From: an uncultured virus (IMG/VR IMGVR_UViG_2636415949_000001)
Lineage: Duplodnaviria > Heunggongvirae > Uroviricota > Caudoviricetes
Length of the DNA: 64,000 nucleotides
IMG/VR virus record: IMGVR_UViG_2636415949_000001
Reading direction: 5' to 3' (one strand)
The notes under the pieces are model-generated. The model had not been told where the DNA came from and did no database searches. It saw nothing but the letters and a program-made list of their open reading frames with translations. The position numbers and the translations under genes are program-made. Within the stretch, counting starts at the first letter, position 1, and each line of letters opens with the position of its first letter. This document shows positions 1-64,000 of this stretch, in pieces.

Positions 1-960
1 TTGGTTAGGCGGTCAAATATAATAGCGGCAGTCCCGGATACGGACAAGCCTGAAATTGAATTAACCGATTTTGAAACGGCATACAACGCATTCATACGAG
101 AATGTAAAATTAAGAATCTTTCGGAACATACGCTTAAGTATTACCGGAACGAACTACTGTCATTTCGCTCGATGCTCGAGCAGCAAGGCGTATCGACTAG
201 ACCTGAAAAAATAACGCTACCGATATTAAAAGAGAACGTTATTGTGTACATGATGGATAAACTCGGAAGGAAAGAGACATCGATCAATACAAGGCTTCGC
301 GCTATTAGGGCGTTCTTTAATTTCCTCGAAAAGAACCGTATGATAGACGATAATCCGGCGAAAGAACTTTCGTTGGTTAAACAGAAGAAAGAGGTAATTG
401 AGACGTTCAGCCGTGAGCAACTTCGGGATATTCTACGACAACCGGATCAGGGAACGTTTACAGGCTTTCGGGATTATACAATCATGTTATTACTCATCGA
501 AACTGGTGTGCGTGTAAGAGAACTGACTGATATAAGCGTCAAAGATATCCGTTGGGAGGATTCGCAAATACTGATTAATGGGAAGGGTTATAAAGAACGT
601 CTTGTACCGATTCAATCGACTGTTAAAACACGGTTAAGAAAGTACGTTCAGATACGCGGAGATGTACCGAATGGCGCTTTATTTGTTACGATAGACAATA
701 CCCCACTAACAACACGACAGGTTCAGAATCGACTTTCTAAGTATGGCCGTATGGCAAATATTAAGAATGTTCGGTGTTCTCCACATACATTCCGACACAC
801 CTTTGCAAAGATGTCTGTTCAAAACGGCGCAGATGTATTCGCACTTCAAGCCGTACTTGGGCATTCAAGTCTTGATATGGTTCGGAATTACGTGAATCTT
901 TTCAGCAGTGATGTTATGGATGCGCATAAAAAATTCAGTCCAGTAGAAAAGTTATTTTAA
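1..960 (+). CDS. int: Tyrosine recombinase / phage integrase
   Basis: N-terminal core-binding domain plus catalytic motifs TGVRVREL, GKG.KER, HTFRH, LGHS and Y. Confidence 0.93.
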   Translation: MVRRSNIIAAVPDTDKPEIELTDFETAYNAFIRECKIKNLSEHTLKYYRNELLSFRSMLEQQGVSTRPEKITLPILKENVIVYMMDKLGRKETSINTRLRAIRAFFNFLEKNRMIDDNPAKELSLVKQKKEVIETFSREQLRDILRQPDQGTFTGFRDYTIMLLLIETGVRVRELTDISVKDIRWEDSQILINGKGYKERLVPIQSTVKTRLRKYVQIRGDVPNGALFVTIDNTPLTTRQVQNRLSKYGRMANIKNVRCSPHTFRHTFAKMSVQNGADVFALQAVLGHSSLDMVRNYVNLFSSDVMDAHKKFSPVEKLF

Positions 961-990
961 CCTCGTCTTTTAGGCGGGGTTATTTTTTTT
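959..990 (+). terminator. Intrinsic terminator after integrase
   Basis: AACCTCGTCT-TTT-AGGCGGGGTT hairpin followed by a T-tract. Confidence 0.8.
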
Positions 991-1019
991 GTCCATTTTC
1001 CGGAGAGGATTCGCAGTTA
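991..1019 (+). promoter_or_regulatory. Phage promoter motif A (GTCCwTT-N12-TTCGCAGTTA), copy 1
   Basis: Same bipartite motif with identical spacing at 991, 12129, 26278 and 52990. Confidence 0.8.
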
Positions 1020-1049
1020 TAAATGACGGACGAAAAAGTTTCGTAATAC

Positions 1050-1089
1050 ATGTCGCAAAATTGATGGTAGCCTACCCGTTATAGAAGTG
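1050..1089 (+). promoter_or_regulatory. Phage promoter motif B (ATGTCGCAAAA-N10-CCTACCCGTTATAnAAGTG), copy 1
   Basis: Second copy with identical spacing at 26331. Confidence 0.7.
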
Positions 1090-1148
1090 TAAGGCAAACA
1101 GATGTTAAGCCGGGGAGATAGCGACACACACACAGAGGAGGAATTCGA

Positions 1149-1601
1149 ATGTTACCACAAATGAGAATCAACGGAGCCGCAGCCGAACTTTTCGTAAAGG
1201 GTGATTTACTTATGAAGAATTACGTACCATTTGAACCGGAGATAGACAATACGGAGTGTGATATTGCGGTAATTCAAAACGGAAATCTTGTGCGCATTCA
1301 AGTGAAAAGTGCTCGCTCCGAAGACCTCGAAAAAGTTAAATTCGATCTAACGCGATCAAGTGCAGCCTGTCGTTTCTACACAAAAGACGATTTCGATGTT
1401 TTAGCGTTATATGATTTCGCAACAAATAAGATCGCGTATATTGATTGGCGGAGTATTACACACAAACGAAGCATTACGTTGAGATACACAGATACACCCT
1501 GCAAAAACGGATTCGTTGGAGAAAATGGTCGGCTGTTCTTTGATGATTATCGAGAGCTTCCACAGATTATACGAAGTGTATCGAAGGAGATATCCGCATG
1601 A
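1149..1601 (+). CDS. PD-(D/E)XK endonuclease (group I intron-associated, I-Ssp6803I-like family), free-standing
   Basis: G..AE helix, CDIAV, RIQVKS, YTKDDFD.LALY motifs; GAGGAGG RBS. Confidence 0.75.
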   Translation: MLPQMRINGAAAELFVKGDLLMKNYVPFEPEIDNTECDIAVIQNGNLVRIQVKSARSEDLEKVKFDLTRSSAACRFYTKDDFDVLALYDFATNKIAYIDWRSITHKRSITLRYTDTPCKNGFVGENGRLFFDDYRELPQIIRSVSKEISA

Positions 1602-2047
1602 ATAGCAGAGGAATGATCGGGTACGCATCAGAAAGACTAGTTGAATCAGATCTTCTTTTCCAAGGGATTGTCGTTTTAAATCCAAGCCAGCCAGATTTAG
1701 AGTACGATTTGGTTGCGCAAATTGGGAACGAAAATTTCAAAATACAGGTTAAAACAGGAAAGCGGAAAGATGACAAGGTTCTAGTAGCGGACATTAGAAA
1801 ATCAGCAAGCCCACGTAACCCATATAAAAAACTGCACTATACAAAAGACGATGTAGACATTTTTGCGATTACAGATCCGGAAACGAGAAGGGTAGCCTAT
1901 TATCCTGCGGGCGAAGTCAGTCGAGAAATAACTTTCCGTTTTGAAAAGCGAAAATGCAGAAACGGGTATGCTGAGAGGTTGTTCAATGATTTTACAGATA
2001 TTAAAGCTGCCATAGAAAAACTGTTTTCGCTGCAGAGAATATCCTAG
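1598..2047 (+). CDS. PD-(D/E)XK endonuclease, paralog of the preceding gene
   Basis: G.ASE, YDLV, KIQVKT, YTKDDVDIFAI motifs; ATGA overlap with the upstream gene. Confidence 0.75.
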   Translation: MNSRGMIGYASERLVESDLLFQGIVVLNPSQPDLEYDLVAQIGNENFKIQVKTGKRKDDKVLVADIRKSASPRNPYKKLHYTKDDVDIFAITDPETRRVAYYPAGEVSREITFRFEKRKCRNGYAERLFNDFTDIKAAIEKLFSLQRIS

Positions 2048-2062
2048 ACGGGGTGATAACGA

Positions 2063-2482
2063 ATGACCGACGAACATCAGCGGCTCGTATCCGTCGAATC
2101 TCAATCGGAATACAACGTCACGTCCGGCAAGGCCGAAACGCGCATCTTCGTTAAGATGTACGTCGATGCCGTTAAGAAGGGCCTTATCGCGGACATCGGG
2201 GCGGAGCGTTGGCAGACTCTTTGCGTACTGTCTTCGTTTATGAACGCTAATGGCGAATGCTACCCGACGCAGGATCAGATAGCAGGCGCGCTAAATCTCA
2301 GCCGAGCTGCAGCGAACAGGCGGATCAAAGCGCTGTGCGAATATCGGTGGCAGGAGCGGCCGTTAGTCGTAAAGCAGAAGGCGCGGGATCCGAAGACGCA
2401 GCGATGGGATAACGCGCGATATACGATCATGCCGATCAGTCAGCTCGCGATATTCGATGGAGATACGGAGGAGCTTACGTAG
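2063..2482 (+). CDS. HTH-domain protein, probable phage replication initiator
   Basis: GECYPTQDQIAGALNLSR...RIKAL winged-HTH typical of phage initiators; followed by iteron-like repeats. Confidence 0.65.
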   Translation: MTDEHQRLVSVESQSEYNVTSGKAETRIFVKMYVDAVKKGLIADIGAERWQTLCVLSSFMNANGECYPTQDQIAGALNLSRAAANRRIKALCEYRWQERPLVVKQKARDPKTQRWDNARYTIMPISQLAIFDGDTEELT

Positions 2483-2489
2483 CCATGTG

Positions 2490-2600
2490 ACGCCGAGCCA
2501 TACACGGCGTACCCATACACGGCTCGACTTTACACTAACTAGAACCATCTTTTAACTAGAGCCATTAATAACTAGATAAATAATAGCGCTCAATTAAAAC
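2490..2600. repeat. Iteron-like direct repeats, probable replication origin
   Basis: CCATACACGGC at 2498 and 2513; TAACTAGA at 2536, 2553 and 2569; AT-rich flank. Confidence 0.6.
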
Positions 2601-2867
2601 CTTTTCGCGCAGATACTTATTAAATAATAATTCTATCGCGGTAAGGAACATCCGCAAGAGTGAGCGAAAGCGAACGATTGCTAGGTCTTATTAATAAACG
2701 GAAGGATGTGCGATATGTTACGAAATATGAACTCGCTACAATTTTCGAAGCCTTAATCGATATCAAGCCGGAAACTCGCGCTTTGGTAAAAGAAGAATTG
2801 TCGGTTTCCGTTCCGGAACTACGCGCTAAAGTTTGGCGACTAATTAACGAAGGAGGCGACGCCAACA

Positions 2868-3191
2868 ATGGCGATTGAAATCCCGATCTCACCCGATTAC
2901 AAACTAACGTCCGATACGCTTAACATCATCGTAAATGAACGCTACTTCACCGACCCGACAAAAGCGCCGAACTGGCCGAAGAAGCTTGCGGAGAACCCGA
3001 ACGCTGACCCGACGCCGAAGGAAAAGTGGCGCGAAGTAGCGTACCACTCAACGGTCGAACGCGCGGTACTCGACGTAATGAATCGGCGGCTGCGCGACTC
3101 GGATGCGACATCGCTGGCGGAATTAGCACGATTAATACGAGAGTTTCGCGAGGGAATAGCGGCTTTACTGGCGGTCGAGGGCGATTGGTAG
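2868..3191 (+). CDS. Conserved phage hypothetical protein
   Basis: AAGGAGG RBS, 107 aa ORF in operon. Confidence 0.7.
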   Translation: MAIEIPISPDYKLTSDTLNIIVNERYFTDPTKAPNWPKKLAENPNADPTPKEKWREVAYHSTVERAVLDVMNRRLRDSDATSLAELARLIREFREGIAALLAVEGDW

Positions 3192-3226
3192 GGTCAGCGG
3201 TAAAATAGCGTAGAGGTGGCGAAAAC

Positions 3227-3406
3227 ATGGCTGAAAATGACGTTAATGTTCAAACGCTAAAAGAGGTCGCAGATGTGTACGGTGTTAAGCTTCGCGACGA
3301 AGCTAATCCGAAGGGCTTCATTATCGCATCTAAAGACGGAACCAAGCGCGAATTGACAACGGAAGAGTTCGTAAAATCAATATTACCGGAATGGGAGGGC
3401 AAGTGA
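3227..3406 (+). CDS. Hypothetical protein, 59 aa (MAENDVNVQT...; not in ORF track)
   Basis: GAGGTG RBS; TGATG coupling to the next gene. Confidence 0.6.
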   Translation: MAENDVNVQTLKEVADVYGVKLRDEANPKGFIIASKDGTKRELTTEEFVKSILPEWEGK

Positions 3407-3645
3407 TGACCGAAGAAGTTAAACGATTGCGCTGTGCTGTGGCGGATTTGATTGGCGAGAATGAACGCTTGAAGAATGACATGCCCCGGAATATATTCGC
3501 AATGTCAAATGAATTATGCCGCATCAGACAAGAGCTTATGGATTTGAGCGCGGAGAGGTGGCGGCTGAAATCGGAAAACGAAATGCTTATCGAGGAACTT
3601 CGCGAATTAAAAACCGAATTAAACTCGGTAGAGGAGGACGAATAA
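3406..3645 (+). CDS. Coiled-coil hypothetical protein
   Basis: GGGAGG RBS; stop/start overlaps on both sides. Confidence 0.6.
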   Translation: MTEEVKRLRCAVADLIGENERLKNDMPRNIFAMSNELCRIRQELMDLSAERWRLKSENEMLIEELRELKTELNSVEEDE

Positions 3646-3980
3646 TGAAGCCGACAATCACGAAGGAACAGGCGAAGGAATTAGAAGCGTATCGTCGATC
3701 CGGCGATCTCGATATACAGATCCTTGAGGCGGCTTGTGACGAGGTTATAGGCGGTAAGCTTGCGAAACTAGACCTTCTAACGCTTGCGGCCGCACTGCTC
3801 AACGGATACGAAGTCGAAGCGACGCCGGAAGACCGGGTGCGCGAGTATTACGACGAACTTCAGGAAAAGCAACGGACTTCGCAATCCCGGGGCGTTACGT
3901 TCAGCCTTGAATGCGAAAGGGAAGGCGTTATCAATACGCTCAATTTACTCGGAATCAAAATCGAAGGGGTGAACGCTTGA
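3645..3980 (+). CDS. Hypothetical phage protein (start MKPTITKE)
   Basis: GAGGAGG RBS, TAATG coupling. Confidence 0.65.
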   Translation: MKPTITKEQAKELEAYRRSGDLDIQILEAACDEVIGGKLAKLDLLTLAAALLNGYEVEATPEDRVREYYDELQEKQRTSQSRGVTFSLECEREGVINTLNLLGIKIEGVNA

Positions 3981-4110
3981 TGAAGCGACCAACACCGTAC
4001 GAATTAAACGAATCAATATCGGCGCTAAAGCTCGGCGTACCCGAACACCTTTATCATCACGTTTGGCGCCTTATTTATGAAATCGAAGCATTACATGAGG
4101 AGGCCGGAAG

Positions 4111-4479
4111 ATGACAACGTATGAAACGAAGCCGGTCGCCAAGTGGAACACGCGCGATTTCCAAGCGTATCTCAAAGCGGAGCATGAACGGCTTTACGGC
4201 GTCCCTTACGTTCCGATGCGCGGCTACCAAGCCGAAGCGGGCATGCTCGGACGTTGGGTCGGTACAAAACGAAAACCGGGCTCATACGGGCCGGAGATAA
4301 CGAAGCGATTCATCGATATGTGCTTCGCGGATTATAAGCCGTCCATAGAATGGCCGGGCGTCAGTTTCGGATGGATGCAGACGTATATGGGGCCGAACTT
4401 GCAGCGGGCGTCTAGCGCAGTCCAAGCTGAACAGAAACGGGCCGATCGCAGTGAAGGCGTGGATGATGCGTGGTTTTGA
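4111..4479 (+). CDS. Hypothetical phage protein
   Basis: GAGGAGG RBS, 122 aa. Confidence 0.7.
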   Translation: MTTYETKPVAKWNTRDFQAYLKAEHERLYGVPYVPMRGYQAEAGMLGRWVGTKRKPGSYGPEITKRFIDMCFADYKPSIEWPGVSFGWMQTYMGPNLQRASSAVQAEQKRADRSEGVDDAWF

Positions 4480-4510
4480 CGGAAAATAACGAGGAGGGAT
4501 TGCGGTGGAT

Positions 4511-4675
4511 ATGAGAGTCGTAATTAACGCGATAAACGATTCATATTATGACGAGGATCAGAAAACGATAGCGTTCGAAGTTGAAGACGATGTGATCCGA
4601 ATTGGCGAAGGTTACGATCAGGTTTCTGTGCGGAAAGAGGACTTCGCAAAAGTAGCGGCTATTTTATGCGAGTAA
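4511..4675 (+). CDS. Hypothetical protein, 54 aa (not in ORF track)
   Basis: GAGGAGG upstream; fills an operon gap. Confidence 0.5.
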   Translation: MRVVINAINDSYYDEDQKTIAFEVEDDVIRIGEGYDQVSVRKEDFAKVAAILCE

Positions 4676-4695
4676 ATTACGAGGAGGCTGACGAA

Positions 4696-5394
4696 GTGAA
4701 AATCGATTTGAACGCGATGGGATACGACGAGTTAATCGCTCACGGCGAAGACGTTATGCGGGCGATCAGAATGCGGGCTTATGGCGAAGGGTATCGGCAA
4801 GGCAAGTTCGACGCGGAGATGGATACTACGTACGGTCAGGCTCCGGTTGTAAGCGCCCAAGCCCGCCGGGATGAAATCGTTGAGCAGGCGAAGGCGGACG
4901 TTGAGAAACTGATTGAGGATGCTGGCTCGATATGCCCGGTCTATTACGGTAATTATACGATGCGGGAATGTACAAATCGTGTAGAGTTCGTTGTTAACCG
5001 AGAGAAGCGTACCGTTGTCGCTCTGGTCTTCGGAAAAAGTCAGCGTGTTCGTAGTGAATTACGAGAAAAAGGAATCGCCAAGGCCGCACCGAACGACTGC
5101 TTCAACGTTCATATCGGTAAAGCAGTCGCGCTAAGACGTGCGCTAGGCTTGGCGGTGCCTGACGAATACTTGAACGCTCCGCAGCCGACTGAGGTTCGTG
5201 TGGGCGACGTTGTTCGCGGAAAGTACGAAGAGAGCTATTACCAGTATGAAGGTAGACTTTTCGGCAACAGTTACGAAGACCAGATAAAAGAAATTGCGGA
5301 TGGTAAATACCGATATGTCGGCGGAGGGTACGATTTTATAGATGACGCTGACCTAACGATTATCGACGACTCACGCGAAGAGGTGGGCGAATGA
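4696..5394 (+). CDS. Hypothetical phage protein
   Basis: GAGGAGG RBS before GTG at 4696; motif GIAKAAPNDCFNVHIGKAVAL. Confidence 0.7.
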   Translation: MKIDLNAMGYDELIAHGEDVMRAIRMRAYGEGYRQGKFDAEMDTTYGQAPVVSAQARRDEIVEQAKADVEKLIEDAGSICPVYYGNYTMRECTNRVEFVVNREKRTVVALVFGKSQRVRSELREKGIAKAAPNDCFNVHIGKAVALRRALGLAVPDEYLNAPQPTEVRVGDVVRGKYEESYYQYEGRLFGNSYEDQIKEIADGKYRYVGGGYDFIDDADLTIIDDSREEVGE

Positions 5395-5732
5395 ACGTAA
5401 AATATACGATGAGTCAGGCGGAAATCGTCGAAGCTATAGTCGAGTGGCTAAATCGAAAGGGCTACACGGCTACTGGCGGAAAATTCATATGTAACTCGTG
5501 GGATCAGAAGGTTAGAGCGGAGTTTACCCTGCGAAAGAATTAACGAAAGGGGGCGCGTAAGTGACGTACCATAAACGCTTGAAAACAACGGTGTTTAAAA
5601 AGTATAGCGGGTATGATTGGACTTACGACGCAATGTATCCGGAGCCTCGAGTGAAGGGCGCAGATAAGCGGATGCGCACGAAGAATGAAAGGACGATAAG
5701 AAAACGAATTGATCGAAAGGAGGTCCGCGAAT

Positions 5733-6515
5733 ATGACTAACGAAAACAATTGCGTACTTGCTAACGGATGCATGGGGGCAGGTACGGCGGCTTGTACGAA
5801 ACACTGTACGGCTTTCATTCAGATGCACGGCGTAAGCGGAAACGGAGGACGTTCGGCGGCGGCAGGGCTTCCGCGTGAGTACCGGCTCGTGACGCTACAG
5901 AATTCGCCAGCGCGCGGTGACCAACCGGAGGCTTATAAAGCGGCTTATGTTTACGCGTCTACATTTAATCGTCAATTCGATCAGCAATCCGGTTCGGTAG
6001 CGGCAGCGGATCGCATCAAGTCGCTATACCTCGTAAGCGAATCGCCCGGCACCGGAAAGACGACGACGGCCGCCGCACTTCTTAACGAATGGCTGCGCGT
6101 CCATTATAGCGGATCATTGCGGCGCGGACTCGAACCGTTACAGCGGCCAGCGTACTTCCTCGACGTAAATGCGTGGCAGAACGACTATAACGAATTCAAC
6201 CGTCCACGTGTTCCGGATTCCGTTGCAGAGCCGGCGGCCGCCCGGTATTATCGTGCGCTTGAGGCCGCAAAGAAGGCGCCATTTGCCGTGCTGGACGATA
6301 TAGGGGTTCGCGATGCAACGGACGGCTTCCGCGGCGATTTGCATACCGTTATTAACGCAAGAATAACGAATCAGCTACCGACGATCTACACGAGCAACAT
6401 TGCGCTCGATCAGCTTTGGCAAGTATTCGGTGAGCGACGTCTTGCCGATCGGGTGGGCGACCTATGCCGCGAGATTGAATTCGTAGGCGAATCGAAAAGG
6501 GGGATGCGTAGATGA
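5733..6515 (+). CDS. DnaC/IstB-like AAA+ helicase loader
   Basis: Walker A PGTGKTT, Walker B VLDDIG, PTIYTSN, R.ADR; N-terminal Cys cluster. Confidence 0.85.
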   Translation: MTNENNCVLANGCMGAGTAACTKHCTAFIQMHGVSGNGGRSAAAGLPREYRLVTLQNSPARGDQPEAYKAAYVYASTFNRQFDQQSGSVAAADRIKSLYLVSESPGTGKTTTAAALLNEWLRVHYSGSLRRGLEPLQRPAYFLDVNAWQNDYNEFNRPRVPDSVAEPAAARYYRALEAAKKAPFAVLDDIGVRDATDGFRGDLHTVINARITNQLPTIYTSNIALDQLWQVFGERRLADRVGDLCREIEFVGESKRGMRR

Positions 6516-7039
6516 AAACGGAATTCACCTTCGGAGATATCGTCTCGGTTGCCGGGTACGAAAATCGGATATTCTACGTCGAGGCTTGGCGCGAAGTAAA
6601 GGAAACCGATGAGTGGGGCGTAAGTGAATACGTCGAGTTCGAGCTGACCGACGCCATAAACGGTGAATTCCTCGACGCGTTCGAAACGGATCTGCGGCTA
6701 GTATGTCGGAAACAGTTCGCGGAAGATTACCTTTTAGAGTACGACGAGACGAATTATCCGGAGCCGCCGGGCGCGGCGTTTCACTTTACGGATGATTATT
6801 CTTTCGGAATAGGTTACGCGAAAAAGGAGGCGGTGGGGATGACGAAAGGGCCGAAGGAAACGCCGAAGACGGCGCGGGTATTAAGTGCGCAGGAAGTTGC
6901 GAAACGCAAACGGAAGACTGACGAGTTGCTGGACGAATACAACGATAACATGCGCCTATACGAGACGTTTGGGGATGCAGAGTATAAAGCGAAGGCTGAC
7001 GGTGTAATGGCGAAATTGAGACGGGAGGCCGGCGAATGA
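6512..7039 (+). CDS. Hypothetical phage protein
   Basis: ATGA-coupled ORF, 175 aa. Confidence 0.7.
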   Translation: MKTEFTFGDIVSVAGYENRIFYVEAWREVKETDEWGVSEYVEFELTDAINGEFLDAFETDLRLVCRKQFAEDYLLEYDETNYPEPPGAAFHFTDDYSFGIGYAKKEAVGMTKGPKETPKTARVLSAQEVAKRKRKTDELLDEYNDNMRLYETFGDAEYKAKADGVMAKLRREAGE

Positions 7040-7260
7040 AGCGCAGAATTAGGTACGTTTATACGGATGAAGAGTGGGCTAAACAGGTACGCATAGAAAA
7101 CGTGATCTTCTTCGTCCTATCTCCGATATACTTACCACTAGTCGCGATTTACTATATCGGGGAAGGCGCTTTATATACGGCGGAGGGGATTGCGTTAGGA
7201 GTAAGAGCATTAGTTAAACGGATTTTCTTTCGAAAAAACCGGAAGGAGGCGAGCGAATGA
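7036..7260 (+). CDS. Small membrane protein
   Basis: Hydrophobic segment VIFFVLSPIYLPLVAIYYI; GGGAGG RBS. Confidence 0.6.
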   Translation: MKRRIRYVYTDEEWAKQVRIENVIFFVLSPIYLPLVAIYYIGEGALYTAEGIALGVRALVKRIFFRKNRKEASE

Positions 7261-7511
7261 ATGCGAAGGAAGCTTCCGAGAAAGCGTCCAATGAGCGGGC
7301 TATAATCAACCGAGATACTCGGACAGAGATTTATAAAACAATTAATCGTTTATCTGGAAAGGGGCGTTACCAATGTTATAAAAACATCTCGCATCTTTAT
7401 AAAGATGAAGTAAAGACTCTCATAAAAGAATTGCGGGCTTTAGGCTATAAAGTACGCCGAGACTCTTTTAACACAATTTATATTCGATGGGAAAGGAAGG
7501 AGCGCTCATGA
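7257..7511 (+). CDS. Hypothetical basic protein
   Basis: AAGGAGG RBS, coupled ORF. Confidence 0.6.
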   Translation: MNAKEASEKASNERAIINRDTRTEIYKTINRLSGKGRYQCYKNISHLYKDEVKTLIKELRALGYKVRRDSFNTIYIRWERKERS

Positions 7512-8926
7512 ACTACGGAACTCTACTAATATCGAAGGCCATCGAGGCGAACGATCCGAACGCCCTGCTGCGCTTCAATGTTTCAGAAGCCGACTTCCAA
7601 ACGCAGGGTGAGCGCAAGGCCTTCCGGTACGTTATGGATTACGCGGAGAAACACCGAGGCCAAGCGCCGACGGCTGAAATGCTTGCGAATGAGGTTCCGG
7701 ACTTCCAGCCGGATTTTAACATCGAAGCCAGCTACGATTACCTTGCGAAAAATCTCAAGGATCGGGCGGCCGAGCGCGAATTTATCGAGCTGATGAACGG
7801 CCGTATTGATCCGGAAACCGATCGCCAAGTTCAGGAGCCGCAGCTCGAAAAACGATTTATTGAAGCGCAAAAAAGCGGAGATATGGGAAAATTCTTCGAG
7901 TGGTTGACGGGGCAGGCCGAAAGTCTTAAAATGAGAACAAACGTTCGAAACTCGGTGGGTACGGATATCAAGCGTGACATCGACAAATTTAAAACGGAAT
8001 ATGAAAACCGTAAGGCCGGCGAGTCCTTCCGGATCTGGCGCAGCAAATTCGATTTTATTAACCGGGCGATGGGCGGTTACGTTTCATCGAACGTGTACGT
8101 GATCTACGGAAAGTCGGGACGGGGGAAATCGGCCATAGCGTTAGAGGAAGTCATTAACTGCGCGATGCAGGGGGCGAACGTTCTGATTTGGTCGATGGAA
8201 ATGGGCTGGTACGAAGTGCTGGTGCGCTTATATGTATCTATTTCAGGAGAATTCGGCATCGACAATAATCCGTTAGAAGGCGTCAATATGGAACGTGATA
8301 TCGGTTATTTAGGACCGGGCGGATTCAATTCGCGTGATGTACGTCAGGGCAAACTATCCGATGAGTTCGAGGCGGGTTTTATGGAATTCCTCGATCGGCT
8401 CAACGAAATCCTTCCGGGTAATATTACGGTGAGAGCCGTCGACGATGAAGATTTCGTCTCTCGTACATTGCGCGATCTAAAATCGGACATTATCGAAACG
8501 AAGGCTGACGTCGTTCTCGTAGATCCGTTTTATTACCTCGATTACGAAGCCAACACGTCAAAGACTGCGGGCGGGGATGCGGCTAATACTTCGCAAAAAT
8601 TGCGCCGTCTTGCCGGGCATACGAAAGCGACTATCTTTGCGCTGACACAGGCGGATGAGGATGACGAAAAGGCGTGCGACGACGGAGAGCGAGAACTGAG
8701 TTTACCGCAACGTAAAGGCGTCAAGAAAACGAAAGCCCTGCTCGAAGATGCTGCGTTATTGATTGCGGTCGATACGAACGCGAAAGAAGGACGCGGCTTG
8801 ATCGGATTGAATAAAGGGCGCGACGGCGGCGAAGGGGAAGTCGCAGAGATTATCTATCTGCCGCAAATCGGCGTAGTGAAACAGCCGGAAACGGGCGCCG
8901 GAGCTGCGGACGTGTTTGAGTTTTAG
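7508..8926 (+). CDS. DnaB-like replicative helicase
   Basis: GKSGRGKS Walker A, WSMEMG, VVLVD, ALTQA, NKGRDG motifs. Confidence 0.9.
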   Translation: MNYGTLLISKAIEANDPNALLRFNVSEADFQTQGERKAFRYVMDYAEKHRGQAPTAEMLANEVPDFQPDFNIEASYDYLAKNLKDRAAEREFIELMNGRIDPETDRQVQEPQLEKRFIEAQKSGDMGKFFEWLTGQAESLKMRTNVRNSVGTDIKRDIDKFKTEYENRKAGESFRIWRSKFDFINRAMGGYVSSNVYVIYGKSGRGKSAIALEEVINCAMQGANVLIWSMEMGWYEVLVRLYVSISGEFGIDNNPLEGVNMERDIGYLGPGGFNSRDVRQGKLSDEFEAGFMEFLDRLNEILPGNITVRAVDDEDFVSRTLRDLKSDIIETKADVVLVDPFYYLDYEANTSKTAGGDAANTSQKLRRLAGHTKATIFALTQADEDDEKACDDGERELSLPQRKGVKKTKALLEDAALLIAVDTNAKEGRGLIGLNKGRDGGEGEVAEIIYLPQIGVVKQPETGAGAADVFEF

Positions 8927-9060
8927 AACGATTGGAATTTAACGGATGATATTGTCAACAATTACATCTAAATTTTTGAATATTTTCGACAAATTGCGAC
9001 TGTAATTCTCGTAACAATGTCGTAATATAATTTACAAGTCTCGAAAGGAAGTGTCTCGAA

Positions 9061-10056
9061 TTGCCGATATTAACTTTAAATGGACGTTTTGTGGACGTCG
9101 ACATTCGGTATGAGCTCGAACAATTCGACTGGACCCGGCCGACATGGGGCGATGAACGCCTGCTGGCCGCCAGTCCATTCAGATACGATCGGACTCCGAG
9201 CTTTTACGTATATCTCGAAGACACAGCGTCGGCAAAAGCCGGCTATTGGGGCGACTCGGGCGCCTATGACGAAGAATTTGCGCGGGGCGGGTTCGTTAAA
9301 CTGCTCGCTTTCCTGCGCGGCGAAACCGAAGACGATGCAATCGATTACTTATTGGAAACGTATGCACCGGCGGCTGAAGGTGGACGTATGGCGCTGCGGC
9401 TCCCGAAATTAAAAGCCGTCACGAAGCCGGAGCCTTTAGCGGAATCGGTCCTCGCGGACACGGCGCCAGGGGCTAACGCTTACCTGACGGGCCGGGGCAT
9501 CGCACCCGCGGTACAAGAAGAGGCCGGCGTATCACTTGCCGGTAACGCAGTCGCGATCCCTTGGCGGCTTCCTAACGGCCGGCTGGCAAACGTTAAGTAT
9601 AGGGCAACGAAGGGGAAGGCGTTCTGGTACGTAAAAGGCGGCTTGCCTATCCGGTATTTAGTTTACGGAATGGATCTCGTATATGCGCAGCGGATTAAAA
9701 GCGCGGTGATATGCGAGGCGGAAATCGATGCTATGGCGTGGCGGTCTGCGGGCGTACCGGCGATCGGAACCGGAGGCAGCACATTTAATTTACAGAAGGC
9801 GGACATAATTGCGCAGTCACCTATCGAATATTTAACGGTAGTTACAGATAACGACAAAGCTGGCGAAAAGTTACGGCGGGAGATTGAGCGTTATTTGAGC
9901 GGAAAGGTGCGGCTTGCGCACGGTTATATTACGGAGGTGAAAGACGCTGATGAACTACTTATAAAGCGCGGTACAGAAGCGTTGCGAGACGTGTATGATC
10001 GTGCGGAGATCGTAAGAAATACTTTACGTTTAGGTTCGGGAATTCCCGTACTTTAG
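9061..10056 (+). CDS. DNA primase (TOPRIM)
   Basis: NVKYR, ICEAEIDAM, TDNDKAG, KDADE motifs. Confidence 0.88.
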   Translation: MPILTLNGRFVDVDIRYELEQFDWTRPTWGDERLLAASPFRYDRTPSFYVYLEDTASAKAGYWGDSGAYDEEFARGGFVKLLAFLRGETEDDAIDYLLETYAPAAEGGRMALRLPKLKAVTKPEPLAESVLADTAPGANAYLTGRGIAPAVQEEAGVSLAGNAVAIPWRLPNGRLANVKYRATKGKAFWYVKGGLPIRYLVYGMDLVYAQRIKSAVICEAEIDAMAWRSAGVPAIGTGGSTFNLQKADIIAQSPIEYLTVVTDNDKAGEKLRREIERYLSGKVRLAHGYITEVKDADELLIKRGTEALRDVYDRAEIVRNTLRLGSGIPVL

Positions 10057-10072
10057 GTCGGCGGAGGTTGTA

Positions 10073-10318
10073 TTAACCCTCCGTGTTGCTGTCGGATACC
10101 TCAATCCAATCGTACAGATCTTCGGACGCGCAGCCGAGCATCATTGCGATATTGTAGGTTCGTTCGATGCTCGGAAGATTCCGAAGGCTGACGTAATCGG
10201 ACATTTGCGTTTTTGATACTCCGACCATTGCTGCGAGTTGACTGAGACTGATTCCGCGTTTCTTGCATAGTTCGGGTATCCGACATTTGCCGACCTTAAA
10301 CGTAATAAACACCTCCAT
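10073..10318 (-). CDS. XRE-family HTH regulator
   Basis: SLSQLAAMVGVSKTQMSDY HTH. Confidence 0.85.
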   Translation of the reverse strand: MEVFITFKVGKCRIPELCKKRGISLSQLAAMVGVSKTQMSDYVSLRNLPSIERTYNIAMMLGCASEDLYDWIEVSDSNTEG

Positions 10319-10371
10319 TCGTAAAGGTGTCCGTAATATTTTATCTTAATTAAGTATTAATTTCCATTAGA

Positions 10372-10581
10372 TCATTCTTTAACAATTTTAATGACTTTTT
10401 CAACTGGGACATCAAGGAATAAACAAATTTTTTCTAAAGTGCCTATGTACATTTTTAAATTCGCTTGCATGTGGTTTTCTTTAATACTGGTTTGGGTGCG
10501 TGAGCTTATGACCTGTCTGAGATCGCTCAGGTTCATTTCTTTTTCTTCTAAGGTTTTGAACAATGGGGAAAAATCGACCAT
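10372..10581 (-). CDS. Cro/CI-type HTH regulator (candidate lysogeny repressor)
   Basis: MVDFSPLFKTL...TLEKICLFLDVPVEKVI pattern; AGGAGG RBS; divergent from the aimR-like gene. Confidence 0.8.
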   Translation of the reverse strand: MVDFSPLFKTLEEKEMNLSDLRQVISSRTQTSIKENHMQANLKMYIGTLEKICLFLDVPVEKVIKIVKE

Positions 10582-10602
10582 TTTAAAAATCCTCCTAAAT
10601 AA

Positions 10603-10634
10603 ATGTTTACACGTCTAAACATTTTTATTATACT
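10603..10634 (+). promoter_or_regulatory. SigA-type promoter of the aimR-like gene overlapped by a palindromic operator
   Basis: TTTACA(10606)-17 bp-TATACT(10629); inverted repeat ATGTTTA-N6-TAAACAT at 10603-10622. Confidence 0.7.
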
Positions 10635-10694
10635 TCAATTATACTTAACGAATAGATAAAAGTCATTCATTAATTCAAATAGGGGTGAAATTAC

Positions 10695-11921
10695 ATGGAT
10701 TCCGTTCGGGATTTTTTGTTTAATAGTATAGAAGACAGGGACGACATTACAGACGATGATCTTGCTCGACATTTGAAGGTAGGGGGAAAACAGGTTAGAA
10801 ACCTACGGAACGGTGATCGCGAATTGACTTTTAGAAGTTTGCTTATTCTTACACAATTAGTTGATGGCAACAATTACCCTGAACACATCTCTAATTGGTA
10901 CGATTTACTAGATAGCGACGACTGTATCCGTAATTTATTTGAATACGCGGCTATTACAAGAAATATAGAACTGCTGGATAGACATATAAAAAAATATCAA
11001 GATGAAAAGAAATCCACTGTCGAGAAATACATCAAGGTTTACACATTCATCCGCGATTACATGAAAGGAAATATTAGCTTCTATGAGATCGATGATGAGA
11101 TCGCTAAGCTCACGACACTTAAAAACCCCAAACTTAAGCTTCTAATTGAAATATACGAGTGTATTTCTTTACTACAAAGACGAGAATTTTCATATGTACT
11201 CGCAAAGGCTTCTGAAATTGAAAAACGTATCCGAAAGATGAGCGATAAAACTCAATTATTCGAAAAGGAATGTTACTTGTACAGAGTTTCAGAGGTATTA
11301 GCATTTACACATTTATTTATGAATAATTTAGATGAAGCAAGGCACTATTCACACATCTTACTAAATGCTAAAATTAACAAAAGAGTTGATTCTGACGCTC
11401 TTTATATATTAGGAATGACCAATTTACTGCACGATGAAGAACTATGCCTCCACTACTTAAAGCGTAGTTTATCCGCAGCTGAAGAAACGGGGATAGCTAG
11501 ATTAGAGGGGTATGCATACTACAATTACAATTTCGCGAAAATTCTGATGTCCCGCAGCATCGATGACAACGCGCCTAGACCACTTCTTGCTGTTCAAAAG
11601 TTTCGTAATAATGAAATTAGTCAGGATAAAGCTCAAGAAGTAATTTTAGAAATGGGAGATCCTGATCTGACTACATATTTCGAATCGTGTTGCGGAAAAG
11701 AAAAAAGACACAAAAAGTTTTGCGAGCTGGTGTCCACTTCTAATCTTTTCTTCGCAGTTATTATTGTAAGGGATATGATTCAGTCCGGGGAGAACAGCGA
11801 CTTTGTCAAGACCCTTACAGAAAACCTAAAAACTGTAGAAAAGGGAGATGTTGTTTTTGAAGAAGATTTTATTTGTTGCTTTAATGTGTGTAGCTTTGGT
11901 GTCAGGAGTGCTTGCGCTTAA
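10695..11921 (+). CDS. aimR: AimR-like (RRNPP) arbitrium receptor: N-terminal HTH plus TPR-like helical domain
   Basis: 408 aa; HTH DDLARHLKVGGKQVRNLRNG; LFEYAAI motif; followed by an overlapping signal-peptide micro-ORF. Confidence 0.8.
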   Translation: MDSVRDFLFNSIEDRDDITDDDLARHLKVGGKQVRNLRNGDRELTFRSLLILTQLVDGNNYPEHISNWYDLLDSDDCIRNLFEYAAITRNIELLDRHIKKYQDEKKSTVEKYIKVYTFIRDYMKGNISFYEIDDEIAKLTTLKNPKLKLLIEIYECISLLQRREFSYVLAKASEIEKRIRKMSDKTQLFEKECYLYRVSEVLAFTHLFMNNLDEARHYSHILLNAKINKRVDSDALYILGMTNLLHDEELCLHYLKRSLSAAEETGIARLEGYAYYNYNFAKILMSRSIDDNAPRPLLAVQKFRNNEISQDKAQEVILEMGDPDLTTYFESCCGKEKRHKKFCELVSTSNLFFAVIIVRDMIQSGENSDFVKTLTENLKTVEKGDVVFEEDFICCFNVCSFGVRSACA

Positions 11922-11970
11922 TGCTAATGAGGGCAGCAAGGAGGTAGCAATAAACGCAATAGGGGGATAA
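11857..11970 (+). CDS. aimP: AimP-like pro-peptide MKKILFVALMCVALVSGVLALNANEGSKEVAINAIGG (predicted mature INAIGG)
   Basis: AAGGGAG RBS, TTG start, MKK plus hydrophobic signal sequence, C-terminal EVA|INAIGG; overlaps aimR 3' end. Confidence 0.85.
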   Translation: MKKILFVALMCVALVSGVLALNANEGSKEVAINAIGG

Positions 11971-11978
11971 TTATTTCT

Positions 11979-12007
11979 AAGGGCCTGTATCAAACAGGCC
12001 TCTTTTT
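11979..12007 (+). terminator. Intrinsic terminator after aimP
   Basis: GGCCTGT-ATCAA-ACAGGCC hairpin followed by TCTTTTT. Confidence 0.8.
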
Positions 12008-12027
12008 ATGTTTACATGTTTGAACAT
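12008..12027. promoter_or_regulatory. Second copy of the palindromic operator
   Basis: ATGTTTACATGTTTGAACAT, 17/20 identical to 10603-10622. Confidence 0.65.
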
Positions 12028-12128
12028 ATCTGTAAATTTACAATCTTGTTCCTTTTCAAATAACTTCAAAATATATGTGCTAATATATGGTCATGGAAGA
12101 AAATAATAAAAAAATCTTTCCTGAATGT

Positions 12129-12157
12129 GTCCATTCTGATATGTGCATTCGCAGTTA
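12129..12157 (+). promoter_or_regulatory. Phage promoter motif A, copy 2 (upstream of the sigma gene)
   Basis: GTCCATT...TTCGCAGTTA with the same 19-nt offset. Confidence 0.8.
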
Positions 12158-12178
12158 ATATTGAAAGGGGAAATCACA

Positions 12179-12814
12179 TTGCAAAATAATGAAAACTTAA
12201 TAATCTTGATTGACGATTTTCGAGAAAAAGGAGATCAAAACTCGTTCAATGAGGTTTTTGAATACTTCCGGCCGCTAGTTCGGAATCTCGCTAGAAAATA
12301 TGGTCGAGGATGTCCGATCTTGTTCGATGAAATTGTAAGCGAGCTGAACGAGAAGATATGGCGGATCGTTGAAAAGTTCGATAAGACTCGATCGAGAGAA
12401 GTAGTCGGTCATTTTAAGCTCCATCTTTCGCGGGCAGCAATCGATGTAACGCGGATGAAAAATGGGACTTATGCAAAGAAACGGGTACTGTTAGATGCTT
12501 CGGCGGAAGAGAATGCTGCAACATTCGAATCTGATTCCGATGATCTAATGGAGGATCACGTAATTGCGATGATTGATGGAGAAATAAAAACGGACCAAGA
12601 TAAGCTGCAACTTATCAAGGCCCTAACGGAAAATTCCTGCTCACTAACGACTGCAATCGTTAAGGAGCATCTTGCAAGCGAACGACCTACATACGCTTCG
12701 ATCGGCAGTAAGGTAGGCGTCCATTACAAAAAAGTAGAACGTGTAATCAAAGGGTTAGCGAAAAATTTCGACGCTTCTCACCACGGCGAACTTAACGCTT
12801 TTCTATCTGTGTAA
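12179..12814 (+). CDS. Phage sigma-70-family factor
   Basis: Region 2-like GDQNSFNEVFEYFRPLVRNLARKY...KIWRIVEKFD; C-terminal HTH TYASIGSKVGVHYKKVER; AAAGGGG RBS before TTG. Confidence 0.75.
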   Translation: MQNNENLIILIDDFREKGDQNSFNEVFEYFRPLVRNLARKYGRGCPILFDEIVSELNEKIWRIVEKFDKTRSREVVGHFKLHLSRAAIDVTRMKNGTYAKKRVLLDASAEENAATFESDSDDLMEDHVIAMIDGEIKTDQDKLQLIKALTENSCSLTTAIVKEHLASERPTYASIGSKVGVHYKKVERVIKGLAKNFDASHHGELNAFLSV

Positions 12815-12958
12815 CACACGCTATACGCAGCTAGGCCCGAAGGACTTTCGCTACGTCCTCATTGTATTGCATATTGTCAACGAATTCAAGCGAACAATTA
12901 TGCGAACATGTCCTCGGCCTAGTGCGATTATCCTTAAAATAACGGAGGCTAACGTACT

Positions 12959-13120
12959 ATGCATACATCGAATTTACCCACATTTAACGAATCTCAAACG
13001 CTTTTAGCGCTAGATGAGCGCAAACTCACCGATTTAATTTACCAAGGCGCATGGCCACACGATGAAGACCCGGCCGACTATCTTCCGTCTACTCCGATTA
13101 AGGCGGTGCGCGTCGGATGA
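12959..13120 (+). CDS. Hypothetical protein, 53 aa (not in ORF track)
   Basis: GGAGG RBS; ATGA overlap with the next gene. Confidence 0.55.
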   Translation: MHTSNLPTFNESQTLLALDERKLTDLIYQGAWPHDEDPADYLPSTPIKAVRVG

Positions 13121-13683
13121 AACATTACGAGGTCACAAGACACGCCGTTGATCGTGCGGTAGAGCGGTTAGGGATTAGCCGTGCGCAAGCGGGTTCACAC
13201 CTGCGGCAGTTAATGCAATCGGCTGTTTACGTAGGCGATCAAAGTAATCACGAAGGAAGAACCGCCAAGGTGTTCGATCATATAAAAAACAGAACACGAA
13301 TGATTGTAGATGGTATTCGTGTCGTAACCGTTTATAAAATGCACGAAGGATTAGCGCCAATCGACGCTACGCCATCCGGATATCCCAATCCAATTAACGG
13401 TCTTCCTGACGAACTGAAGGCGTTAATCAAACGTAAATCAGGCGCCATTATCGTCCGCCATAAACGCGAATTACGAAGCTTAACGATTCAGCTTGCGGAG
13501 AAGAACCTCGAAATTGCGCAGCTCGAATTAAACCGCGCAAAAGCTCGCGCACATAAGATTATCGCAGTCATTGACGCAAAGATCACCGTTGCTCGTTCTG
13601 AATACGCATCAATTAACGAAAAAGCTACCACGATTAAATCCGAAATTGAATCGATTGAGAAAGGCGTAGCGGCGTATGTCTGA
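13117..13683 (+). CDS. Hypothetical protein (THAVDRAVER motif plus coiled coil)
   Basis: 188 aa coupled ORF. Confidence 0.7.
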   Translation: MKHYEVTRHAVDRAVERLGISRAQAGSHLRQLMQSAVYVGDQSNHEGRTAKVFDHIKNRTRMIVDGIRVVTVYKMHEGLAPIDATPSGYPNPINGLPDELKALIKRKSGAIIVRHKRELRSLTIQLAEKNLEIAQLELNRAKARAHKIIAVIDAKITVARSEYASINEKATTIKSEIESIEKGVAAYV

Positions 13684-13920
13684 TCTTTCGTGGGTGGGAC
13701 CGATTGCCGCCGTCATCATCGGATTAATACTTTTCGGCATGTGGACGCAAAGTGGCGAAGACGACGCATCATAGGCGCGTCGCGTCCTCGGAGAATGTCG
13801 GGGCGGCCGTTAGGTAATCCGTGTCGCGTCGCTACTGCCAAGCGCTGGCGGCGTTTCGGGCGCAGACACCGGCATTTTGCGAGGGCGAAAAGCCTTAATA
13901 AAAACGTAGGGGGAAAACGA

Positions 13921-14727
13921 ATGACACAATTTCAGACAGGCGCAGAGGCACTCGGTTCATTAATCGGAGGTAATGGTGGGGGTTCGAATAAAGAAAAGGC
14001 CGAATTTACACGCCTTGGTGAAGAGCCGATTAAGGTTCGCGTCAAAGGTCCATTCGATTTAATGCGTTACTTTGCTTACGGAGTACACAAACAGGTCAAT
14101 ACGTTTATTGCGAAGAATCCTCCGACTTACAACAAGGACGGATTTGCAAGCGGAAACCTAACCCCGTGGGATAAAGCTTCCGATTACTATTATAAATTAG
14201 CACAGAAAGAGCCGGATAAATCAGCGAAACGGCTTGAGCTTTCTGCGCTCGGCTATAGATTCCGTGCGAAACCGCGCTATATTATGGGATTCTACGACCT
14301 AGAGTCCGGAAAAGACATTATCGTTGACTTTACGAAGAACCAAGCAATGGCGGTGTACTCAACCATTCGCGAGTATGTCGAGCTTGATAAGCAAGGCAAC
14401 GTCATTGATGGCGGTGAGCATGAAATTTACGATATGGCGTTTAAGCTCTCGAAGAAAGGAAGCGGCACTAACACGACTGGATCACTCGCGCCAATCATTA
14501 ACCTCTCGAAAGGTTTGACGGCAGAAGAACAAGCGAATCTTGAAGCTTCCGCAGGCCAGCCATTCGATACAACTATGTTTGACGGTGTATTGTACGAAAT
14601 GGACGAAGAAGAAATGACTAAGTCGCTCGTCAAAGCAGACTTCGATATCAGCATTCTCGGATTAACAATCGGTGGCAGCGCGGCAGAATCTAACGAAGCT
14701 CCTGCCGAAGATTCATTCGGATTTTAA
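13921..14727 (+). CDS. Probable phage single-stranded DNA-binding protein
   Basis: AGGGGG RBS before ATG 13921; acidic aromatic-ended tail (EAPAEDSFGF); KLSKKGSGTNT; replication-module position. Confidence 0.55.
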   Translation: MTQFQTGAEALGSLIGGNGGGSNKEKAEFTRLGEEPIKVRVKGPFDLMRYFAYGVHKQVNTFIAKNPPTYNKDGFASGNLTPWDKASDYYYKLAQKEPDKSAKRLELSALGYRFRAKPRYIMGFYDLESGKDIIVDFTKNQAMAVYSTIREYVELDKQGNVIDGGEHEIYDMAFKLSKKGSGTNTTGSLAPIINLSKGLTAEEQANLEASAGQPFDTTMFDGVLYEMDEEEMTKSLVKADFDISILGLTIGGSAAESNEAPAEDSFGF

Positions 14728-14766
14728 TCGCGATCAGACATAACCAAACGAAAAGGGGGCGCTCAT

Positions 14767-15201
14767 ATGGCGCATAAAGCAGAAGATACCGGCAAGTATT
14801 CGGAGCTGATCGCTCGTGCTGCGCTGCTGGCTAGCGGCTGGCAGGCGGTCAGTACGTCCGAAACGGAAGAGGCATTCGATATTAGCGCAAAGTGTCCGTT
14901 GAGTGGCGAGTGGAAAACGTTTCAGGTGAAGACGATTTATGATCGAAAGAAGCGCGGCAGCCTCATCGTTCAGGCGCGGAAAAGCGATCGGACACCGTAT
15001 AAGCTCGATGAAGTCGATTACTTTATCGGTGTGCTTATCGGACGCGGTCCGGTGCCTACCGTGTGGATGTTCGAGAACCGCGAGCTCACCGAGTATTGGG
15101 GGCCGCAGTCGAAGGATGGCAAACGGTGGGTTCGGATGGATTTGAATTTCCGGCGCGAAGACGTAGATCTTACGAAAATTAACGAATCGGAGGCGGTATG
15201 A
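14767..15201 (+). CDS. PD-(D/E)XK endonuclease, free-standing
   Basis: GKYSELIA, FDISA, TFQVKT, Y..DEVDYFIGV motifs. Confidence 0.65.
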   Translation: MAHKAEDTGKYSELIARAALLASGWQAVSTSETEEAFDISAKCPLSGEWKTFQVKTIYDRKKRGSLIVQARKSDRTPYKLDEVDYFIGVLIGRGPVPTVWMFENRELTEYWGPQSKDGKRWVRMDLNFRREDVDLTKINESEAV

Positions 15202-16166
15202 TGGCGAAATTAAACGGCGTTAAGACACTCGATATGGTGAACGGTGAAATTACGAAGGTTGCGTATGGCGGTTCGGAATATGTGAAGGCGGAAGGTTTAC
15301 CGAAGATGGGCGATTTGGTGCTGGCTCAGAAATGCGGTTACGACATTACCTACGGCGCTTTCTACAAAATTACGGAGGACGCCGACCATGAGGAAGACGT
15401 TAGATTCTTGGACGACGTAGATGATGGGCGGGTTAGAGATGTCGACGATTACGTACTCTTCCGCAAAGTAAGCGCCGTAACCGCAGAAGCTGAGCGTCTG
15501 AAGGTCGGTGATTATGCGAAGGTGGTCCGTGAGGAATGGGGTCATCAGTATCGAACAGATGACGTAATCGAGTTAATTGAGGAGGGGTACACCCCGAATT
15601 TTAAAGCGCGACGTCTCTTAGACGGAGAAGTTTGGTGCGTCGCTGCGTCGGAAGTTGTACGCGCCACTGACGAAGAAGTTGCCGAAGCTAAAGACACAGC
15701 AGCACGCGCTAAATTTAAAAGAGGCGATAAGGTGCGGTTGCTTTCAGGCGGCGGAGACTACCCTCTTAGCGGATTTGAGAACGATAAGATTTACGAGGTT
15801 TTATATAATAACTTCAATCACCCTAAGGGTAAACGTATTCGAATCGCTGACAGTACCGAGAGGTTCGGCTACGCAACGCCAGATCAGCTCGAAATTTTAT
15901 CCGAAGAGGAAGCCGCCGAAATCGAGCGCAAGCAAGCCGAAGAAGCGAAGTGGGCGAAGATTGGGCGCAAGATTGGCGAGTATAAGAAAGGCGATATCGC
16001 AAAACTAACAATCAGAAGTGGCGATATTTTCTTCGGTGAGATTACCGGACTTAGAGGAGGCAACTACTACGGTTTCAAGCATTTGCACGCTAAATACGGA
16101 ACTACGTCTGAGAATACGCGAGATTTAACACTCATCACGCCAGTCGAGGCGCGCTTTGACCGATAA
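15198..16166 (+). CDS. Hypothetical protein with repeated small beta (SH3-like) modules
   Basis: Repeated K.GD.V/A motifs; GGAGG RBS. Confidence 0.65.
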   Translation: MMAKLNGVKTLDMVNGEITKVAYGGSEYVKAEGLPKMGDLVLAQKCGYDITYGAFYKITEDADHEEDVRFLDDVDDGRVRDVDDYVLFRKVSAVTAEAERLKVGDYAKVVREEWGHQYRTDDVIELIEEGYTPNFKARRLLDGEVWCVAASEVVRATDEEVAEAKDTAARAKFKRGDKVRLLSGGGDYPLSGFENDKIYEVLYNNFNHPKGKRIRIADSTERFGYATPDQLEILSEEEAAEIERKQAEEAKWAKIGRKIGEYKKGDIAKLTIRSGDIFFGEITGLRGGNYYGFKHLHAKYGTTSENTRDLTLITPVEARFDR

Positions 16167-16335
16167 GCCGGCCGCCGTCTGCGCCGCATGTAACGCTAAC
16201 CTTTACGAAGGGCGATCCGCAATTTACGATTCGCTCTTCGAGGTTTATGCGTGCGGGTCGTCTTGCTGGTCGGAGTGGTATTCGGAAAATGAAGAGGAAT
16301 ATAAACGAAGATGGACGGAGGCGGTCGATTTATGA
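16156..16335 (+). CDS. Small Cys-rich protein, 59 aa (CAAC...CGSSC; not in ORF track)
   Basis: GAGG RBS, TTG start, overlaps both neighbours. Confidence 0.5.
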   Translation: MTDKPAAVCAACNANLYEGRSAIYDSLFEVYACGSSCWSEWYSENEEEYKRRWTEAVDL

Positions 16336-16483
16336 AGCGCTATAAGTTTAACGTTGATTGGTGGCTGTTGATGGCGGGGTGTGTTCTCATCGCAATATTC
16401 ACAAGCATCGTAATTATTTCCGTATTAGACAACGTATTCGGTGTATAAAAACGCAATTACTTCGTGAGGAAGGAGGACGACGG

Positions 16484-18259
16484 ATGGAAGGCTTACGGTT
16501 AAACTTGAACGCGCTTAAGCCGGCGGCACCGAAATCAGACGCAGTAGAGGCGACGGCCAAGCGGAAGGTAGAGGCGAAGAAGACGGAAACGCTTGACGAG
16601 GCTTTCGCGAGATTATCAGAGTCGAAGTTTACCGATAAGGAAAGACGCCAGTTTGACGCAGCCTACCAGGCGTTTAGAGCCGGAAACTTTGTACGCACAG
16701 GAACCGGCAAGCTAACGAAAAAGGAAGTTTGCGAGACAGGGCGAACGCATCTTGCCGAAACGGAAGCCGCAATCAGACGCCAACGTATCGAAGAAACGCT
16801 TGCGAATAAGCCGGATAACTACTATATCTTAACGGATGACTCAGAACTTCCTGGATTCGTTGAACGTATACGCGAGGAAGTACGAAGACAGCGGGCGGAA
16901 TGGCCTGATCGGTTTGAAAAAATCGGGGTAGATTCGTTAACTGCGTGTGACTTCGAGGGAACTGGCTTAGATTCCTACATCGACCTATCGATCGGCTTTT
17001 CGATATGGCTTCCGTTGTTGGAAGAAGGCTATTACTTGCCTTACGGTCATGTCGGCGGCTTTGACGTTCCTGCTGCTCATAAAGATACCGATCCACAGCT
17101 TACGCGTTCAAAAGTAATCGCTGCTATTTCGCCGTATCTCTCGACTCCTCAGCACGGTAAGACGTTTCATATGGGCGCGGCTCGGTACGATTTACATGTC
17201 GCTCAAACTGACGGTTATACGATTCGAGGATGCGTTTGGGATACGTTAGATGCAATGCATTTAATGAACGAGCACGAGCCTTCGTACGGTCTTAAGCCTT
17301 TGACGCAAAAGTACGGTAAGTATTTCGGCGTAACAGGAACGGTGTTTACTTTCGAGGACTTATTCGGAAACAGGTCGCCGGCTCCGTTTAATACAGAGTT
17401 GGTCGGTATATACGCGATCAATGACGTTAAGTATGGTTGGGGATTATGCGAGTTTCAGTTCGAAATGATGCAGAAGTACGGACGGCTCTTTGATTGCTAC
17501 GCGCTAATTGACTCGAAATTACCGGAGACTGACGTTTTCATGGAACGCTGCGGATTCTGCATTGACCTCGATCAACTCAGGGCGCTAGAAGCCGAATATG
17601 AGCCGAAGGTTGAGGAAGCGACGCGCCGAGTGTTCGAGACTTACGGTATTGACGACGAATTTGTACGCAAGATGGACCGTACCATAAACGCAACTAAGAT
17701 TCAGAAATGGATTGTGGCTCAGCAAAAACGAATACGAACAGCAGACGACCGAATTACGAAGAAATTAACGAAAGTAAACGAGATGAAAGCGGCAGGGAAA
17801 ACGCACACAAAATCGTATCAGAACGAACTTGGCTTGCTCGCAAAATACCGAAAGATGCGCGCCGAGCTTGCTGACGCCACCGTGGAAAACGCACCCCAGG
17901 ATATCAAGGAATTCGTAATTACTAACGGGAATCACATCGCGTACTTAATTTACGATCATCTCGGCATTAAAGACCAGACGTCGAAGATCGAACGCGGTAA
18001 GAAGCGGTCAACCAAGTCGGATGTACTCGATATCTACTTCGCAGAAGAACCATCGCTTGAGCCGTTAGCTACAGTTGCGGAATATACGAAGCTGCTAACG
18101 ACTTATATTCGTCCGATACTCGGCTCACACGGCGTGGAATCCGTTATGGAGGTTGACGGACGGTTGCATACGAACTTTAAAGCGGGCGGAACCGTAACGG
18201 GACGTTATTCATCGAGTTCATATCGCGCAAGAAAACCGGAGGTGGCAACGTGGCTATAA
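16484..18259 (+). CDS. polA: Family A DNA polymerase, N-terminal part (3'-5' exonuclease plus thumb)
   Basis: ExoI DFEGTGL, RYDLH, WDTL, YAINDV; ends at GTVTGRYSSS; AAGGAGG RBS. Confidence 0.85.
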   Translation: MEGLRLNLNALKPAAPKSDAVEATAKRKVEAKKTETLDEAFARLSESKFTDKERRQFDAAYQAFRAGNFVRTGTGKLTKKEVCETGRTHLAETEAAIRRQRIEETLANKPDNYYILTDDSELPGFVERIREEVRRQRAEWPDRFEKIGVDSLTACDFEGTGLDSYIDLSIGFSIWLPLLEEGYYLPYGHVGGFDVPAAHKDTDPQLTRSKVIAAISPYLSTPQHGKTFHMGAARYDLHVAQTDGYTIRGCVWDTLDAMHLMNEHEPSYGLKPLTQKYGKYFGVTGTVFTFEDLFGNRSPAPFNTELVGIYAINDVKYGWGLCEFQFEMMQKYGRLFDCYALIDSKLPETDVFMERCGFCIDLDQLRALEAEYEPKVEEATRRVFETYGIDDEFVRKMDRTINATKIQKWIVAQQKRIRTADDRITKKLTKVNEMKAAGKTHTKSYQNELGLLAKYRKMRAELADATVENAPQDIKEFVITNGNHIAYLIYDHLGIKDQTSKIERGKKRSTKSDVLDIYFAEEPSLEPLATVAEYTKLLTTYIRPILGSHGVESVMEVDGRLHTNFKAGGTVTGRYSSSSYRARKPEVATWL

Positions 18260-19377
18260 CTGACGAAAATTACTTAGACGTAGTAAAGGCGCTTGTAGCG
18301 AGCGATGAATATACGAAGCGCGGCGTTAACCTTCAGAATATACCGGCGAGATCGAAGTCGGGTAAGCGCGTAAGGAATGCGTTTGTTCCGCGTGAGGGCT
18401 GGGTGTTTATCGGGTCCGACTTAGGGCAGATTGAGCCTCGGATTCAGGCGCACATAATGTACGAAAAGTACGGCGATGGTTCTATGCGTCAGATCTTTAT
18501 AGACGGCGTTGATCTTTACACGACGATGGCGCAGAAGGTATTCGGACTTGCGGAAGAATACTGCACGGATAAAGCTTACGATCCGACAGGCACGTTCCAG
18601 CCTCGCAGAATGATGAAGACCGGTGTGCTTGCGAAATCTTACGGGCAGACACCGCAGGCATTTGCGCGAAAAATGCACGTAAGTATCGAAGTGGCCGAGA
18701 TGTTTTTTAATAATTTTGACGAACAGTTTCCGTCGTTTACGCAGATGGTTACGGATATTCGCGAGGGAATGAAGCGGTACGGGTACGTTGAAACTCTTTA
18801 CGGACGGAAACGTAGATTTCCGGACTATAAGGAAGTCGCAGCAGCCGTAGCGAAGAACGAACAGCGCTTGATTAGGCTTTACACTGAGCGTAAGCAACTG
18901 CGTAATAAGAAATCGTTAACTCAACGCGATCAAGAACGCCTGGTTAAGCTTCAGTCGGAGATTGATACTCTCGCTGATAAGCGTGGCTTAGTCGGATATT
19001 GGGAACGCGCAGCTTTTAACGCGGTTATCCAGGGAACAGGCGCCGATATTCTGAAGATGAACGGAAATCGAATGGCGCGAATTTGTATGGAGCGTGGTTG
19101 GGAGTTTAACGCAAGTATTCACGATGAAATTAAAATCAGCGTACCAGAAGACGAATTAACGCCGGAAACAGTTGCGCTTATTAAGGACGTTATGACTAAT
19201 ACGGTAAGCTTGTCGGTTCCTCTCGTAACTGACACCGTTATAGAGCCCGCCTGGATGCTCGAAATGAAGCCGGAAGAATATTTTACAGGCGTTGTAAATC
19301 GCGAAGATTATTCGAAAGAAGAAGTTTACGAAAATCAAGTCGCACTTGTACGCAAGTATTGGAAGGGACGTGATTAA
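18250..19377 (+). CDS. polA: Family A DNA polymerase, C-terminal part (palm and fingers)
   Basis: NLQNIP; motif A DLGQIEPR; motif B R..MK......YG; NAVIQGTGAD; motif C IHDEI; own GGAGGTG RBS. Confidence 0.88.
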   Translation: MAITDENYLDVVKALVASDEYTKRGVNLQNIPARSKSGKRVRNAFVPREGWVFIGSDLGQIEPRIQAHIMYEKYGDGSMRQIFIDGVDLYTTMAQKVFGLAEEYCTDKAYDPTGTFQPRRMMKTGVLAKSYGQTPQAFARKMHVSIEVAEMFFNNFDEQFPSFTQMVTDIREGMKRYGYVETLYGRKRRFPDYKEVAAAVAKNEQRLIRLYTERKQLRNKKSLTQRDQERLVKLQSEIDTLADKRGLVGYWERAAFNAVIQGTGADILKMNGNRMARICMERGWEFNASIHDEIKISVPEDELTPETVALIKDVMTNTVSLSVPLVTDTVIEPAWMLEMKPEEYFTGVVNREDYSKEEVYENQVALVRKYWKGRD

Positions 19378-20436
19378 TTGACGAACGCAAACGCACGATC
19401 AGCCGCAAATTCACTGCGCGCCCAATTAGCGCCGGCGCCCGAGCCGACCACATACGCGCAGCAGATTGCGGATGAACTCATCGAATATCTAAACGAATGG
19501 CACTCGCTGCCTGAAACGTGGGATAACGCACTGGACGCGCAGATACACCGATGGTACGCAGATGCTCCGAAAGTATTTCCGAAGAAGCCGTATTTCTCGC
19601 CGTCATCTGCGAATGCCTGCCCGCGTGAACTTTATCATAAGGCGCTAGGCGATCCGAGAGACATAACGCGCAAGCCTCCGTATCAGGGGCGCTGGACGCG
19701 TATCGGAACGGCAATCGGCGATATGATCCAGCGCGATTTGCTCTTTATGGAAAAACATTTCGAAAAGAAAGTCGGCCGGCCTTGCCCGTTCAGCTTCGAA
19801 CGTAATCCGGACGGCACGCCGATGTTCGAGGACTTCGCCAAGCGGAACCATAAGATCGAGCGCGCTGGCAAGACGTTTCACCTCTTCGGAACATGCGACG
19901 GCATCATGCGCTATGTCACCGAAGATGGCGAAGTATTGCGCGTGGGCCTCGAAATCAAGTCGAAGCAAACGAGCGCAGCCCGTACGTCTTTCTATTCGCT
20001 GAAGAAGCCGGACGAAAAACACGTTAAGCAGTGTGTCGCTTATGCGGAGATGTATGGCGTCGACTTATACGTGATCCTCTACGTAAATGCGTCGAAGAAG
20101 GCGTGGGAGTACGAAGAAGGAGAATTCGAAAAGTCGCCGGACATCCGGGCGTTTGGCCTCGAAATTGGACGCGAAGACATCGATGTACTGCTCGATAGAT
20201 TCGTAGAAATTCAGAATTCGATTGACGACGGCAAGCCGATGGCGGTCGACCTTAACGGCTGGACATTCAACGGATACAAAACGGCTATTGCGCAATCGCT
20301 TACGGCGGCCGAACTGGAAGCCATCCGTGAAAAGGTTTCGCGAGTCAAACGGTCAAACGTCTTTGATTCTACGAAAAGGCAGTACGCCGGGGCGCTGGAA
20401 TTTATCGAAAAAGTACGCAAAGGGGAGGCGGTTTGA
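19378..20436 (+). CDS. PD-(D/E)XK exonuclease (Cas4/RecB-like)
   Basis: FSPSSANACPRELY, GTCDG, LEIKS, Q...Y motifs. Confidence 0.7.
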   Translation: MTNANARSAANSLRAQLAPAPEPTTYAQQIADELIEYLNEWHSLPETWDNALDAQIHRWYADAPKVFPKKPYFSPSSANACPRELYHKALGDPRDITRKPPYQGRWTRIGTAIGDMIQRDLLFMEKHFEKKVGRPCPFSFERNPDGTPMFEDFAKRNHKIERAGKTFHLFGTCDGIMRYVTEDGEVLRVGLEIKSKQTSAARTSFYSLKKPDEKHVKQCVAYAEMYGVDLYVILYVNASKKAWEYEEGEFEKSPDIRAFGLEIGREDIDVLLDRFVEIQNSIDDGKPMAVDLNGWTFNGYKTAIAQSLTAAELEAIREKVSRVKRSNVFDSTKRQYAGALEFIEKVRKGEAV

Positions 20437-20589
20437 TGGCGAGGTTTATTCTTTACACGCTAATTGCGATATTGCTTTCGATTATCATTAACGGTTCGAT
20501 TTCGCTGATGAATCCAGAAGCGGGCGACACACTATCGTTTCCTATCTCCCTTATTTTAGGGCTCATCGCAGGGTGGAAGGCGGTATTAG

Positions 20590-21123
20590 ATGACTAGCGC
20601 CAAGCCTATCCGCATTCTCGCGTTAGACATATCGACTAATCCCGGCTTCGCGGTCCTCGAAGTCAAACGGCTGAAGTCAGGGCCGCGTGTGAATCTCGTA
20701 CACGTAACGTCTGTCAGCACGACGAGCCAGTCGCCGGACAGCTATCGGTATTCCTATATCGAGGCAGCGGCAACGATGGTCCTGCACGAACACGGACCGT
20801 TCGACGTTGTAGTCCGGGAGCATTACACGAAAGGGCGCAATAGGCGATCGACCCAAACGGTGTTTGGTGCGTGGGCTGTCATCGACTTAGCGCTCGGTAA
20901 ATACGGCTATAAGGCGGATGTGGAAATTACACCAACAACGGTTAAAAAGGACGTAACCGGAAAAGGCAGCGCATCAAAAGACGAAGTAGAGGCGGGAGTA
21001 CGGCGGATACTTTCGCTCCCGGCCGACTTTACATTTCGGACAGATGACGAATCAGATGCGGTGGCGATTGGGCTTTCGTATCTTGTCCGCGAGAAGATTA
21101 TAAAACCGGGGGAGGGCGAATAA
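20590..21123 (+). CDS. ruvC: RuvC-like Holliday junction resolvase
   Basis: ILALDIS, VVVRE, VKKDVTGKGSASK, DDESDAVAIG motifs. Confidence 0.88.
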   Translation: MTSAKPIRILALDISTNPGFAVLEVKRLKSGPRVNLVHVTSVSTTSQSPDSYRYSYIEAAATMVLHEHGPFDVVVREHYTKGRNRRSTQTVFGAWAVIDLALGKYGYKADVEITPTTVKKDVTGKGSASKDEVEAGVRRILSLPADFTFRTDDESDAVAIGLSYLVREKIIKPGEGE

Positions 21124-21321
21124 ATGGATCAAGAATATTTTTTAATCGCAGGGAAAACGGAAGGGTTTAGTTATGCGGATGCTAAAGTTCTTCGCTGCGG
21201 CTCCGAAATCGATGCGGAGAGCCTTGTTAACTCACTTAGACACGAGGGCTATTCGATCTTTTACGTCACTAAAACCGTCTATCGAATCGATGATAACGCG
21301 ACTATCGGGGAGGCAGAATAA
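21124..21321 (+). CDS. Hypothetical protein
   Basis: GGAGG RBS, 65 aa. Confidence 0.55.
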   Translation: MDQEYFLIAGKTEGFSYADAKVLRCGSEIDAESLVNSLRHEGYSIFYVTKTVYRIDDNATIGEAE

Positions 21322-21573
21322 ATGGGCAAATACGAACAATACACGCAAGGTATTTTCGGAGCGATTTCTGAGGTCTTTAACGAAGAACCCGAACACTTTG
21401 TTGCGGAATTAGAGGACGTAGACTTGACGGAATTCTTTACTGCCGCAAATATGGCGCTTCTCTTTATGTTCAACGAATTTACAGGCGAACAAAAGAATGC
21501 GCTGGAATTTACGCATGTACTCAATGGATTGGCTGCGCAGAAGGCGGTTGAGTCCGTAAGGGAGGCGGAATGA
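21322..21573 (+). CDS. Hypothetical protein
   Basis: GGAGG RBS, 83 aa. Confidence 0.6.
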   Translation: MGKYEQYTQGIFGAISEVFNEEPEHFVAELEDVDLTEFFTAANMALLFMFNEFTGEQKNALEFTHVLNGLAAQKAVESVREAE

Positions 21574-21935
21574 TGGATCGCATAATAAAGTGGGGGACGA
21601 TCGCGGTAATCGCATTGTTCGTATTTGTTTTCGTGGTAGCGGCGCCGGCATATACGATTGCGTCTTACCATAACGAAAACACTTACGTAATAAAGGTAAC
21701 GGATAAAGAAACGAAAACGTCTGACGATTCCTCGAAGTATCTGATTTTCGGAGATGACGAGAAAGGTAACGCAAAAGTGTTCGAAAACACAGACGCAATA
21801 TTTGCGCGGAAGTTTAATTCCAGCGATCTGTACGCGGAGATTGAAGTCGGTAAGACGTACGAATTCAAGACGATCGGCTTCCGGATTCCATTTATGTCGA
21901 GCTATGAAAACATAATGACGGTAAAGGAGAAGTGA
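21570..21935 (+). CDS. Membrane-anchored or secreted phage protein
   Basis: N-terminal TM helix; VFENTD...KFNSSD...GFRIPFMS.YENI. Confidence 0.7.
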   Translation: MMDRIIKWGTIAVIALFVFVFVVAAPAYTIASYHNENTYVIKVTDKETKTSDDSSKYLIFGDDEKGNAKVFENTDAIFARKFNSSDLYAEIEVGKTYEFKTIGFRIPFMSSYENIMTVKEK

Positions 21936-21939
21936 TCGG

Positions 21940-22185
21940 ATGTTTAAGCGGAGGTTACTCGAAACGCTTTCGTGGCTATGTTCAGGTGTGGCGTATCTTG
22001 TGCCCGTTAGCTTAATGATTTGGTCTGCGGGGTTTCCGGTAGTGAGGACGTTGGCTATAGTAGTTGCCGTATTCGGACTGCTCCTTGTCGGGCTCTACGG
22101 AATCGTCCGTTTTATCTTATGGCTGATCGTCGAACCATACCGCGCACATAAACGCGAGCGAGAAACGGAGGAGACGGCCGAATGA
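21940..22185 (+). CDS. Small membrane protein
   Basis: Two hydrophobic segments; AAGGAG RBS. Confidence 0.6.
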   Translation: MFKRRLLETLSWLCSGVAYLVPVSLMIWSAGFPVVRTLAIVVAVFGLLLVGLYGIVRFILWLIVEPYRAHKRERETEETAE

Positions 22186-22367
22186 TGGGCTCAGCGACGG
22201 ACGCACAGCTACAGCAGATGTTACGGATTCATCGCGAAGGACTTGCCGAAGATGATTACGCAATCAGCCGACATGAACGGCAGCTAATCGAACTGCGGAT
22301 CGAAAGGGATCGGCGGCTTGCGAATATAGCGGCGCTGGAAGAAGAAATCGAGAGACGGAAGGGGTAG
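22182..22367 (+). CDS. Small coiled-coil hypothetical protein
   Basis: Coupled ORF with RBS. Confidence 0.55.
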   Translation: MMGSATDAQLQQMLRIHREGLAEDDYAISRHERQLIELRIERDRRLANIAALEEEIERRKG

Positions 22368-22372
22368 ATCGG

Positions 22373-22729
22373 ATGCTAATCGCCTATTACTCGCTGACAG
22401 GCAACGTCCGCCGATTCGTCGCAAAGACCGGTCTGGCCGCCGTCGAAATTAAGCCGGGTCTGATGATCGCCGAGCCGTTCGTATGCGTGACCGGTACGTA
22501 CGGCTTCGGTCAGGTCGCCGGCACGGTTTCGGATTTCCTTGCGGATAACAGCGACTATCTTGCGGGCGTGGCTGCGTCGGGGAACCGTATATGGGCGGAT
22601 AATTACGCAAAGGCTGCGGATTTGATTGCGGCGCAATATGTCGTGCCGGTGATCGGGCGCTTTGAACTGGCGGGCACGGACGAGGACGTACGACAATTTA
22701 TCGAAAGGGTGAACGCACTTGACGAATAA
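22373..22729 (+). CDS. nrdI: Class Ib RNR flavodoxin NrdI
   Basis: YYSLTGNVRRF, TYGFG, GVAASGNR.W, FELAGT. Confidence 0.93.
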   Translation: MLIAYYSLTGNVRRFVAKTGLAAVEIKPGLMIAEPFVCVTGTYGFGQVAGTVSDFLADNSDYLAGVAASGNRIWADNYAKAADLIAAQYVVPVIGRFELAGTDEDVRQFIERVNALDE

Positions 22730-24818
22730 ACACGCGAGATATATCGAACTTAATAACGAAATCATGATACAGAAGGACGGCCGGTTCCAATTCGAAAAGG
22801 ATATCGAAGCCGTCCGCGCTTATTTTATCGACTACGTAAATCAAAACACCGTATTTTTCCACGACCTTCGCGAAAAGCTCGACTATCTGCGCGAGAACGA
22901 TTACTACGAAACCGAATTCCTTGACGCCTATACGTTCGATGAAATCAAGGCGGTTTATCAGGCGGCTTATGCGCACAAATTCCGATTCCCTTCGTTCATG
23001 AGCGCGTTCAAATTCTACAACGACTATGCGCTGAAGACGAACGACGGAAAGAAGATCCTCGAACGCTACGAAGATCGCGCTTCTATTGTCGCGTTGTTCT
23101 TTGCGGGAGGAGACGCAGCCAAGGCGATCGAGTACGTAAATCTGATTATGCGGCAAGAATACCAACCGTCAACGCCGACGTTCTTAAATGCGGGCCGGAA
23201 GCGACGCGGCGAATTAGTTTCGTGTTTCCTGCTCGAAGTGGGCGACTCGTTGAATGACATCGAAAGGGCCGTCGGGATCTCGATGCAGCTATCGAAAGTA
23301 GGCGGAGGCGTATCGTTGAACTTATCTAAGATTCGCGCGAAAGGTGAATCGATTAAAGGCATCGAGAATGTAACGAAAGGCGCCGTCGGAGTAATGAAGC
23401 TCCTCGATAATGCGTTCCGATATGCGGATCAGCAAGGTCAAAGACAGGGGTCGGGCGCGGCGTATCTAAACGTATTCCATGCGGATATCCACGACTTCCT
23501 CGATACGAAGAAAATCTCGGCAGATGAAGACGTCCGAGTCAAAACGTTATCCATAGGCGTTGTCATCCCGGATAAGTTCATCGAACTGGCGCGAGAGAAT
23601 CGGCCGGCTTACGTTTTCTATCCGCACACCGTTTACAAAGCGTATGGTCAACACTTAGACGAAATGGATATCGGAGAGATGTACGATCAGCTCGTCGATA
23701 ACCCGGACGTCCGTAAAGATAAAATTGACGCGCGTAAGCTACTTGAAAAGCTCGCCGTGCTGCGTTCCGAATCGGGATATCCGTATATCATGTTCGAAGG
23801 CAACGTAAACGCGGAGCATGCGAACAGCCACATATCGAAGGTGAAGTTTTCGAATTTGTGCTCGGAGGTCCTTCAAGCGTCGCAAGTATCGGAATACACC
23901 GACTATGGCGAGCCGGACGAAATCGGCCTCGATATCTCGTGTAATCTTGGATCGCTCAACGTTGCCAACGTTATGGCAAACGGAGACTTCGAAACGATCG
24001 TTAAGCTGTCCGTCGATGCTCTCACGCGAGTCTCGGAAACTTCGAATATCAAGAACGCGCCGGCTGTTGCGCGAGCTAACCGGGAGATGCGTTCGATCGG
24101 CCTCGGCGCAATGAATCTGCACGGATACTTGGCGCAGAACGGTATCGCTTATGAATCGGAAGAAGCGCGGGATTTTGCTAACGTATTCTTCGCGTTGGTG
24201 AATTATTGGTCGCTGGTGCGTTCGATGGAGCTCGCAAAAGAAACCGGCAGCACGTACGAAGGATTCGAAGGGTCGACGTATGCGGACGGTAGCTATTTCG
24301 ATAAATACGTTGCGGGAGACTTCCGTCCTAAAACGGAGAAGGTTGCGCGGCTGTTTGAAGGCGTAATTATTCCAACGCCTATCGGTTGGGCTCGGTTGGA
24401 AGATAACGTGCGCAAATACGGCCTTTATCATTCGTACAGACTTGCGATTGCGCCGACGGGCTCAATTTCGTATGTGCAATCGGCAACGGCGTCGGTCATG
24501 CCGATTATGGAGCGCATCGAGGAGCGTACGTACGGCAATTCGAAGACGTATTATCCGATGCCGGGATTATCGCCGCAGAATTGGTTCTTCTACAAAGAAG
24601 CGTACGACATGGATATGTTTAAGGTCGTCGATATGATCGCAACGATTCAGCAGCACGTCGACCAAGGAATCTCGTTTACGTTGTTTTTGAAAGATACGAT
24701 GACGACGCGCGATCTGAACCGCATTGATTTATACGCGCATCATAAAGGAATTAAAACGCTGTATTATGCGCGTACAAAGGATACAGGGCAGGATACGTGC
24801 TTAAGCTGCGTAGTTTAA
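22719..24818 (+). CDS. nrdE: Class Ib ribonucleotide reductase alpha subunit (uninterrupted)
   Basis: PSTPTFLNAG, LVSCFL, SNLCSE, SCNLGS, APTGSIS, KTLYY, C-terminal CLSC. Confidence 0.96.
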   Translation: MTNKHARYIELNNEIMIQKDGRFQFEKDIEAVRAYFIDYVNQNTVFFHDLREKLDYLRENDYYETEFLDAYTFDEIKAVYQAAYAHKFRFPSFMSAFKFYNDYALKTNDGKKILERYEDRASIVALFFAGGDAAKAIEYVNLIMRQEYQPSTPTFLNAGRKRRGELVSCFLLEVGDSLNDIERAVGISMQLSKVGGGVSLNLSKIRAKGESIKGIENVTKGAVGVMKLLDNAFRYADQQGQRQGSGAAYLNVFHADIHDFLDTKKISADEDVRVKTLSIGVVIPDKFIELARENRPAYVFYPHTVYKAYGQHLDEMDIGEMYDQLVDNPDVRKDKIDARKLLEKLAVLRSESGYPYIMFEGNVNAEHANSHISKVKFSNLCSEVLQASQVSEYTDYGEPDEIGLDISCNLGSLNVANVMANGDFETIVKLSVDALTRVSETSNIKNAPAVARANREMRSIGLGAMNLHGYLAQNGIAYESEEARDFANVFFALVNYWSLVRSMELAKETGSTYEGFEGSTYADGSYFDKYVAGDFRPKTEKVARLFEGVIIPTPIGWARLEDNVRKYGLYHSYRLAIAPTGSISYVQSATASVMPIMERIEERTYGNSKTYYPMPGLSPQNWFFYKEAYDMDMFKVVDMIATIQQHVDQGISFTLFLKDTMTTRDLNRIDLYAHHKGIKTLYYARTKDTGQDTCLSCVV

Positions 24819-24841
24819 ACTCATACAGTTATTAAGGTCTT

Positions 24842-25204
24842 CTAACTATTGTCATTTGGGTACAAATCTTCACATTTACCCGGTGTCATTGTGGCAGGCG
24901 TGCCGTATTTCAGCCCGTAACTAACACAAACCAATTCGGCTTCAACATTGCACTCTCTAATATTCCAATGTACATTTGGCGGGGTAGTTACACAAAAATC
25001 CTGCTTCCCGCAAAGCCAGTCAGGGAACTCTAGGTTCGGAAATCCGATTTCAGGTGACAGTCTTTGCGGTTGTTTACTGATAAAATTTTGAACTTCCTGA
25101 ACTAACTTAGAGAGATGTTGATACTTTGACATTAGCTCTTGAAAATGCTTTATATCCACCGTTACGGTGTCTTTGTTTACTGTTAAGATATCTATTTTAC
25201 TCAC
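24842..25204 (-). CDS. AT-rich Cys-containing hypothetical protein (moron) between nrdE and nrdF
   Basis: Open frame of about 120 aa with AAAGGGGTG RBS-like tract; start uncertain (GTG 25204 or ATA 25195). Confidence 0.55.
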   Translation of the reverse strand: MSKIDILTVNKDTVTVDIKHFQELMSKYQHLSKLVQEVQNFISKQPQRLSPEIGFPNLEFPDWLCGKQDFCVTTPPNVHWNIRECNVEAELVCVSYGLKYGTPATMTPGKCEDLYPNDNS

Positions 25205-25291
25205 CCCTTTCTTTACTTTATTTTGGATTGATCTCAAAAATAAATACCAAATAAATAATAAACAGTTACTAGTTCGAAGGAGGACGAATAA

Positions 25292-26275
25292 TTGACGAAC
25301 GCAAACGCAATCCATACGGCGGCCGACTGGTCGCGTCATGAAGACGACTTTACGCAAATGTTCTACGCGCAGAACGTTAAGCAGTTCTGGCTTCCGGAAG
25401 AGATTTCGCTTAATGGCGATCTCCTTTCGTGGAAGGCGCTGAGCCCGGCCGAGCAGACGACCTACATGCAGGGCCTTGCCGGCCTGACGCTCTTGGACAC
25501 GGAGCAGGGAAATACCGGAATGCCTATCATCGCGCAGCACATCGCCGGCCACCAACGTAAAGCCGTCCTTAATTTCATGGCGATGATGGAGAACGCTGTC
25601 CATGCGAAGTCCTATTCGAACATATTCATGACGATGGCACCGACGGAGACGATCAACGAAGTATTCGAGTGGGTTAAGGTCAATCCGTATTTGCAGCGGA
25701 AGGCGGCGTTGATAACCGGCCTATATCGCGACATAAAAGAAGGCGATGTCCTTTCGCTATATAAGGCGCTTGTGGCTTCGGTTTACCTCGAAAGCTTCCT
25801 GTTTTATTCCGGCTTTTATTATCCGTTATATTTCGCCGGCCAAGGCAAGCTAACGAGCAGCGGCGAGATCATTAACCTTATCATTCGCGATGAGGCGATC
25901 CACGGCGTGTACGTCGGCTTATTGGCGCAGGAGATCTACGGAAAGCAAGAGCCGGGCGTCCAGCTTGAGATGCGCGACTTTGCCGTCGAACTGCTGACGG
26001 AATTGTACGATAATGAGGTCGCATATACCGAGGATCTATACGATGCAGTCGGCTTAACGCACGACGTGAAACGGTTCCTTCGATACAACGCGAATAAGGC
26101 GCTGCAAAATCTCGGCTTCGATCCGTATTTCGAAGAGGAAAGGCCGAATCCTATCGTTATGAACGGACTGAATACGAAGACGAAATCGCACGACTTCTTC
26201 TCGCAAAAAGGAAACGGCTATAAGAAGGCGACGGTCGAAGCGCTAAAGGATTCGGATTTTTATTTCGGCGAATAA
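25292..26275 (+). CDS. nrdF: Class Ib ribonucleotide reductase beta subunit
   Basis: [48 protein letters not shown]. Confidence 0.96.
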
Positions 26276-26277
26276 GC

Positions 26278-26370
26278 GTCCATTTTTCAGAATAGATTCG
26301 CAGTTATATACGAAAGGAAATTATCCGGAGATGTCGCAAAAGTGGCGATTACCTACCCGTTATATAAGTG
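26278..26370 (+). promoter_or_regulatory. Phage promoter motif A (copy 3, 26278) and motif B (copy 2, 26331)
   Basis: Same tandem A+B arrangement as 991-1089. Confidence 0.78.
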
Positions 26371-26385
26371 AGGAGGTCATCGCAT

Positions 26386-26532
26386 ATGAAACGACTTATC
26401 AACGCCACAGCAACGATCATCGCCGGACTGCTTTTCGTTCTACCGTACATCCATACGATAGGATTCCGGTGGTTTTCGATAGTGGCCGTGTTCGCCTTGA
26501 TTGCGATATTAACGAAGGAGGAAACGAAATGA
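26386..26532 (+). CDS. Small membrane protein, 48 aa (not in ORF track)
   Basis: GAGGAGG RBS; hydrophobic; ATGA overlap with dut. Confidence 0.55.
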   Translation: MKRLINATATIIAGLLFVLPYIHTIGFRWFSIVAVFALIAILTKEETK

Positions 26533-27026
26533 ACGTAAATATAAAACGGTTATCACCGGACGCGCAGATTCCGGCTTATGCGCACGCAACAGACGCCGGC
26601 TTCGATTTAGTCGCGGCAAAGGACGTTATTATCGAACCGGGCGAAACTGCGTGTGTGCCGACGGACTTGGCGTTCGAGATTCCGGAAGGTTTCGAAATGC
26701 AGATCCGACCGCGATCCGGTATAACGCTGAAGACTAAACTACGCGTGCAGTTCGGCACTGTAGATTGCGGGTATACGGGAGAAGTCGGAGTGATTGTCGA
26801 TAATATTGCGCCAGACGGAATGGATATCGATTACTACTCAATTTACGGATGTAATTTCGAATGGGGCGCATACAAAATCACGAAAGGAACGCGTATCGCA
26901 CAAGCGGTAATCAAGCCGGTCGAGCAGGCGGCGTTTACGGAAGTTGATGCGCTCGGCGATAGCGATCGAGGTGCGGGCGGCTTCGGGTCATCTGGAACTT
27001 CTATTTATAAGGAACAAAGAATGTAA
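26529..27026 (+). CDS. dut: Trimeric dUTPase
   Basis: AGFDL, RPRSG, GTVDCGYTGE, RIAQ, RGAGGFGSSG; AAGGAGG RBS before ATG 26529. Confidence 0.93.
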   Translation: MNVNIKRLSPDAQIPAYAHATDAGFDLVAAKDVIIEPGETACVPTDLAFEIPEGFEMQIRPRSGITLKTKLRVQFGTVDCGYTGEVGVIVDNIAPDGMDIDYYSIYGCNFEWGAYKITKGTRIAQAVIKPVEQAAFTEVDALGDSDRGAGGFGSSGTSIYKEQRM

Positions 27027-27390
27027 CACATATCCTGTTGCCTTCCGCAAAAGAAGGGCTTTCAAATCTTATTTTAGAAAAGTCAGCAACTCTCCCTCGA
27101 GATAGTGAGCGAGCAAGCTCTTTGATGCCTGTAAGATTTCCGCTTTTATCTAAGGCCGTTAAAAGACGCTCCTCTAAACCATCATTGTCCAGACGACCTT
27201 TAACTGAAGCTGCGGGGAGGCCGTCGTGCAAGCATTTAGCTTCTTCGGATGACTCCGCGTCAATGTGAAACCCGGTTATGGTAAGACCTACCTCATTGAA
27301 GTCTTTAACTTGTAAACTAAGCTTAGAACTTTCTCCGATCTTTCTAAGAACTGTATTTATAATCTCTTGGTCTTCTTGAGTGCTATACAT
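27001..27390 (-). CDS. Hypothetical protein (antisense moron between dut and thyX)
   Basis: AAGGAGG RBS and TATAAT upstream on the minus strand; 129 aa. Confidence 0.65.
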   Translation of the reverse strand: MYSTQEDQEIINTVLRKIGESSKLSLQVKDFNEVGLTITGFHIDAESSEEAKCLHDGLPAASVKGRLDNDGLEERLLTALDKSGNLTGIKELARSLSRGRVADFSKIRFESPSFAEGNRICVTFFVPYK

Positions 27391-27443
27391 GTAAATTCCT
27401 CCTTTTATATAAAATTATAACATGGAAAGGTTGTTTGGTATTG

Positions 27444-28223
27444 ATGAACGTACAGCTAATCGCACATACGCAGATTCACACAGATATACTTGACGAAATG
27501 TTATTCGGAAATATCCCGCATGTTGAAGCGACAGATGGTCAAAGAGTCGCCCTAACCGCAATCAGAACGTGCTACAGCGCCAACAAACCGACCGAAATCG
27601 TCGCAAAGGAAGGCGCCAAGTATTTCGGCTCCAAAGCGTCAGACGGCGGCGCAGGAACGGACGCCGACCGGCTGTTCCGACATATCTTCGCATCCAAACA
27701 CACGTCGACGTTGGAGCATATCTCGTTCACCTTTGCGATCGAAGGCGTCAGCAGGGCGTTACTGGCGCAACTTACTCGCCACAGAGCCGGTTTTAGCTTC
27801 AGCGTCCAGTCACAGCGGTATGTGCGGATGGGGAGCGACGATAGATCGGGCGGATTTGATTACGTGGTCCCGGAGAAAGTTACGAGCGATAAAACGGCGG
27901 ACATGTACGATTTTGTGTACGGAGCGCCAATGACTGATCGTCCAGCCACGGATATATTCGTGGAGGCTATGGAAATATCGCAACTATTCTACGATAAACT
28001 GCGAGAGGCCGGAGTGCCCGCAGAAGATGCCCGCGCCGTCCTGCCGAACGCAGCCGCAACCAATCTCGTAATGACTGCGAATCTGACCGCGTTGCTATCG
28101 TTCTATTCTAAAAGGAAGCCCGGAAAAGGAGCGCAAAAGGAAATCACCGAATTAGCCGAAGCGCTAAGACGCGAAGTGGTCGACGTAGAGCCATGGACTT
28201 CGCAGTTTTTCGAGGAGGTGTAA
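27444..28223 (+). CDS. thyX: Flavin-dependent thymidylate synthase
   Basis: HTSTLEH, SRALLAQLTRHR.GFSFSVQSQRY, EDARAVLP. Confidence 0.93.
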   Translation: MNVQLIAHTQIHTDILDEMLFGNIPHVEATDGQRVALTAIRTCYSANKPTEIVAKEGAKYFGSKASDGGAGTDADRLFRHIFASKHTSTLEHISFTFAIEGVSRALLAQLTRHRAGFSFSVQSQRYVRMGSDDRSGGFDYVVPEKVTSDKTADMYDFVYGAPMTDRPATDIFVEAMEISQLFYDKLREAGVPAEDARAVLPNAAATNLVMTANLTALLSFYSKRKPGKGAQKEITELAEALRREVVDVEPWTSQFFEEV

Positions 28224-28816
28224 GCATCGGTATACTAACGAATCTAGCGATGTCAACGCAATTACTAGCGAACCCGACCGCCAAGCCGCCGGAGCCTCCA
28301 CCGCCGAGCCCACCGCGCATCACCGAAGAGGAATTCGCACTTCAAGAGGCGGAAGCCGTTATCGAAGGTAAGGACGCTGAGCTGGCGACCAAGGATGCGA
28401 AGATAAAAGCGCTCGAATCCGAACTTGCTTCCGTAAAAGACGAAGTCAAGGCGCGGGCTAACGAAAAGCGCGAGAAGCCTTCGCATAAGCACGCACAACC
28501 TTCCGGATGGCAAACGTTCGAGGCGTCTGCGTATACGGCTTATTGTGCGGAAGGATGTACCGGAACAACCGCGACCGGCCTCGACGTCAGCCATACGATC
28601 TACCACGCCGGCAAACGTATTATTGCGGTCGATCCGTCAGTGATTGCGTTAGGCTCAACGGTTGAGGTGCGGCAGGCAGACGGTACGACATTCGAAGCGG
28701 TGGCGCAGGATACGGGCGGCGCGATTAAAGGCGCCAAGATTGACGTGTTAGTTACGGAAGAAGCCGACGCGGTACAGTTCGGACGGCAGTCGGTGCAGGT
28801 TCGCGTAATAAATTAA
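28193..28816 (+). CDS. 3D-domain cell-wall hydrolase with Pro-rich and coiled-coil N-terminus (start uncertain)
   Basis: EASAYT, IAVDPSVIALGS, AQDTGGAIKG.KID. Confidence 0.85.
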   Translation: MDFAVFRGGVSIGILTNLAMSTQLLANPTAKPPEPPPPSPPRITEEEFALQEAEAVIEGKDAELATKDAKIKALESELASVKDEVKARANEKREKPSHKHAQPSGWQTFEASAYTAYCAEGCTGTTATGLDVSHTIYHAGKRIIAVDPSVIALGSTVEVRQADGTTFEAVAQDTGGAIKGAKIDVLVTEEADAVQFGRQSVQVRVIN

Positions 28817-28831
28817 CGGGAGGGAGATCGA

Positions 28832-29026
28832 ATGAAAGAAATGCCAGAATTATACGTTTTGGGAATCGTTGATGAAAACGGCAATGTGATCGATTATCCA
28901 AAAGGCGGCGGAAGTTCTACGGTCCCACGTATTAAAGCGTATGACAGTTTGGCGAGTGCTAAAAGAGGCGCGAAACATCACTGTGGCAAGGTTCTGCGGG
29001 TTGTTGCGCTAGAGGAGGCGGAATAA
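28832..29026 (+). CDS. Hypothetical protein
   Basis: GGGAGG RBS, 64 aa. Confidence 0.6.
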   Translation: MKEMPELYVLGIVDENGNVIDYPKGGGSSTVPRIKAYDSLASAKRGAKHHCGKVLRVVALEEAE

Positions 29027-29908
29027 ATGACGGAAACTAACGCAAGAATCCACGTACTGGCTGACGAAACACTTGGCGGCATCAAGCGAGAATACGTTGA
29101 GGTCGATCGGAAGGCGGAGGTCAACGAGAAGATTGTAATTGTTGATAAAGAGGACGACGATGAGGGATACGGAATCGGCGCTATTTTTACGGTAGATCGC
29201 AGTCATCACACGCTGGATGGCGACGTGTATAGCGACGCAGCCTCGTCTGATATTAATCACAACGGACTTATCTATCGCGAAGAATATCACGTACTCGAAC
29301 CGACCGACATCGTTCACATTTATAGTCTTGACGGTATGCGGCGTTGCGTATTGACCGATCGCAAGGCGGAAGTGGGCGAGGAGGTTATATTTAATAATGA
29401 ATCGGGAGTATCAGACGGAATTGTCACCGAAGTTACCTCGGTAGGCATCAGTATGGTTGACGTAGCTGGTTACGAAGATTCAGACGGGGAATATGTTTGC
29501 GGAATCTCTCACGGGTATTATCGCGTCCTCGTCCCGGTCGAAGCCGCCGAAAACGAACCGAAGCCTGCCGACCCAATCGACGTTATCGCCAATTTAGCGC
29601 AAGAGGTTGCGTCTTTAAAACGAACGGTCGATCGCCATAGAGACGAAATCGACACGCTGTTTAAAGACAAACGGACGCTCGGCGAAGAGTTGGCGCGGTT
29701 GAAGGAGCCGACGAAGACTGCAGAGTGCGCTCCGATTGATGCGCCGCTAGTTTTTATTCAACGGAAAATTGGCGATGCGTTTGACGTGTATCAAGACGGT
29801 AAGAAATTGCGCGGGGTAAGGCATATTCGTATTGACGCCGCGTCGGGTGAATTCACTACGCTTGATGTTGAATTTGTTTCCGGGACAACCGAGGAGGAGC
29901 GCCCATGA
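29027..29908 (+). CDS. Hypothetical protein with repeated DRKAEV.E modules and coiled coil
   Basis: GAGGAGG RBS, 293 aa. Confidence 0.7.
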   Translation: MTETNARIHVLADETLGGIKREYVEVDRKAEVNEKIVIVDKEDDDEGYGIGAIFTVDRSHHTLDGDVYSDAASSDINHNGLIYREEYHVLEPTDIVHIYSLDGMRRCVLTDRKAEVGEEVIFNNESGVSDGIVTEVTSVGISMVDVAGYEDSDGEYVCGISHGYYRVLVPVEAAENEPKPADPIDVIANLAQEVASLKRTVDRHRDEIDTLFKDKRTLGEELARLKEPTKTAECAPIDAPLVFIQRKIGDAFDVYQDGKKLRGVRHIRIDAASGEFTTLDVEFVSGTTEEERP

Positions 29909-30471
29909 AGCTCGCTCTGACCGCACCTTTACGCGCAGGCAAGTCGCAAGCTACCGGCTATCTATCGACGTATTACGATTTCCAAACGTTCGCCTTCAGT
30001 GACGAATTAAAGGCGGCTTTCCATCGCGCGTTCCCTTCCGTACCTGAAAAGCCGAAGCCACGTGCGTATTATCAAGAATTCGGTCAGGCGGCGCGGAAGA
30101 TACTCGGCGAGAACGTATGGATAGACGCATGCATGGCGAAAGTTGACGCATATACGGCGCTCTTTTCACGCAAATGTGATTGCGGATTATCACCGTCCCT
30201 GAAGAATCGCGTACTGATCGAAGACGTTCGGCAGCAGAACGAATATGACCGGCTGCGCGCCGAAGGATTTACCATCGTCCGCATCACAGCGCCGGAAGAA
30301 TTACGGATTGAACGCGCACGGAAGGCCGGCGACGATTTCGATTTAGCAGCGCTCGATCATCCGACTGAAAAAGCGCTGCAAACTTTCGAAGTTGATTACG
30401 AAATTGTGAACGATGGGACGTACGAGCAGCTTTACGCAAAATTAGACGATTTAATGGGGGCGATGCTATGA
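29905..30471 (+). CDS. Probable deoxynucleoside monophosphate kinase
   Basis: P-loop-like APLRAGKS, FSDELK, IEDVRQQNE, HPTE, IVNDG. Confidence 0.75.
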   Translation: MKLALTAPLRAGKSQATGYLSTYYDFQTFAFSDELKAAFHRAFPSVPEKPKPRAYYQEFGQAARKILGENVWIDACMAKVDAYTALFSRKCDCGLSPSLKNRVLIEDVRQQNEYDRLRAEGFTIVRITAPEELRIERARKAGDDFDLAALDHPTEKALQTFEVDYEIVNDGTYEQLYAKLDDLMGAML

Positions 30472-31418
30472 CGCACTTTAATTTAACGCCGCAACAGCCG
30501 GCAAACGGATTTACGGTGCTCGAATTATTCTGCGGAGGCGGACTCGGCGCAATCGGGTTCAAGGCGGCCGGCTACGATATCGTGAAGGCGTTAGACTTCG
30601 ATAAGAATGCCGTTAAAGCTTACCGTCACAACTTCGGTGATTACGTGGAACAGGCGGATATTAGCGCAGTAGATATCGACAGCTTGCCGGATACCGACGT
30701 TATCTTCGGAGGGCCGCCGTGCCAAGACTTCTCGGTTGCGGGCAAAGGTGCCGGAGCAGACGGAGAGCGAGGCAAATTAGTGTGGCGATACCTCGAAATC
30801 ATTGAACGCAAGCAACCGAAAGCCTTCGTATTTGAAAACGTAAAAGGGTTGATAACGAAGCGCCACCGTCCTACATTCGACGCGCTTATCGAGAAGTTTA
30901 ACGAAATAGGTTACGAGATTGAGTGGAAAGCGCTGAGCGCGTGGGACTACGGAGTAGCACAGAAGCGGGAGCGCGTGTTCATCGTCGGAATACGAAAAGA
31001 CCTCGGATTCACATTCGAGTTTCCGAAGCCATTAGAAGGCGATTATCAGACGCGAGTCCTGCGGGATGTTATCGGGGACTTGCCGGAGCCTGAGCGCCAA
31101 GATTGCGGAAAGTATTGGACGCCTAAAAGCGAATACACATACGGCCAAGCTAATCGCGTGCAATCGCTAGATAAACCGTCTAATACGATTCCGGCGCACC
31201 ATAACAGCGGCCAGCCGATCCATCCTACTGAAGCACCGCGTCGATTCACCGTTCGCGAATGTCTCCGAATCCAATCTGCGCCAGACACTTACGTCCTTCC
31301 AGACGATATTTCTTTATCGGCGCAATACCGGATTGTCGGAAACGGAATTGCTTCGCGTGTAGCGTGGTATATCGGATGTGCATTGGCGGATCAGCTACGA
31401 TTTAAATCGAAAGCATAA
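30468..31418 (+). CDS. Orphan DNA (cytosine-5) methyltransferase
   Basis: LFCGGG, GGPPCQDFS, FENVKG, Q.RERVF, RECLRIQ, IVGNG. Confidence 0.93.
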   Translation: MTHFNLTPQQPANGFTVLELFCGGGLGAIGFKAAGYDIVKALDFDKNAVKAYRHNFGDYVEQADISAVDIDSLPDTDVIFGGPPCQDFSVAGKGAGADGERGKLVWRYLEIIERKQPKAFVFENVKGLITKRHRPTFDALIEKFNEIGYEIEWKALSAWDYGVAQKRERVFIVGIRKDLGFTFEFPKPLEGDYQTRVLRDVIGDLPEPERQDCGKYWTPKSEYTYGQANRVQSLDKPSNTIPAHHNSGQPIHPTEAPRRFTVRECLRIQSAPDTYVLPDDISLSAQYRIVGNGIASRVAWYIGCALADQLRFKSKA

Positions 31419-31780
31419 ACGCCAGAAGGGTACGCCATATACGACTGCTTTGCGGCTTCCTCTTCGCCAATCATCTGAAAACGTAGCGGAAGGTCCTCGT
31501 CTTTAAAGCCGGCCGCCTTAATCACTTTGCTTGCGGCTTTATTATACGAACGCTTATCGAATTTGAACGGCGTCGCATCGGCCTTTACGCTTTCAGGCTT
31601 TGCGCAAACAAGGCGATTTGATTCGTCATCGTAGCCGATCGTCAGGTAAAACGGTGCTTTGTCGGGAAGGCCGATGATCTTACGTGCGCCGGACGAAACG
31701 TATATTCTTCGTTGTTTATCAAGCGTTATGTAAGCGTCATTACTCTGCGCTGAAATCCAATTAATAACCACGCAATTCAC
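31391..31780 (-). CDS. Hypothetical protein (possible AbrB-like beta fold)
   Basis: GAGGTG RBS; YITLDKQRRIYV segment; convergent overlap with the C5 MTase. Confidence 0.6.
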   Translation of the reverse strand: MNCVVINWISAQSNDAYITLDKQRRIYVSSGARKIIGLPDKAPFYLTIGYDDESNRLVCAKPESVKADATPFKFDKRSYNKAASKVIKAAGFKDEDLPLRFQMIGEEEAAKQSYMAYPSGVYAFDLNRS

Positions 31781-31895
31781 CTCGATTATACATTATACGG
31801 AAATTATATTCGCTTTTAGGGCGAAAGTCAAACGAAAAGGGGCGATTAATATAGGGAAAGCCGATCGTAAACGCTGGGAAGGAAACGTTAAGTCG

Positions 31896-33074
31896 ATGGA
31901 AATCATCGCGAAGGATCGCGGCCAAATAACTGAAGAAGATATCGAATTCTTACGACAAAATTATACGTCGGCAGGCGGGTTACTGCCGAATGCTTTTAGC
32001 GGTGGGGCCTTTTTCACGCCTACCCACATTGCGAAGTTCGTATGGGATGTAGTAAAGCCGCGGCTGCCTGAGACTCCGAAGGTTTTAGAGCCTTCCGTTG
32101 GTGCCGGTGTATTTCTCGAACATGCGCCGAAGGCCGCCAACGTCACAGCGTTAGAACTCGATAGTACAAGCGCGAAAGTAACCTCGCTGTTATATCCAGA
32201 CGCTGAGATTATCGAAGGGAATGCGCTAGTACATGGCCGCCGAGATTATTACGATTTAGTAATCGGCAACCCGCCATACGGAGTAAACGTTAAATTCGAG
32301 CCGCAAGAAGACGAGGAGTGGCGGTCAATTACTAAAAAGAAGGGAGAATACGTGGGCAAGTCGGAAGTTGCTTTTATCGAACTCGCTATCAAAGCGGTTA
32401 AGCATGGCGGTTATATTGCGTTTGTACTTCCGTTAGGCATCTCCTACGCTAACTATGCATCCAAGCTTCGGAAGCTCATGCACGAAACGTGCTGGCAGGT
32501 CGCGACTATTTTACTTCCGGGAGAAACGTTCCAACACGTAGGTACTACGATTCCTACGCAGATACTAATACTGCGTAAAGCACCGCCTAGAACGGAGTTA
32601 ATACCACCAGCAACTACGAAATGGCGCTCAAATTTCAGAAGAGGCGGTGACACCGACATATCGGAATATAACGCAAAATTTCTCGAAGGTCAGCCGCCTG
32701 CTTATTTCGCACAAGTAACAGACATTGGGTGGGATGCGAAAGGAAAGTCAACAGATGCGTCGGGCGGGGGTCTAACGCAACTTGACGAACTTGTTGACGA
32801 TTTCACTGACGATAATCTTATGCGCGAAAATCTATACCCGCATTTACCGAGCTGGCACGGAATCGATAAAGGAACCGAGGCATTCTTCTTCTCACACGGC
32901 AACGGTCAGTGTGACGGCTTAAGGGATGCCGCGGACACTTTTCCGGAGGGTCCTTATCGCTGGAATGAACTAACGTTAGGCGCCGGTGATGAGATCGAAT
33001 GGAATGGTCGTATGGTGAGCTCGTTTGATTTCGATTGGCAGGACGAAATCGTTCGCAATTATTTCGATAGATAG
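31896..33074 (+). CDS. Orphan amino (N6-adenine) DNA methyltransferase
   Basis: GAFFTP, VLEPSVGAGVF, VIGNPPYG, GGYIAFVLP; may start at ATA 31851. Confidence 0.9.
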   Translation: MEIIAKDRGQITEEDIEFLRQNYTSAGGLLPNAFSGGAFFTPTHIAKFVWDVVKPRLPETPKVLEPSVGAGVFLEHAPKAANVTALELDSTSAKVTSLLYPDAEIIEGNALVHGRRDYYDLVIGNPPYGVNVKFEPQEDEEWRSITKKKGEYVGKSEVAFIELAIKAVKHGGYIAFVLPLGISYANYASKLRKLMHETCWQVATILLPGETFQHVGTTIPTQILILRKAPPRTELIPPATTKWRSNFRRGGDTDISEYNAKFLEGQPPAYFAQVTDIGWDAKGKSTDASGGGLTQLDELVDDFTDDNLMRENLYPHLPSWHGIDKGTEAFFFSHGNGQCDGLRDAADTFPEGPYRWNELTLGAGDEIEWNGRMVSSFDFDWQDEIVRNYFDR

Positions 33075-33107
33075 CGCGATTACTAGAGCGAGAAGGAGGT
33101 TTTACGT

Positions 33108-33491
33108 ATGGGAACGGTAAAAGTCGATCTCCACCGAAAGGATCGCGAGTTTAACGCCGCATATGCGCTCGACGACGCAGAGGGCGTCAAGTTGCTACTC
33201 GCCGATTACCAGAAGTTCGTCAGCCGAAAACGCTGCGGCGACTATGCGGCCATGGAAGTGTTGATCGACATTCATAAGGCGATCGAGCTCGCCTGCTTAA
33301 CGGATCGGCAACGGCAGGCGATCGAGCTCGTTTACTTCGGAGAATTAACGCAAACCGAGGCGGGCGAACGGATGGGTATTGCGCAAAAGAACGTAAATGA
33401 AGCCCTCGACAGAGCCTCCGAAAAGCTTGCGGACATTTATTACTATTGGGCCGGTCACGGCGAAGGATATACGACAAGGGGGACGGATTGA
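33108..33491 (+). CDS. Sigma-70 region 4-like HTH protein (candidate late activator)
   Basis: LTDRQRQAIELVYFGELTQTEAGERMGI. Confidence 0.8.
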   Translation: MGTVKVDLHRKDREFNAAYALDDAEGVKLLLADYQKFVSRKRCGDYAAMEVLIDIHKAIELACLTDRQRQAIELVYFGELTQTEAGERMGIAQKNVNEALDRASEKLADIYYYWAGHGEGYTTRGTD

Positions 33492-33976
33492 TGGATAAAA
33501 CGATTTTGGACGAAACGATTACGGAAATGTACGCACGAACTAAGGCCGGTAAGATGTCTCGGCAGGAGCGAATTGAGGCAATAACGGCCCTGTCAGACGC
33601 TTACTTCGACTCTACCGGAGATCACCCGGAGCCCGCAGCGCTTGAGCGAATGGCTAATCTCGTACTCTATGAAGAGCTTTCCGATACTAACAAAAACAAG
33701 ATGAAGGCAGAATACCCATTTATGAGTGAGCGAATGGAAAAGACTCGAAGATCCGGGGAAACGTCCGAAAAGATGGCAGAAGAATATGACCGCTTTGGAA
33801 AAAATCAGAGCAAACCTGTTCGTAGGCACCTTTCTACTTACGAAGGTATTCAAGTCGATAAACGCGCTAAATCTCAAAATAAAGATCGCAGAAAACGTTA
33901 TTCGGCATTCGTTAACGGAAGATCCGACGGACAATTCACCGTAAATATCGCAACTGGCGAAAAAGTTTATCACTAA
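33491..33976 (+). CDS. Hypothetical basic phage protein
   Basis: TGATG coupling, AAGGGGG RBS. Confidence 0.7.
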   Translation: MDKTILDETITEMYARTKAGKMSRQERIEAITALSDAYFDSTGDHPEPAALERMANLVLYEELSDTNKNKMKAEYPFMSERMEKTRRSGETSEKMAEEYDRFGKNQSKPVRRHLSTYEGIQVDKRAKSQNKDRRKRYSAFVNGRSDGQFTVNIATGEKVYH

Positions 33977-34063
33977 TACCCGCATTTTACCGCGTTAGTT
34001 GTCTATACGTTATGAGGGCGCCCGTTCAGCGCTCTTTTATTTTTGCGAAAAGGAGACGGTTTA

Positions 34064-34864
34064 ATGAAGAGATTACGAGTTATTAATACGGAGACAGGCG
34101 AAGACTGGTCGGAAATGTACACGCTGCGGCACCGCAACCAAGACGCAGCCTTTCGTCAGCAGCAAGAAAAAACAGCCGATCGGCGCGATTTCTCAAACGC
34201 CAATATGCCTAATATTCACGAAGTCTATGACGCTCTTACGACGGCACAGTGTGGCTATCTGATGCTGCTTCAGTGCTACGTCGACTACAACGGTGTTCTA
34301 ATAAAATCCAGCCGTAATAAAACGCCGATGACCACCGCGGACATGATGGACGTTTTGCAGCTCAGTAAAAAACGGATGACCTTTTACGACTTCCTTTCCG
34401 CCTGTACCGAGCACGACATCATCCGGGAAGAGAACGGCCGCTACAGTGTAAATGACCGCTACCACTTCAAAGGTAATTTCGGTAGTCAGCAAGTCGTTAA
34501 GCTATACAGCGCGAAGATCAAACGTGTGTACAGCGAAGTGAAGGCGACTGACATCGGTCTGATCTATCGTATGCTGCCGTTCATTCATTACGAAACAAAC
34601 GCTCTGTGCGCAAATCCTTTCGAAAAGAATCCGAAGCGCATACGTTGGTTTAACAAAAAAGAGCTTGCGGCGGCGATCGGTGTTACCTCGGATACGCTCG
34701 GCCGGCGCCTGAAGCAGATGAAATTCGACGGCGAATACGTTGTTGCGCGAATTAAAGTCGGAAGCGAGCCGGAGCGCTATACGTTTAATCCTAACGTATT
34801 CTATCGACAATCCAAGACGCCGGACAAAACGCTGATTGCGCTGTTTAACGTTAAGAAGGTATAA
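34064..34864 (+). CDS. DNA-binding protein with C-terminal wHTH (RepL-like)
   Basis: KELAAAIGVTSDTLGRRLKQM HTH and YTFNPNVFY; AAAGGAG RBS. Confidence 0.55.
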   Translation: MKRLRVINTETGEDWSEMYTLRHRNQDAAFRQQQEKTADRRDFSNANMPNIHEVYDALTTAQCGYLMLLQCYVDYNGVLIKSSRNKTPMTTADMMDVLQLSKKRMTFYDFLSACTEHDIIREENGRYSVNDRYHFKGNFGSQQVVKLYSAKIKRVYSEVKATDIGLIYRMLPFIHYETNALCANPFEKNPKRIRWFNKKELAAAIGVTSDTLGRRLKQMKFDGEYVVARIKVGSEPERYTFNPNVFYRQSKTPDKTLIALFNVKKV

Positions 34865-34865
34865 T
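34836..34865 (+). promoter_or_regulatory. Putative SigA promoter for the tri-peptide ORF
   Basis: TTGCGC(34836)-18 bp-TATAAT(34860). Confidence 0.55.
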
Positions 34866-34889
34866 TTTACTATACCGGAGGTGAGGCGA

Positions 34890-34973
34890 ATGGGAATGCC
34901 ACGAGGAGCTAATCCGTTAGAGAGTGCGATTAGAGGCGCAGGTCCAGCGGAAAGCGCATCACGCGGAGCATAA
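34890..34973 (+). CDS. 27-aa concatemer of arbitrium peptides MGMPRGANPLESAIRGAGPAESASRGA (no signal peptide)
   Basis: GGAGGTGA RBS at 34877-34884; direct translation; exact GMPRGA and SAIRGA, plus SASRGA; terminator follows. Confidence 0.9.
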   Translation: MGMPRGANPLESAIRGAGPAESASRGA

Positions 34974-34975
34974 AA

Positions 34976-35011
34976 CGAAAAAGGACGCCTTATGCGGGCG
35001 TCTTTTCTTCG
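34976..35011. terminator. Bidirectional intrinsic terminator
   Basis: AAAAGGACGCC-loop-GGCGTCTTTT between convergent genes. Confidence 0.8.
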
Positions 35012-35151
35012 TCATCTTCCGTTTGTAATTCAAGAACTTCGATCTGCGATTTTAAGATAGCTATGTCTCGGCTGTTTAGATTCGTAGGTAATTCAAAGCG
35101 CGCAATCTGCCCGTTTGTAAGCGCAATGCGAGCGTACTGTATATCGTCCAT
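34990..35151 (-). CDS. Hypothetical protein, 53 aa (MDDIQYARIAL...; not in ORF track)
   Basis: AAGGGG RBS on the minus strand. Confidence 0.55.
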   Translation of the reverse strand: MDDIQYARIALTNGQIARFELPTNLNSRDIAILKSQIEVLELQTEDDEEKTPA

Positions 35152-35190
35152 ACGTATATCCCCTTCGGTGTTTATGCCTTAAATATATCA

Positions 35191-36003
35191 TCAGCTCTTC
35201 CACGAATCAAACGAAGGTATCCGCAGCAGTCCTTTGCGCGTCTTAAATCGATGCTTCACGCGGCATTTTATCGGCTCTATATTCACGTATTTATCCGTTT
35301 CTCCTACGTCTTTCCGCTCCGAATGAAATCTCCGCCGTTCAGCGTGCGGCATAAACTCCATCAGTCCCGCATAAGCACCGTCTTCATACGCTAAAACAAG
35401 CGCATTATCCTCTTTCCGATAACCCGTAATCCAAACGTCCGTATACTCGTAATTAACGATCTTCAACCATCGATCTGACCGCTTATTTTCCGCGTAGGAC
35501 GAATTAGCGCGCTTCATAACGACTCCTTCAATGCCGGAGCTTTTCGCTAATTCGAAAACAGCGCGGCCATTACCTGTAACGCTATCGACAATCTTAACGT
35601 TTGGATGATCGAGGGCAAGGCCGCTTAATAATTCCTTCCGCTCATATAACGGTTTCGACGTAACCGATTCGCCGTCGAGACGCAATATATCAAACACGCA
35701 GAATACTATCGGATGATAGCTTTTTTGCGATTGAAACCGCTCCATCATAGCTTCGAAGTCTCCGGCGCCTGTCGGTCCGGGCACGATAAGCTCGCCGTCG
35801 AGTACGGTGCCGTCCGGAATCTGTATCGTGTGGAGTTCGGGGAATTTAGCGGTGACTTCGTTGTTGTGGCGCGTGTAGAGGCGTATGCGGCCGTCATTTT
35901 TGGATGCGAGCAGGCGGATACCATCGAATTTGATTTCGGTAATGTAATCGTCAGAGTCGAACGGGTCTTTTGCGGACTCTAATAGCATTGGCGAAATAAA
36001 CAA
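35191..36003 (-). CDS. ATP-dependent DNA ligase (LigB/LigD-type minimal)
   Basis: EIKFDGIR, VLDGEL, FDIL, EGVVMK, RSDRWLK. Confidence 0.92.
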   Translation of the reverse strand: MFISPMLLESAKDPFDSDDYITEIKFDGIRLLASKNDGRIRLYTRHNNEVTAKFPELHTIQIPDGTVLDGELIVPGPTGAGDFEAMMERFQSQKSYHPIVFCVFDILRLDGESVTSKPLYERKELLSGLALDHPNVKIVDSVTGNGRAVFELAKSSGIEGVVMKRANSSYAENKRSDRWLKIVNYEYTDVWITGYRKEDNALVLAYEDGAYAGLMEFMPHAERRRFHSERKDVGETDKYVNIEPIKCRVKHRFKTRKGLLRIPSFDSWKS

Positions 36004-36094
36004 AAAATCACCTCGTTTCAGCTTCGTAATACTATAATGATATAGTAAGAGTCGACTGGAGCGAAGTGATACGTATCCGGTAATTTATGGTCGT

Positions 36095-36442
36095 TTATTT
36101 TATTCCGTATCTATCAAATGACGCTAGTACCTGTGATACTTCGCTAAGAGTACATCTCTGGCTGTTCAGGTATGATTCTACGTCCTTGTCAGACATTTCA
36201 TAGGAATCTCTCACGCTTCTTTTTGTGCCTGATGCTCGTTCGATTTCTCGCGATCTTTCTTCGACAGTGAGCTTAATCCAATTATTATTTCTAACACAAA
36301 GTTCCACCGATTTTTCATACCAGTCGAGCCCGCCATTTATATCTCTTTCTTCCAAGAGGAGCGATGAAACAATAATACTAGAGTCGGGGTTTTCCTCTGA
36401 TATCTTCTTCCTTAGTTCACCTAGTTGCGAGGATACTTGCAT
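36095..36442 (-). CDS. Hypothetical protein
   Basis: AAGGAG RBS, 115 aa. Confidence 0.6.
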   Translation of the reverse strand: MQVSSQLGELRKKISEENPDSSIIVSSLLLEERDINGGLDWYEKSVELCVRNNNWIKLTVEERSREIERASGTKRSVRDSYEMSDKDVESYLNSQRCTLSEVSQVLASFDRYGIK

Positions 36443-36467
36443 ATGTATATCTCCTTATTGCGTTATT

Positions 36468-36647
36468 TTAAATGTTCTTCTTCATTCCACACCGCCGGCA
36501 CTCCCGAAGAAACTTTCCGCTCTTCACCGAGCTTTTGAACAGCGTATAGTCGCAGTTGTCGCATCGTCCTGCGCGCTTGTCCGGAAATTCCTTGTATTCG
36601 TAAGTGATCGACGTATCAATGCCGTTAGTCTCGTATTTTTCCTCCAT
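36468..36647 (-). CDS. Small zinc-ribbon protein (CDNC...CRRC), 59 aa
   Basis: GGAGG RBS; TGGTATAAT extended -10 upstream. Confidence 0.65.
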   Translation of the reverse strand: MEEKYETNGIDTSITYEYKEFPDKRAGRCDNCDYTLFKSSVKSGKFLRECRRCGMKKNI

Positions 36648-36777
36648 TTTCGCTGTACCTCCGTGTCCTACATCGTTGTATAGAACGATTATACCACGAA
36701 AGTACAACGAGAGAGCCGCTTCAGACGCGTTCAGGTACGATAGGTATCCGAAAGCTCGAAACGGCTCATTTCGTTCA

Positions 36778-37215
36778 TTATTTAACGTTGAATTTCGCTG
36801 ACTCAAACGTACCGACGTAGTTGCGCTTGGCTGAATCCGAATAGCAGTCGATCTGAATAACGTATGTTCCTTTGCCGGTCTTGCTGCGGATCGACTTCGC
36901 ACTAAACGACTTCAGCGGCGTTGATGTCTTGAAGCTTCCGCGCTGTACTAAATTCGTATCAGTCAGCCCGCCGCCGCTGCGCTTTTTATAAACGCCTGCC
37001 GTGTAGTACAGCGTTGAGCCGCCTTTCTTCTCGGCTTTCCAATCGACCGTGCTTGCGCTGCTACTGTACGTAGTTGCGTCCGTATATACCCGCGCCTTGT
37101 GCCCGAACTTCTCCGTCTGCCAGCCCGACCATGCTGCGTCAGCTTGCGGAGCCAGCGCAATAGTGCCGGTTAATAAGGTAGCGGTGATTACAAGCGATTT
37201 GACTAAACGTTTCAT
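36778..37215 (-). CDS. Secreted basic protein with Sec signal (MKRLVKS...ADA|AWSGW)
   Basis: Signal peptide with AxA site; GAGGAGG RBS. Confidence 0.75.
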   Translation of the reverse strand: MKRLVKSLVITATLLTGTIALAPQADAAWSGWQTEKFGHKARVYTDATTYSSSASTVDWKAEKKGGSTLYYTAGVYKKRSGGGLTDTNLVQRGSFKTSTPLKSFSAKSIRSKTGKGTYVIQIDCYSDSAKRNYVGTFESAKFNVK

Positions 37216-37328
37216 ACGATTTCCTCCTCGACTTCCAGCCGCGTACCACACGTAGGGCAGCACGCGTCCGGCTTGATTTCGATATCTAACTTTGCGTAAT
37301 TGCAATCGTGGCAAGTGTATTCAATCAT
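37212..37328 (-). CDS. Small zinc-ribbon protein (CHDC...CPTC), 38 aa
   Basis: GGAG RBS; coupled to the next gene. Confidence 0.55.
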   Translation of the reverse strand: MIEYTCHDCNYAKLDIEIKPDACCPTCGTRLEVEEEIV

Positions 37329-37357
37329 CGTTATGACTCTCCGTTTCCCTACTAATA

Positions 37358-37540
37358 CTAAAATTCGTACCCTGAGGTTTCGTATCGACATGAGTGGCAA
37401 TATGACGTCCATACGTAGCCCCTCGGAACCTCTTCTGCGTAAACTTCTTTGGAGTTTTCTTCGTCACAACATTCGCAAGAAGATAATTTGTTAAATGGGA
37501 TCTGCTCATCCTGAGTAAAGTAAGCTTTAACCGTTTTCAT
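37358..37540 (-). CDS. Small Cys-rich protein (CECC...CHSC)
   Basis: AAAGGAG RBS, 60 aa. Confidence 0.55.
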   Translation of the reverse strand: MKTVKAYFTQDEQIPFNKLSSCECCDEENSKEVYAEEVPRGYVWTSYCHSCRYETSGYEF

Positions 37541-37730
37541 GTAGATCGTCTCCTTTAGTTTCGATTAGATATCCGAAGTAGGTAAGCGCCGTGTTAAAAC
37601 CGATCTGATACGCGCGTCCGCTGTCCTGAAATAGCGCCATCGGTCGTTGGTATAGGTCGAGGATCTGCGCTTTTTGTTGCGCCGTTAATGGCGGCGTATC
37701 CGACCACAGGCGTCTTATATCAAGCGTCAT
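37527..37730 (-). CDS. Hypothetical protein
   Basis: AAGGCGGTG RBS before ATG 37730. Confidence 0.55.
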   Translation of the reverse strand: MTLDIRRLWSDTPPLTAQQKAQILDLYQRPMALFQDSGRAYQIGFNTALTYFGYLIETKGDDLHENG

Positions 37731-37893
37731 TTTCCACACCGCCTTTCCGACGTAAGAGCAGAAGGACAAAAAACACGATCGCCGATCCGATTCCGATATA
37801 ATCGAGCGCGGAAAGCTTGGCGAAATTCATGCTCGCGATCCATGAGACAAGGACGACAATTAGCAAAATTTCCGTGGTATTAATCCGTTTCAT
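37720..37893 (-). CDS. Small two-TM membrane protein, 57 aa (not in ORF track)
   Basis: MKRINTTEILLIVVLVSW...AIVFFVLLLLRRK. Confidence 0.55.
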   Translation of the reverse strand: MKRINTTEILLIVVLVSWIASMNFAKLSALDYIGIGSAIVFFVLLLLRRKGGVENDA

Positions 37894-37935
37894 ACGTGGT
37901 ATAATTGATTGACAGGGGCTTTCGCCCCCGTTGGA

Positions 37936-38082
37936 TTATGTGCGGCGACGGTGTTTCTTGGTCGGAAGCCGTCGCTCTTTTGCTTTCGCCTCTTTGCGCA
38001 TCTTGCGAAGTTCTAGCGATAGTTTGAAAATCGCTAACCAAGTGCCTAGGAGCGCTGAAAGCTTTACGATGATGTCAATCAA
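37936..38082 (-). CDS. 48-aa hydrophobic peptide with basic tail (toxin-like; not in ORF track)
   Basis: AAAGGAGGTGA RBS; MIDIIVKLSALLGTWLAIFKLSLELRKMRKEAKAKERRLPTKKHRRRT. Confidence 0.7.
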   Translation of the reverse strand: MIDIIVKLSALLGTWLAIFKLSLELRKMRKEAKAKERRLPTKKHRRRT

Positions 38083-38188
38083 TTTACCGTTCACCTCCTT
38101 TCGTTACTTTAATTATATCGCATAAACGTTATAACGTCAATACGTTATTGATAAAAATATCGTTTTTACGTTATAATAATCGTAGGAG

Positions 38189-38428
38189 GTGGCGGAAATG
38201 ATCGCAAAAATAAAGGTAGGCGAGGCGTTAAAGCGCTCGGGCAAGACGCAGGGCGAACTCGCTGAACTAACCGGAATCCGTCCGAATACAATAAGTGAAT
38301 TAGTCCGCGGACATAGAGAACGTATCCAGCTCGACCATCTCAGCCGGATTGCGGCGGCGTTGAATATAAAAGACATACGTGAACTGATCGATCTTGTAGA
38401 CGAAGAAAACGGAGGCGCTGACGAATAG
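38189..38428 (+). CDS. XRE-family HTH regulator
   Basis: TQGELAELTGIRPNTISEL; TTGATA-17-TATAAT promoter; divergent from the minus-strand block. Confidence 0.88.
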   Translation: MAEMIAKIKVGEALKRSGKTQGELAELTGIRPNTISELVRGHRERIQLDHLSRIAAALNIKDIRELIDLVDEENGGADE

Positions 38429-38494
38429 TTGGCGTCTTTTTTCGTGGGTTCGTTTAGTCTGCGATTCTCAATTACGATAATCTAAATGATAATG

Positions 38495-38545
38495 AACACG
38501 ACTTTATTCGTACAAATCGGGCAAAAACACGACTTTATTCGTACA
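38495..38545. repeat. Perfect 20-bp direct repeat AACACGACTTTATTCGTACA x2 (31-bp period)
   Basis: Copies at 38495-38514 and 38526-38545. Confidence 0.9.
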
Positions 38546-39848
38546 CCCGAAAAGTGGGTTCACGCTTAGAGCCGCAAGGGATACAGCCGTTTTAGTCCGC
38601 CAATCACTTCTTAGTCTTGTGAGTCACGAGCCTCCGGAACTACGGCTCCGCCTTCGTCCGGGGTTAACGCAATCAATATATCTATTAATATCTGCGCGTA
38701 TGTAGGGAACGAAGTGACCGGAATTAGCGCTATGTTTAAGTACAAGCGGAAGATATCCGTTAATAGAACGTTAACCTAACGAAATAAATAACGGAAGGGC
38801 AACGATAATACCGTATAATTTACCTCGATATGCTGTCTTACGTAATAGAAGGACGTAACATACCGTATAACCTAGCGATAGGCAGGCGGGATATAGCCGG
38901 CACACGTACGCTATATGTAACACCGTATAGGCATACGTATAGTTATATAGGAAGGAAGGCGGCGGAGAGGCGTCCGGTTGCGATGCGTGATGAGGCGGAC
39001 AGCAACGAGCCACTGCCGGAGGATGAGCCTTTCCGAAACTCACGGGGTCAAACCGAATGACCAACGCAATATGCACGATCCTATACATAGCATACGGCAC
39101 AGGGCATGCGGCAGGGTGCAGGCGTGGTGCGGGTTCTCCAATGCATAAACAATGTACGTTTAATTGCGATGGGTAAACGATGACGAACGTTATCATATCA
39201 ACGTTTGTCTATTGATTCGAATGTAACTCAATTTACTTCTGTTAAATTCGTTATTCATAAATATGTATTTAATATACGATGACCCAAACGAAGAATCGCG
39301 GAAACGCCGGGCCCCCAACCGCCCCCAAAAATACCGGCGCGACTGCTGTCCGGAACTTGCGCACAATTTTTCGAACTCGGGGCGTCAACTAAACGGAGGT
39401 GATCGTGTTGTACATACAGATTCGCAGTCTTACGGACAAAGAAAAAGAATATTTGCGCGAAAGGTTTTCGGAACTTCTCGAAGGGGCTGACGAGCTTAAA
39501 GTCTCGGTACATTGCGATGACTCATGCGGACGTGCTATTCCGTATAAAACGACGTGTTTTGAGATATTGGAATGGTGTCCGAAATGATAAACGAAGGTGT
39601 AGACGTTGCCTCATAAATGCGACGTTTGCGAAAAAGATGACGAAGTAGACTACGATGATATTAACGATCGTCATATGTGCGAGCGATGTTGGGACGCATA
39701 TTACGAGGCTTGTTATTCCGGCGGCTTAACATAACGATTATTCCACGAAATAAGCGCGTCGCAGCCGTTTTAATCCAGCCGGAGGGTATTCGGTAAGGTG
39801 AACGTTAGAAACGCTAATTTCGTGTGATTTCGAAGGGAGGACGAAAGA

Positions 39849-40130
39849 GTGGCGAAATATCGTAAAAAGCCGATTGAAATAGAAGCGGTAAAATTCGAGG
39901 ATACGGCGCATTCAATCACTGATATTTCGAACTTGGCCGGCGGAAGGACGATCGTATACAGTTACCAGAGTGAATATCCGACTTTAACGATTCAGACTTT
40001 AGAGGGAGATATGACCGCGCAAGTTGGCGATTACATTATTCGCGGCATTAAGGGCGAACTTTACCCGTGCAAGCCGGACATTTTCGAAAAGACTTACGAA
40101 AGGGTGAACGAATCGAATGGCGGAATTTAA
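39849..40130 (+). CDS. Conserved phage protein (YRKKP.IEA...TLEGDM...GDYIIRG.KGE.YPCKPDIF)
   Basis: Recognisable widespread phage family motif; GGGAGG RBS. Confidence 0.8.
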   Translation: MAKYRKKPIEIEAVKFEDTAHSITDISNLAGGRTIVYSYQSEYPTLTIQTLEGDMTAQVGDYIIRGIKGELYPCKPDIFEKTYERVNESNGGI

Positions 40131-40390
40131 AACGTTAAAAGAAATCGTCGAGCAGCTTAAAGATTGTGGATATGAATGCGAGGCAGGACCGTTAGTCAAT
40201 AACGTAGCTTTTCAAAAGCTTGTGGAATTAGCGGGGGTTTCGGTTGAGTCTGGAGAGGAAATTTACTTCGTCCGTTAATATACGGGCAAATCAGGCGTAT
40301 ATTACGCGGTTAAGACTTGCGTTCGACATTCGAAAGGGTTTATAACCCGACGGTCGACTTAGCCTACGTGAGTCCAACGCAATCAGAACG

Positions 40391-40422
40391 AGGCTTCCGC
40401 ACCCTACGGCGGAGGTCTTTTT
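40391..40422 (+). terminator. Intrinsic terminator
   Basis: AGGCTTCCGC-loop-GCGGAGGTCT followed by a T-tract. Confidence 0.7.
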
Positions 40423-40532
40423 GTGCTTGCGTTTTACTGATCAGTCGGAATGTGCTTCCGAGCCTTCCGGTGACGCTAGCGCACCCACCGACACGCCTCT
40501 TAACAATGCGGACCCCGGTCGGTGTGGCAAAT

Positions 40533-40591
40533 AGGGGCGCATGTTCCTCGGTGGCGAATTATTTGGGCAGGTTCGATCCCTGCCGCCCCTG
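40533..40591 (+). ncRNA. tRNA-like element lacking the anticodon arm (tRNA-Trp-like remnant)
   Basis: Acceptor AGGGGCG/CGCCCCT plus G; T-arm GCAGG-TTCGATC-CCTGC; D-like arm; only about 9 nt where the anticodon and variable arms belong. Confidence 0.65.
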
Positions 40592-40647
40592 TAAAAGCGG
40601 GTTTCACGATGAAGCGCGCTTTGAGAAACGAAAAGGAGACGATGTGA

Positions 40648-41253
40648 ATGGCGGACAAACGCGAATCAACAGGAAATTCAGAAATGGCGAGGGTAGATTC
40701 TTATTCCTTATCAGACGGATATCAAGCTCCAAAATTCAGCCTAGAATCTCAAACCGGAAATATTTACGCAACAGGCGACGTTAGCGTAAAAGTAGCCGTA
40801 GAGGTATCAGAAGCTATAACCGGCCTCAAAGCGCTACAGCGCGAAGCAAAGGCGGCGACACAGGCGCTAGCTGAATTGCGCGAGGAGCAGGCGAAACGCA
40901 AGGGCGTTCCCTCAACTGTTTACGAGGAGTATATTGAAAATGTAAGACGATTAGCTGGCGATTGGTACTCGGAGGAATTTCGATTAGCGAACGACATTAT
41001 TTACGGCGCTTACTCTTCAGGCGCAGAAGGTGAAGTCTACATTGGTCGAGGGATGGGAACAAGCACGTCAATCCGGGCATTAGAAAATACGTTTAAAGAT
41101 GTTGTTTATCTATCTGTAGAAACCCAAAGAAACGCGCCGAATTTAAACGGAAAAGTAGTTTTTGTAGATCCGGGTGTCAGTGTTCCGAGAGGACAGAGAA
41201 TCAAGCGGTTATTAAAAATCTCTTGTGTAGATGGAAATGGAGTTCCGTGTTAA
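40648..41253 (+). CDS. Hypothetical phage protein
   Basis: AAAGGAG RBS; EAITGLKALQREAK coiled coil. Confidence 0.7.
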   Translation: MADKRESTGNSEMARVDSYSLSDGYQAPKFSLESQTGNIYATGDVSVKVAVEVSEAITGLKALQREAKAATQALAELREEQAKRKGVPSTVYEEYIENVRRLAGDWYSEEFRLANDIIYGAYSSGAEGEVYIGRGMGTSTSIRALENTFKDVVYLSVETQRNAPNLNGKVVFVDPGVSVPRGQRIKRLLKISCVDGNGVPC

Positions 41254-41549
41254 TGGAGTTCGTAGTTATGATAGTCGATACACCGGAGCAAGCCAGATTT
41301 CTCGAAAATATTTTTAGAGATGTCGACAACAAGCGTATTTATTTCCGAGCTTTAGCTGTTGGTCAGGCAGCCGTCGGTTGGCAACATAAAGGAACGCGTC
41401 CAACTAAGGTTATAGTAGCGTACAGGGAACTTACAACCGATCGAGAGAAGCGGTGGGAGCGAGAGGTCGTCAGAAATATCGGATATAAAGACACGCATCC
41501 GACGAAGAAGACGAAGTGGATAAAGTTAAACGGAGGCGATCGCCTATGA
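41253..41549 (+). CDS. Hypothetical protein
   Basis: TAATG coupling. Confidence 0.55.
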   Translation: MEFVVMIVDTPEQARFLENIFRDVDNKRIYFRALAVGQAAVGWQHKGTRPTKVIVAYRELTTDREKRWEREVVRNIGYKDTHPTKKTKWIKLNGGDRL

Positions 41550-41764
41550 CGAATAAGCAAATGGAATCCCACTGCGCCCCGTCTAATTGTTCGCGCCATT
41601 TCGAAGTATGCGATTGCAAGTCGATGTGTCTGCTGCGGTATGGAGCAGAAATACGGAAGCGGCAGGAAGAAGTCGCAGCCGCAGCCGGCGTATACGAAAA
41701 AAGACGGGCACACCTACGTTGGCTGCGGCTCAAACGTTGGGGCGCCCGTCGTCTTATAGATTAA
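41546..41764 (+). CDS. Small Cys-rich basic protein
   Basis: GGAGG RBS, ATGA overlap. Confidence 0.5.
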   Translation: MTNKQMESHCAPSNCSRHFEVCDCKSMCLLRYGAEIRKRQEEVAAAAGVYEKRRAHLRWLRLKRWGARRLID

Positions 41765-42302
41765 CATTCGCGTATACTTCGTCGATCCGGTCCTGATTGA
41801 TTCCGATATATCTCAACGTGACCGACTGCTTCGAGTGGTTGAAAATCGATTGAAGTAGCGTAAGATCTGTGCCGTTCTTGTACGCGTGGTAGCCGAAAGT
41901 CTTACGCAACGAATGGCAGCCGATTGTGCCGAGCTTCTCCGAAAGGCCTGCGCGCTCAATAGCTTCGTTAAGAATCCCGTAAGCACGGACGCGGGTAATA
42001 GCTTTCGAACCTTTCCGAGAAGGGAAAAGCCAGTCGTCGTCGTTTGCTTCGGCCGGAATCAGGTCAGCAACGGCTTTCTTGATTGCGGCATTGAAGAAGA
42101 AACGTTTTGACTTCTTCGTTTTCCCTTCCGTAATCGCAACGAAGTCCTTTCCGCGCACATCACCGACTTTGAGTGCGAGTATATCGGAAATACGTAGGCC
42201 GGAATTAATGCCGAGCGTAAATAAAAGCAGATCACGCCCGCGAAGGGCTTTTTTTATTGCGTTTATTTGGCGTTTTTCTCTAATCGGTTGGACTTCGTTC
42301 AT
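41754..42302 (-). CDS. Short tyrosine recombinase (catalytic domain only)
   Basis: SGLRISD, EGKTKK, HSLRKTFGY, FNHS, TLRYIG. Confidence 0.9.
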   Translation of the reverse strand: MNEVQPIREKRQINAIKKALRGRDLLLFTLGINSGLRISDILALKVGDVRGKDFVAITEGKTKKSKRFFFNAAIKKAVADLIPAEANDDDWLFPSRKGSKAITRVRAYGILNEAIERAGLSEKLGTIGCHSLRKTFGYHAYKNGTDLTLLQSIFNHSKQSVTLRYIGINQDRIDEVYANVNL

Positions 42303-42384
42303 TCGAATTTCACTCCGTTCTCAATATGTTAAATTCATATTAACGAAATTAAAAACGAATGTCAAGCGAAAGGAGGGCGATAAT

Positions 42385-44139
42385 TTGGCGTATATTAACG
42401 GAAAATGGTTGGATCGTGAAGAGCGACAGGAGCGTATCGACTTATTGATCGAGAGTGTGCGCCGATTAGCGGCCCTCATTAAAGCGAAAAAAGCCACCGA
42501 TTACCATATCGATATGTTCCGGAAGAACAAGGCCGAATTAATTAAGCTGAAGCGTGTTCATCGTGCTGAGGTGGATATCGCATATTTCACCTACGAGTAT
42601 TTGAGCGACGGCCTAAATCCGGAAAACGAGGATAATGTCGTAAGGAACTCTGATGACGGGACGCCCCATGATGGCATTGAAGATATCGCGAAGATACACG
42701 AAGAGTTTTTTGAGCTTTGCGATTACGTCAACGAAGAAAAAAGGAATGCGCGTCTTGCAATCGCGGCAGCTCGGGGCCACTCAAAGTCCGGAATGTTTTC
42801 GAACGCTTTGCCGTTACACCAAGCGGCTTATAGAAAGCGCAAATATATCCTCGTGATATCAGAGACGGATTCGCTATCGAAAAAGCTCATCGGATGGGTT
42901 AACAAGCAAATGAAATTTAACGCCAAGCTCCGGGAAGACTTCGGGCCTATGATGCACGAGTCGGCAAGCCGCAACGAAAAGGATAACGAAGAGGCGTTCA
43001 TTACAACGACGAATATCCTTATCGAGTCGTCATCCTCGGGTAAGCAGCTTCGCGGTAAGCGTCACGGAGCTGTCCGGCCGGATCTCGTAATAATTGACGA
43101 CCCGTCATCGACAAACAACGAAGGAACCAAGGAAGCACGTGAAAAGCTCGTTCATTGGTTTAACTCGGTCGTTGTTCCGATCGGGTCTAAGGCGACGGCA
43201 ATCGTGTTAGTCGGGACAATGGTTTCGGCGACCGGGCTTCTTAACCACGTTCTGAAGCGTAAGGATTTCAAGGCGAGCTTTCACGGAGCGATCATAAGCG
43301 AGCCAACACACCCGGAATTATGGGACAAATACTGCGAGGTCTATGCGAGAGCAGAAACGATCGAAGAGGCTGACGAATTTTACGAAGCGCATAAAGAGGC
43401 GTTGGAGGACGGCGTCGAACTGGCGTGGCCTTGGCGCTGGACCTATCGCGAGCTTATGCACGAAAAAGTAAACATGGGAACGCGCGCATACAATTCGGAA
43501 TTCCGAAACTTGGCTTTCAGTGAAGACGAGCAGTTTTTCTTTCCGGATAACTACGCTTATTATCACTACTACCACGAGAACGGAACAGCATACGTCGTGT
43601 ACAACGAATTAAAAATACCGGTCAGCGATCTTCTAATTGTTGGCGCGTGGGATATCGCGCAGGGTAAGAATGCGAGGTCTTGCTACAACTCGGTTATTAC
43701 GCTCGGCAAACACGAGCCGACCGGATACATTTTCGTACTCGATGAATACGCGTCGAAGGAGCCGGCTCACGTATACATTGACGTCATTATTCGGAAAATC
43801 AAACAATATCGGCACCGTTCCTTCAACGTCGAAACAATAAACGCGCAGCACGAATACTATCGTCAGCTTCAAGAGCGGGTCCGGCAGGAAGGTCTTTATA
43901 CGTGCCGCGTGAACGATGTGAAATCGCATAAGTCTTCGAAAGACGAGCGTATTCAGTCGATGGAGCCGATGCTTCATAACAAAACGCTAATTCTGAACGA
44001 TAGGCATACGATGCTTCTCGATCAGATGGCGCAGTATCCTTTCGGCGATTACGTTGATTCACTCGACGCGCTTCAACAGGCGCTCGAATCCGTATTCAGG
44101 CCGAAAACAAGGCTAGTGAAGAAGCCGGGATGGCTATAA
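42385..44139 (+). CDS. terL: Terminase large subunit
   Basis: ARGHSKS Walker A, RPDLVIIDD, LVGT, GAWDIA, D.LDALQQA; AAGGAGG RBS before TTG 42385. Confidence 0.92.
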   Translation: MAYINGKWLDREERQERIDLLIESVRRLAALIKAKKATDYHIDMFRKNKAELIKLKRVHRAEVDIAYFTYEYLSDGLNPENEDNVVRNSDDGTPHDGIEDIAKIHEEFFELCDYVNEEKRNARLAIAAARGHSKSGMFSNALPLHQAAYRKRKYILVISETDSLSKKLIGWVNKQMKFNAKLREDFGPMMHESASRNEKDNEEAFITTTNILIESSSSGKQLRGKRHGAVRPDLVIIDDPSSTNNEGTKEAREKLVHWFNSVVVPIGSKATAIVLVGTMVSATGLLNHVLKRKDFKASFHGAIISEPTHPELWDKYCEVYARAETIEEADEFYEAHKEALEDGVELAWPWRWTYRELMHEKVNMGTRAYNSEFRNLAFSEDEQFFFPDNYAYYHYYHENGTAYVVYNELKIPVSDLLIVGAWDIAQGKNARSCYNSVITLGKHEPTGYIFVLDEYASKEPAHVYIDVIIRKIKQYRHRSFNVETINAQHEYYRQLQERVRQEGLYTCRVNDVKSHKSSKDERIQSMEPMLHNKTLILNDRHTMLLDQMAQYPFGDYVDSLDALQQALESVFRPKTRLVKKPGWL

Positions 44140-44155
44140 GAAAGGAGGCGATAAA

Positions 44156-44587
44156 ATGTCGCGGATGAAAGAGCTCGAAGCAAAACTAACGCTTCAGCAA
44201 CGTAAGGCAGCGCAAGTCGTTGCGAGTAATGAAGTCACGCCCGAAGACGGGAACAAACGAAGCCAGGACGCGCTGGCCGAAGAAATCGGGGTAAGTCGCA
44301 TGACGCTTTATCGATGGCGGTTTCAAAATCCGATATTCATCGAATACATGAACCTATTAGCGGACGACATGCTTTCCGGGCACCGGTCCGAAGTATACGG
44401 GCAGCTCCTAAAGCTGATAAAAGGACCGCAGCCTTCAGTTAAAGCTATCGACTTGTTCATGCGTCGTCACGGATTGTTGACCGATCGTCAGATAACGACC
44501 AATGAAGCAGACGGAGGCGCCCGCAGTAACGAAGATATCGAGAAGGAACTCGAAGAACTGGCTGACATTATCGGAGAGGAGGAATAG
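44156..44587 (+). CDS. HTH protein, probable terminase small subunit
   Basis: SQDALAEEIGVSRMTLYRWR; between terL and portal. Confidence 0.65.
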   Translation: MSRMKELEAKLTLQQRKAAQVVASNEVTPEDGNKRSQDALAEEIGVSRMTLYRWRFQNPIFIEYMNLLADDMLSGHRSEVYGQLLKLIKGPQPSVKAIDLFMRRHGLLTDRQITTNEADGGARSNEDIEKELEELADIIGEEE

Positions 44588-44589
44588 CG

Positions 44590-46221
44590 TTGGGGTTTTT
44601 CAACTTACTAAAGAAACACGACCAGCCTTCGGATGAATACACAGTCAAAAAGACATACAGTATCATTCGGGAAGGCGCGCAATTTCCTCCGGATGATTCA
44701 ATCGAGAGGTTGGCGAAGTATAAGCGTATGCGTAAGCTCTTCGAGGGAAAGCACCGAGACGTGTACGAAAGGGCTACGGACATTTTAAAAGATTCGCCAC
44801 AATCGAAACAGCTCGAAAAGCTCTACATCGCGGTTAATCTGGCGGACATACTCGTCACCAAGCCCGCGGATATGCTCGTCGGAGAGCCTGTTCATTTTGA
44901 GAGCGGGCTGGATGACACTAGCAAAGAGCAAACAGCGCTCAACAGGTACGTAGAAGAAAACGACCTCAATCAACTGCTGCACGAGAGTGCCATGTCGAAC
45001 GGGTATCGCGGTGACGCTTGGATTAAGGTTCGATTTGGATACCGTCAAGACTACTCCGAACTCATTTCGATGGGATTAGGTATTCCAGAAGAAGCGAAAA
45101 TGGAGTCCGTTGTTGAGCATGTTAATGCGAATTGCGTTTTCCCTGAGTTTTCAGCCGGAAATGTTAAGCAGATTAAAGCGGTCAATATAGCCCAAGTCGA
45201 ATGGGTAGAGACGGAGCAGACGGAAATTCCTTTCTTAAACGTAGAGCGCCATATACCGGGACATATCTTTTATACGCGCTACAGACTATATCAGAATGGC
45301 GTCGATGTTTCAGGCGGCGCCCCAATCAGCGTTTTCAATATAGGCGAAGAGGTGCCAACGGGTCGTGAAGAAGATCACGAAGAAACGTTCATCCCGCACA
45401 TTCCGGTCTTTCACATACCTTATAAATCAATCGATGACAGCTATTTCGGTATTGGCGGATTGGAGAAGATCGAAACGGTATTCGCAGCGATCAACGACCG
45501 GCTTGTTCAGATCGATTATATTCTTTGGAAACACAGTGACCCTACAGCGTATGGCCCAGATTTAGAAACGACTAACGGAGCCGTGCAGTTTGGTGGCAAA
45601 TACATTCCGGTAAATAAAGACGACCCGACGCCCGGATATATGGTGTGGCAGGCTCAGCTTGATGCCGCGTTCAAACAGCTCGACATGCTATTGAGTATTG
45701 TCTTTCAGATGTCTGAGACTCCGCAATGGCTTTTCGGAACAACAATGTCCGGAGATAATTCTGGTGGGACCGGGACTTCGCATACAGACGGCGCGGCGAT
45801 AAAAGCTCGATTCATGCCTATACTTTCGAAAATAAAACGTATTCGCGCCCATTACGATAAAGCGATACGCGATGCTCTTTGGACGTGTATGCTGCTCGAA
45901 AAAGCAGTCGGTGTCATCGACGTTGAAAATGCGGTTTATCCACGGGCTATTTGGAGCGACGGACTTCCGAAGAATGAAAAAGAGCTCGCTGAGATTATGC
46001 AAATCCGCACAGGCGGCAAGCCTACGATTGATGTTCGCGGAGCCATTAAACAGCAGGACGATGTGGACGACGAAAAAGCTGACGAAATCATTCGCCGCAT
46101 TGAAGAAGACGAAAAAACGACGAGCGGCTTTGTTGACGGATCGATTTTCAACAAGGAAGAACCGGAAAAGAGCCCCTCGGACGAGGATAAAGAGGAAATC
46201 GAAGAGGAGGACGATAGTTAA
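44590..46221 (+). CDS. Portal protein (SPP1/A118-like)
   Basis: 543 aa after terminase; acidic C-terminal tail. Confidence 0.85.
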   Translation: MGFFNLLKKHDQPSDEYTVKKTYSIIREGAQFPPDDSIERLAKYKRMRKLFEGKHRDVYERATDILKDSPQSKQLEKLYIAVNLADILVTKPADMLVGEPVHFESGLDDTSKEQTALNRYVEENDLNQLLHESAMSNGYRGDAWIKVRFGYRQDYSELISMGLGIPEEAKMESVVEHVNANCVFPEFSAGNVKQIKAVNIAQVEWVETEQTEIPFLNVERHIPGHIFYTRYRLYQNGVDVSGGAPISVFNIGEEVPTGREEDHEETFIPHIPVFHIPYKSIDDSYFGIGGLEKIETVFAAINDRLVQIDYILWKHSDPTAYGPDLETTNGAVQFGGKYIPVNKDDPTPGYMVWQAQLDAAFKQLDMLLSIVFQMSETPQWLFGTTMSGDNSGGTGTSHTDGAAIKARFMPILSKIKRIRAHYDKAIRDALWTCMLLEKAVGVIDVENAVYPRAIWSDGLPKNEKELAEIMQIRTGGKPTIDVRGAIKQQDDVDDEKADEIIRRIEEDEKTTSGFVDGSIFNKEEPEKSPSDEDKEEIEEEDDS

Positions 46222-47045
46222 TGCCTCGCTCTACTGAGCCTCAATACGATTATCAGACGAATCGGCTTGCCGGGTATTATCAGGAAGCTGTACGGGACAT
46301 TTTGGCCGAGCTTGAACGAATTGACCTCGATAATTTTCGAAGGGCTAACGCGTTGGCGACCTTGAAATCTATTAGCGAGATCCTCAGCGATTTAGACGAA
46401 AAATCTTCCGCATGGGTCAAAAAGAATGTTCCGAAAGCGGCCACCGATGGCATTGCGCGAGCACTGGTCGCTCTGGACGTAGCAAAGACGGTGGCGGGCG
46501 CGGAAAAGGTCGTTGCTTTTAACGAGGTAAACGAGTACATGGTTGCGGCTGCTGTAGCGGATACGCAGTCGGATTTATTAGCAATTACGCAAAACGTCGA
46601 TAGGAAGACGCGGGCCGCCGTGAGGAAAGCCGTTTCGGATTCGATGCGGCTTAATATGACCAAAGGGACGAACGGACGGCGGAGCATAACGGATCTGGTG
46701 CGCAAGTCTCTTCGGGCTTCGGTGAATACCGGCATTATTGACGCGAGGGGAAATCGATGGAAGCCGGAAGTGTATGCGGACATGGTCGTCCGTACAAAGA
46801 TGATGGAAACCTACCGGGAAGCTCATACGAATGAGGCGGTAAGCCGCGGAGCTTATTATGCGCAAATTTCGTCGCACGGAGCGAAGGATCTATGCCGTCT
46901 CCACGAGGGACAAATCATTAAGCTGACCGACGACGCTCCCGGCAATTATCCGACATATGACGAACTCAAAGCGACCGGTGAGATATTTCATCCGCGTTGT
47001 AAGCACGTAATTTCCACAATAAGAAACCCATCAAGCGCCGTGTAG
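46221..47045 (+). CDS. Minor capsid / head morphogenesis protein
   Basis: DARGNRW...Y.DMVVRT, SSHG...C, FHPRCKH. Confidence 0.8.
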   Translation: MPRSTEPQYDYQTNRLAGYYQEAVRDILAELERIDLDNFRRANALATLKSISEILSDLDEKSSAWVKKNVPKAATDGIARALVALDVAKTVAGAEKVVAFNEVNEYMVAAAVADTQSDLLAITQNVDRKTRAAVRKAVSDSMRLNMTKGTNGRRSITDLVRKSLRASVNTGIIDARGNRWKPEVYADMVVRTKMMETYREAHTNEAVSRGAYYAQISSHGAKDLCRLHEGQIIKLTDDAPGNYPTYDELKATGEIFHPRCKHVISTIRNPSSAV

Positions 47046-47134
47046 CGCTTTTTATTTTGTCCGAACGTTATGACGTTAAAAGAAACGGCTGCATCACTCA
47101 ATAGCCGACGGGCTTTAAGCGGTGGAGGGACTGT

Positions 47135-47806
47135 ATGAGCGAAGAACTTAAAGAAACGCAAACAAGCGAGGTTACCGATCAAACTACGGCTGAGGTGCCG
47201 GAAAATAAACCTGAAGCGCAGACGGTGACTATGACGCAAGAGGAATTTAACGCTGTAATTGCTCGCGAAAAGGGGCGCGTTAAGAACAAGTACGCTGACT
47301 ATGACGAAGTAAAGGCGAAACTCAGCGATTACGAAAAAGCCCAGAAAGAGCGAGAAGAGGCGGAAATGACCGAGCTGGAAAAGCTTACGAAACAGCTCGA
47401 CGAAAAGGCCGAAGCTGAAGCCGCCTTCGTAAAGCAGATCGAAGATTTAAAAGCGGCTGCTGAACAGGAAAAAGTGGCGAACGAATTTATCAAGGTTGCT
47501 ACGAGCAACGGCATCGCCTACATTGACGACGCTTTACGTCTGGCTGACCTATCCGCGGTAAAGGTTGAGGACGGAAAAGTAATCGGCATGGAGGACGTTG
47601 TAAAGGGGCTCGTTGACAATAAACCATACTTGGTTGCGAAACAGCAAACGCTGAAGCCGATCGGCCAACCCTCTAATAGCGGAGGAGACGGAGACGGCGG
47701 AGAAATCAAGACGTTAGAAGCGCAGCTAAGCGAAGCAAGGAAAGAAAAGAATTTTTCGAAGGTTATCGAGCTTTCAAACAAATTGAAATCACTTTTGAAG
47801 AAGTAG
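47135..47806 (+). CDS. Capsid scaffolding protein
   Basis: Acidic coiled coil TQEEFN...KYADYDE...ELEK, before the capsid gene. Confidence 0.8.
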   Translation: MSEELKETQTSEVTDQTTAEVPENKPEAQTVTMTQEEFNAVIAREKGRVKNKYADYDEVKAKLSDYEKAQKEREEAEMTELEKLTKQLDEKAEAEAAFVKQIEDLKAAAEQEKVANEFIKVATSNGIAYIDDALRLADLSAVKVEDGKVIGMEDVVKGLVDNKPYLVAKQQTLKPIGQPSNSGGDGDGGEIKTLEAQLSEARKEKNFSKVIELSNKLKSLLKK

Positions 47807-47817
47807 GGGGAAAATAA

Positions 47818-48921
47818 ATGTTAACTAGTTACGATTTTAAAGATCAGGTACGGCAGCTTGATGCGGGGATTGAACTTATTATTCAGGATGAACCAACGTT
47901 GCTTGGTCTGATCGGCTTAAACGGAGAGGCACTTTATCAGACTAAATTCGAGTGGATGTCTGACCGACTGAACTCAAACCTCGCGACTGTTAAATCGGTA
48001 GCGGAAGACGGAAAAATTACTGTGGCGGAAGATGACGGGGAGAAGTTCCGTAAAGATGCCATCGTTGTTATTGGCGAAGAGTATCTGAAAGTCACAAACG
48101 TGTCCGGCGATGTGCTGACGGTTGTTCGCGGATTTGACGGAACAGTTCAAGAGGAAATCAAGGCGGGCTCTGAGCTGCGCATCGTTTCCCGTCCGCAAAA
48201 TGAAGGCGCTGGTGTCGGTATCGATGAAGGTCATGACCGTTATGTAGATTACAACTTCACGCAAATTATCGAAAGGTATGCTGCTGTATCAAAAACCCAA
48301 CAAGCGGTCCGCACACACAATGTGACGAGTGAGCTTGACTACCAAGTAAAGCTACGTCTTAAAGAGATGGCGCGGGAATTTAACGACTGGTTGATCTATG
48401 GCCGCAGAATTGACGGTAAGCCTCGTACAACGGGTGGTCTTCTACACTTCGCTAGCTTGAAAAATGCTACTAGAGCTAACTTAAAAGGCGAAGAGGTTGG
48501 AGCTAAGGCAATTAACGATGTTATGGAACAAGTTTATTTAAGAGGCGGATCTGCTAACACGATTCTCACCAATACTGCGGGAGCTCGTCAAATTTCAAAA
48601 TTGGCGAAAGATACTATCCGCACAGAGAGAACGGACACAGTTACAGGCCACAGAGTGAGCACCTTTGTTTCTGACATGGTAGGCGGAGGCGAGGCGACTG
48701 TAATCGTCGATCCAAACTTCCCTAAGAACAAAATCGCTTTGTTTGACCGTAACATTCTCTCTCTGCATCCATTGAGCGAGCGCTCTGTCTACGACGAGGA
48801 TGCCACAGTTCCGGGAGCTGACTTTGTTGCGCGCCAGATCCGTGGCGAATACGGAATCAAGATCAAAAACGCGAACGAAAAAATCGCCATCCTTGAAAAT
48901 ATCTCGACAACTGTATCTTAA
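47818..48921 (+). CDS. Major capsid protein
   Basis: 367 aa; FEWMSD, NFTQI, GEYG motifs; strong terminator follows. Confidence 0.8.
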   Translation: MLTSYDFKDQVRQLDAGIELIIQDEPTLLGLIGLNGEALYQTKFEWMSDRLNSNLATVKSVAEDGKITVAEDDGEKFRKDAIVVIGEEYLKVTNVSGDVLTVVRGFDGTVQEEIKAGSELRIVSRPQNEGAGVGIDEGHDRYVDYNFTQIIERYAAVSKTQQAVRTHNVTSELDYQVKLRLKEMAREFNDWLIYGRRIDGKPRTTGGLLHFASLKNATRANLKGEEVGAKAINDVMEQVYLRGGSANTILTNTAGARQISKLAKDTIRTERTDTVTGHRVSTFVSDMVGGGEATVIVDPNFPKNKIALFDRNILSLHPLSERSVYDEDATVPGADFVARQIRGEYGIKIKNANEKIAILENISTTVS

Positions 48922-48929
48922 TGGAAATC

Positions 48930-48952
48930 GACGGGCTTCGGCCCGTCTTTTT
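48930..48952 (+). terminator. Intrinsic terminator after the capsid gene
   Basis: GACGGGC-TTCG-GCCCGTC-TTTTT. Confidence 0.9.
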
Positions 48953-48972
48953 AATTTGAAAGGAGGCCAACA

Positions 48973-49227
48973 ATGGCAATTACAGATGATCAGAAACGGA
49001 GATTAAATGAATCTATGCCAGTCGCCAACGATCTAAAGCTCGGCGACATAATTAAGGAATTACAGGAAGGCGGAGGCACGGCTGGTCCGAAAGGCGATAA
49101 AGGGGACACTGGACCTCAAGGACCGAAAGGCGATACCGGACCAAAAGGAGCGGACGGGTTCGGAACCAAGGCGCAGTATGACGACATCATCGCGCGGCTT
49201 AAAGCGTTAGAGGGAGCTGGCTCGTAA
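48973..49227 (+). CDS. Small collagen-like (GXY) virion protein
   Basis: GPKGDKGDTGPQGPKGDTGPKGADG. Confidence 0.8.
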   Translation: MAITDDQKRRLNESMPVANDLKLGDIIKELQEGGGTAGPKGDKGDTGPQGPKGDTGPKGADGFGTKAQYDDIIARLKALEGAGS

Positions 49228-49229
49228 TA

Positions 49230-49448
49230 ATGGCCGTCTATAAGGCTTCACCGTTTTATTCCGTAGGCACCGACCAGACGATCGTTTTCGACCATAAAGG
49301 CGTTTACGAAACCGATGTTCCGGCCGAAATTAAGCAGTTGAATGCATTATGTCCGCGATGGATTAGCTGTATTGCGTCAGACGATGAGACGGAAAAGGCG
49401 GAGGCTAAGGCGCCGAAAAAGCCTGCACGTAAGTCCTCCGGAAAATAA
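49230..49448 (+). CDS. Hypothetical head-associated protein
   Basis: RBS and position. Confidence 0.6.
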   Translation: MAVYKASPFYSVGTDQTIVFDHKGVYETDVPAEIKQLNALCPRWISCIASDDETEKAEAKAPKKPARKSSGK

Positions 49449-49462
49449 GGAGGGCTGTGCGT

Positions 49463-49849
49463 ATGGCTTTAAGCGTAGAAGCTGCAAACGAATATATTAA
49501 CCGAATGACAATCGATAACGAGGATTGGAACGACTATGACGCCGCAAAGCAGCAGCGTGTACTAAACGTAGCCGAGGACGTCTTGTCTCGAAAGTTTCGT
49601 AAGTACGTCATTCCTGACGACGCAGTTTACGAGTTTACGAATGTGCTTGCGACTGCTTATAACGATACGAACCGCCTGAATAAGCATGGTATCGCGTCTT
49701 ACTCAATCACCGGCGTCGGGTCGTTTACGTATAAGGAAACGCTTCGAGCTGACGATGAGTCTCTCATACCGAAAAAGACAATCGACCTGATCGAAGAAGC
49801 GAACGACGTAAAACTTAGCGGCCGGACCGTAAAAGCGACGGTGATGTAA
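49463..49849 (+). CDS. Head-tail adaptor protein
   Basis: SVEAANEY, GIASYSI; position. Confidence 0.65.
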   Translation: MALSVEAANEYINRMTIDNEDWNDYDAAKQQRVLNVAEDVLSRKFRKYVIPDDAVYEFTNVLATAYNDTNRLNKHGIASYSITGVGSFTYKETLRADDESLIPKKTIDLIEEANDVKLSGRTVKATVM

Positions 49850-50185
49850 TTGGCGATCATACCAATGCGTCAGACCGTGACCGTTACTCGTGCTTCAGAT
49901 GAAATAGACGTGTGGGGAAACCCTGTGAACGTCGAGCCGTTCGAAATTAAGTGCCGAATCGACGAAGGATCTACTATTGCGAATTCACGTTCTTCCGGCG
50001 TTGTGAAGAGCGAGGAAGTCGTAGCCACGGCGCGCATCTTGGTCGATAAATTAGCCGACATCAGGTATACGGATACACTCGCGTTCACGAACGAGCTGGG
50101 CGAAACTATTGAGCGTAAGCCGAAGGAAATAAATGTGAAACGGCATGTCAGCGGTAAGCCGATTCTGACCGAGGTAATCGTATGA
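49850..50185 (+). CDS. Head closure / stopper protein
   Basis: D.WGNP motif; position. Confidence 0.65.
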   Translation: MAIIPMRQTVTVTRASDEIDVWGNPVNVEPFEIKCRIDEGSTIANSRSSGVVKSEEVVATARILVDKLADIRYTDTLAFTNELGETIERKPKEINVKRHVSGKPILTEVIV

Positions 50186-50589
50186 GTTTTACGTTGGATG
50201 CTGGCGATTTTCTATCGTTGTTGGATAGCCGAGAGGCAGCCGTTGAGCAGGCAGCAAAGACAGCGATGCATGATAACACGGATGACCTCGCTAGACTTGC
50301 GCAAAATATCGCCCCGATCGATAAAGCTACGCTCCGTCGCGGCATGAAAAAGAAGGTTACGTTAAAGCGCGATAGTTTGATCGGTGAAGTATCGTTCCGG
50401 GCCGTTGATAAAGGCTTTAACTATGCGCTATGGACCCACGAAGCGGAATACAAACTCGGACCGAATTCGGCAAGTGCCGGCGACATTAGCGGCTATCCGG
50501 TCGGTAATAAATATCTGGAACGTCCGCTGAAAGGTGAATCACAGAAATATATTAATCACGTAGCAGACGCGGTGAGAAGGGAGTTGTGA
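50182..50589 (+). CDS. Neck protein (HK97 gp10-like)
   Basis: APID...LR, YA...HE, KYLERPL. Confidence 0.75.
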   Translation: MSFTLDAGDFLSLLDSREAAVEQAAKTAMHDNTDDLARLAQNIAPIDKATLRRGMKKKVTLKRDSLIGEVSFRAVDKGFNYALWTHEAEYKLGPNSASAGDISGYPVGNKYLERPLKGESQKYINHVADAVRREL

Positions 50590-50595
50590 TAATCG

Positions 50596-50997
50596 TTGAA
50601 GATAACCGAATTAATCTCGTTCATACAGTCGCGGGTTGACGGCGTTTATTACGCAAACGGATTCCCGCGGAATGCTGCAGACGAATGTACTTATGTGCGA
50701 TTTACAGGCGGATTTCCTCCGTCTCAATGGACCGGAAAGAGTCAGCCGTCGTTTCAAATAATCGTACGAGGAAAGGCAAGGGGCGACGCTGACTGCGAAG
50801 AGAAAGCGTATCAGCTTCAGGAAGCGTTAACGAATCTCCGTGAAGTGTTTATCGGTAATAGCTCAATCGTTGTTATCCGCGCGGCCAATTCGGTGCCGTT
50901 ATTTATCGGATACGACGACAATGATCGTCCCCAATACTCGTTAAATTTCGATTGTGTAGTGCGCCCTGACCGGGCGCTTTTTTTAATGCAAAAATAA
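50596..50997 (+). CDS. Tail terminator / completion protein
   Basis: FQIIVRG, GYDDNDRPQYSLNF. Confidence 0.7.
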   Translation: MKITELISFIQSRVDGVYYANGFPRNAADECTYVRFTGGFPPSQWTGKSQPSFQIIVRGKARGDADCEEKAYQLQEALTNLREVFIGNSSIVVIRAANSVPLFIGYDDNDRPQYSLNFDCVVRPDRALFLMQK

Positions 50998-51010
50998 AGG
51001 AGGAAAACGG

Positions 51011-51565
51011 ATGGCTGGAATTAAAACGATTCAAGTTCCTATCGGCCCCGCAATCGTCGAGTACGGCGAGGGTAAGGATATGGTGACGTTTGACATCACG
51101 AAGGGCGGCATCGTTTTTAAGGCGCAGATGTCTAAGCAGGATACAACGGTCGACCAATACGGTGACTCGATTGTAGGCTCACGGACAAAGGGCGGAACTT
51201 GCGAATGTACCGTACCGTTTGCGATCTATGATTTAGAAAAGATTCATAAGGCGGTTCCGAACAGTAAGTACGTGTCTGACGGAGACAAAAAGAAGCTTGT
51301 AGTCAGCGGTAAAGCCGGATATGACTTGCTGAAGGACGCGAAGCCTTTACGAATTAAGCCGACAGATCCAGAAGCGACGGCCAACGACTGGCTCACGATT
51401 CCGTTAGCTGGTGCGTCGACTGACATCGAGTATACCTATGATTCCGATAATGAGAGGATCGCTAACCTAACGTTTACCGGTTATCCGGACACGATGGGAG
51501 AGGGCGATCTTTTTATTATGGGCGATGAAACGGCCGGTACCTCTTCTGGCTCTGGTAGCGAATAA
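51011..51565 (+). CDS. Major tail (tube) protein
   Basis: IGPA.V, TKGG, VDQYG; followed by a terminator-like hairpin. Confidence 0.75.
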   Translation: MAGIKTIQVPIGPAIVEYGEGKDMVTFDITKGGIVFKAQMSKQDTTVDQYGDSIVGSRTKGGTCECTVPFAIYDLEKIHKAVPNSKYVSDGDKKKLVVSGKAGYDLLKDAKPLRIKPTDPEATANDWLTIPLAGASTDIEYTYDSDNERIANLTFTGYPDTMGEGDLFIMGDETAGTSSGSGSE

Positions 51566-51622
51566 CGAACGAAAGGCATCGTCGAGAGGCGGTGTCTTTT
51601 TAATTAACGAAAGGAGAGTCGC

Positions 51623-51994
51623 ATGAACATTTTCAAAAAGAAACAGGAGACTGATTCGATCCAGCTCGGTAAGTATCCGGTCGAGGTTGCGAAGCTCACT
51701 CCGGCCAAGTGGAAACAACTTTTCGCAGCACTCGATAAAATTCCGTTTCTAGTTCTGGAAGTCTTTAGCGCGCCTAAAACTGATTTCTACTCGTATTTAG
51801 TAAGCGCGATTGAAGTCGGTATGGATGAGATCGTCGAAATTACGGCATTATTGAGCGGCGTAGATGCCGAGTACATCCGTGAAGAAGTCGGAACGGACGA
51901 AATTATCGAGTACATCACGCTCACTGTTAAAAATAACCGTCTCGATTCGCAAGCAAAAAACGTGAAGAGCCTTCTTCCGAAACTCGAAAAGTAG
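51623..51994 (+). CDS. Tail assembly chaperone (gpG-like)
   Basis: Between tail tube and TMP; slippery A AAA AAC at 51955-51961. Confidence 0.75.
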   Translation: MNIFKKKQETDSIQLGKYPVEVAKLTPAKWKQLFAALDKIPFLVLEVFSAPKTDFYSYLVSAIEVGMDEIVEITALLSGVDAEYIREEVGTDEIIEYITLTVKNNRLDSQAKNVKSLLPKLEK

Positions 51995-52326
51995 ACGAAG
52001 AGGGCGATCCGTATACGATTGACGATTATCTGATCGAAGCGGCGATCAGTTTAGGTGTCACGCAGCATCAAATAGAAAACGAGTTTTATATGGTGGACAT
52101 ACCGAAATTTGTGCGTGCCAAGACGAAGCAAGGCGCGGTAAGGCGGATAGAAGACATTCGCGTACTTCTCGCGACGAATAGCCGGGCAAGTGAGGACGAC
52201 GAGTATAAACAGCTCATGAATACGTTGATTCGGGCGGCTGGTCTTCGTCCGGAAGTGAAATTCGACCGTGAGAAATTCGAACAACTACGGGCTTTACAGG
52301 GGAATTTTCGGAAAGGAGGTAAATAG
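51961..52326 (+). CDS. Tail chaperone -1 frameshift extension (gpT-like)
   Basis: -1 frame open from the slippery site through ORF 52090-52326. Confidence 0.7.
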   Translation, partial: REEPSSETRKVDEEGDPYTIDDYLIEAAISLGVTQHQIENEFYMVDIPKFVRAKTKQGAVRRIEDIRVLLATNSRASEDDEYKQLMNTLIRAAGLRPEVKFDREKFEQLRALQGNFRKGGK

Positions 52327-52896
52327 ATGGCCGGAACAACAGTCGGAGAAATCCGGGCGCGTCTCGTATTAGACATGGCGGACTGGTCCCGACGATCTCA
52401 GCAAGCTCGAAACGATATGGATCAAATGGGCCGTTCATCAGCGAATCTGTCGAAGCAAATGGGCCTCATCCAAAAGGCTTCGCTTGCGGTCGGAGGCGCA
52501 GTCGTAGCCGGTATCGGTGTTTCCGTTAAAAAAGCGGCTGACTTCGAGGAGGCCATGTCGCGAGTTAAAGCGATCAGCGGCGCGACCGGTCAGGACTTCG
52601 AAGACCTGAAGAATATTGCGGCTAAGATGGGCGCCGAAACTAAATATACAGCGGTAGAGGCGGCCGAGGGTCTTCAATACCTCGCGATGGCGGGTTTCAG
52701 CGTAAAAGCGCAAGTCGGATCGTTGCCGGCCGTGCTCAACTTAGCGGCAGCTTCGGGCGAAGGGCTCGGACGTTCAGCGGATATCGTTTCGAATATCATG
52801 ACCGGCTTTGGCATTAAAGCGGAAGACTCCGGGCATGCCGTTGACGTACTCGTAAAAGCGATGACGACGGCCAATACGGATCTGCCGCAATTGGGT
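52327..52896 (+). CDS. Tape measure protein, exon 1
   Basis: TP901-type TMP motifs FEEAMSRVKAISGAT, TKYTA.EAA; ends ...DLPQLG. Confidence 0.88.
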
Positions 52897-52989
52897 AAAC
52901 AAAATTGCCCGGCTGCTTGGGAACAAGCTGCGTAACACCACGTGAATTCGGTGAACTCTAAGTCACTTTAAATAATAAGTAAACGCTCA

Positions 52990-53018
52990 GTCCTTTTCTT
53001 TAAAAAGTTTCGCAGTTA
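52990..53018 (+). promoter_or_regulatory. Phage promoter motif A, copy 4 (inside the intron, before the endonuclease)
   Basis: GTCCTTT...TTCGCAGTTA with the same 19-nt offset; GAGGGG RBS follows. Confidence 0.75.
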
Positions 53019-53035
53019 AAGAGGGGGATTTTTTT

Positions 53036-53797
53036 ATGCCGAAAAAAAGAACACATGAAGAATTTTTGAAAATTGTTAATGAACGCACGGAAGGAAAATA
53101 TAGAATTCTTGGAACTTACGTGAATAATGTAACGCGTGTTAAGACCTTGTGTACAGTTTGCGGCAATGAGTTTCTACTATGCCCTAAAGATTTCATCAGA
53201 AAGAACACAGGGTGTCCTGAATGCGCTAAAGCTCGGGTAGGACTGTCAAAAAGACTAAGTCCTGCCGAATTTGAAAAGCGATTTCAGGAGATGTATGGAA
53301 ATGACTATGCGTTGCTTACTCCGTACAAAACCAGTAGGGAAAAAGTACGAGTTAGGCACAACATTTGTAGCCACGTCTTTGAGCCCTCGGCTAATAATCT
53401 ATTAACAAAAAGGAATGAATGTCCGAGGTGCTCCATTTCCCGGGGAGAAAATTTAATCGAGCGCTTTCTGGTTAAGCGGAAAATCTCTTTTAAAATCCAA
53501 TATTCATTTTCTGATTGTAAATACAAAAAACCGTTACTTTTTGATTTCGCCATTACAGAGGGCGAGAGGGTTATAGGCTTAATCGAGTTCGACGGCAGAC
53601 AACACTTTAAAGCAATTGATTTTTTCGGCGGGAAAGAAGGACTGAGATTGACTAAAATTCGAGATGGCATCAAAAACGACTACTGTGAACGGAAGCGCAT
53701 TCCGTTACTAAGGATTCCCTATTGGGATCTAAATAGGGTTGAGGTTGTAGTCTCGGAGTTTTTAAGTGATATGAGAATACCGAGCGAAGCCGCATAG
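53036..53797 (+). CDS. Intron-encoded homing endonuclease (Zn-finger repeats plus Vsr/EDxHD-like nuclease domain)
   Basis: CTVC/CPEC and HNIC/CPRC repeats; SRGE..I, FDF, IEFDGRQHF, RD..K, LLRIPY. Confidence 0.85.
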   Translation: MPKKRTHEEFLKIVNERTEGKYRILGTYVNNVTRVKTLCTVCGNEFLLCPKDFIRKNTGCPECAKARVGLSKRLSPAEFEKRFQEMYGNDYALLTPYKTSREKVRVRHNICSHVFEPSANNLLTKRNECPRCSISRGENLIERFLVKRKISFKIQYSFSDCKYKKPLLFDFAITEGERVIGLIEFDGRQHFKAIDFFGGKEGLRLTKIRDGIKNDYCERKRIPLLRIPYWDLNRVEVVVSEFLSDMRIPSEAA

Positions 53798-53970
53798 GAA
53801 ACTTGCGGAACGTGTAACGACTAGGTGAAGTAGTCTACGGCGTATTAGCTATGACGAAACACCCACGAGCGCGTGGCACCCTAACGTCTTTGGCGTGGGT
53901 GAAGATATAGTCTGAGCTTGCGGGAAACCGTAAGAACTACCGGATAAAGAGCCGGTAGGATAACAAACTG

Positions 53971-56199
53971 GATGCAATGAAATTCGTCGCCCCTGTCGCG
54001 CACTCTCTCGGATATTCAATCGAAGATACTGCGACAGCCGTTGCGAAAATGTCAGATGCCGGTATTCAGGGATCGATGGCGGGTACGGCGCTTCGTGCGT
54101 CACTCTTACACCTTACGAATCCGGTCGGTCAGTCGGCCAAAGCGATGAAAAAGTACGGAATCGAGGTAAAGGATGCCCACGGAAATCTAAAGCCGATACC
54201 CGAACTCGTCGGCCATATTTCGAAGCAGTTCGAAGGGATGACGTCGGCGCAGAAAACGGCCGCAGCGGCACAGCTCGTCGGAGTTGAAGCGGCTTCCGGA
54301 TTCGTTACGCTCTTGGGCGTGGGGGAAAAGGGACTGCGCAACTACTCGAAGACGCTGAAGGAAGCCGGCGGGACAGCGGACAAAGTAGCGAAAACGCAGA
54401 TGGATAACCTCAAAGGGTCATTCGAACAGTTTACGTCTGCGCTCGACGGCCTCGGAATTGCGATCGGTAACGAGTTTTTACCTACTTTCCGAAAAATTGT
54501 CGATACCGGTACGAAGGTGGTCGAGTTCCTTAGTGAGCTGAATCCGGGAATCATTACGACAGGCCTCGAAATGGCGGGTGCGGCGGCAGCGGTGGCGCTA
54601 GTTGCGTCTTCCATGATGAAACTCGGAATCGCAGTGCGCGGTTTGTTCGTTGCGATGGGTCCGGCCGGATGGGTGATCACCGGGCTCTCTTTATTAGCGG
54701 GAGCACTCGTCGGGGTGAAAGCGGGATACGATCAGATGAACACCGTTAGTTTAGAGGCGGCCGAGTCGAAGCAGAAGGAAATAGATTCTATCAACAGCTT
54801 AACGAAAGAGTTCGATAAACTTCAAAATAAAACGAAGCTGACTGCCGATGAATTCGTTTACTATCTCGATTTGAATGATCGAATTAAAACGGAGACGGAC
54901 GCCAATTCCATTAAACGGATGAAGGAAGAACAGGAAGAGCTGCGAAAAAAATCAGGTCTTACAAATGAAGAATTTAATCGCTACTTAGATTTAAACGATA
55001 AGGTTATCGCAAAAGCTCCGGACACTGCGGCCGCAATCAGCGAGCAAGGCAATGCCGCAGCAAAGAACACAGACGCATTAAAGCGTCTTAACAAAGAAAA
55101 AGCCGAGGAACTCCGGCTGGAACTGGAAACCCAACGGGCTAAAGCTGAGGCCAATATGTCTAAATATATAGCCGAAGAAGCGCGATTAAAAGAAAAAGTT
55201 AATGCGTTGACGAGAGAGCGATCCGATTTAGAGCAGCAGGTATCTGATCAATTACAAGTTGTGGCAGCTAAAGAGAGCGAATTGGCGGCAGCTAAAGAGG
55301 CTAAAGATACAGCACGGGTGGCAATAGCTGAAAATGAGCTCAACTTAGAGCAGACAAAGTTACAGAGATTGCGCGAGCAGTTTTCTACAAATATGGAAAA
55401 CCTGAGCTCTAAGAATCAAGAGCTCCAAAAGACCCGTGAGAACATCAATCAGCTAGATGTCGTTAATCAGAAGATGATCGACCTTGAGCTCCGTCAAGTC
55501 GGATTAAACGCCAAAAAGGGCGAAGGCGTGCGAGTGATCGATAAGGAGATTGGGCGTTTACAAGATGCGAAGGCGAATCTGAAAAATAACACGACAGCAG
55601 CCGATCGTAAAACGGATGAATATCGAAAGTCTGTTAAAGCAATTGATGACGAGATAGCAAACCTTCGTACAGCAAGAGGGCGGGTCGCGGATATTACGTC
55701 GGAAGCCCAAAGGATGAACGCTACTCTAAGTAAGGACATCACGAAACGAATCACGACAATTACTTCGGATGTTTCTATGAAGACGGAGCGTGCCGTAAGT
55801 CGGGGAAAAGGGAACGAAGGTACTTACCACACTGGCGGCGTCATCGGCCTCGGACAGATCAATAAACTTCACATCGGCGGCCTAGCGTCTCAATTTGCTA
55901 ATCCGATGAGCCACGAAGTCGATATCCGGGCCCTGCGTAACGAAATGGTGCTTACCGAAGCACAACAGGCGAATCTTATGCGAATGATTGACGCAGGCCA
56001 CACGACGGGCCTTGGAGGAGATTCCGGCTTATCGTCGGATATGCTTCGAGCGCTTAGTTCGATTGAGCAGGCGATTAAGACGAAAGGCGGCGCTTCCATA
56101 ATCGTAGATGGATACGAACTCGGCCATGTAATTGAGCCGCATATCAGCGCGATCCAACAAGACGGCCTCGATATAGAAAGTCTAAAGAGCGGGAGGTGA
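53971..56199 (+). CDS. Tape measure protein, exon 2 (spliced product about 932 aa)
   Basis: DAMKFVAP, GIQGSMAGTALR, QMDNLKGS; TM segment and long coiled coil. Confidence 0.9.
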   Translation, partial: DAMKFVAPVAHSLGYSIEDTATAVAKMSDAGIQGSMAGTALRASLLHLTNPVGQSAKAMKKYGIEVKDAHGNLKPIPELVGHISKQFEGMTSAQKTAAAAQLVGVEAASGFVTLLGVGEKGLRNYSKTLKEAGGTADKVAKTQMDNLKGSFEQFTSALDGLGIAIGNEFLPTFRKIVDTGTKVVEFLSELNPGIITTGLEMAGAAAAVALVASSMMKLGIAVRGLFVAMGPAGWVITGLSLLAGALVGVKAGYDQMNTVSLEAAESKQKEIDSINSLTKEFDKLQNKTKLTADEFVYYLDLNDRIKTETDANSIKRMKEEQEELRKKSGLTNEEFNRYLDLNDKVIAKAPDTAAAISEQGNAAAKNTDALKRLNKEKAEELRLELETQRAKAEANMSKYIAEEARLKEKVNALTRERSDLEQQVSDQLQVVAAKESELAAAKEAKDTARVAIAENELNLEQTKLQRLREQFSTNMENLSSKNQELQKTRENINQLDVVNQKMIDLELRQVGLNAKKGEGVRVIDKEIGRLQDAKANLKNNTTAADRKTDEYRKSVKAIDDEIANLRTARGRVADITSEAQRMNATLSKDITKRITTITSDVSMKTERAVSRGKGNEGTYHTGGVIGLGQINKLHIGGLASQFANPMSHEVDIRALRNEMVLTEAQQANLMRMIDAGHTTGLGGDSGLSSDMLRALSSIEQAIKTKGGASIIVDGYELGHVIEPHISAIQQDGLDIESLKSGR

Positions 56200-56205
56200 T
56201 TTCGA

Positions 56206-57630
56206 ATGGGAAATACGGACTTCATAAAGAAAATCGCCCCGGATGCACAGAAGATATTCGTAAATTATAAAATTCTCGCCAGCCTTGTAATCGCGCAGGG
56301 ATGTCTCGAAAGTGCGTACGGAACCAGTGGTCTTGCCGTTAATGGAAAGAACCTTTTCGGAGTGAAGGGCGAATATAACGGAAAATACGTCATCATGAAA
56401 ACGTGGGAAGTAATCAACGGAAGAAACGTTCAAGTGGACGCCAAGTTCCGGAAGTACCCGACGTGGTATGAGTCGATGCAAGACCTTGCGAAGCTTTACG
56501 TAAACGGCGTCAGTTGGGACCCGAATCACTATAAGGCGGTCGTAGGCGAGAAAAACTACAAGAAAGCGACTGCTGCGCTGGTAGACGCCGGTTATGCAAC
56601 GGACCCGTCTTACGCATCAAAGCTTAACAGAATTATTGAAACGTACAACCTGACGAAGTACGACAGCGCCCCGTCTCCGTCGAATCCGTCCACTCCTACT
56701 ACGCCGGGCACAAACAACCCGGCTCCGGTTGTCGTTGAAGAGCCGGAGGTATCTATCGACGTTTTTTCAAGCGTTTATACAACGCCTCCATCCGGTGTCC
56801 CTATTACGGATAGCAACTTCCGGATACTTTACAAGGATGGCCGCATAATTGACATGGCTCGCGATTTATCAGTTCTTGTGCGAAGTTTCAAAATTGCTTC
56901 GCCCACTCCCGATATCGATTACGAAACGATTCCGGGGAGGGACGGATTAGTTCGAGTGGGGAAAAACTTCGGAGCCCGAACGCTGACTGCCGAATGTCTC
57001 TTGCTCGGAGCGGATGACGTTGATTTTCATTTATTACAAGCGGAACTCTTTCACGCGCTTCATCGCGAGGAGGAGTTCTTTTTAGTTTCGGAAGCGACGC
57101 CGAAAAAACGGTGGCGGGTCGAGCTAAGCGCATCATTCACGCCTGACAGAATCGGTAGCTTTGGCGACTTTACGCTGACTTTCCAAAGCGCCTCGACTTA
57201 TTGCGAATCAGTCGGCACCACACTGGATGCGTTTACGTTTGATGCGAACAAATGGCAGATAGGCGAAGGACTGACGGACGATATCCCTTCGTACAAACAC
57301 AAGACGAAGACTTTTCGTATTTTCAACGCGGGAGCCGTCCGGCTAGATCCGAGATACATGCCTTTAAAAATCACGTATAAAGGCGAGTCAAATAAATTGT
57401 CGATCAAAAATAGAACAACAGGCGATCTGTGGACGTTTTCCGGCAATTCCACTACGAAGGAAGCGATTCAAATTTCCGGTGTTACTGTGAAAAAGGGTAA
57501 CGTTAGCATCTTCGGTCAGACAAATTTCGGACTCATTACGCTTGAGCCCGGATGGAATGATTTTGAGTTAAGCGGAACGAGCGGGGATTTTGAGATCACC
57601 TTTGATTTCAGATTCCACTATTACGCGTAG
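56206..57630 (+). CDS. GH73 glucosaminidase fused to distal tail (Dit) protein
   Basis: IAQGCLES.YG, NLFGVKG, GYATDP.Y; P/T linker; C-terminal IPGRDG...L.PGWN Dit domain. Confidence 0.85.
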   Translation: MGNTDFIKKIAPDAQKIFVNYKILASLVIAQGCLESAYGTSGLAVNGKNLFGVKGEYNGKYVIMKTWEVINGRNVQVDAKFRKYPTWYESMQDLAKLYVNGVSWDPNHYKAVVGEKNYKKATAALVDAGYATDPSYASKLNRIIETYNLTKYDSAPSPSNPSTPTTPGTNNPAPVVVEEPEVSIDVFSSVYTTPPSGVPITDSNFRILYKDGRIIDMARDLSVLVRSFKIASPTPDIDYETIPGRDGLVRVGKNFGARTLTAECLLLGADDVDFHLLQAELFHALHREEEFFLVSEATPKKRWRVELSASFTPDRIGSFGDFTLTFQSASTYCESVGTTLDAFTFDANKWQIGEGLTDDIPSYKHKTKTFRIFNAGAVRLDPRYMPLKITYKGESNKLSIKNRTTGDLWTFSGNSTTKEAIQISGVTVKKGNVSIFGQTNFGLITLEPGWNDFELSGTSGDFEITFDFRFHYYA

Positions 57631-57641
57631 GGAGGTGCGTC

Positions 57642-59042
57642 ATGCCTAGTTTGATTGTAAAAAACCTTGCTAATCAGGTCGAAGCCTTAACGGACTTTAA
57701 CGTGACAAAGAAAGATGAAATCGATAACGGCAGGTCTTTAGATGTATCAGTTATACAGACCGATCGGAACGCGCACTCCTTTCCGCTGATTCAGAATGAA
57801 GGCTCTCTTTTTTATGAAGACGAGGAATTTGTCATCCGAAAGACGCGCTATGTACCGATCGGAGGCAAGAGACTAAAGGTCGACATTACGGCCCTGCACC
57901 GATCATTTTCAGACCTCGGAGAGAATTACGTGTACGAGACTTCGGGGAAAAAGAAAAAACTTTACCTCGAAGATATGCTGGATATCGCATTAAAAGGCTC
58001 CGGGTATTCTTACGAAGTTGTACCGGATGGTCTTGGTGATTCATTTGAAGTAGAGGATTTCGGGAATGGATACTCGCTCGGACTGTTAAACGATATTAAA
58101 GAAAAATACTCGGCGGAATATGAATGTATTGGAAAGAAAGTGTACTTCGCGAAGGAGATAGCGAGAGATACAGACTATGTTATTCGCGATCGAGTAAATG
58201 TAAAAGATCCGACACAGGAAATCGACACCTCTTCTATAAAAACGTTTATCAAGGGCTTCGGAAAGAAAGACGACAAGACAGGGAAATATGCGGTCGAAGC
58301 TGAATACAAAAGCCCTTTGGCTGCAATCTACGGAATTAAACACGCAAATCCAATATTCGACGACTCTTACACGGCAAAGGACGAGGGTAAACTTGAACAG
58401 CGGCTAGAAAAAGAACTGACCGATAAGATTGAGATATCTATCAGTTTGACATATGTGGAAGTCGAAGCTTTGAAAATGCAGGACATCCGAAAAGGTGATT
58501 ACGTGTGGTGCGTATTAGAGCCGTTTGACTTACGCACCAAGCTACGCGTTGTCAGTGTCGAATCTTATTCCAATCCGAATAAACCGTCTGTTTTTACTTT
58601 CGGAAAATTGCGGCCGAATATCAGTAAAACTGTCGCAAAACTAGGTCGTACGCAGAGCACGCTCTCCAAGCTTATCGATACGTCAACTGGGAAAGTGAAA
58701 GGCAGCGCCATAAGCGGAAACATAACCATCGGAAAAGACGCGATTTACGAAGACGGGTACGATCCGACAAAGCTGACGATTCCTACGTACGGCCGGGCAA
58801 ACGCAACAACGGACGGTCTTATGAGCTCATCGGACTATGTGAAGCTGGCGAGTATCGTATTGGGGCCCGACGGCCAAGTTTATGTCTCGCTGGCTACCGA
58901 AACGACTGACGGCTTAATGAGCGCATCTGACTTCGCAAAGCTGCAACGCATCAAGGTCGGTACGGCTACGGTGGATATATCGACACTTTCGCAACAGCTC
59001 GAATCTATAAACAAGCGCCTGACCGCGCTAGAGAATAAATAA
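57642..59042 (+). CDS. Tail spike / Tal-like protein (prophage tail endopeptidase family)
   Basis: FIKGFGK, EYKSPLA.IYGI; C-terminal AT..DGLMS..D..KL repeats. Confidence 0.8.
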   Translation: MPSLIVKNLANQVEALTDFNVTKKDEIDNGRSLDVSVIQTDRNAHSFPLIQNEGSLFYEDEEFVIRKTRYVPIGGKRLKVDITALHRSFSDLGENYVYETSGKKKKLYLEDMLDIALKGSGYSYEVVPDGLGDSFEVEDFGNGYSLGLLNDIKEKYSAEYECIGKKVYFAKEIARDTDYVIRDRVNVKDPTQEIDTSSIKTFIKGFGKKDDKTGKYAVEAEYKSPLAAIYGIKHANPIFDDSYTAKDEGKLEQRLEKELTDKIEISISLTYVEVEALKMQDIRKGDYVWCVLEPFDLRTKLRVVSVESYSNPNKPSVFTFGKLRPNISKTVAKLGRTQSTLSKLIDTSTGKVKGSAISGNITIGKDAIYEDGYDPTKLTIPTYGRANATTDGLMSSSDYVKLASIVLGPDGQVYVSLATETTDGLMSASDFAKLQRIKVGTATVDISTLSQQLESINKRLTALENK

Positions 59043-59056
59043 CGAGGAGGAGTACA

Positions 59057-61621
59057 ATGCCGAAATTTCCGTACAGAAAGGCCGGGGCGGCGTGGGACCG
59101 TGTTTTTCGTAACGATCACAACCAAAACCTCGATGATATTGCGGACGATATTAAAGGATCGTATACGGATCTGGCCGCACATAAGAACGCGAAAACCGCC
59201 CACACGTCGGAGCAAATCGACCATGGCGGTTTTTCTTTGCGCACATATATCGACGGCCTGTATAACCGTATCAGAAATCTGATCCTTAACGCGGACGGTA
59301 CAAACGTAAAAGAGGTCGTTGACGCTCGTGTAGACGCGGAAGGAAACATCGCGCCTCTATTGAAAGAGCGGCTCGACAAAGAGTATAACAAGCTTTTACG
59401 CAAAATTGAGCGCGATGTAAACGTTGATGATTACGGAGCCGATCCGACAGGCGTTAACGATAGTACAGAAGCGTTTAAAAAGGCGATAGGGAACGGTAAG
59501 GTGCGGCTAAATCTATCGGCAGGCACGTATATCGTTAAAGGCATCAAGTTGCCGTCATGGACGTATTTGATCGGTCAAGGTATGGGCGTTACTACGTTGA
59601 AGCTACACGAAGATACGCCGGCGAGCGAATGGGTCATCATTAACGCGGACCCGGCGTCCGGCAACCGGAATATCGTAGTCCAAGGAATGTCACTCGACTG
59701 GAATCCGGATCGTCAAGGCGGCGTTAGTTCAACTGGCGGAATCCATTCGAGCTGTTTAACTTTCGCGCAAGTGAAGTTCGGTATCGTCCGGGAGGTCGAA
59801 GGCGTTAATCCGGGGCTCCACTGTTTCGACATATCGGCCCCTACCTACGATATTACAGCGAAGGATTACACCGCAACAGGAAGTAAGTACGTCTGGATCG
59901 ATCGCTGCGTCGGCTATGGTTACGGTGATGACGGGATCACTACGCACTACAGCGAATATATCTTCATCACCAATAACGTAATGACAAATCCGCGCGGCAC
60001 AGCCCACCGTAAGGGTGCCGCCAATTCGAACGGTATCGAAGTCGATGACGGATCTAAACACGTATGGCTTCTTGATAACTACACTGAAGGAAACATCCGA
60101 GGCGTAGAGGTGAAGGCTCATACAGAATGGCCGGCGCCTTGTAACGTCCATATTCGCGGACACGAATCTTTCCGGGATGTGCGCTCATTCGACTTGCGGC
60201 ATATAGGACACCACTTAGCGACTGATCCGTGGAGCGAGACGGCGAGGGACGTAACGCTGATCGATTGTACTGCGCGAGAGCCGATATTCAATTCGCTGTA
60301 TGACGGACTGGAACCGAAAGCTTTAGTCGTCTCGGCGTACCAACGTGTTAAGATAATCGGTTTTACTGCAATCGGTGATCCGACGTATGACTACAAAGGA
60401 AAGTCGATGATAGCCTTTCAATATAAGAGCCGGAAGATAACTGTAACTGGTCTGCAAATTTCCGGTTTTAAAAAGGCCGGCTATGATGTCAACATTACCG
60501 GAGGCGATCAGCGCACAGATGACGTCCTCATTTCTGATTTCGTTATCCATGATTCAGCGCAAAATGGTATCGGGATCGGGGGCGGTGTCTATAACGTAAA
60601 CTTGGAAAATGGTATTCTTCACGTATCTAGCGGTACGGCCGGCATCACATCGCCGAATACGCAAACAAATATCTTAATGGTCCGGGCGTATGGTTACGAA
60701 AGTGCGGCAGTACTCGGGGGCCAGAAACATTCGGTCGTCCCTAACAACGTGAAAGGTGGGTTCCGTTCTGCTTCTACATCGGGTCACGTTTTAGACAAAA
60801 CAAGCGCAGTCATTGCGACCACGGGCGGATGTATAACGAAAGGGCCTCGAAACGTCGTTCTAGGTGCCAGCGGTGGCTCATCCACAACAGCTTCGCGTCA
60901 AGCGGTTATAGCGTCAAACAATTCACATACAAAAGGCGACGGGCCGTCGAGGGTCGTGCTCGCTGCTAACGGGGTTATCAACGATAACGGATATAGCGTC
61001 AGAGGGGGCTACGGAAGCGGCAGCGCCTCGACCGGAAATACGAAATGGGAACTCGATTCAACTGGCGGACATATTCGTGGTACAGGGCGGGTAGAAAGCG
61101 TCTCAGATTTCAAAGACTTCGCGGAGTATTTCGAATCTGCTGACGGTCAGAAAATCGATTCAAGCTATCTGGTTGCGTTAGAAGGCGAAAAGATACGAAA
61201 AGCAGGCGAAGGAGATAAGATACTCGGAGTTGTTTCGGAAACGGCCGGCTTGGTGCTCGGAGGCGCGGCGTTCTATTGGAACAATCAGTTCGAAAGAAAC
61301 GAATTCGGCGGCTTGGTTTACGAAACGGTTATCGATGGTGGCGAAGAGTTGAGCGTTCCAAAATTAAACCCCGACTACGACCCTTCTCTCGAATATGTGC
61401 CGCGTGACTCTCGGGACGAATGGCATGTCATCGGCCTGATTGGCCAAGTCTTTGTCAGGATTGACGAAACAGTGGCCGTAGGGGATAGCGTATCAGCAAT
61501 CGAAGGCATCGCAACCAAGGCGGAAAGCGGCGGCTATGGGACCGTTATGAAAATCATATCTCCGTATGATGCGGAAAAAGGCTACGGTGTAGCGCAAATG
61601 ATCGTTACGCCGCAGCACTAA
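59057..61621 (+). CDS. Pre-neck appendage / tailspike: beta-helix plus peptidase G2 autocleaving chaperone
   Basis: VNVDDYGADPTG..DSTEAF; beta-helix repeats; DFAEYFES; IGLIGQV. Confidence 0.85.
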   Translation: MPKFPYRKAGAAWDRVFRNDHNQNLDDIADDIKGSYTDLAAHKNAKTAHTSEQIDHGGFSLRTYIDGLYNRIRNLILNADGTNVKEVVDARVDAEGNIAPLLKERLDKEYNKLLRKIERDVNVDDYGADPTGVNDSTEAFKKAIGNGKVRLNLSAGTYIVKGIKLPSWTYLIGQGMGVTTLKLHEDTPASEWVIINADPASGNRNIVVQGMSLDWNPDRQGGVSSTGGIHSSCLTFAQVKFGIVREVEGVNPGLHCFDISAPTYDITAKDYTATGSKYVWIDRCVGYGYGDDGITTHYSEYIFITNNVMTNPRGTAHRKGAANSNGIEVDDGSKHVWLLDNYTEGNIRGVEVKAHTEWPAPCNVHIRGHESFRDVRSFDLRHIGHHLATDPWSETARDVTLIDCTAREPIFNSLYDGLEPKALVVSAYQRVKIIGFTAIGDPTYDYKGKSMIAFQYKSRKITVTGLQISGFKKAGYDVNITGGDQRTDDVLISDFVIHDSAQNGIGIGGGVYNVNLENGILHVSSGTAGITSPNTQTNILMVRAYGYESAAVLGGQKHSVVPNNVKGGFRSASTSGHVLDKTSAVIATTGGCITKGPRNVVLGASGGSSTTASRQAVIASNNSHTKGDGPSRVVLAANGVINDNGYSVRGGYGSGSASTGNTKWELDSTGGHIRGTGRVESVSDFKDFAEYFESADGQKIDSSYLVALEGEKIRKAGEGDKILGVVSETAGLVLGGAAFYWNNQFERNEFGGLVYETVIDGGEELSVPKLNPDYDPSLEYVPRDSRDEWHVIGLIGQVFVRIDETVAVGDSVSAIEGIATKAESGGYGTVMKIISPYDAEKGYGVAQMIVTPQH

Positions 61622-61633
61622 GGAGGTTTTGCA

Positions 61634-63217
61634 GTGATATACAATAACGCACCAATTGCGTTTGAGGTGACGAGCCGGACAAAAACGAATATTAAAACCG
61701 CCATACAGTTCAGCACGCAAGACTTCGATACGGCGCGGTTACTCTTCTCGCTAACTAAGGATGGCGTCCCGTTGCCATTGTCTGCTGTTACCGGGAAGCT
61801 TGTCATGTTCACGGCGGACGGCAGCCGGTTCGTAAGAAGCGTAGAGATCACGGATAAAGTCGAAGGTGTTGCGCAGTACGTTCTGTCAGCCGAAGAGATC
61901 CGACACAGTGGCGATGTGCAGGCGGAACTTTACCTGTATTACGCTAATAAGCAGGCGCTTTCCATCCATAAGTTTTCGTTTACTATCGACAAGGCGCTGA
62001 TTGATACGGATATCGTACCGTTGGCGGAATACTACGTTGATGACTTCGAAGCGTTGCGCCAACAAATCAACGACTTATACGACGAAGTGGTCGAAACAGT
62101 CGAAGAGCTGCGCAAGAAATTCGAAGACCTCGAAAATATTGAAACGAAAGAAGGGGCGCAAGCAAAAGCGGACGCTGCAGAAAAGAATGCGAAGTCCTAT
62201 ACGGACACTCATACGAAAAGGACTGACAATCCGCATAGCGTAACGAAATCGCAAATCGGTTTGGGAAACGTTGAGAATGTGAAGCAGGAGACGCCTGACG
62301 GTGCGCAGGCAAAAGCCGACAAGGCCTTAACGGACAGCAAAGCGTACACGGACGAACACACAGGTCGGACTGATAACCCGCACTCAGTGACGAAGGATCA
62401 GATCGGACTTAGTAACGTCGACAACGTTAAGCAGGCGCCCCTCGACCAATTCCGGGCCCATGATTCCAATAGCATCCGTCACACGTCGCAGGTTGAGAAG
62501 GACAAGTGGAACGGATCGCAACTGTTTAAATTGACGCAGGATACAGGCGCGGCACAGTACATGACAGGCATCGATTTTAATACGGTGACAGATACCGGCT
62601 TCTATTATATGAGCGGCGCAACGACGGCCCTAAACGCTCCGGTAAATAACAACGGCTATCTTCTCGTTCATAACTACAGCACGTACGCGTATCAGGAATA
62701 CACGTCCTATAGTAGCAATGATTCGACGTCTTCCGGCCGGCGGAAATTTATGCGTAATAAGGTCGCGAGCTCGGAGTCGTGGACGTCATGGCGCGAGCTT
62801 GAATCGGTAGAAGGGGCGCAGTCAAAGGTAGATGCTCACGCAAACAAAACGGACATTCACGTTGTACAGGCGGATAAAGATAAGTGGAATAGTCCGTGGG
62901 TCGCGACGTGGAATAACGTTACTTTGATTAACGGCGCGCAACAAAACGCTAGCTATCCGTTCAAGTTTTCCGTTGCGAATAACGAAATTAAACTGCGTGG
63001 CACGTTCGGCTCGCTCCCGGCCGCCGGTACGACGGTAGCGAAATTCACGTATAAGCCGACGCAGCTCGTAGATTTCGTCGTTCCTACGATTGGCTCTTAC
63101 GGGACGGCCCGGTTTGCCTTTACGACGGACGGGGAGCTACGGTTCGACGGTCTTTCCGCGACCGACTCGGCTAGCGTTACGCGTGTGTCCTTTAATATCG
63201 GTATCCCATTATGGTAA
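61634..63217 (+). CDS. BppU-family baseplate upper / tail fibre protein
   Basis: FSTQD..TARL.F.LTKDG; internal DNPHSVTK.QIGL.NV.NVKQ repeats. Confidence 0.8.
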   Translation: MIYNNAPIAFEVTSRTKTNIKTAIQFSTQDFDTARLLFSLTKDGVPLPLSAVTGKLVMFTADGSRFVRSVEITDKVEGVAQYVLSAEEIRHSGDVQAELYLYYANKQALSIHKFSFTIDKALIDTDIVPLAEYYVDDFEALRQQINDLYDEVVETVEELRKKFEDLENIETKEGAQAKADAAEKNAKSYTDTHTKRTDNPHSVTKSQIGLGNVENVKQETPDGAQAKADKALTDSKAYTDEHTGRTDNPHSVTKDQIGLSNVDNVKQAPLDQFRAHDSNSIRHTSQVEKDKWNGSQLFKLTQDTGAAQYMTGIDFNTVTDTGFYYMSGATTALNAPVNNNGYLLVHNYSTYAYQEYTSYSSNDSTSSGRRKFMRNKVASSESWTSWRELESVEGAQSKVDAHANKTDIHVVQADKDKWNSPWVATWNNVTLINGAQQNASYPFKFSVANNEIKLRGTFGSLPAAGTTVAKFTYKPTQLVDFVVPTIGSYGTARFAFTTDGELRFDGLSATDSASVTRVSFNIGIPLW

Positions 63218-63231
63218 AGGAGGAAATCAGA

Positions 63232-63501
63232 ATGCACGTTTTATACTACGACAAAAATTTCGACTATGCCGGCGAAGAAGATATCGATGTAGAAGTGCTG
63301 CCGCCAAACAGTACGGACGTATTACCCGATCCGTCGATTATCTCACCGCGATTCGATAAGAAGAATAACGTATGGGTCGAGGCGGCAACGGAGGAATACA
63401 AAGAGAGCATTAAGCCTGATCCGCCGGCTCCGAATGAAATCGAGAATCTTCAAAAGCAGATAGCGGATTTATATTATCTTATCGCGACGGGAGGAAACTA
63501 A
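63232..63501 (+). CDS. Small tail-associated protein (fibre chaperone-like)
   Basis: LPPNST..P...PRFD...W.E; AAGGAGG RBS. Confidence 0.6.
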   Translation: MHVLYYDKNFDYAGEEDIDVEVLPPNSTDVLPDPSIISPRFDKKNNVWVEAATEEYKESIKPDPPAPNEIENLQKQIADLYYLIATGGN

Positions 63502-63690
63502 ATGACTTGGTATCTCCGTATCAAAAATCTTTATGACGCCGGCCTCTGGACGAAAAAGCAAGTTCACGATACTGTCGGAGCTGGCCGGATAACACCGGAA
63601 GAATACGAGAAAATCACCGGAGATGTTTACGATCCAAACAAGCCTCCTATCGAAGAACCTCCGGAAGAAACAGGCGGACAGGAGGCGTAG
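63502..63690 (+). CDS. XkdX-family protein
   Basis: Y..GLW....V...V..G.ITPEEYEKITG. Confidence 0.85.
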   Translation: MTWYLRIKNLYDAGLWTKKQVHDTVGAGRITPEEYEKITGDVYDPNKPPIEEPPEETGGQEA

Positions 63691-63693
63691 TTA

Positions 63694-63903
63694 TTGAACG
63701 GCGGCGAATTAGACGTACTCAAATATTTTTTAACGCAGGGACCGTTCGCGGTCCTTTTTACGTGGCTGCTGATTTACGTAATGAAATCGAACCGTGAGCG
63801 TGAATCGCGGCTACAAGATCTACTCGATAAGTTTAGCGATAAGTACGACGTCATCATCGACAAGATTGATAGACTCGAAGAGAAATTCCGCGGAAGAGAA
63901 TAA
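63694..63903 (+). CDS. bhlA: BhlA/UviB-family holin-like protein
   Basis: YFLTQGPFAVLFTWLLIYVMKSNRERE.RL. Confidence 0.88.
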   Translation: MNGGELDVLKYFLTQGPFAVLFTWLLIYVMKSNRERESRLQDLLDKFSDKYDVIIDKIDRLEEKFRGRE

Positions 63904-63979
63904 CCGAATATACGCAACACGCCCGTCAGGTGAGAGTCCTGGCGGGCTTTTTAAATTATGAAAAAGGAGACGATGAGAC

Positions 63980-64000
63980 ATGGTGAAAATCACAAAGGAC
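63980..64000 (+). CDS. Probable endolysin, N-terminal fragment MVKITKD (truncated by the window)
   Basis: AAAGGAG RBS; position after the holin; resembles starts of Bacillus phage amidases. Confidence 0.5.

Follow-up and report, generated by a model that had tools for sequence, protein, structure and literature searches.

Free GMPRGA and SAIRGA, two peptides of arbitrium systems, bind AimR, lower aimX expression and promote lysogeny, as described in the literature. In SPbeta AimR, the peptide is held at its two ends, by the N-terminal amine and the C-terminal carboxylate, both of them free (PMC6458997). Peptides can also act beyond their cognate receptors. Non-cognate arbitrium peptides have been reported to drive the phage that receives them into early lysogeny and to raise the fitness of the emitter (10.1101/2025.10.13.681967), and crosstalk between clade-2 arbitrium systems has been demonstrated (PMC13220667). 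In a related type of signaling, WprA and Bpr, two extracellular proteases, cut the internal pheromones out of tandem Phr propeptides (PMC11343458).

Here, we analyzed a 64,000-nucleotide stretch of phage DNA (the window, IMG/VR record IMGVR_UViG_2636415949_000001), which holds a predicted micro-gene for three arbitrium hexapeptides in tandem (hereafter, the array). The array resembles canonical AimP (SPbeta, phi3T, and other clade-2 phages) in its identical hexapeptides, in the C-terminal module placed at the stop codon, and in its presumed target, AimR. It differs in that there is neither a Sec signal peptide nor an adjacent cognate aimR, and in that one ORF encodes several peptides, all of them foreign. 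In addition, the residue before an array module is M, E, or Y (also G or A), whereas real propeptides are cut after Ala (...VA/; slashes denote junctions). Tandem active peptides with short processing spacers, as in the array, are found in eukaryotic multi-copy precursors such as yeast alpha-factor, which, unlike the array, repeat the producer's own signal and use the secretory pathway. The closest bacterial parallels, Phr-3T and Phr-105, likewise have several pheromone units in one small precursor, the internal ones requiring cuts on both sides, which is feasible for B. subtilis extracellular proteases (PMC11343458). Phr, however, is secreted and encoded beside its receptor, for which all units are intended (PMC11343458), whereas the array units match different non-self receptors and come with no export signal or adjacent receptor. 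Finally, the predicted outcome is that of crosstalk via secreted AimP, i.e. the rival enters early lysogeny or its induction is blocked, and the emitter gains; there, however, the agent is the emitter's own cross-reacting AimP, whereas the array is a separate gene with exact copies of rival signals and no receptor (10.1101/2025.10.13.681967; PMC13220667).

The original prediction knew of no description of such a gene, and the literature that we searched describes arbitrium crosstalk, with no gene of the array type. In the text of 10.1101/2025.10.13.681967 and PMC13220667, the strings "concatem" and "decoy" are absent, and such a gene appears in neither discussion.

The micro-gene and its signals

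The ATG of the micro-ORF is at 34890 and its TAA at 34971-34973, and the product is MGMPRGANPLESAIRGAGPAESASRGA (27 aa). The coordinates of all features are listed in Table 1. All three modules (3/3) are exact matches to documented signals. In supplement file 1 of a Cell 2026 paper (PMC13220667), the corresponding propeptides end with ...EVA/GMPRGA (SPbeta), ...TVA/SAIRGA (phi3T), and ...SVA/SASRGA (SASRGA-type AimP). This upholds the original prediction, which had named the first two as the mature SPbeta and phi3T signals and had assigned SASRGA to the same class by its form. The 27-codon ORF with three RGA hexapeptides, the RBS, and the downstream terminator that it had described were also confirmed. 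As in AimP, there is a mature xxxxG[G/A] peptide at the extreme C terminus (SASRGA), but two more signals are internal, unlike AimP.

Table 1. Features of the micro-gene, its upstream neighbor, and the arbitrium system of the carrier phage
Feature	Position	Strand	Evidence or remark
Carrier's own AimR receptor	10695..11921	+	Pfam PF22871, E 5.4e-21; phrog_1728
Carrier's own canonical AimP, 40 aa, signal peptide, end ...EVA/INAIGG	11848..11970	+	translation
Upstream conserved phage gene (phrog_9501), 273 aa when read from TTG; ATG 34064 the likely start	34043..34864	+	PHROG E 5e-122
TATAAT, -10-like hexamer, possible own promoter of cassette	34860..34865	+	overlaps stop codon 34862-34864 of upstream 273-aa gene
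RBS GGAGGTGA	34877..34884	+	5 nt upstream of ATG; strong; kept in all array-bearing loci
Micro-ORF, 27-aa array M-GMPRGA-NPLE-SAIRGA-GPAE-SASRGA-stop	34890..34973	+	translation
Module 1, GMPRGA	34893..34910	+	SPbeta AimP mature signal; immediately after initiator Met
Spacer NPLE	34911..34922	+	Leu and Glu invariant in 12 DNA versions
Module 2, SAIRGA	34923..34940	+	phi3T AimP mature signal
Spacer GPAE	34941..34952	+	translation
Module 3, SASRGA	34953..34970	+	documented clade-2 AimP signal; free C terminus, abuts stop codon
Hairpin terminator GACGCC-TTATGCG-GGCGTC	hairpin 34984-35002, T-run to 35009	.	A-run before, T-run after

As originally predicted, neither a secretion signal nor an adjacent aimR was found at the micro-ORF. 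The product has no hydrophobic leader or Sec-type signal peptide as assessed by a no-hydrophobic-run filter, PHROG and Pfam searches identified no AimR domain in the upstream neighbor, and the sole AimR of the window is 23 kb away. That AimR (PF22871) and its 40-aa AimP confirm the further claim that the carrier has its own distant system using INAIGG. An identical AimP is present in L091, L092, and L097, and a signal peptide is present in every true AimP, both that of the window and those of 62 related loci. When all six frames of the window were scanned for 21 arbitrium hexapeptides, only the three peptides of the array and INAIGG were matched.

The phrog_9501 gene, the last before the cassette, is found in relatives with and without the array. 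It gives only a weak HTH match in Pfam, and its annotation in phages 268TH007 and phi18-2 reads "DNA binding protein" or "AsnC family protein". As for the promoter element at its end, the hexamer of the original prediction is present, but a consensus scan found no -35 partner and no full sigma-70-type promoter upstream of the micro-ORF. The -10-like hexamer is at an unchanged distance in all four cassette contexts, and an extended TGn motif is seen in three of the four: TGGTATAAT (L387/L388/L413/L453), TGGTATGAT (L017), and TGGTATGGT (L016). The extended -10 forms in other cassette contexts are TGnTATAAT or TGnTATGAT. A conserved TTTTAC motif was uninformative for the promoter question. The terminator (34984..35009) is common to the micro-gene and the convergent minus-strand genes, and should be able to act in both directions because an A-run precedes the hairpin. 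A search of Rfam with 34500-35300 gave no match. Contigs from two public runs of two studies (X1 and X15) span the micro-ORF with no difference within 34890-34973; two raw RNA runs (X22 and X23) gave 0 reads on the whole stretch, a result with no bearing on expression.

Distribution of the cassette in related phages

Array-bearing relatives are ~65-kb temperate Bacillus siphophages. When 49 genomes were searched, the array was found in the same slot in 5 of the 13 genomes of the genus that carry the upstream gene. Among 47 evaluable IMG/VR loci, 19 have the cassette and 28 do not, which indicates that the micro-gene is accessory and dispensable. The slot is bounded by the shared terminator on one side and, on the other, by the stop codon of either phrog_9501 or another upstream gene, and two different upstream genes precede the cassette across loci. 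In loci without the array, the same terminator is directly 3' of the phrog_9501 stop codon. The cassette thus shares with phage morons its presence or absence between conserved genes and a terminator of its own; for a promoter of its own, another trait of morons, the perfect TATAAT is a candidate.

A pattern scan independent of the flanks returned 96 loci, 13 of which have arrays. When genome and metagenome collections were scanned with a DNA pattern based on the RBS, most of the 202 matches in the loci examined were due to chance, with arrays in four loci only (L161, L202, L212, and L330); L189 was rejected as an array locus, being rpsO. The micro-ORF is almost never annotated: a 45-aa TTG-started frame matched two proteins among 5.8 billion protein clusters. 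The 27-mer gave no tblastn match against 50,697 phage records, a result for which the short query and low-complexity filter are likely causes, and which is uninformative on absence.

Array versions are built from shuffled modules

There are 19 distinct array proteins with shuffled modules in the same slot of related phages, with three units in the window and one to five in relatives. The original prediction turned on whether homologs keep the hexapeptides; these are conserved, while which ones are present varies. Of the 16 module types, nine match documented arbitrium signals exactly. Eight of the nine (GMPRGA, SAIRGA, SIIRGA, SASRGA, SPSRGA, GIVRGA, GFTVGA, and GFPRGA) appear in supplement file 1 of PMC13220667, and ELNPGA is the C terminus of signal peptide-bearing AimPs adjoining AimR in four loci. 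The other seven (EIKPGA, EIKLGA, EIRPGA, ELKPGG, GPVRGA, GPVRGV, and SIVRGA) have no exact cognate in that supplement or among the AimPs of related loci, a comparison that for E-type modules left aside the 30-peptide panel of preprint 10.1101/2025.10.13.681967. ELNPGA, EIKPGA, and ELKPGG represent a second module class in sister arrays, which is the class used by the carrier family's own relatives. GFGRGA, the most frequent of twelve peptide strings counted in supplement file 1 of PMC13220667, is absent from all arrays of the siphophage family.

All array versions keep the RBS, the start codon, and the frame. Codon states were compared in 33 aligned columns of 12 distinct DNA versions, and at least 23 changes are synonymous and 9 non-synonymous, where random single-base change would give 27% synonymous (binomial P 1.5e-7, although the sequences are related and the test overstates their independence). 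In the NPLE spacer, for example, the Leu codon is CTA, TTA, or TTG and the Glu codon GAA or GAG in the 12 DNA versions. Several non-synonymous changes turn one documented signal into another (A/I, I/S/V, and A/P). Some versions resemble internal deletions, such as SA-SPSRGA (L042) and GPVRGA (L035). On sequence grounds, the micro-gene is a real gene and not a chance ORF; selection acts at the peptide level, with RBS and peptides under purifying selection, and the modules reshuffle between phages.

Arrays hold signals of other phages

In none of the 15 phages where this could be checked does the array include the carrier's own AimP peptide (INAIGG, ANQLGG, ELRPGG, EIKVGG, or DPIPGG), the two being paired on the same contig or chromosome in 12. 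The foreignness that was originally predicted for the window therefore extends to 15/15 phages. Array targets are mostly not resident: in the complete genome G001, the only two AimR genes are paired with ELRPGG and GFGRGA, neither of which is among the modules of its array (EIKPGA, SIIRGA, and SASRGA). No AimR match was obtained in the array-bearing genome G033, searched over the genome minus 4424 bases. A scan of viral contigs for clade-2 AimR with two seed patterns yielded 10 loci, too few for a co-occurrence test.

Records with the titles B. glycinifermentans GO-13 and B. paralicheniformis KJ-16 contain an array with GFTVGA and GFPRGA. Both signals are listed in supplement file 1 of PMC13220667 for B. 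sonorensis and B. glycinifermentans, and GFPRGA is there assigned to GO-13 itself. Where an array has GMPRGA, SAIRGA, or SASRGA, it holds signals catalogued for the B. subtilis group. Array content matches the host group in those carrier records that are named, with licheniformis-group signals in licheniformis-group records.

A proposed function and its alternatives

We propose that the micro-gene is probably a receptor-less and signal peptide-less "forged signal" gene, which would switch off the AimR of rivals and bias them to lysogeny. It would be an accessory gene of ~65-kb temperate Bacillus siphophages, presumably expressed, whose product is a short precursor of two to five tandem signal peptides of other phages that lacks a secretion signal. 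Because AimR requires both peptide termini free (PMC6458997), the 27-mer must be cut before it can bind; the initiator Met would be removed and the precursor cut at conserved junctions, giving free hexapeptides. RGA hexapeptides would then bind AimR of SPbeta-like phages, and E-x-x-P-G-A/G hexapeptides AimR of related siphophages. The expected consequence is that the rivals' aimX is turned off, leading to a lysogeny bias or prophage upkeep, to the gain of the carrier phage and the host cell. The original prediction that SPbeta-like phages are the targets holds for RGA modules, but that list is too narrow since sister arrays add the ELNPGA, EIKPGA, and ELKPGG class. Its term "decoy" is wrong, as the peptides would be true ligands of the rivals' receptors.

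Given this function, the site of action may be the inside of the producing lysogen, against incoming phages, an idea to which we lean tentatively. We are more doubtful about a route in which the precursor would be released at lysis, matured by extracellular proteases, and imported by neighbors via Opp. That both routes, or some other one, are used seems unlikely. Several points count against the forged-signal reading: the non-canonical junctions, the lack of a full sigma-70-type promoter, the 28 of 47 relatives without the cassette, the 7 of 16 modules without exact cognate, the missing GFGRGA, the genome with no AimR match (G033), and a 27-mer with no signal peptide or established route to free hexapeptides.

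Four alternatives were considered. The array could jam signaling, competing in un- or partly processed form for maturation proteases or Opp, which would lower the rivals' signal and promote lysis. The conserved junctions suggest that proteases may recognize the array, and a leaderless product may stay unprocessed, which matters for a receptor that needs free termini (PMC6458997). Jamming, however, needs no exact signal identity, yet 9 of the 16 module types match exactly and non-synonymous changes convert one documented signal into another; moreover, a leaderless product would meet extracellular proteases or Opp only upon cell lysis. We consider this explanation improbable.

It is very unlikely that the peptides are self-directed, cross-activating the carrier's own AimR and stabilizing its lysogeny without secretion. 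Some arrays do begin with EIKPGA, EIRPGA, or ELKPGG, which are of the class of the family's own ELRPGG and EIKVGG, and crosstalk of similar peptides is documented in clade 2 (PMC13220667; 10.1101/2025.10.13.681967). But such modules are lacking in the window's array, and INAIGG resembles no RGA peptide; the own peptide is included in 0 of 15 arrays, and the array of L033, identical to that of the window, belongs to a phage with an ELRPGG-paired AimR that shares only 33% identity with the AimR of the window. An action on Bacillus physiology instead of rival phages is suggested by a 2026 preprint (10.64898/2026.08.23.746533), in which SAIRGA is reported to change how B. subtilis colonies develop and to promote sporulation. 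The abstract of that preprint, however, concerns SAIRGA alone, whereas the arrays hold many signals for two receptor clades that track the local host group, and the diversity of phage receptors fits this better than a single host target, which makes a host-directed role highly improbable. The last alternative, a non-functional ORF that arose by chance or was left behind when aimP 3' ends recombined, would account for the very short and almost never annotated ORF, its absence in 28 of 47 relatives, and the apparent internal deletions in L042 and L035, but has little to commend it: no version has lost the RBS, the start codon, or the frame, synonymous changes are in excess, there are no remnants of a signal peptide or aimR, the cassette follows two different upstream genes, and elsewhere in the 64 kb the six-frame scan finds such peptides in true AimP only. 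The decayed aimP that the original prediction had raised against itself is likewise not borne out, the cassette being placed between the stop of a conserved gene and the terminator, with selection at the peptide level.

Leaderless mini-genes in SPbeta-like phages

An unannotated leaderless ORF preceded by an RBS, MVQTLH-SASRGA, is present in SPBc2 and Goe11, and SPbetaL1 has this ORF plus MPLVLY-GFGRGA. The window micro-gene shares the traits of these mini-genes, i.e. a short ORF with a strong RBS, no leader, a foreign clade-2 AimP sequence at the C terminus, and no receptor gene beside it. Mini-genes differ in having one peptide per ORF with a 6-residue prefix, and in being in another phage family and another slot. 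A PGG-stop pattern had 0 matches in SPBc2, and no paper on leaderless SPbeta mini-genes was found in the literature searched.

A broader proposition, which we judge to be evenly poised, is that leaderless forged-signal genes are a general phage-phage weapon in Bacillus, with single peptides in SPbeta-like phages and reshuffled multi-peptide arrays in the siphophage family, which would copy the signals of locally circulating rivals but never the carrier's own, and force those rivals dormant. Reshuffling would occur by recombination between repeated RGA-coding segments, and the peptides would act either within the lysogen or as a burst when the cell lyses. If true, the resulting arms race would help explain the diversification of arbitrium receptor-peptide pairs and their swapping between near-identical phages. 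Deception would then have evolved as a trait in its own right, served by a dedicated genetic module, whereas the crosstalk studies of 2025-2026 used the emitter's ordinary secreted AimP. A forged-signal gene would also offer a natural handle on the forging and processing of signals, and a compact, programmable means to hold chosen prophages dormant. With a related mini-gene in SPbeta, in the background of the laboratory strain, the idea is testable using standard B. subtilis tools.

The SPbeta mini-genes are beside sspC (yosZ-sspC type), and are accessory and sometimes decayed (phi3T and Goe12). A Tyr before G-starting peptides is common to mini-genes and arrays (QLY/GMPRGA and PKY/GFPRGA).

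The micro-gene and its setting in the prophage

Re-reading of the sequence bears out the original prediction for 34836-35011, i.e. a short ORF with an RBS, a TATAAT element, a terminator and three RGA-ended hexapeptides. This leaderless tandem ORF, here termed the array and composed of signal peptide modules, is the final ORF of a long plus-strand block. The conserved gene before it (phrog_9501, 273 aa), in which no domain of the arbitrium receptor AimR was found, ends 25 bases upstream. A consensus scan of the window found no -35 partner for TATAAT, and no full sigma-70-type promoter was therefore called upstream of the array. Rfam gave no match in the array region. The array ORF is covered without a single difference by contigs from two public runs, each from a different study, and is therefore not an assembly artefact. 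A terminator-like hairpin lies between the phrog_13088 gene and the phrog_9501 gene, so that the latter and the array may be their own short transcription unit, or need read-through.

The window represents a temperate siphophage prophage; among named phages, 268TH007 and phi18-2 of B. subtilis are closest to it. Its gene order runs from a left-end integrase through replication/nucleotide-metabolism genes, methyltransferases and sigma-like factors to a short minus-strand block and the structural genes. The phage indeed has its own, separate arbitrium system with INAIGG as signal, which is canonical, AimR being followed by its secreted signal propeptide AimP. Effectors of the aimX type, which AimR controls, are usually located directly downstream of aimP, and the presence there of a sigma-70 region-2-like gene (PF04542, E 9e-8) suggests that this arbitrium clade uses another kind of output module. 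GC content dips over the arbitrium module (37% vs ~49%). Elsewhere, the DNA polymerase is divided between two adjacent, slightly overlapping ORFs matching different DNA-polymerase PHROGs, possibly as a split gene or through a frameshift, and PHROG 5018 is represented by three paralogous genes, the first two in tandem.

Features of the window, in order of position
Feature	Position	Strand	Remarks
PHROG 5018 paralogs	1149-1601, 1598-2047, 14767-15201
GC dip	10001-12000
AimR	10695-11921		PF22871
Own AimP	11848-11970		40 aa; signal peptide; C-terminal ...EVA/INAIGG
Sigma-70 region-2-like gene	12143-12814		directly downstream of aimP
DNA polymerase ORFs	16358-18259, 18250-19377
Terminator-like hairpin	34014-34036
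TATAAT	34860-34865	+	shares bases with stop codon of preceding gene
RBS GGAGGTGA	34877-34884	+	five bases 5' of ATG
Array ORF	34890-34973	+	27 codons from ATG 34890; M-GMPRGA-NPLE-SAIRGA-GPAE-SASRGA-stop
Hairpin	34984-35009		GC-rich, T-run after; 3' of array ORF

A family of arrays selected as peptides

A 261-base query (gene end plus array cassette) matched 13 of 49 genus genomes. The cassette slot holds a micro-ORF in five of these 13, and in the remaining ones a terminator directly follows the upstream stop codon. Among 51 IMG/VR loci encoding the upstream protein, 47 were evaluable, with the array present in 19 and absent in 28; like all our comparative array counts, these are phylogenetically non-independent. 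The cassette is thus dispensable. A flank-independent scan, whose pattern encoded only R-G-A-x-P-x-E-x-x-x-R-G-A, returned 96 viral loci, 13 of them with arrays, every one on contigs of the window's phage type. Four of these 13 arrays follow a different upstream gene, yet retain the junction GTGGTATAATTTTAC, an extended -10 motif.

The homologs whose existence and variation the original prediction left to be checked were found: there are 19 distinct array proteins in total, and their hexapeptide content varies between versions (e.g. M-GEIKPGA-NPLE-SIIRGA-GPAE-SASRGA, M-GMPRGA-NPLE-SAIRGA-SPSRGA, M-GMPRGA-SPLE-GIVRGA, M-GELNPGA-GPQLY-GMPRGA-SPLE-SIIRGA-GPAE-SASRGA, and M-GFTVGA-KELPKPKY-GFPRGA). 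The array thus belongs to a gene family and is no chance ORF. Only two array proteins, both unnamed, are annotated among 5.8 billion protein clusters searched; such ORFs escape gene callers almost entirely. Across the family, X-Pro usually comes after internal modules. Two distant cassettes (L016 in genome G072 and L017 in G064) have one module behind an 8-residue prefix, M-IKAITKS-GELKPGG, and one of them has a C-terminal tail (...GELKPGG-SPSK).

A module-by-module alignment of the RGA-type arrays took in 12 distinct DNA versions and 33 columns. It shows at least 23 synonymous codon-state changes against 9 non-synonymous ones, whereas single-base changes striking the window ORF at random would be synonymous in 27% of cases (binomial P = 1.5e-7, which overstates independence because the array sequences are related). 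Several of the non-synonymous changes turn one documented signal into another, and the spacer Leu and Glu are invariant despite synonymous codon change. The synonymous excess and the invariant spacer residues therefore indicate selection on the array product as a peptide, spacers included.

Most module types match known signals, none of them the carrier's own

For nine of the 16 module types there is a documented mature arbitrium peptide of identical sequence. The "Proposed Active AimP" list in supplement file 1 of PMC13220667 includes GMPRGA, SAIRGA, SIIRGA, SASRGA, SPSRGA, GIVRGA, GFTVGA, and GFPRGA, and ELNPGA is the C terminus of signal-peptide-bearing AimPs adjoining AimR in four retrieved loci. 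For seven module types, no exact match was found in this supplement or the retrieved AimR-AimP loci; EIKPGA, EIKLGA, EIRPGA, ELKPGG, GPVRGA, GPVRGV, and SIVRGA are each one residue off documented peptides. When all six frames of the window (64 kb) were scanned for 21 known hexapeptides, matches were confined to the array ORF and the true AimP.

When arrays were compared with the AimP beside AimR of the same phage (15 pairs, 12 on one contig/chromosome and three by genome), the carrier's own peptide was within its array in 0 of 15. In one locus (L033), the array is identical to that of the window and the upstream gene 99% identical, but AimR, paired with ELRPGG, is 33% identical. It follows that the array assorts independently of the arbitrium module, the latter having been swapped between otherwise close phages. 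The complete genome G001 has two AimR genes only, whose partner peptides are ELRPGG and GFGRGA. Its array contains neither of them, and array targets would thus mostly be receptors that the cell itself does not encode. Array content also tracks the host group of named records. Arrays with GFTVGA and GFPRGA come from records titled B. glycinifermentans GO-13 and B. paralicheniformis KJ-16, and the supplement of PMC13220667 lists both peptides from B. sonorensis and B. glycinifermentans, with GFPRGA in GO-13 itself.

GFGRGA, which has the highest string count among twelve peptide strings counted in the clade-2 table of that supplement file 1, is in none of the siphophage family's arrays. A GFGRGA-type AimR-AimP pair lies ~35 kb downstream of a window-identical array on the same contig (L361, IMGVR_UViG_2923098224_000002 67736-69453), and another elsewhere in the G001 chromosome (L084).

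Relation to known systems and possible routes of action

The array lacks the signal peptide and adjacent cognate receptor that define AimP, and differs on the corresponding points from tandem Phr propeptides. It therefore belongs to neither family, even though AimP receptors would be its targets too. The available text of the crosstalk papers (PMC13220667; 10.1101/2025.10.13.681967) describes manipulation of rivals via ordinary AimP, without a dedicated gene. No earlier description of such a gene was found in the literature searched, bioRxiv supplements being outside its scope.

Methionine aminopeptidase cleaves the initiator Met when Gly is at position 2. The array would be translated, lose its Met and be cut into hexapeptides, which would switch off the AimR of rivals. 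AimR binds free hexapeptides with both termini engaged (PMC6458997), and non-cognate signals lead to early lysogeny and lower induction in the receiver, to the emitter's benefit (10.1101/2025.10.13.681967; PMC13220667).

The peptides may act inside the lysogen, which fits the leaderless product, the compact cassette, the -10 or extended -10 retained in all four cassette contexts and a first module beginning right after Met. Or they may be released at lysis and mature extracellularly, in keeping with three features: the array closes a lytic-type operon, its TATAAT lacks a -35 partner in the window, and junctions fall after Glu, Tyr, and Ala, where Bacillus extracellular proteases might conceivably cut. 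Such proteases can free internal pheromones, as shown for Phr (PMC11343458).

Parallel mini-genes in SPbeta-like phages

We scanned for RBS-preceded leaderless short ORFs ending in xxxxG[A/G] or, alternatively, containing at least two GA/GG pairs and one of RGA, PGG, PGA, VGG, VGA, or IGG. The array was the sole match in the window, and the 134-kb SPBc2 genome gave one match. SPBc2 has a 12-codon unannotated leaderless ORF, MVQTLH-SASRGA, between yosZ and sspC (NC_001884.1 129848-129886; L467 1049-1087). Goe11 shares it (L468, from 246), and SPbetaL1 has it together with a second ORF, MPLVLY-GFGRGA (L469, from 246 and 317). In place of this second mini-gene, phi3T and Goe12 have a 17-codon ORF, MPVVLMDLEEEHKKRGE (L470 from 639; L471 from 517), that looks like its frameshifted remnant. 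The own signals of SPbeta and Goe11 are GMPRGA and GIVRGA, respectively (PMC13220667), so the mini-gene peptides are again non-self. A Tyr before G-starting peptides is common to SPbeta-type mini-genes and siphophage arrays.
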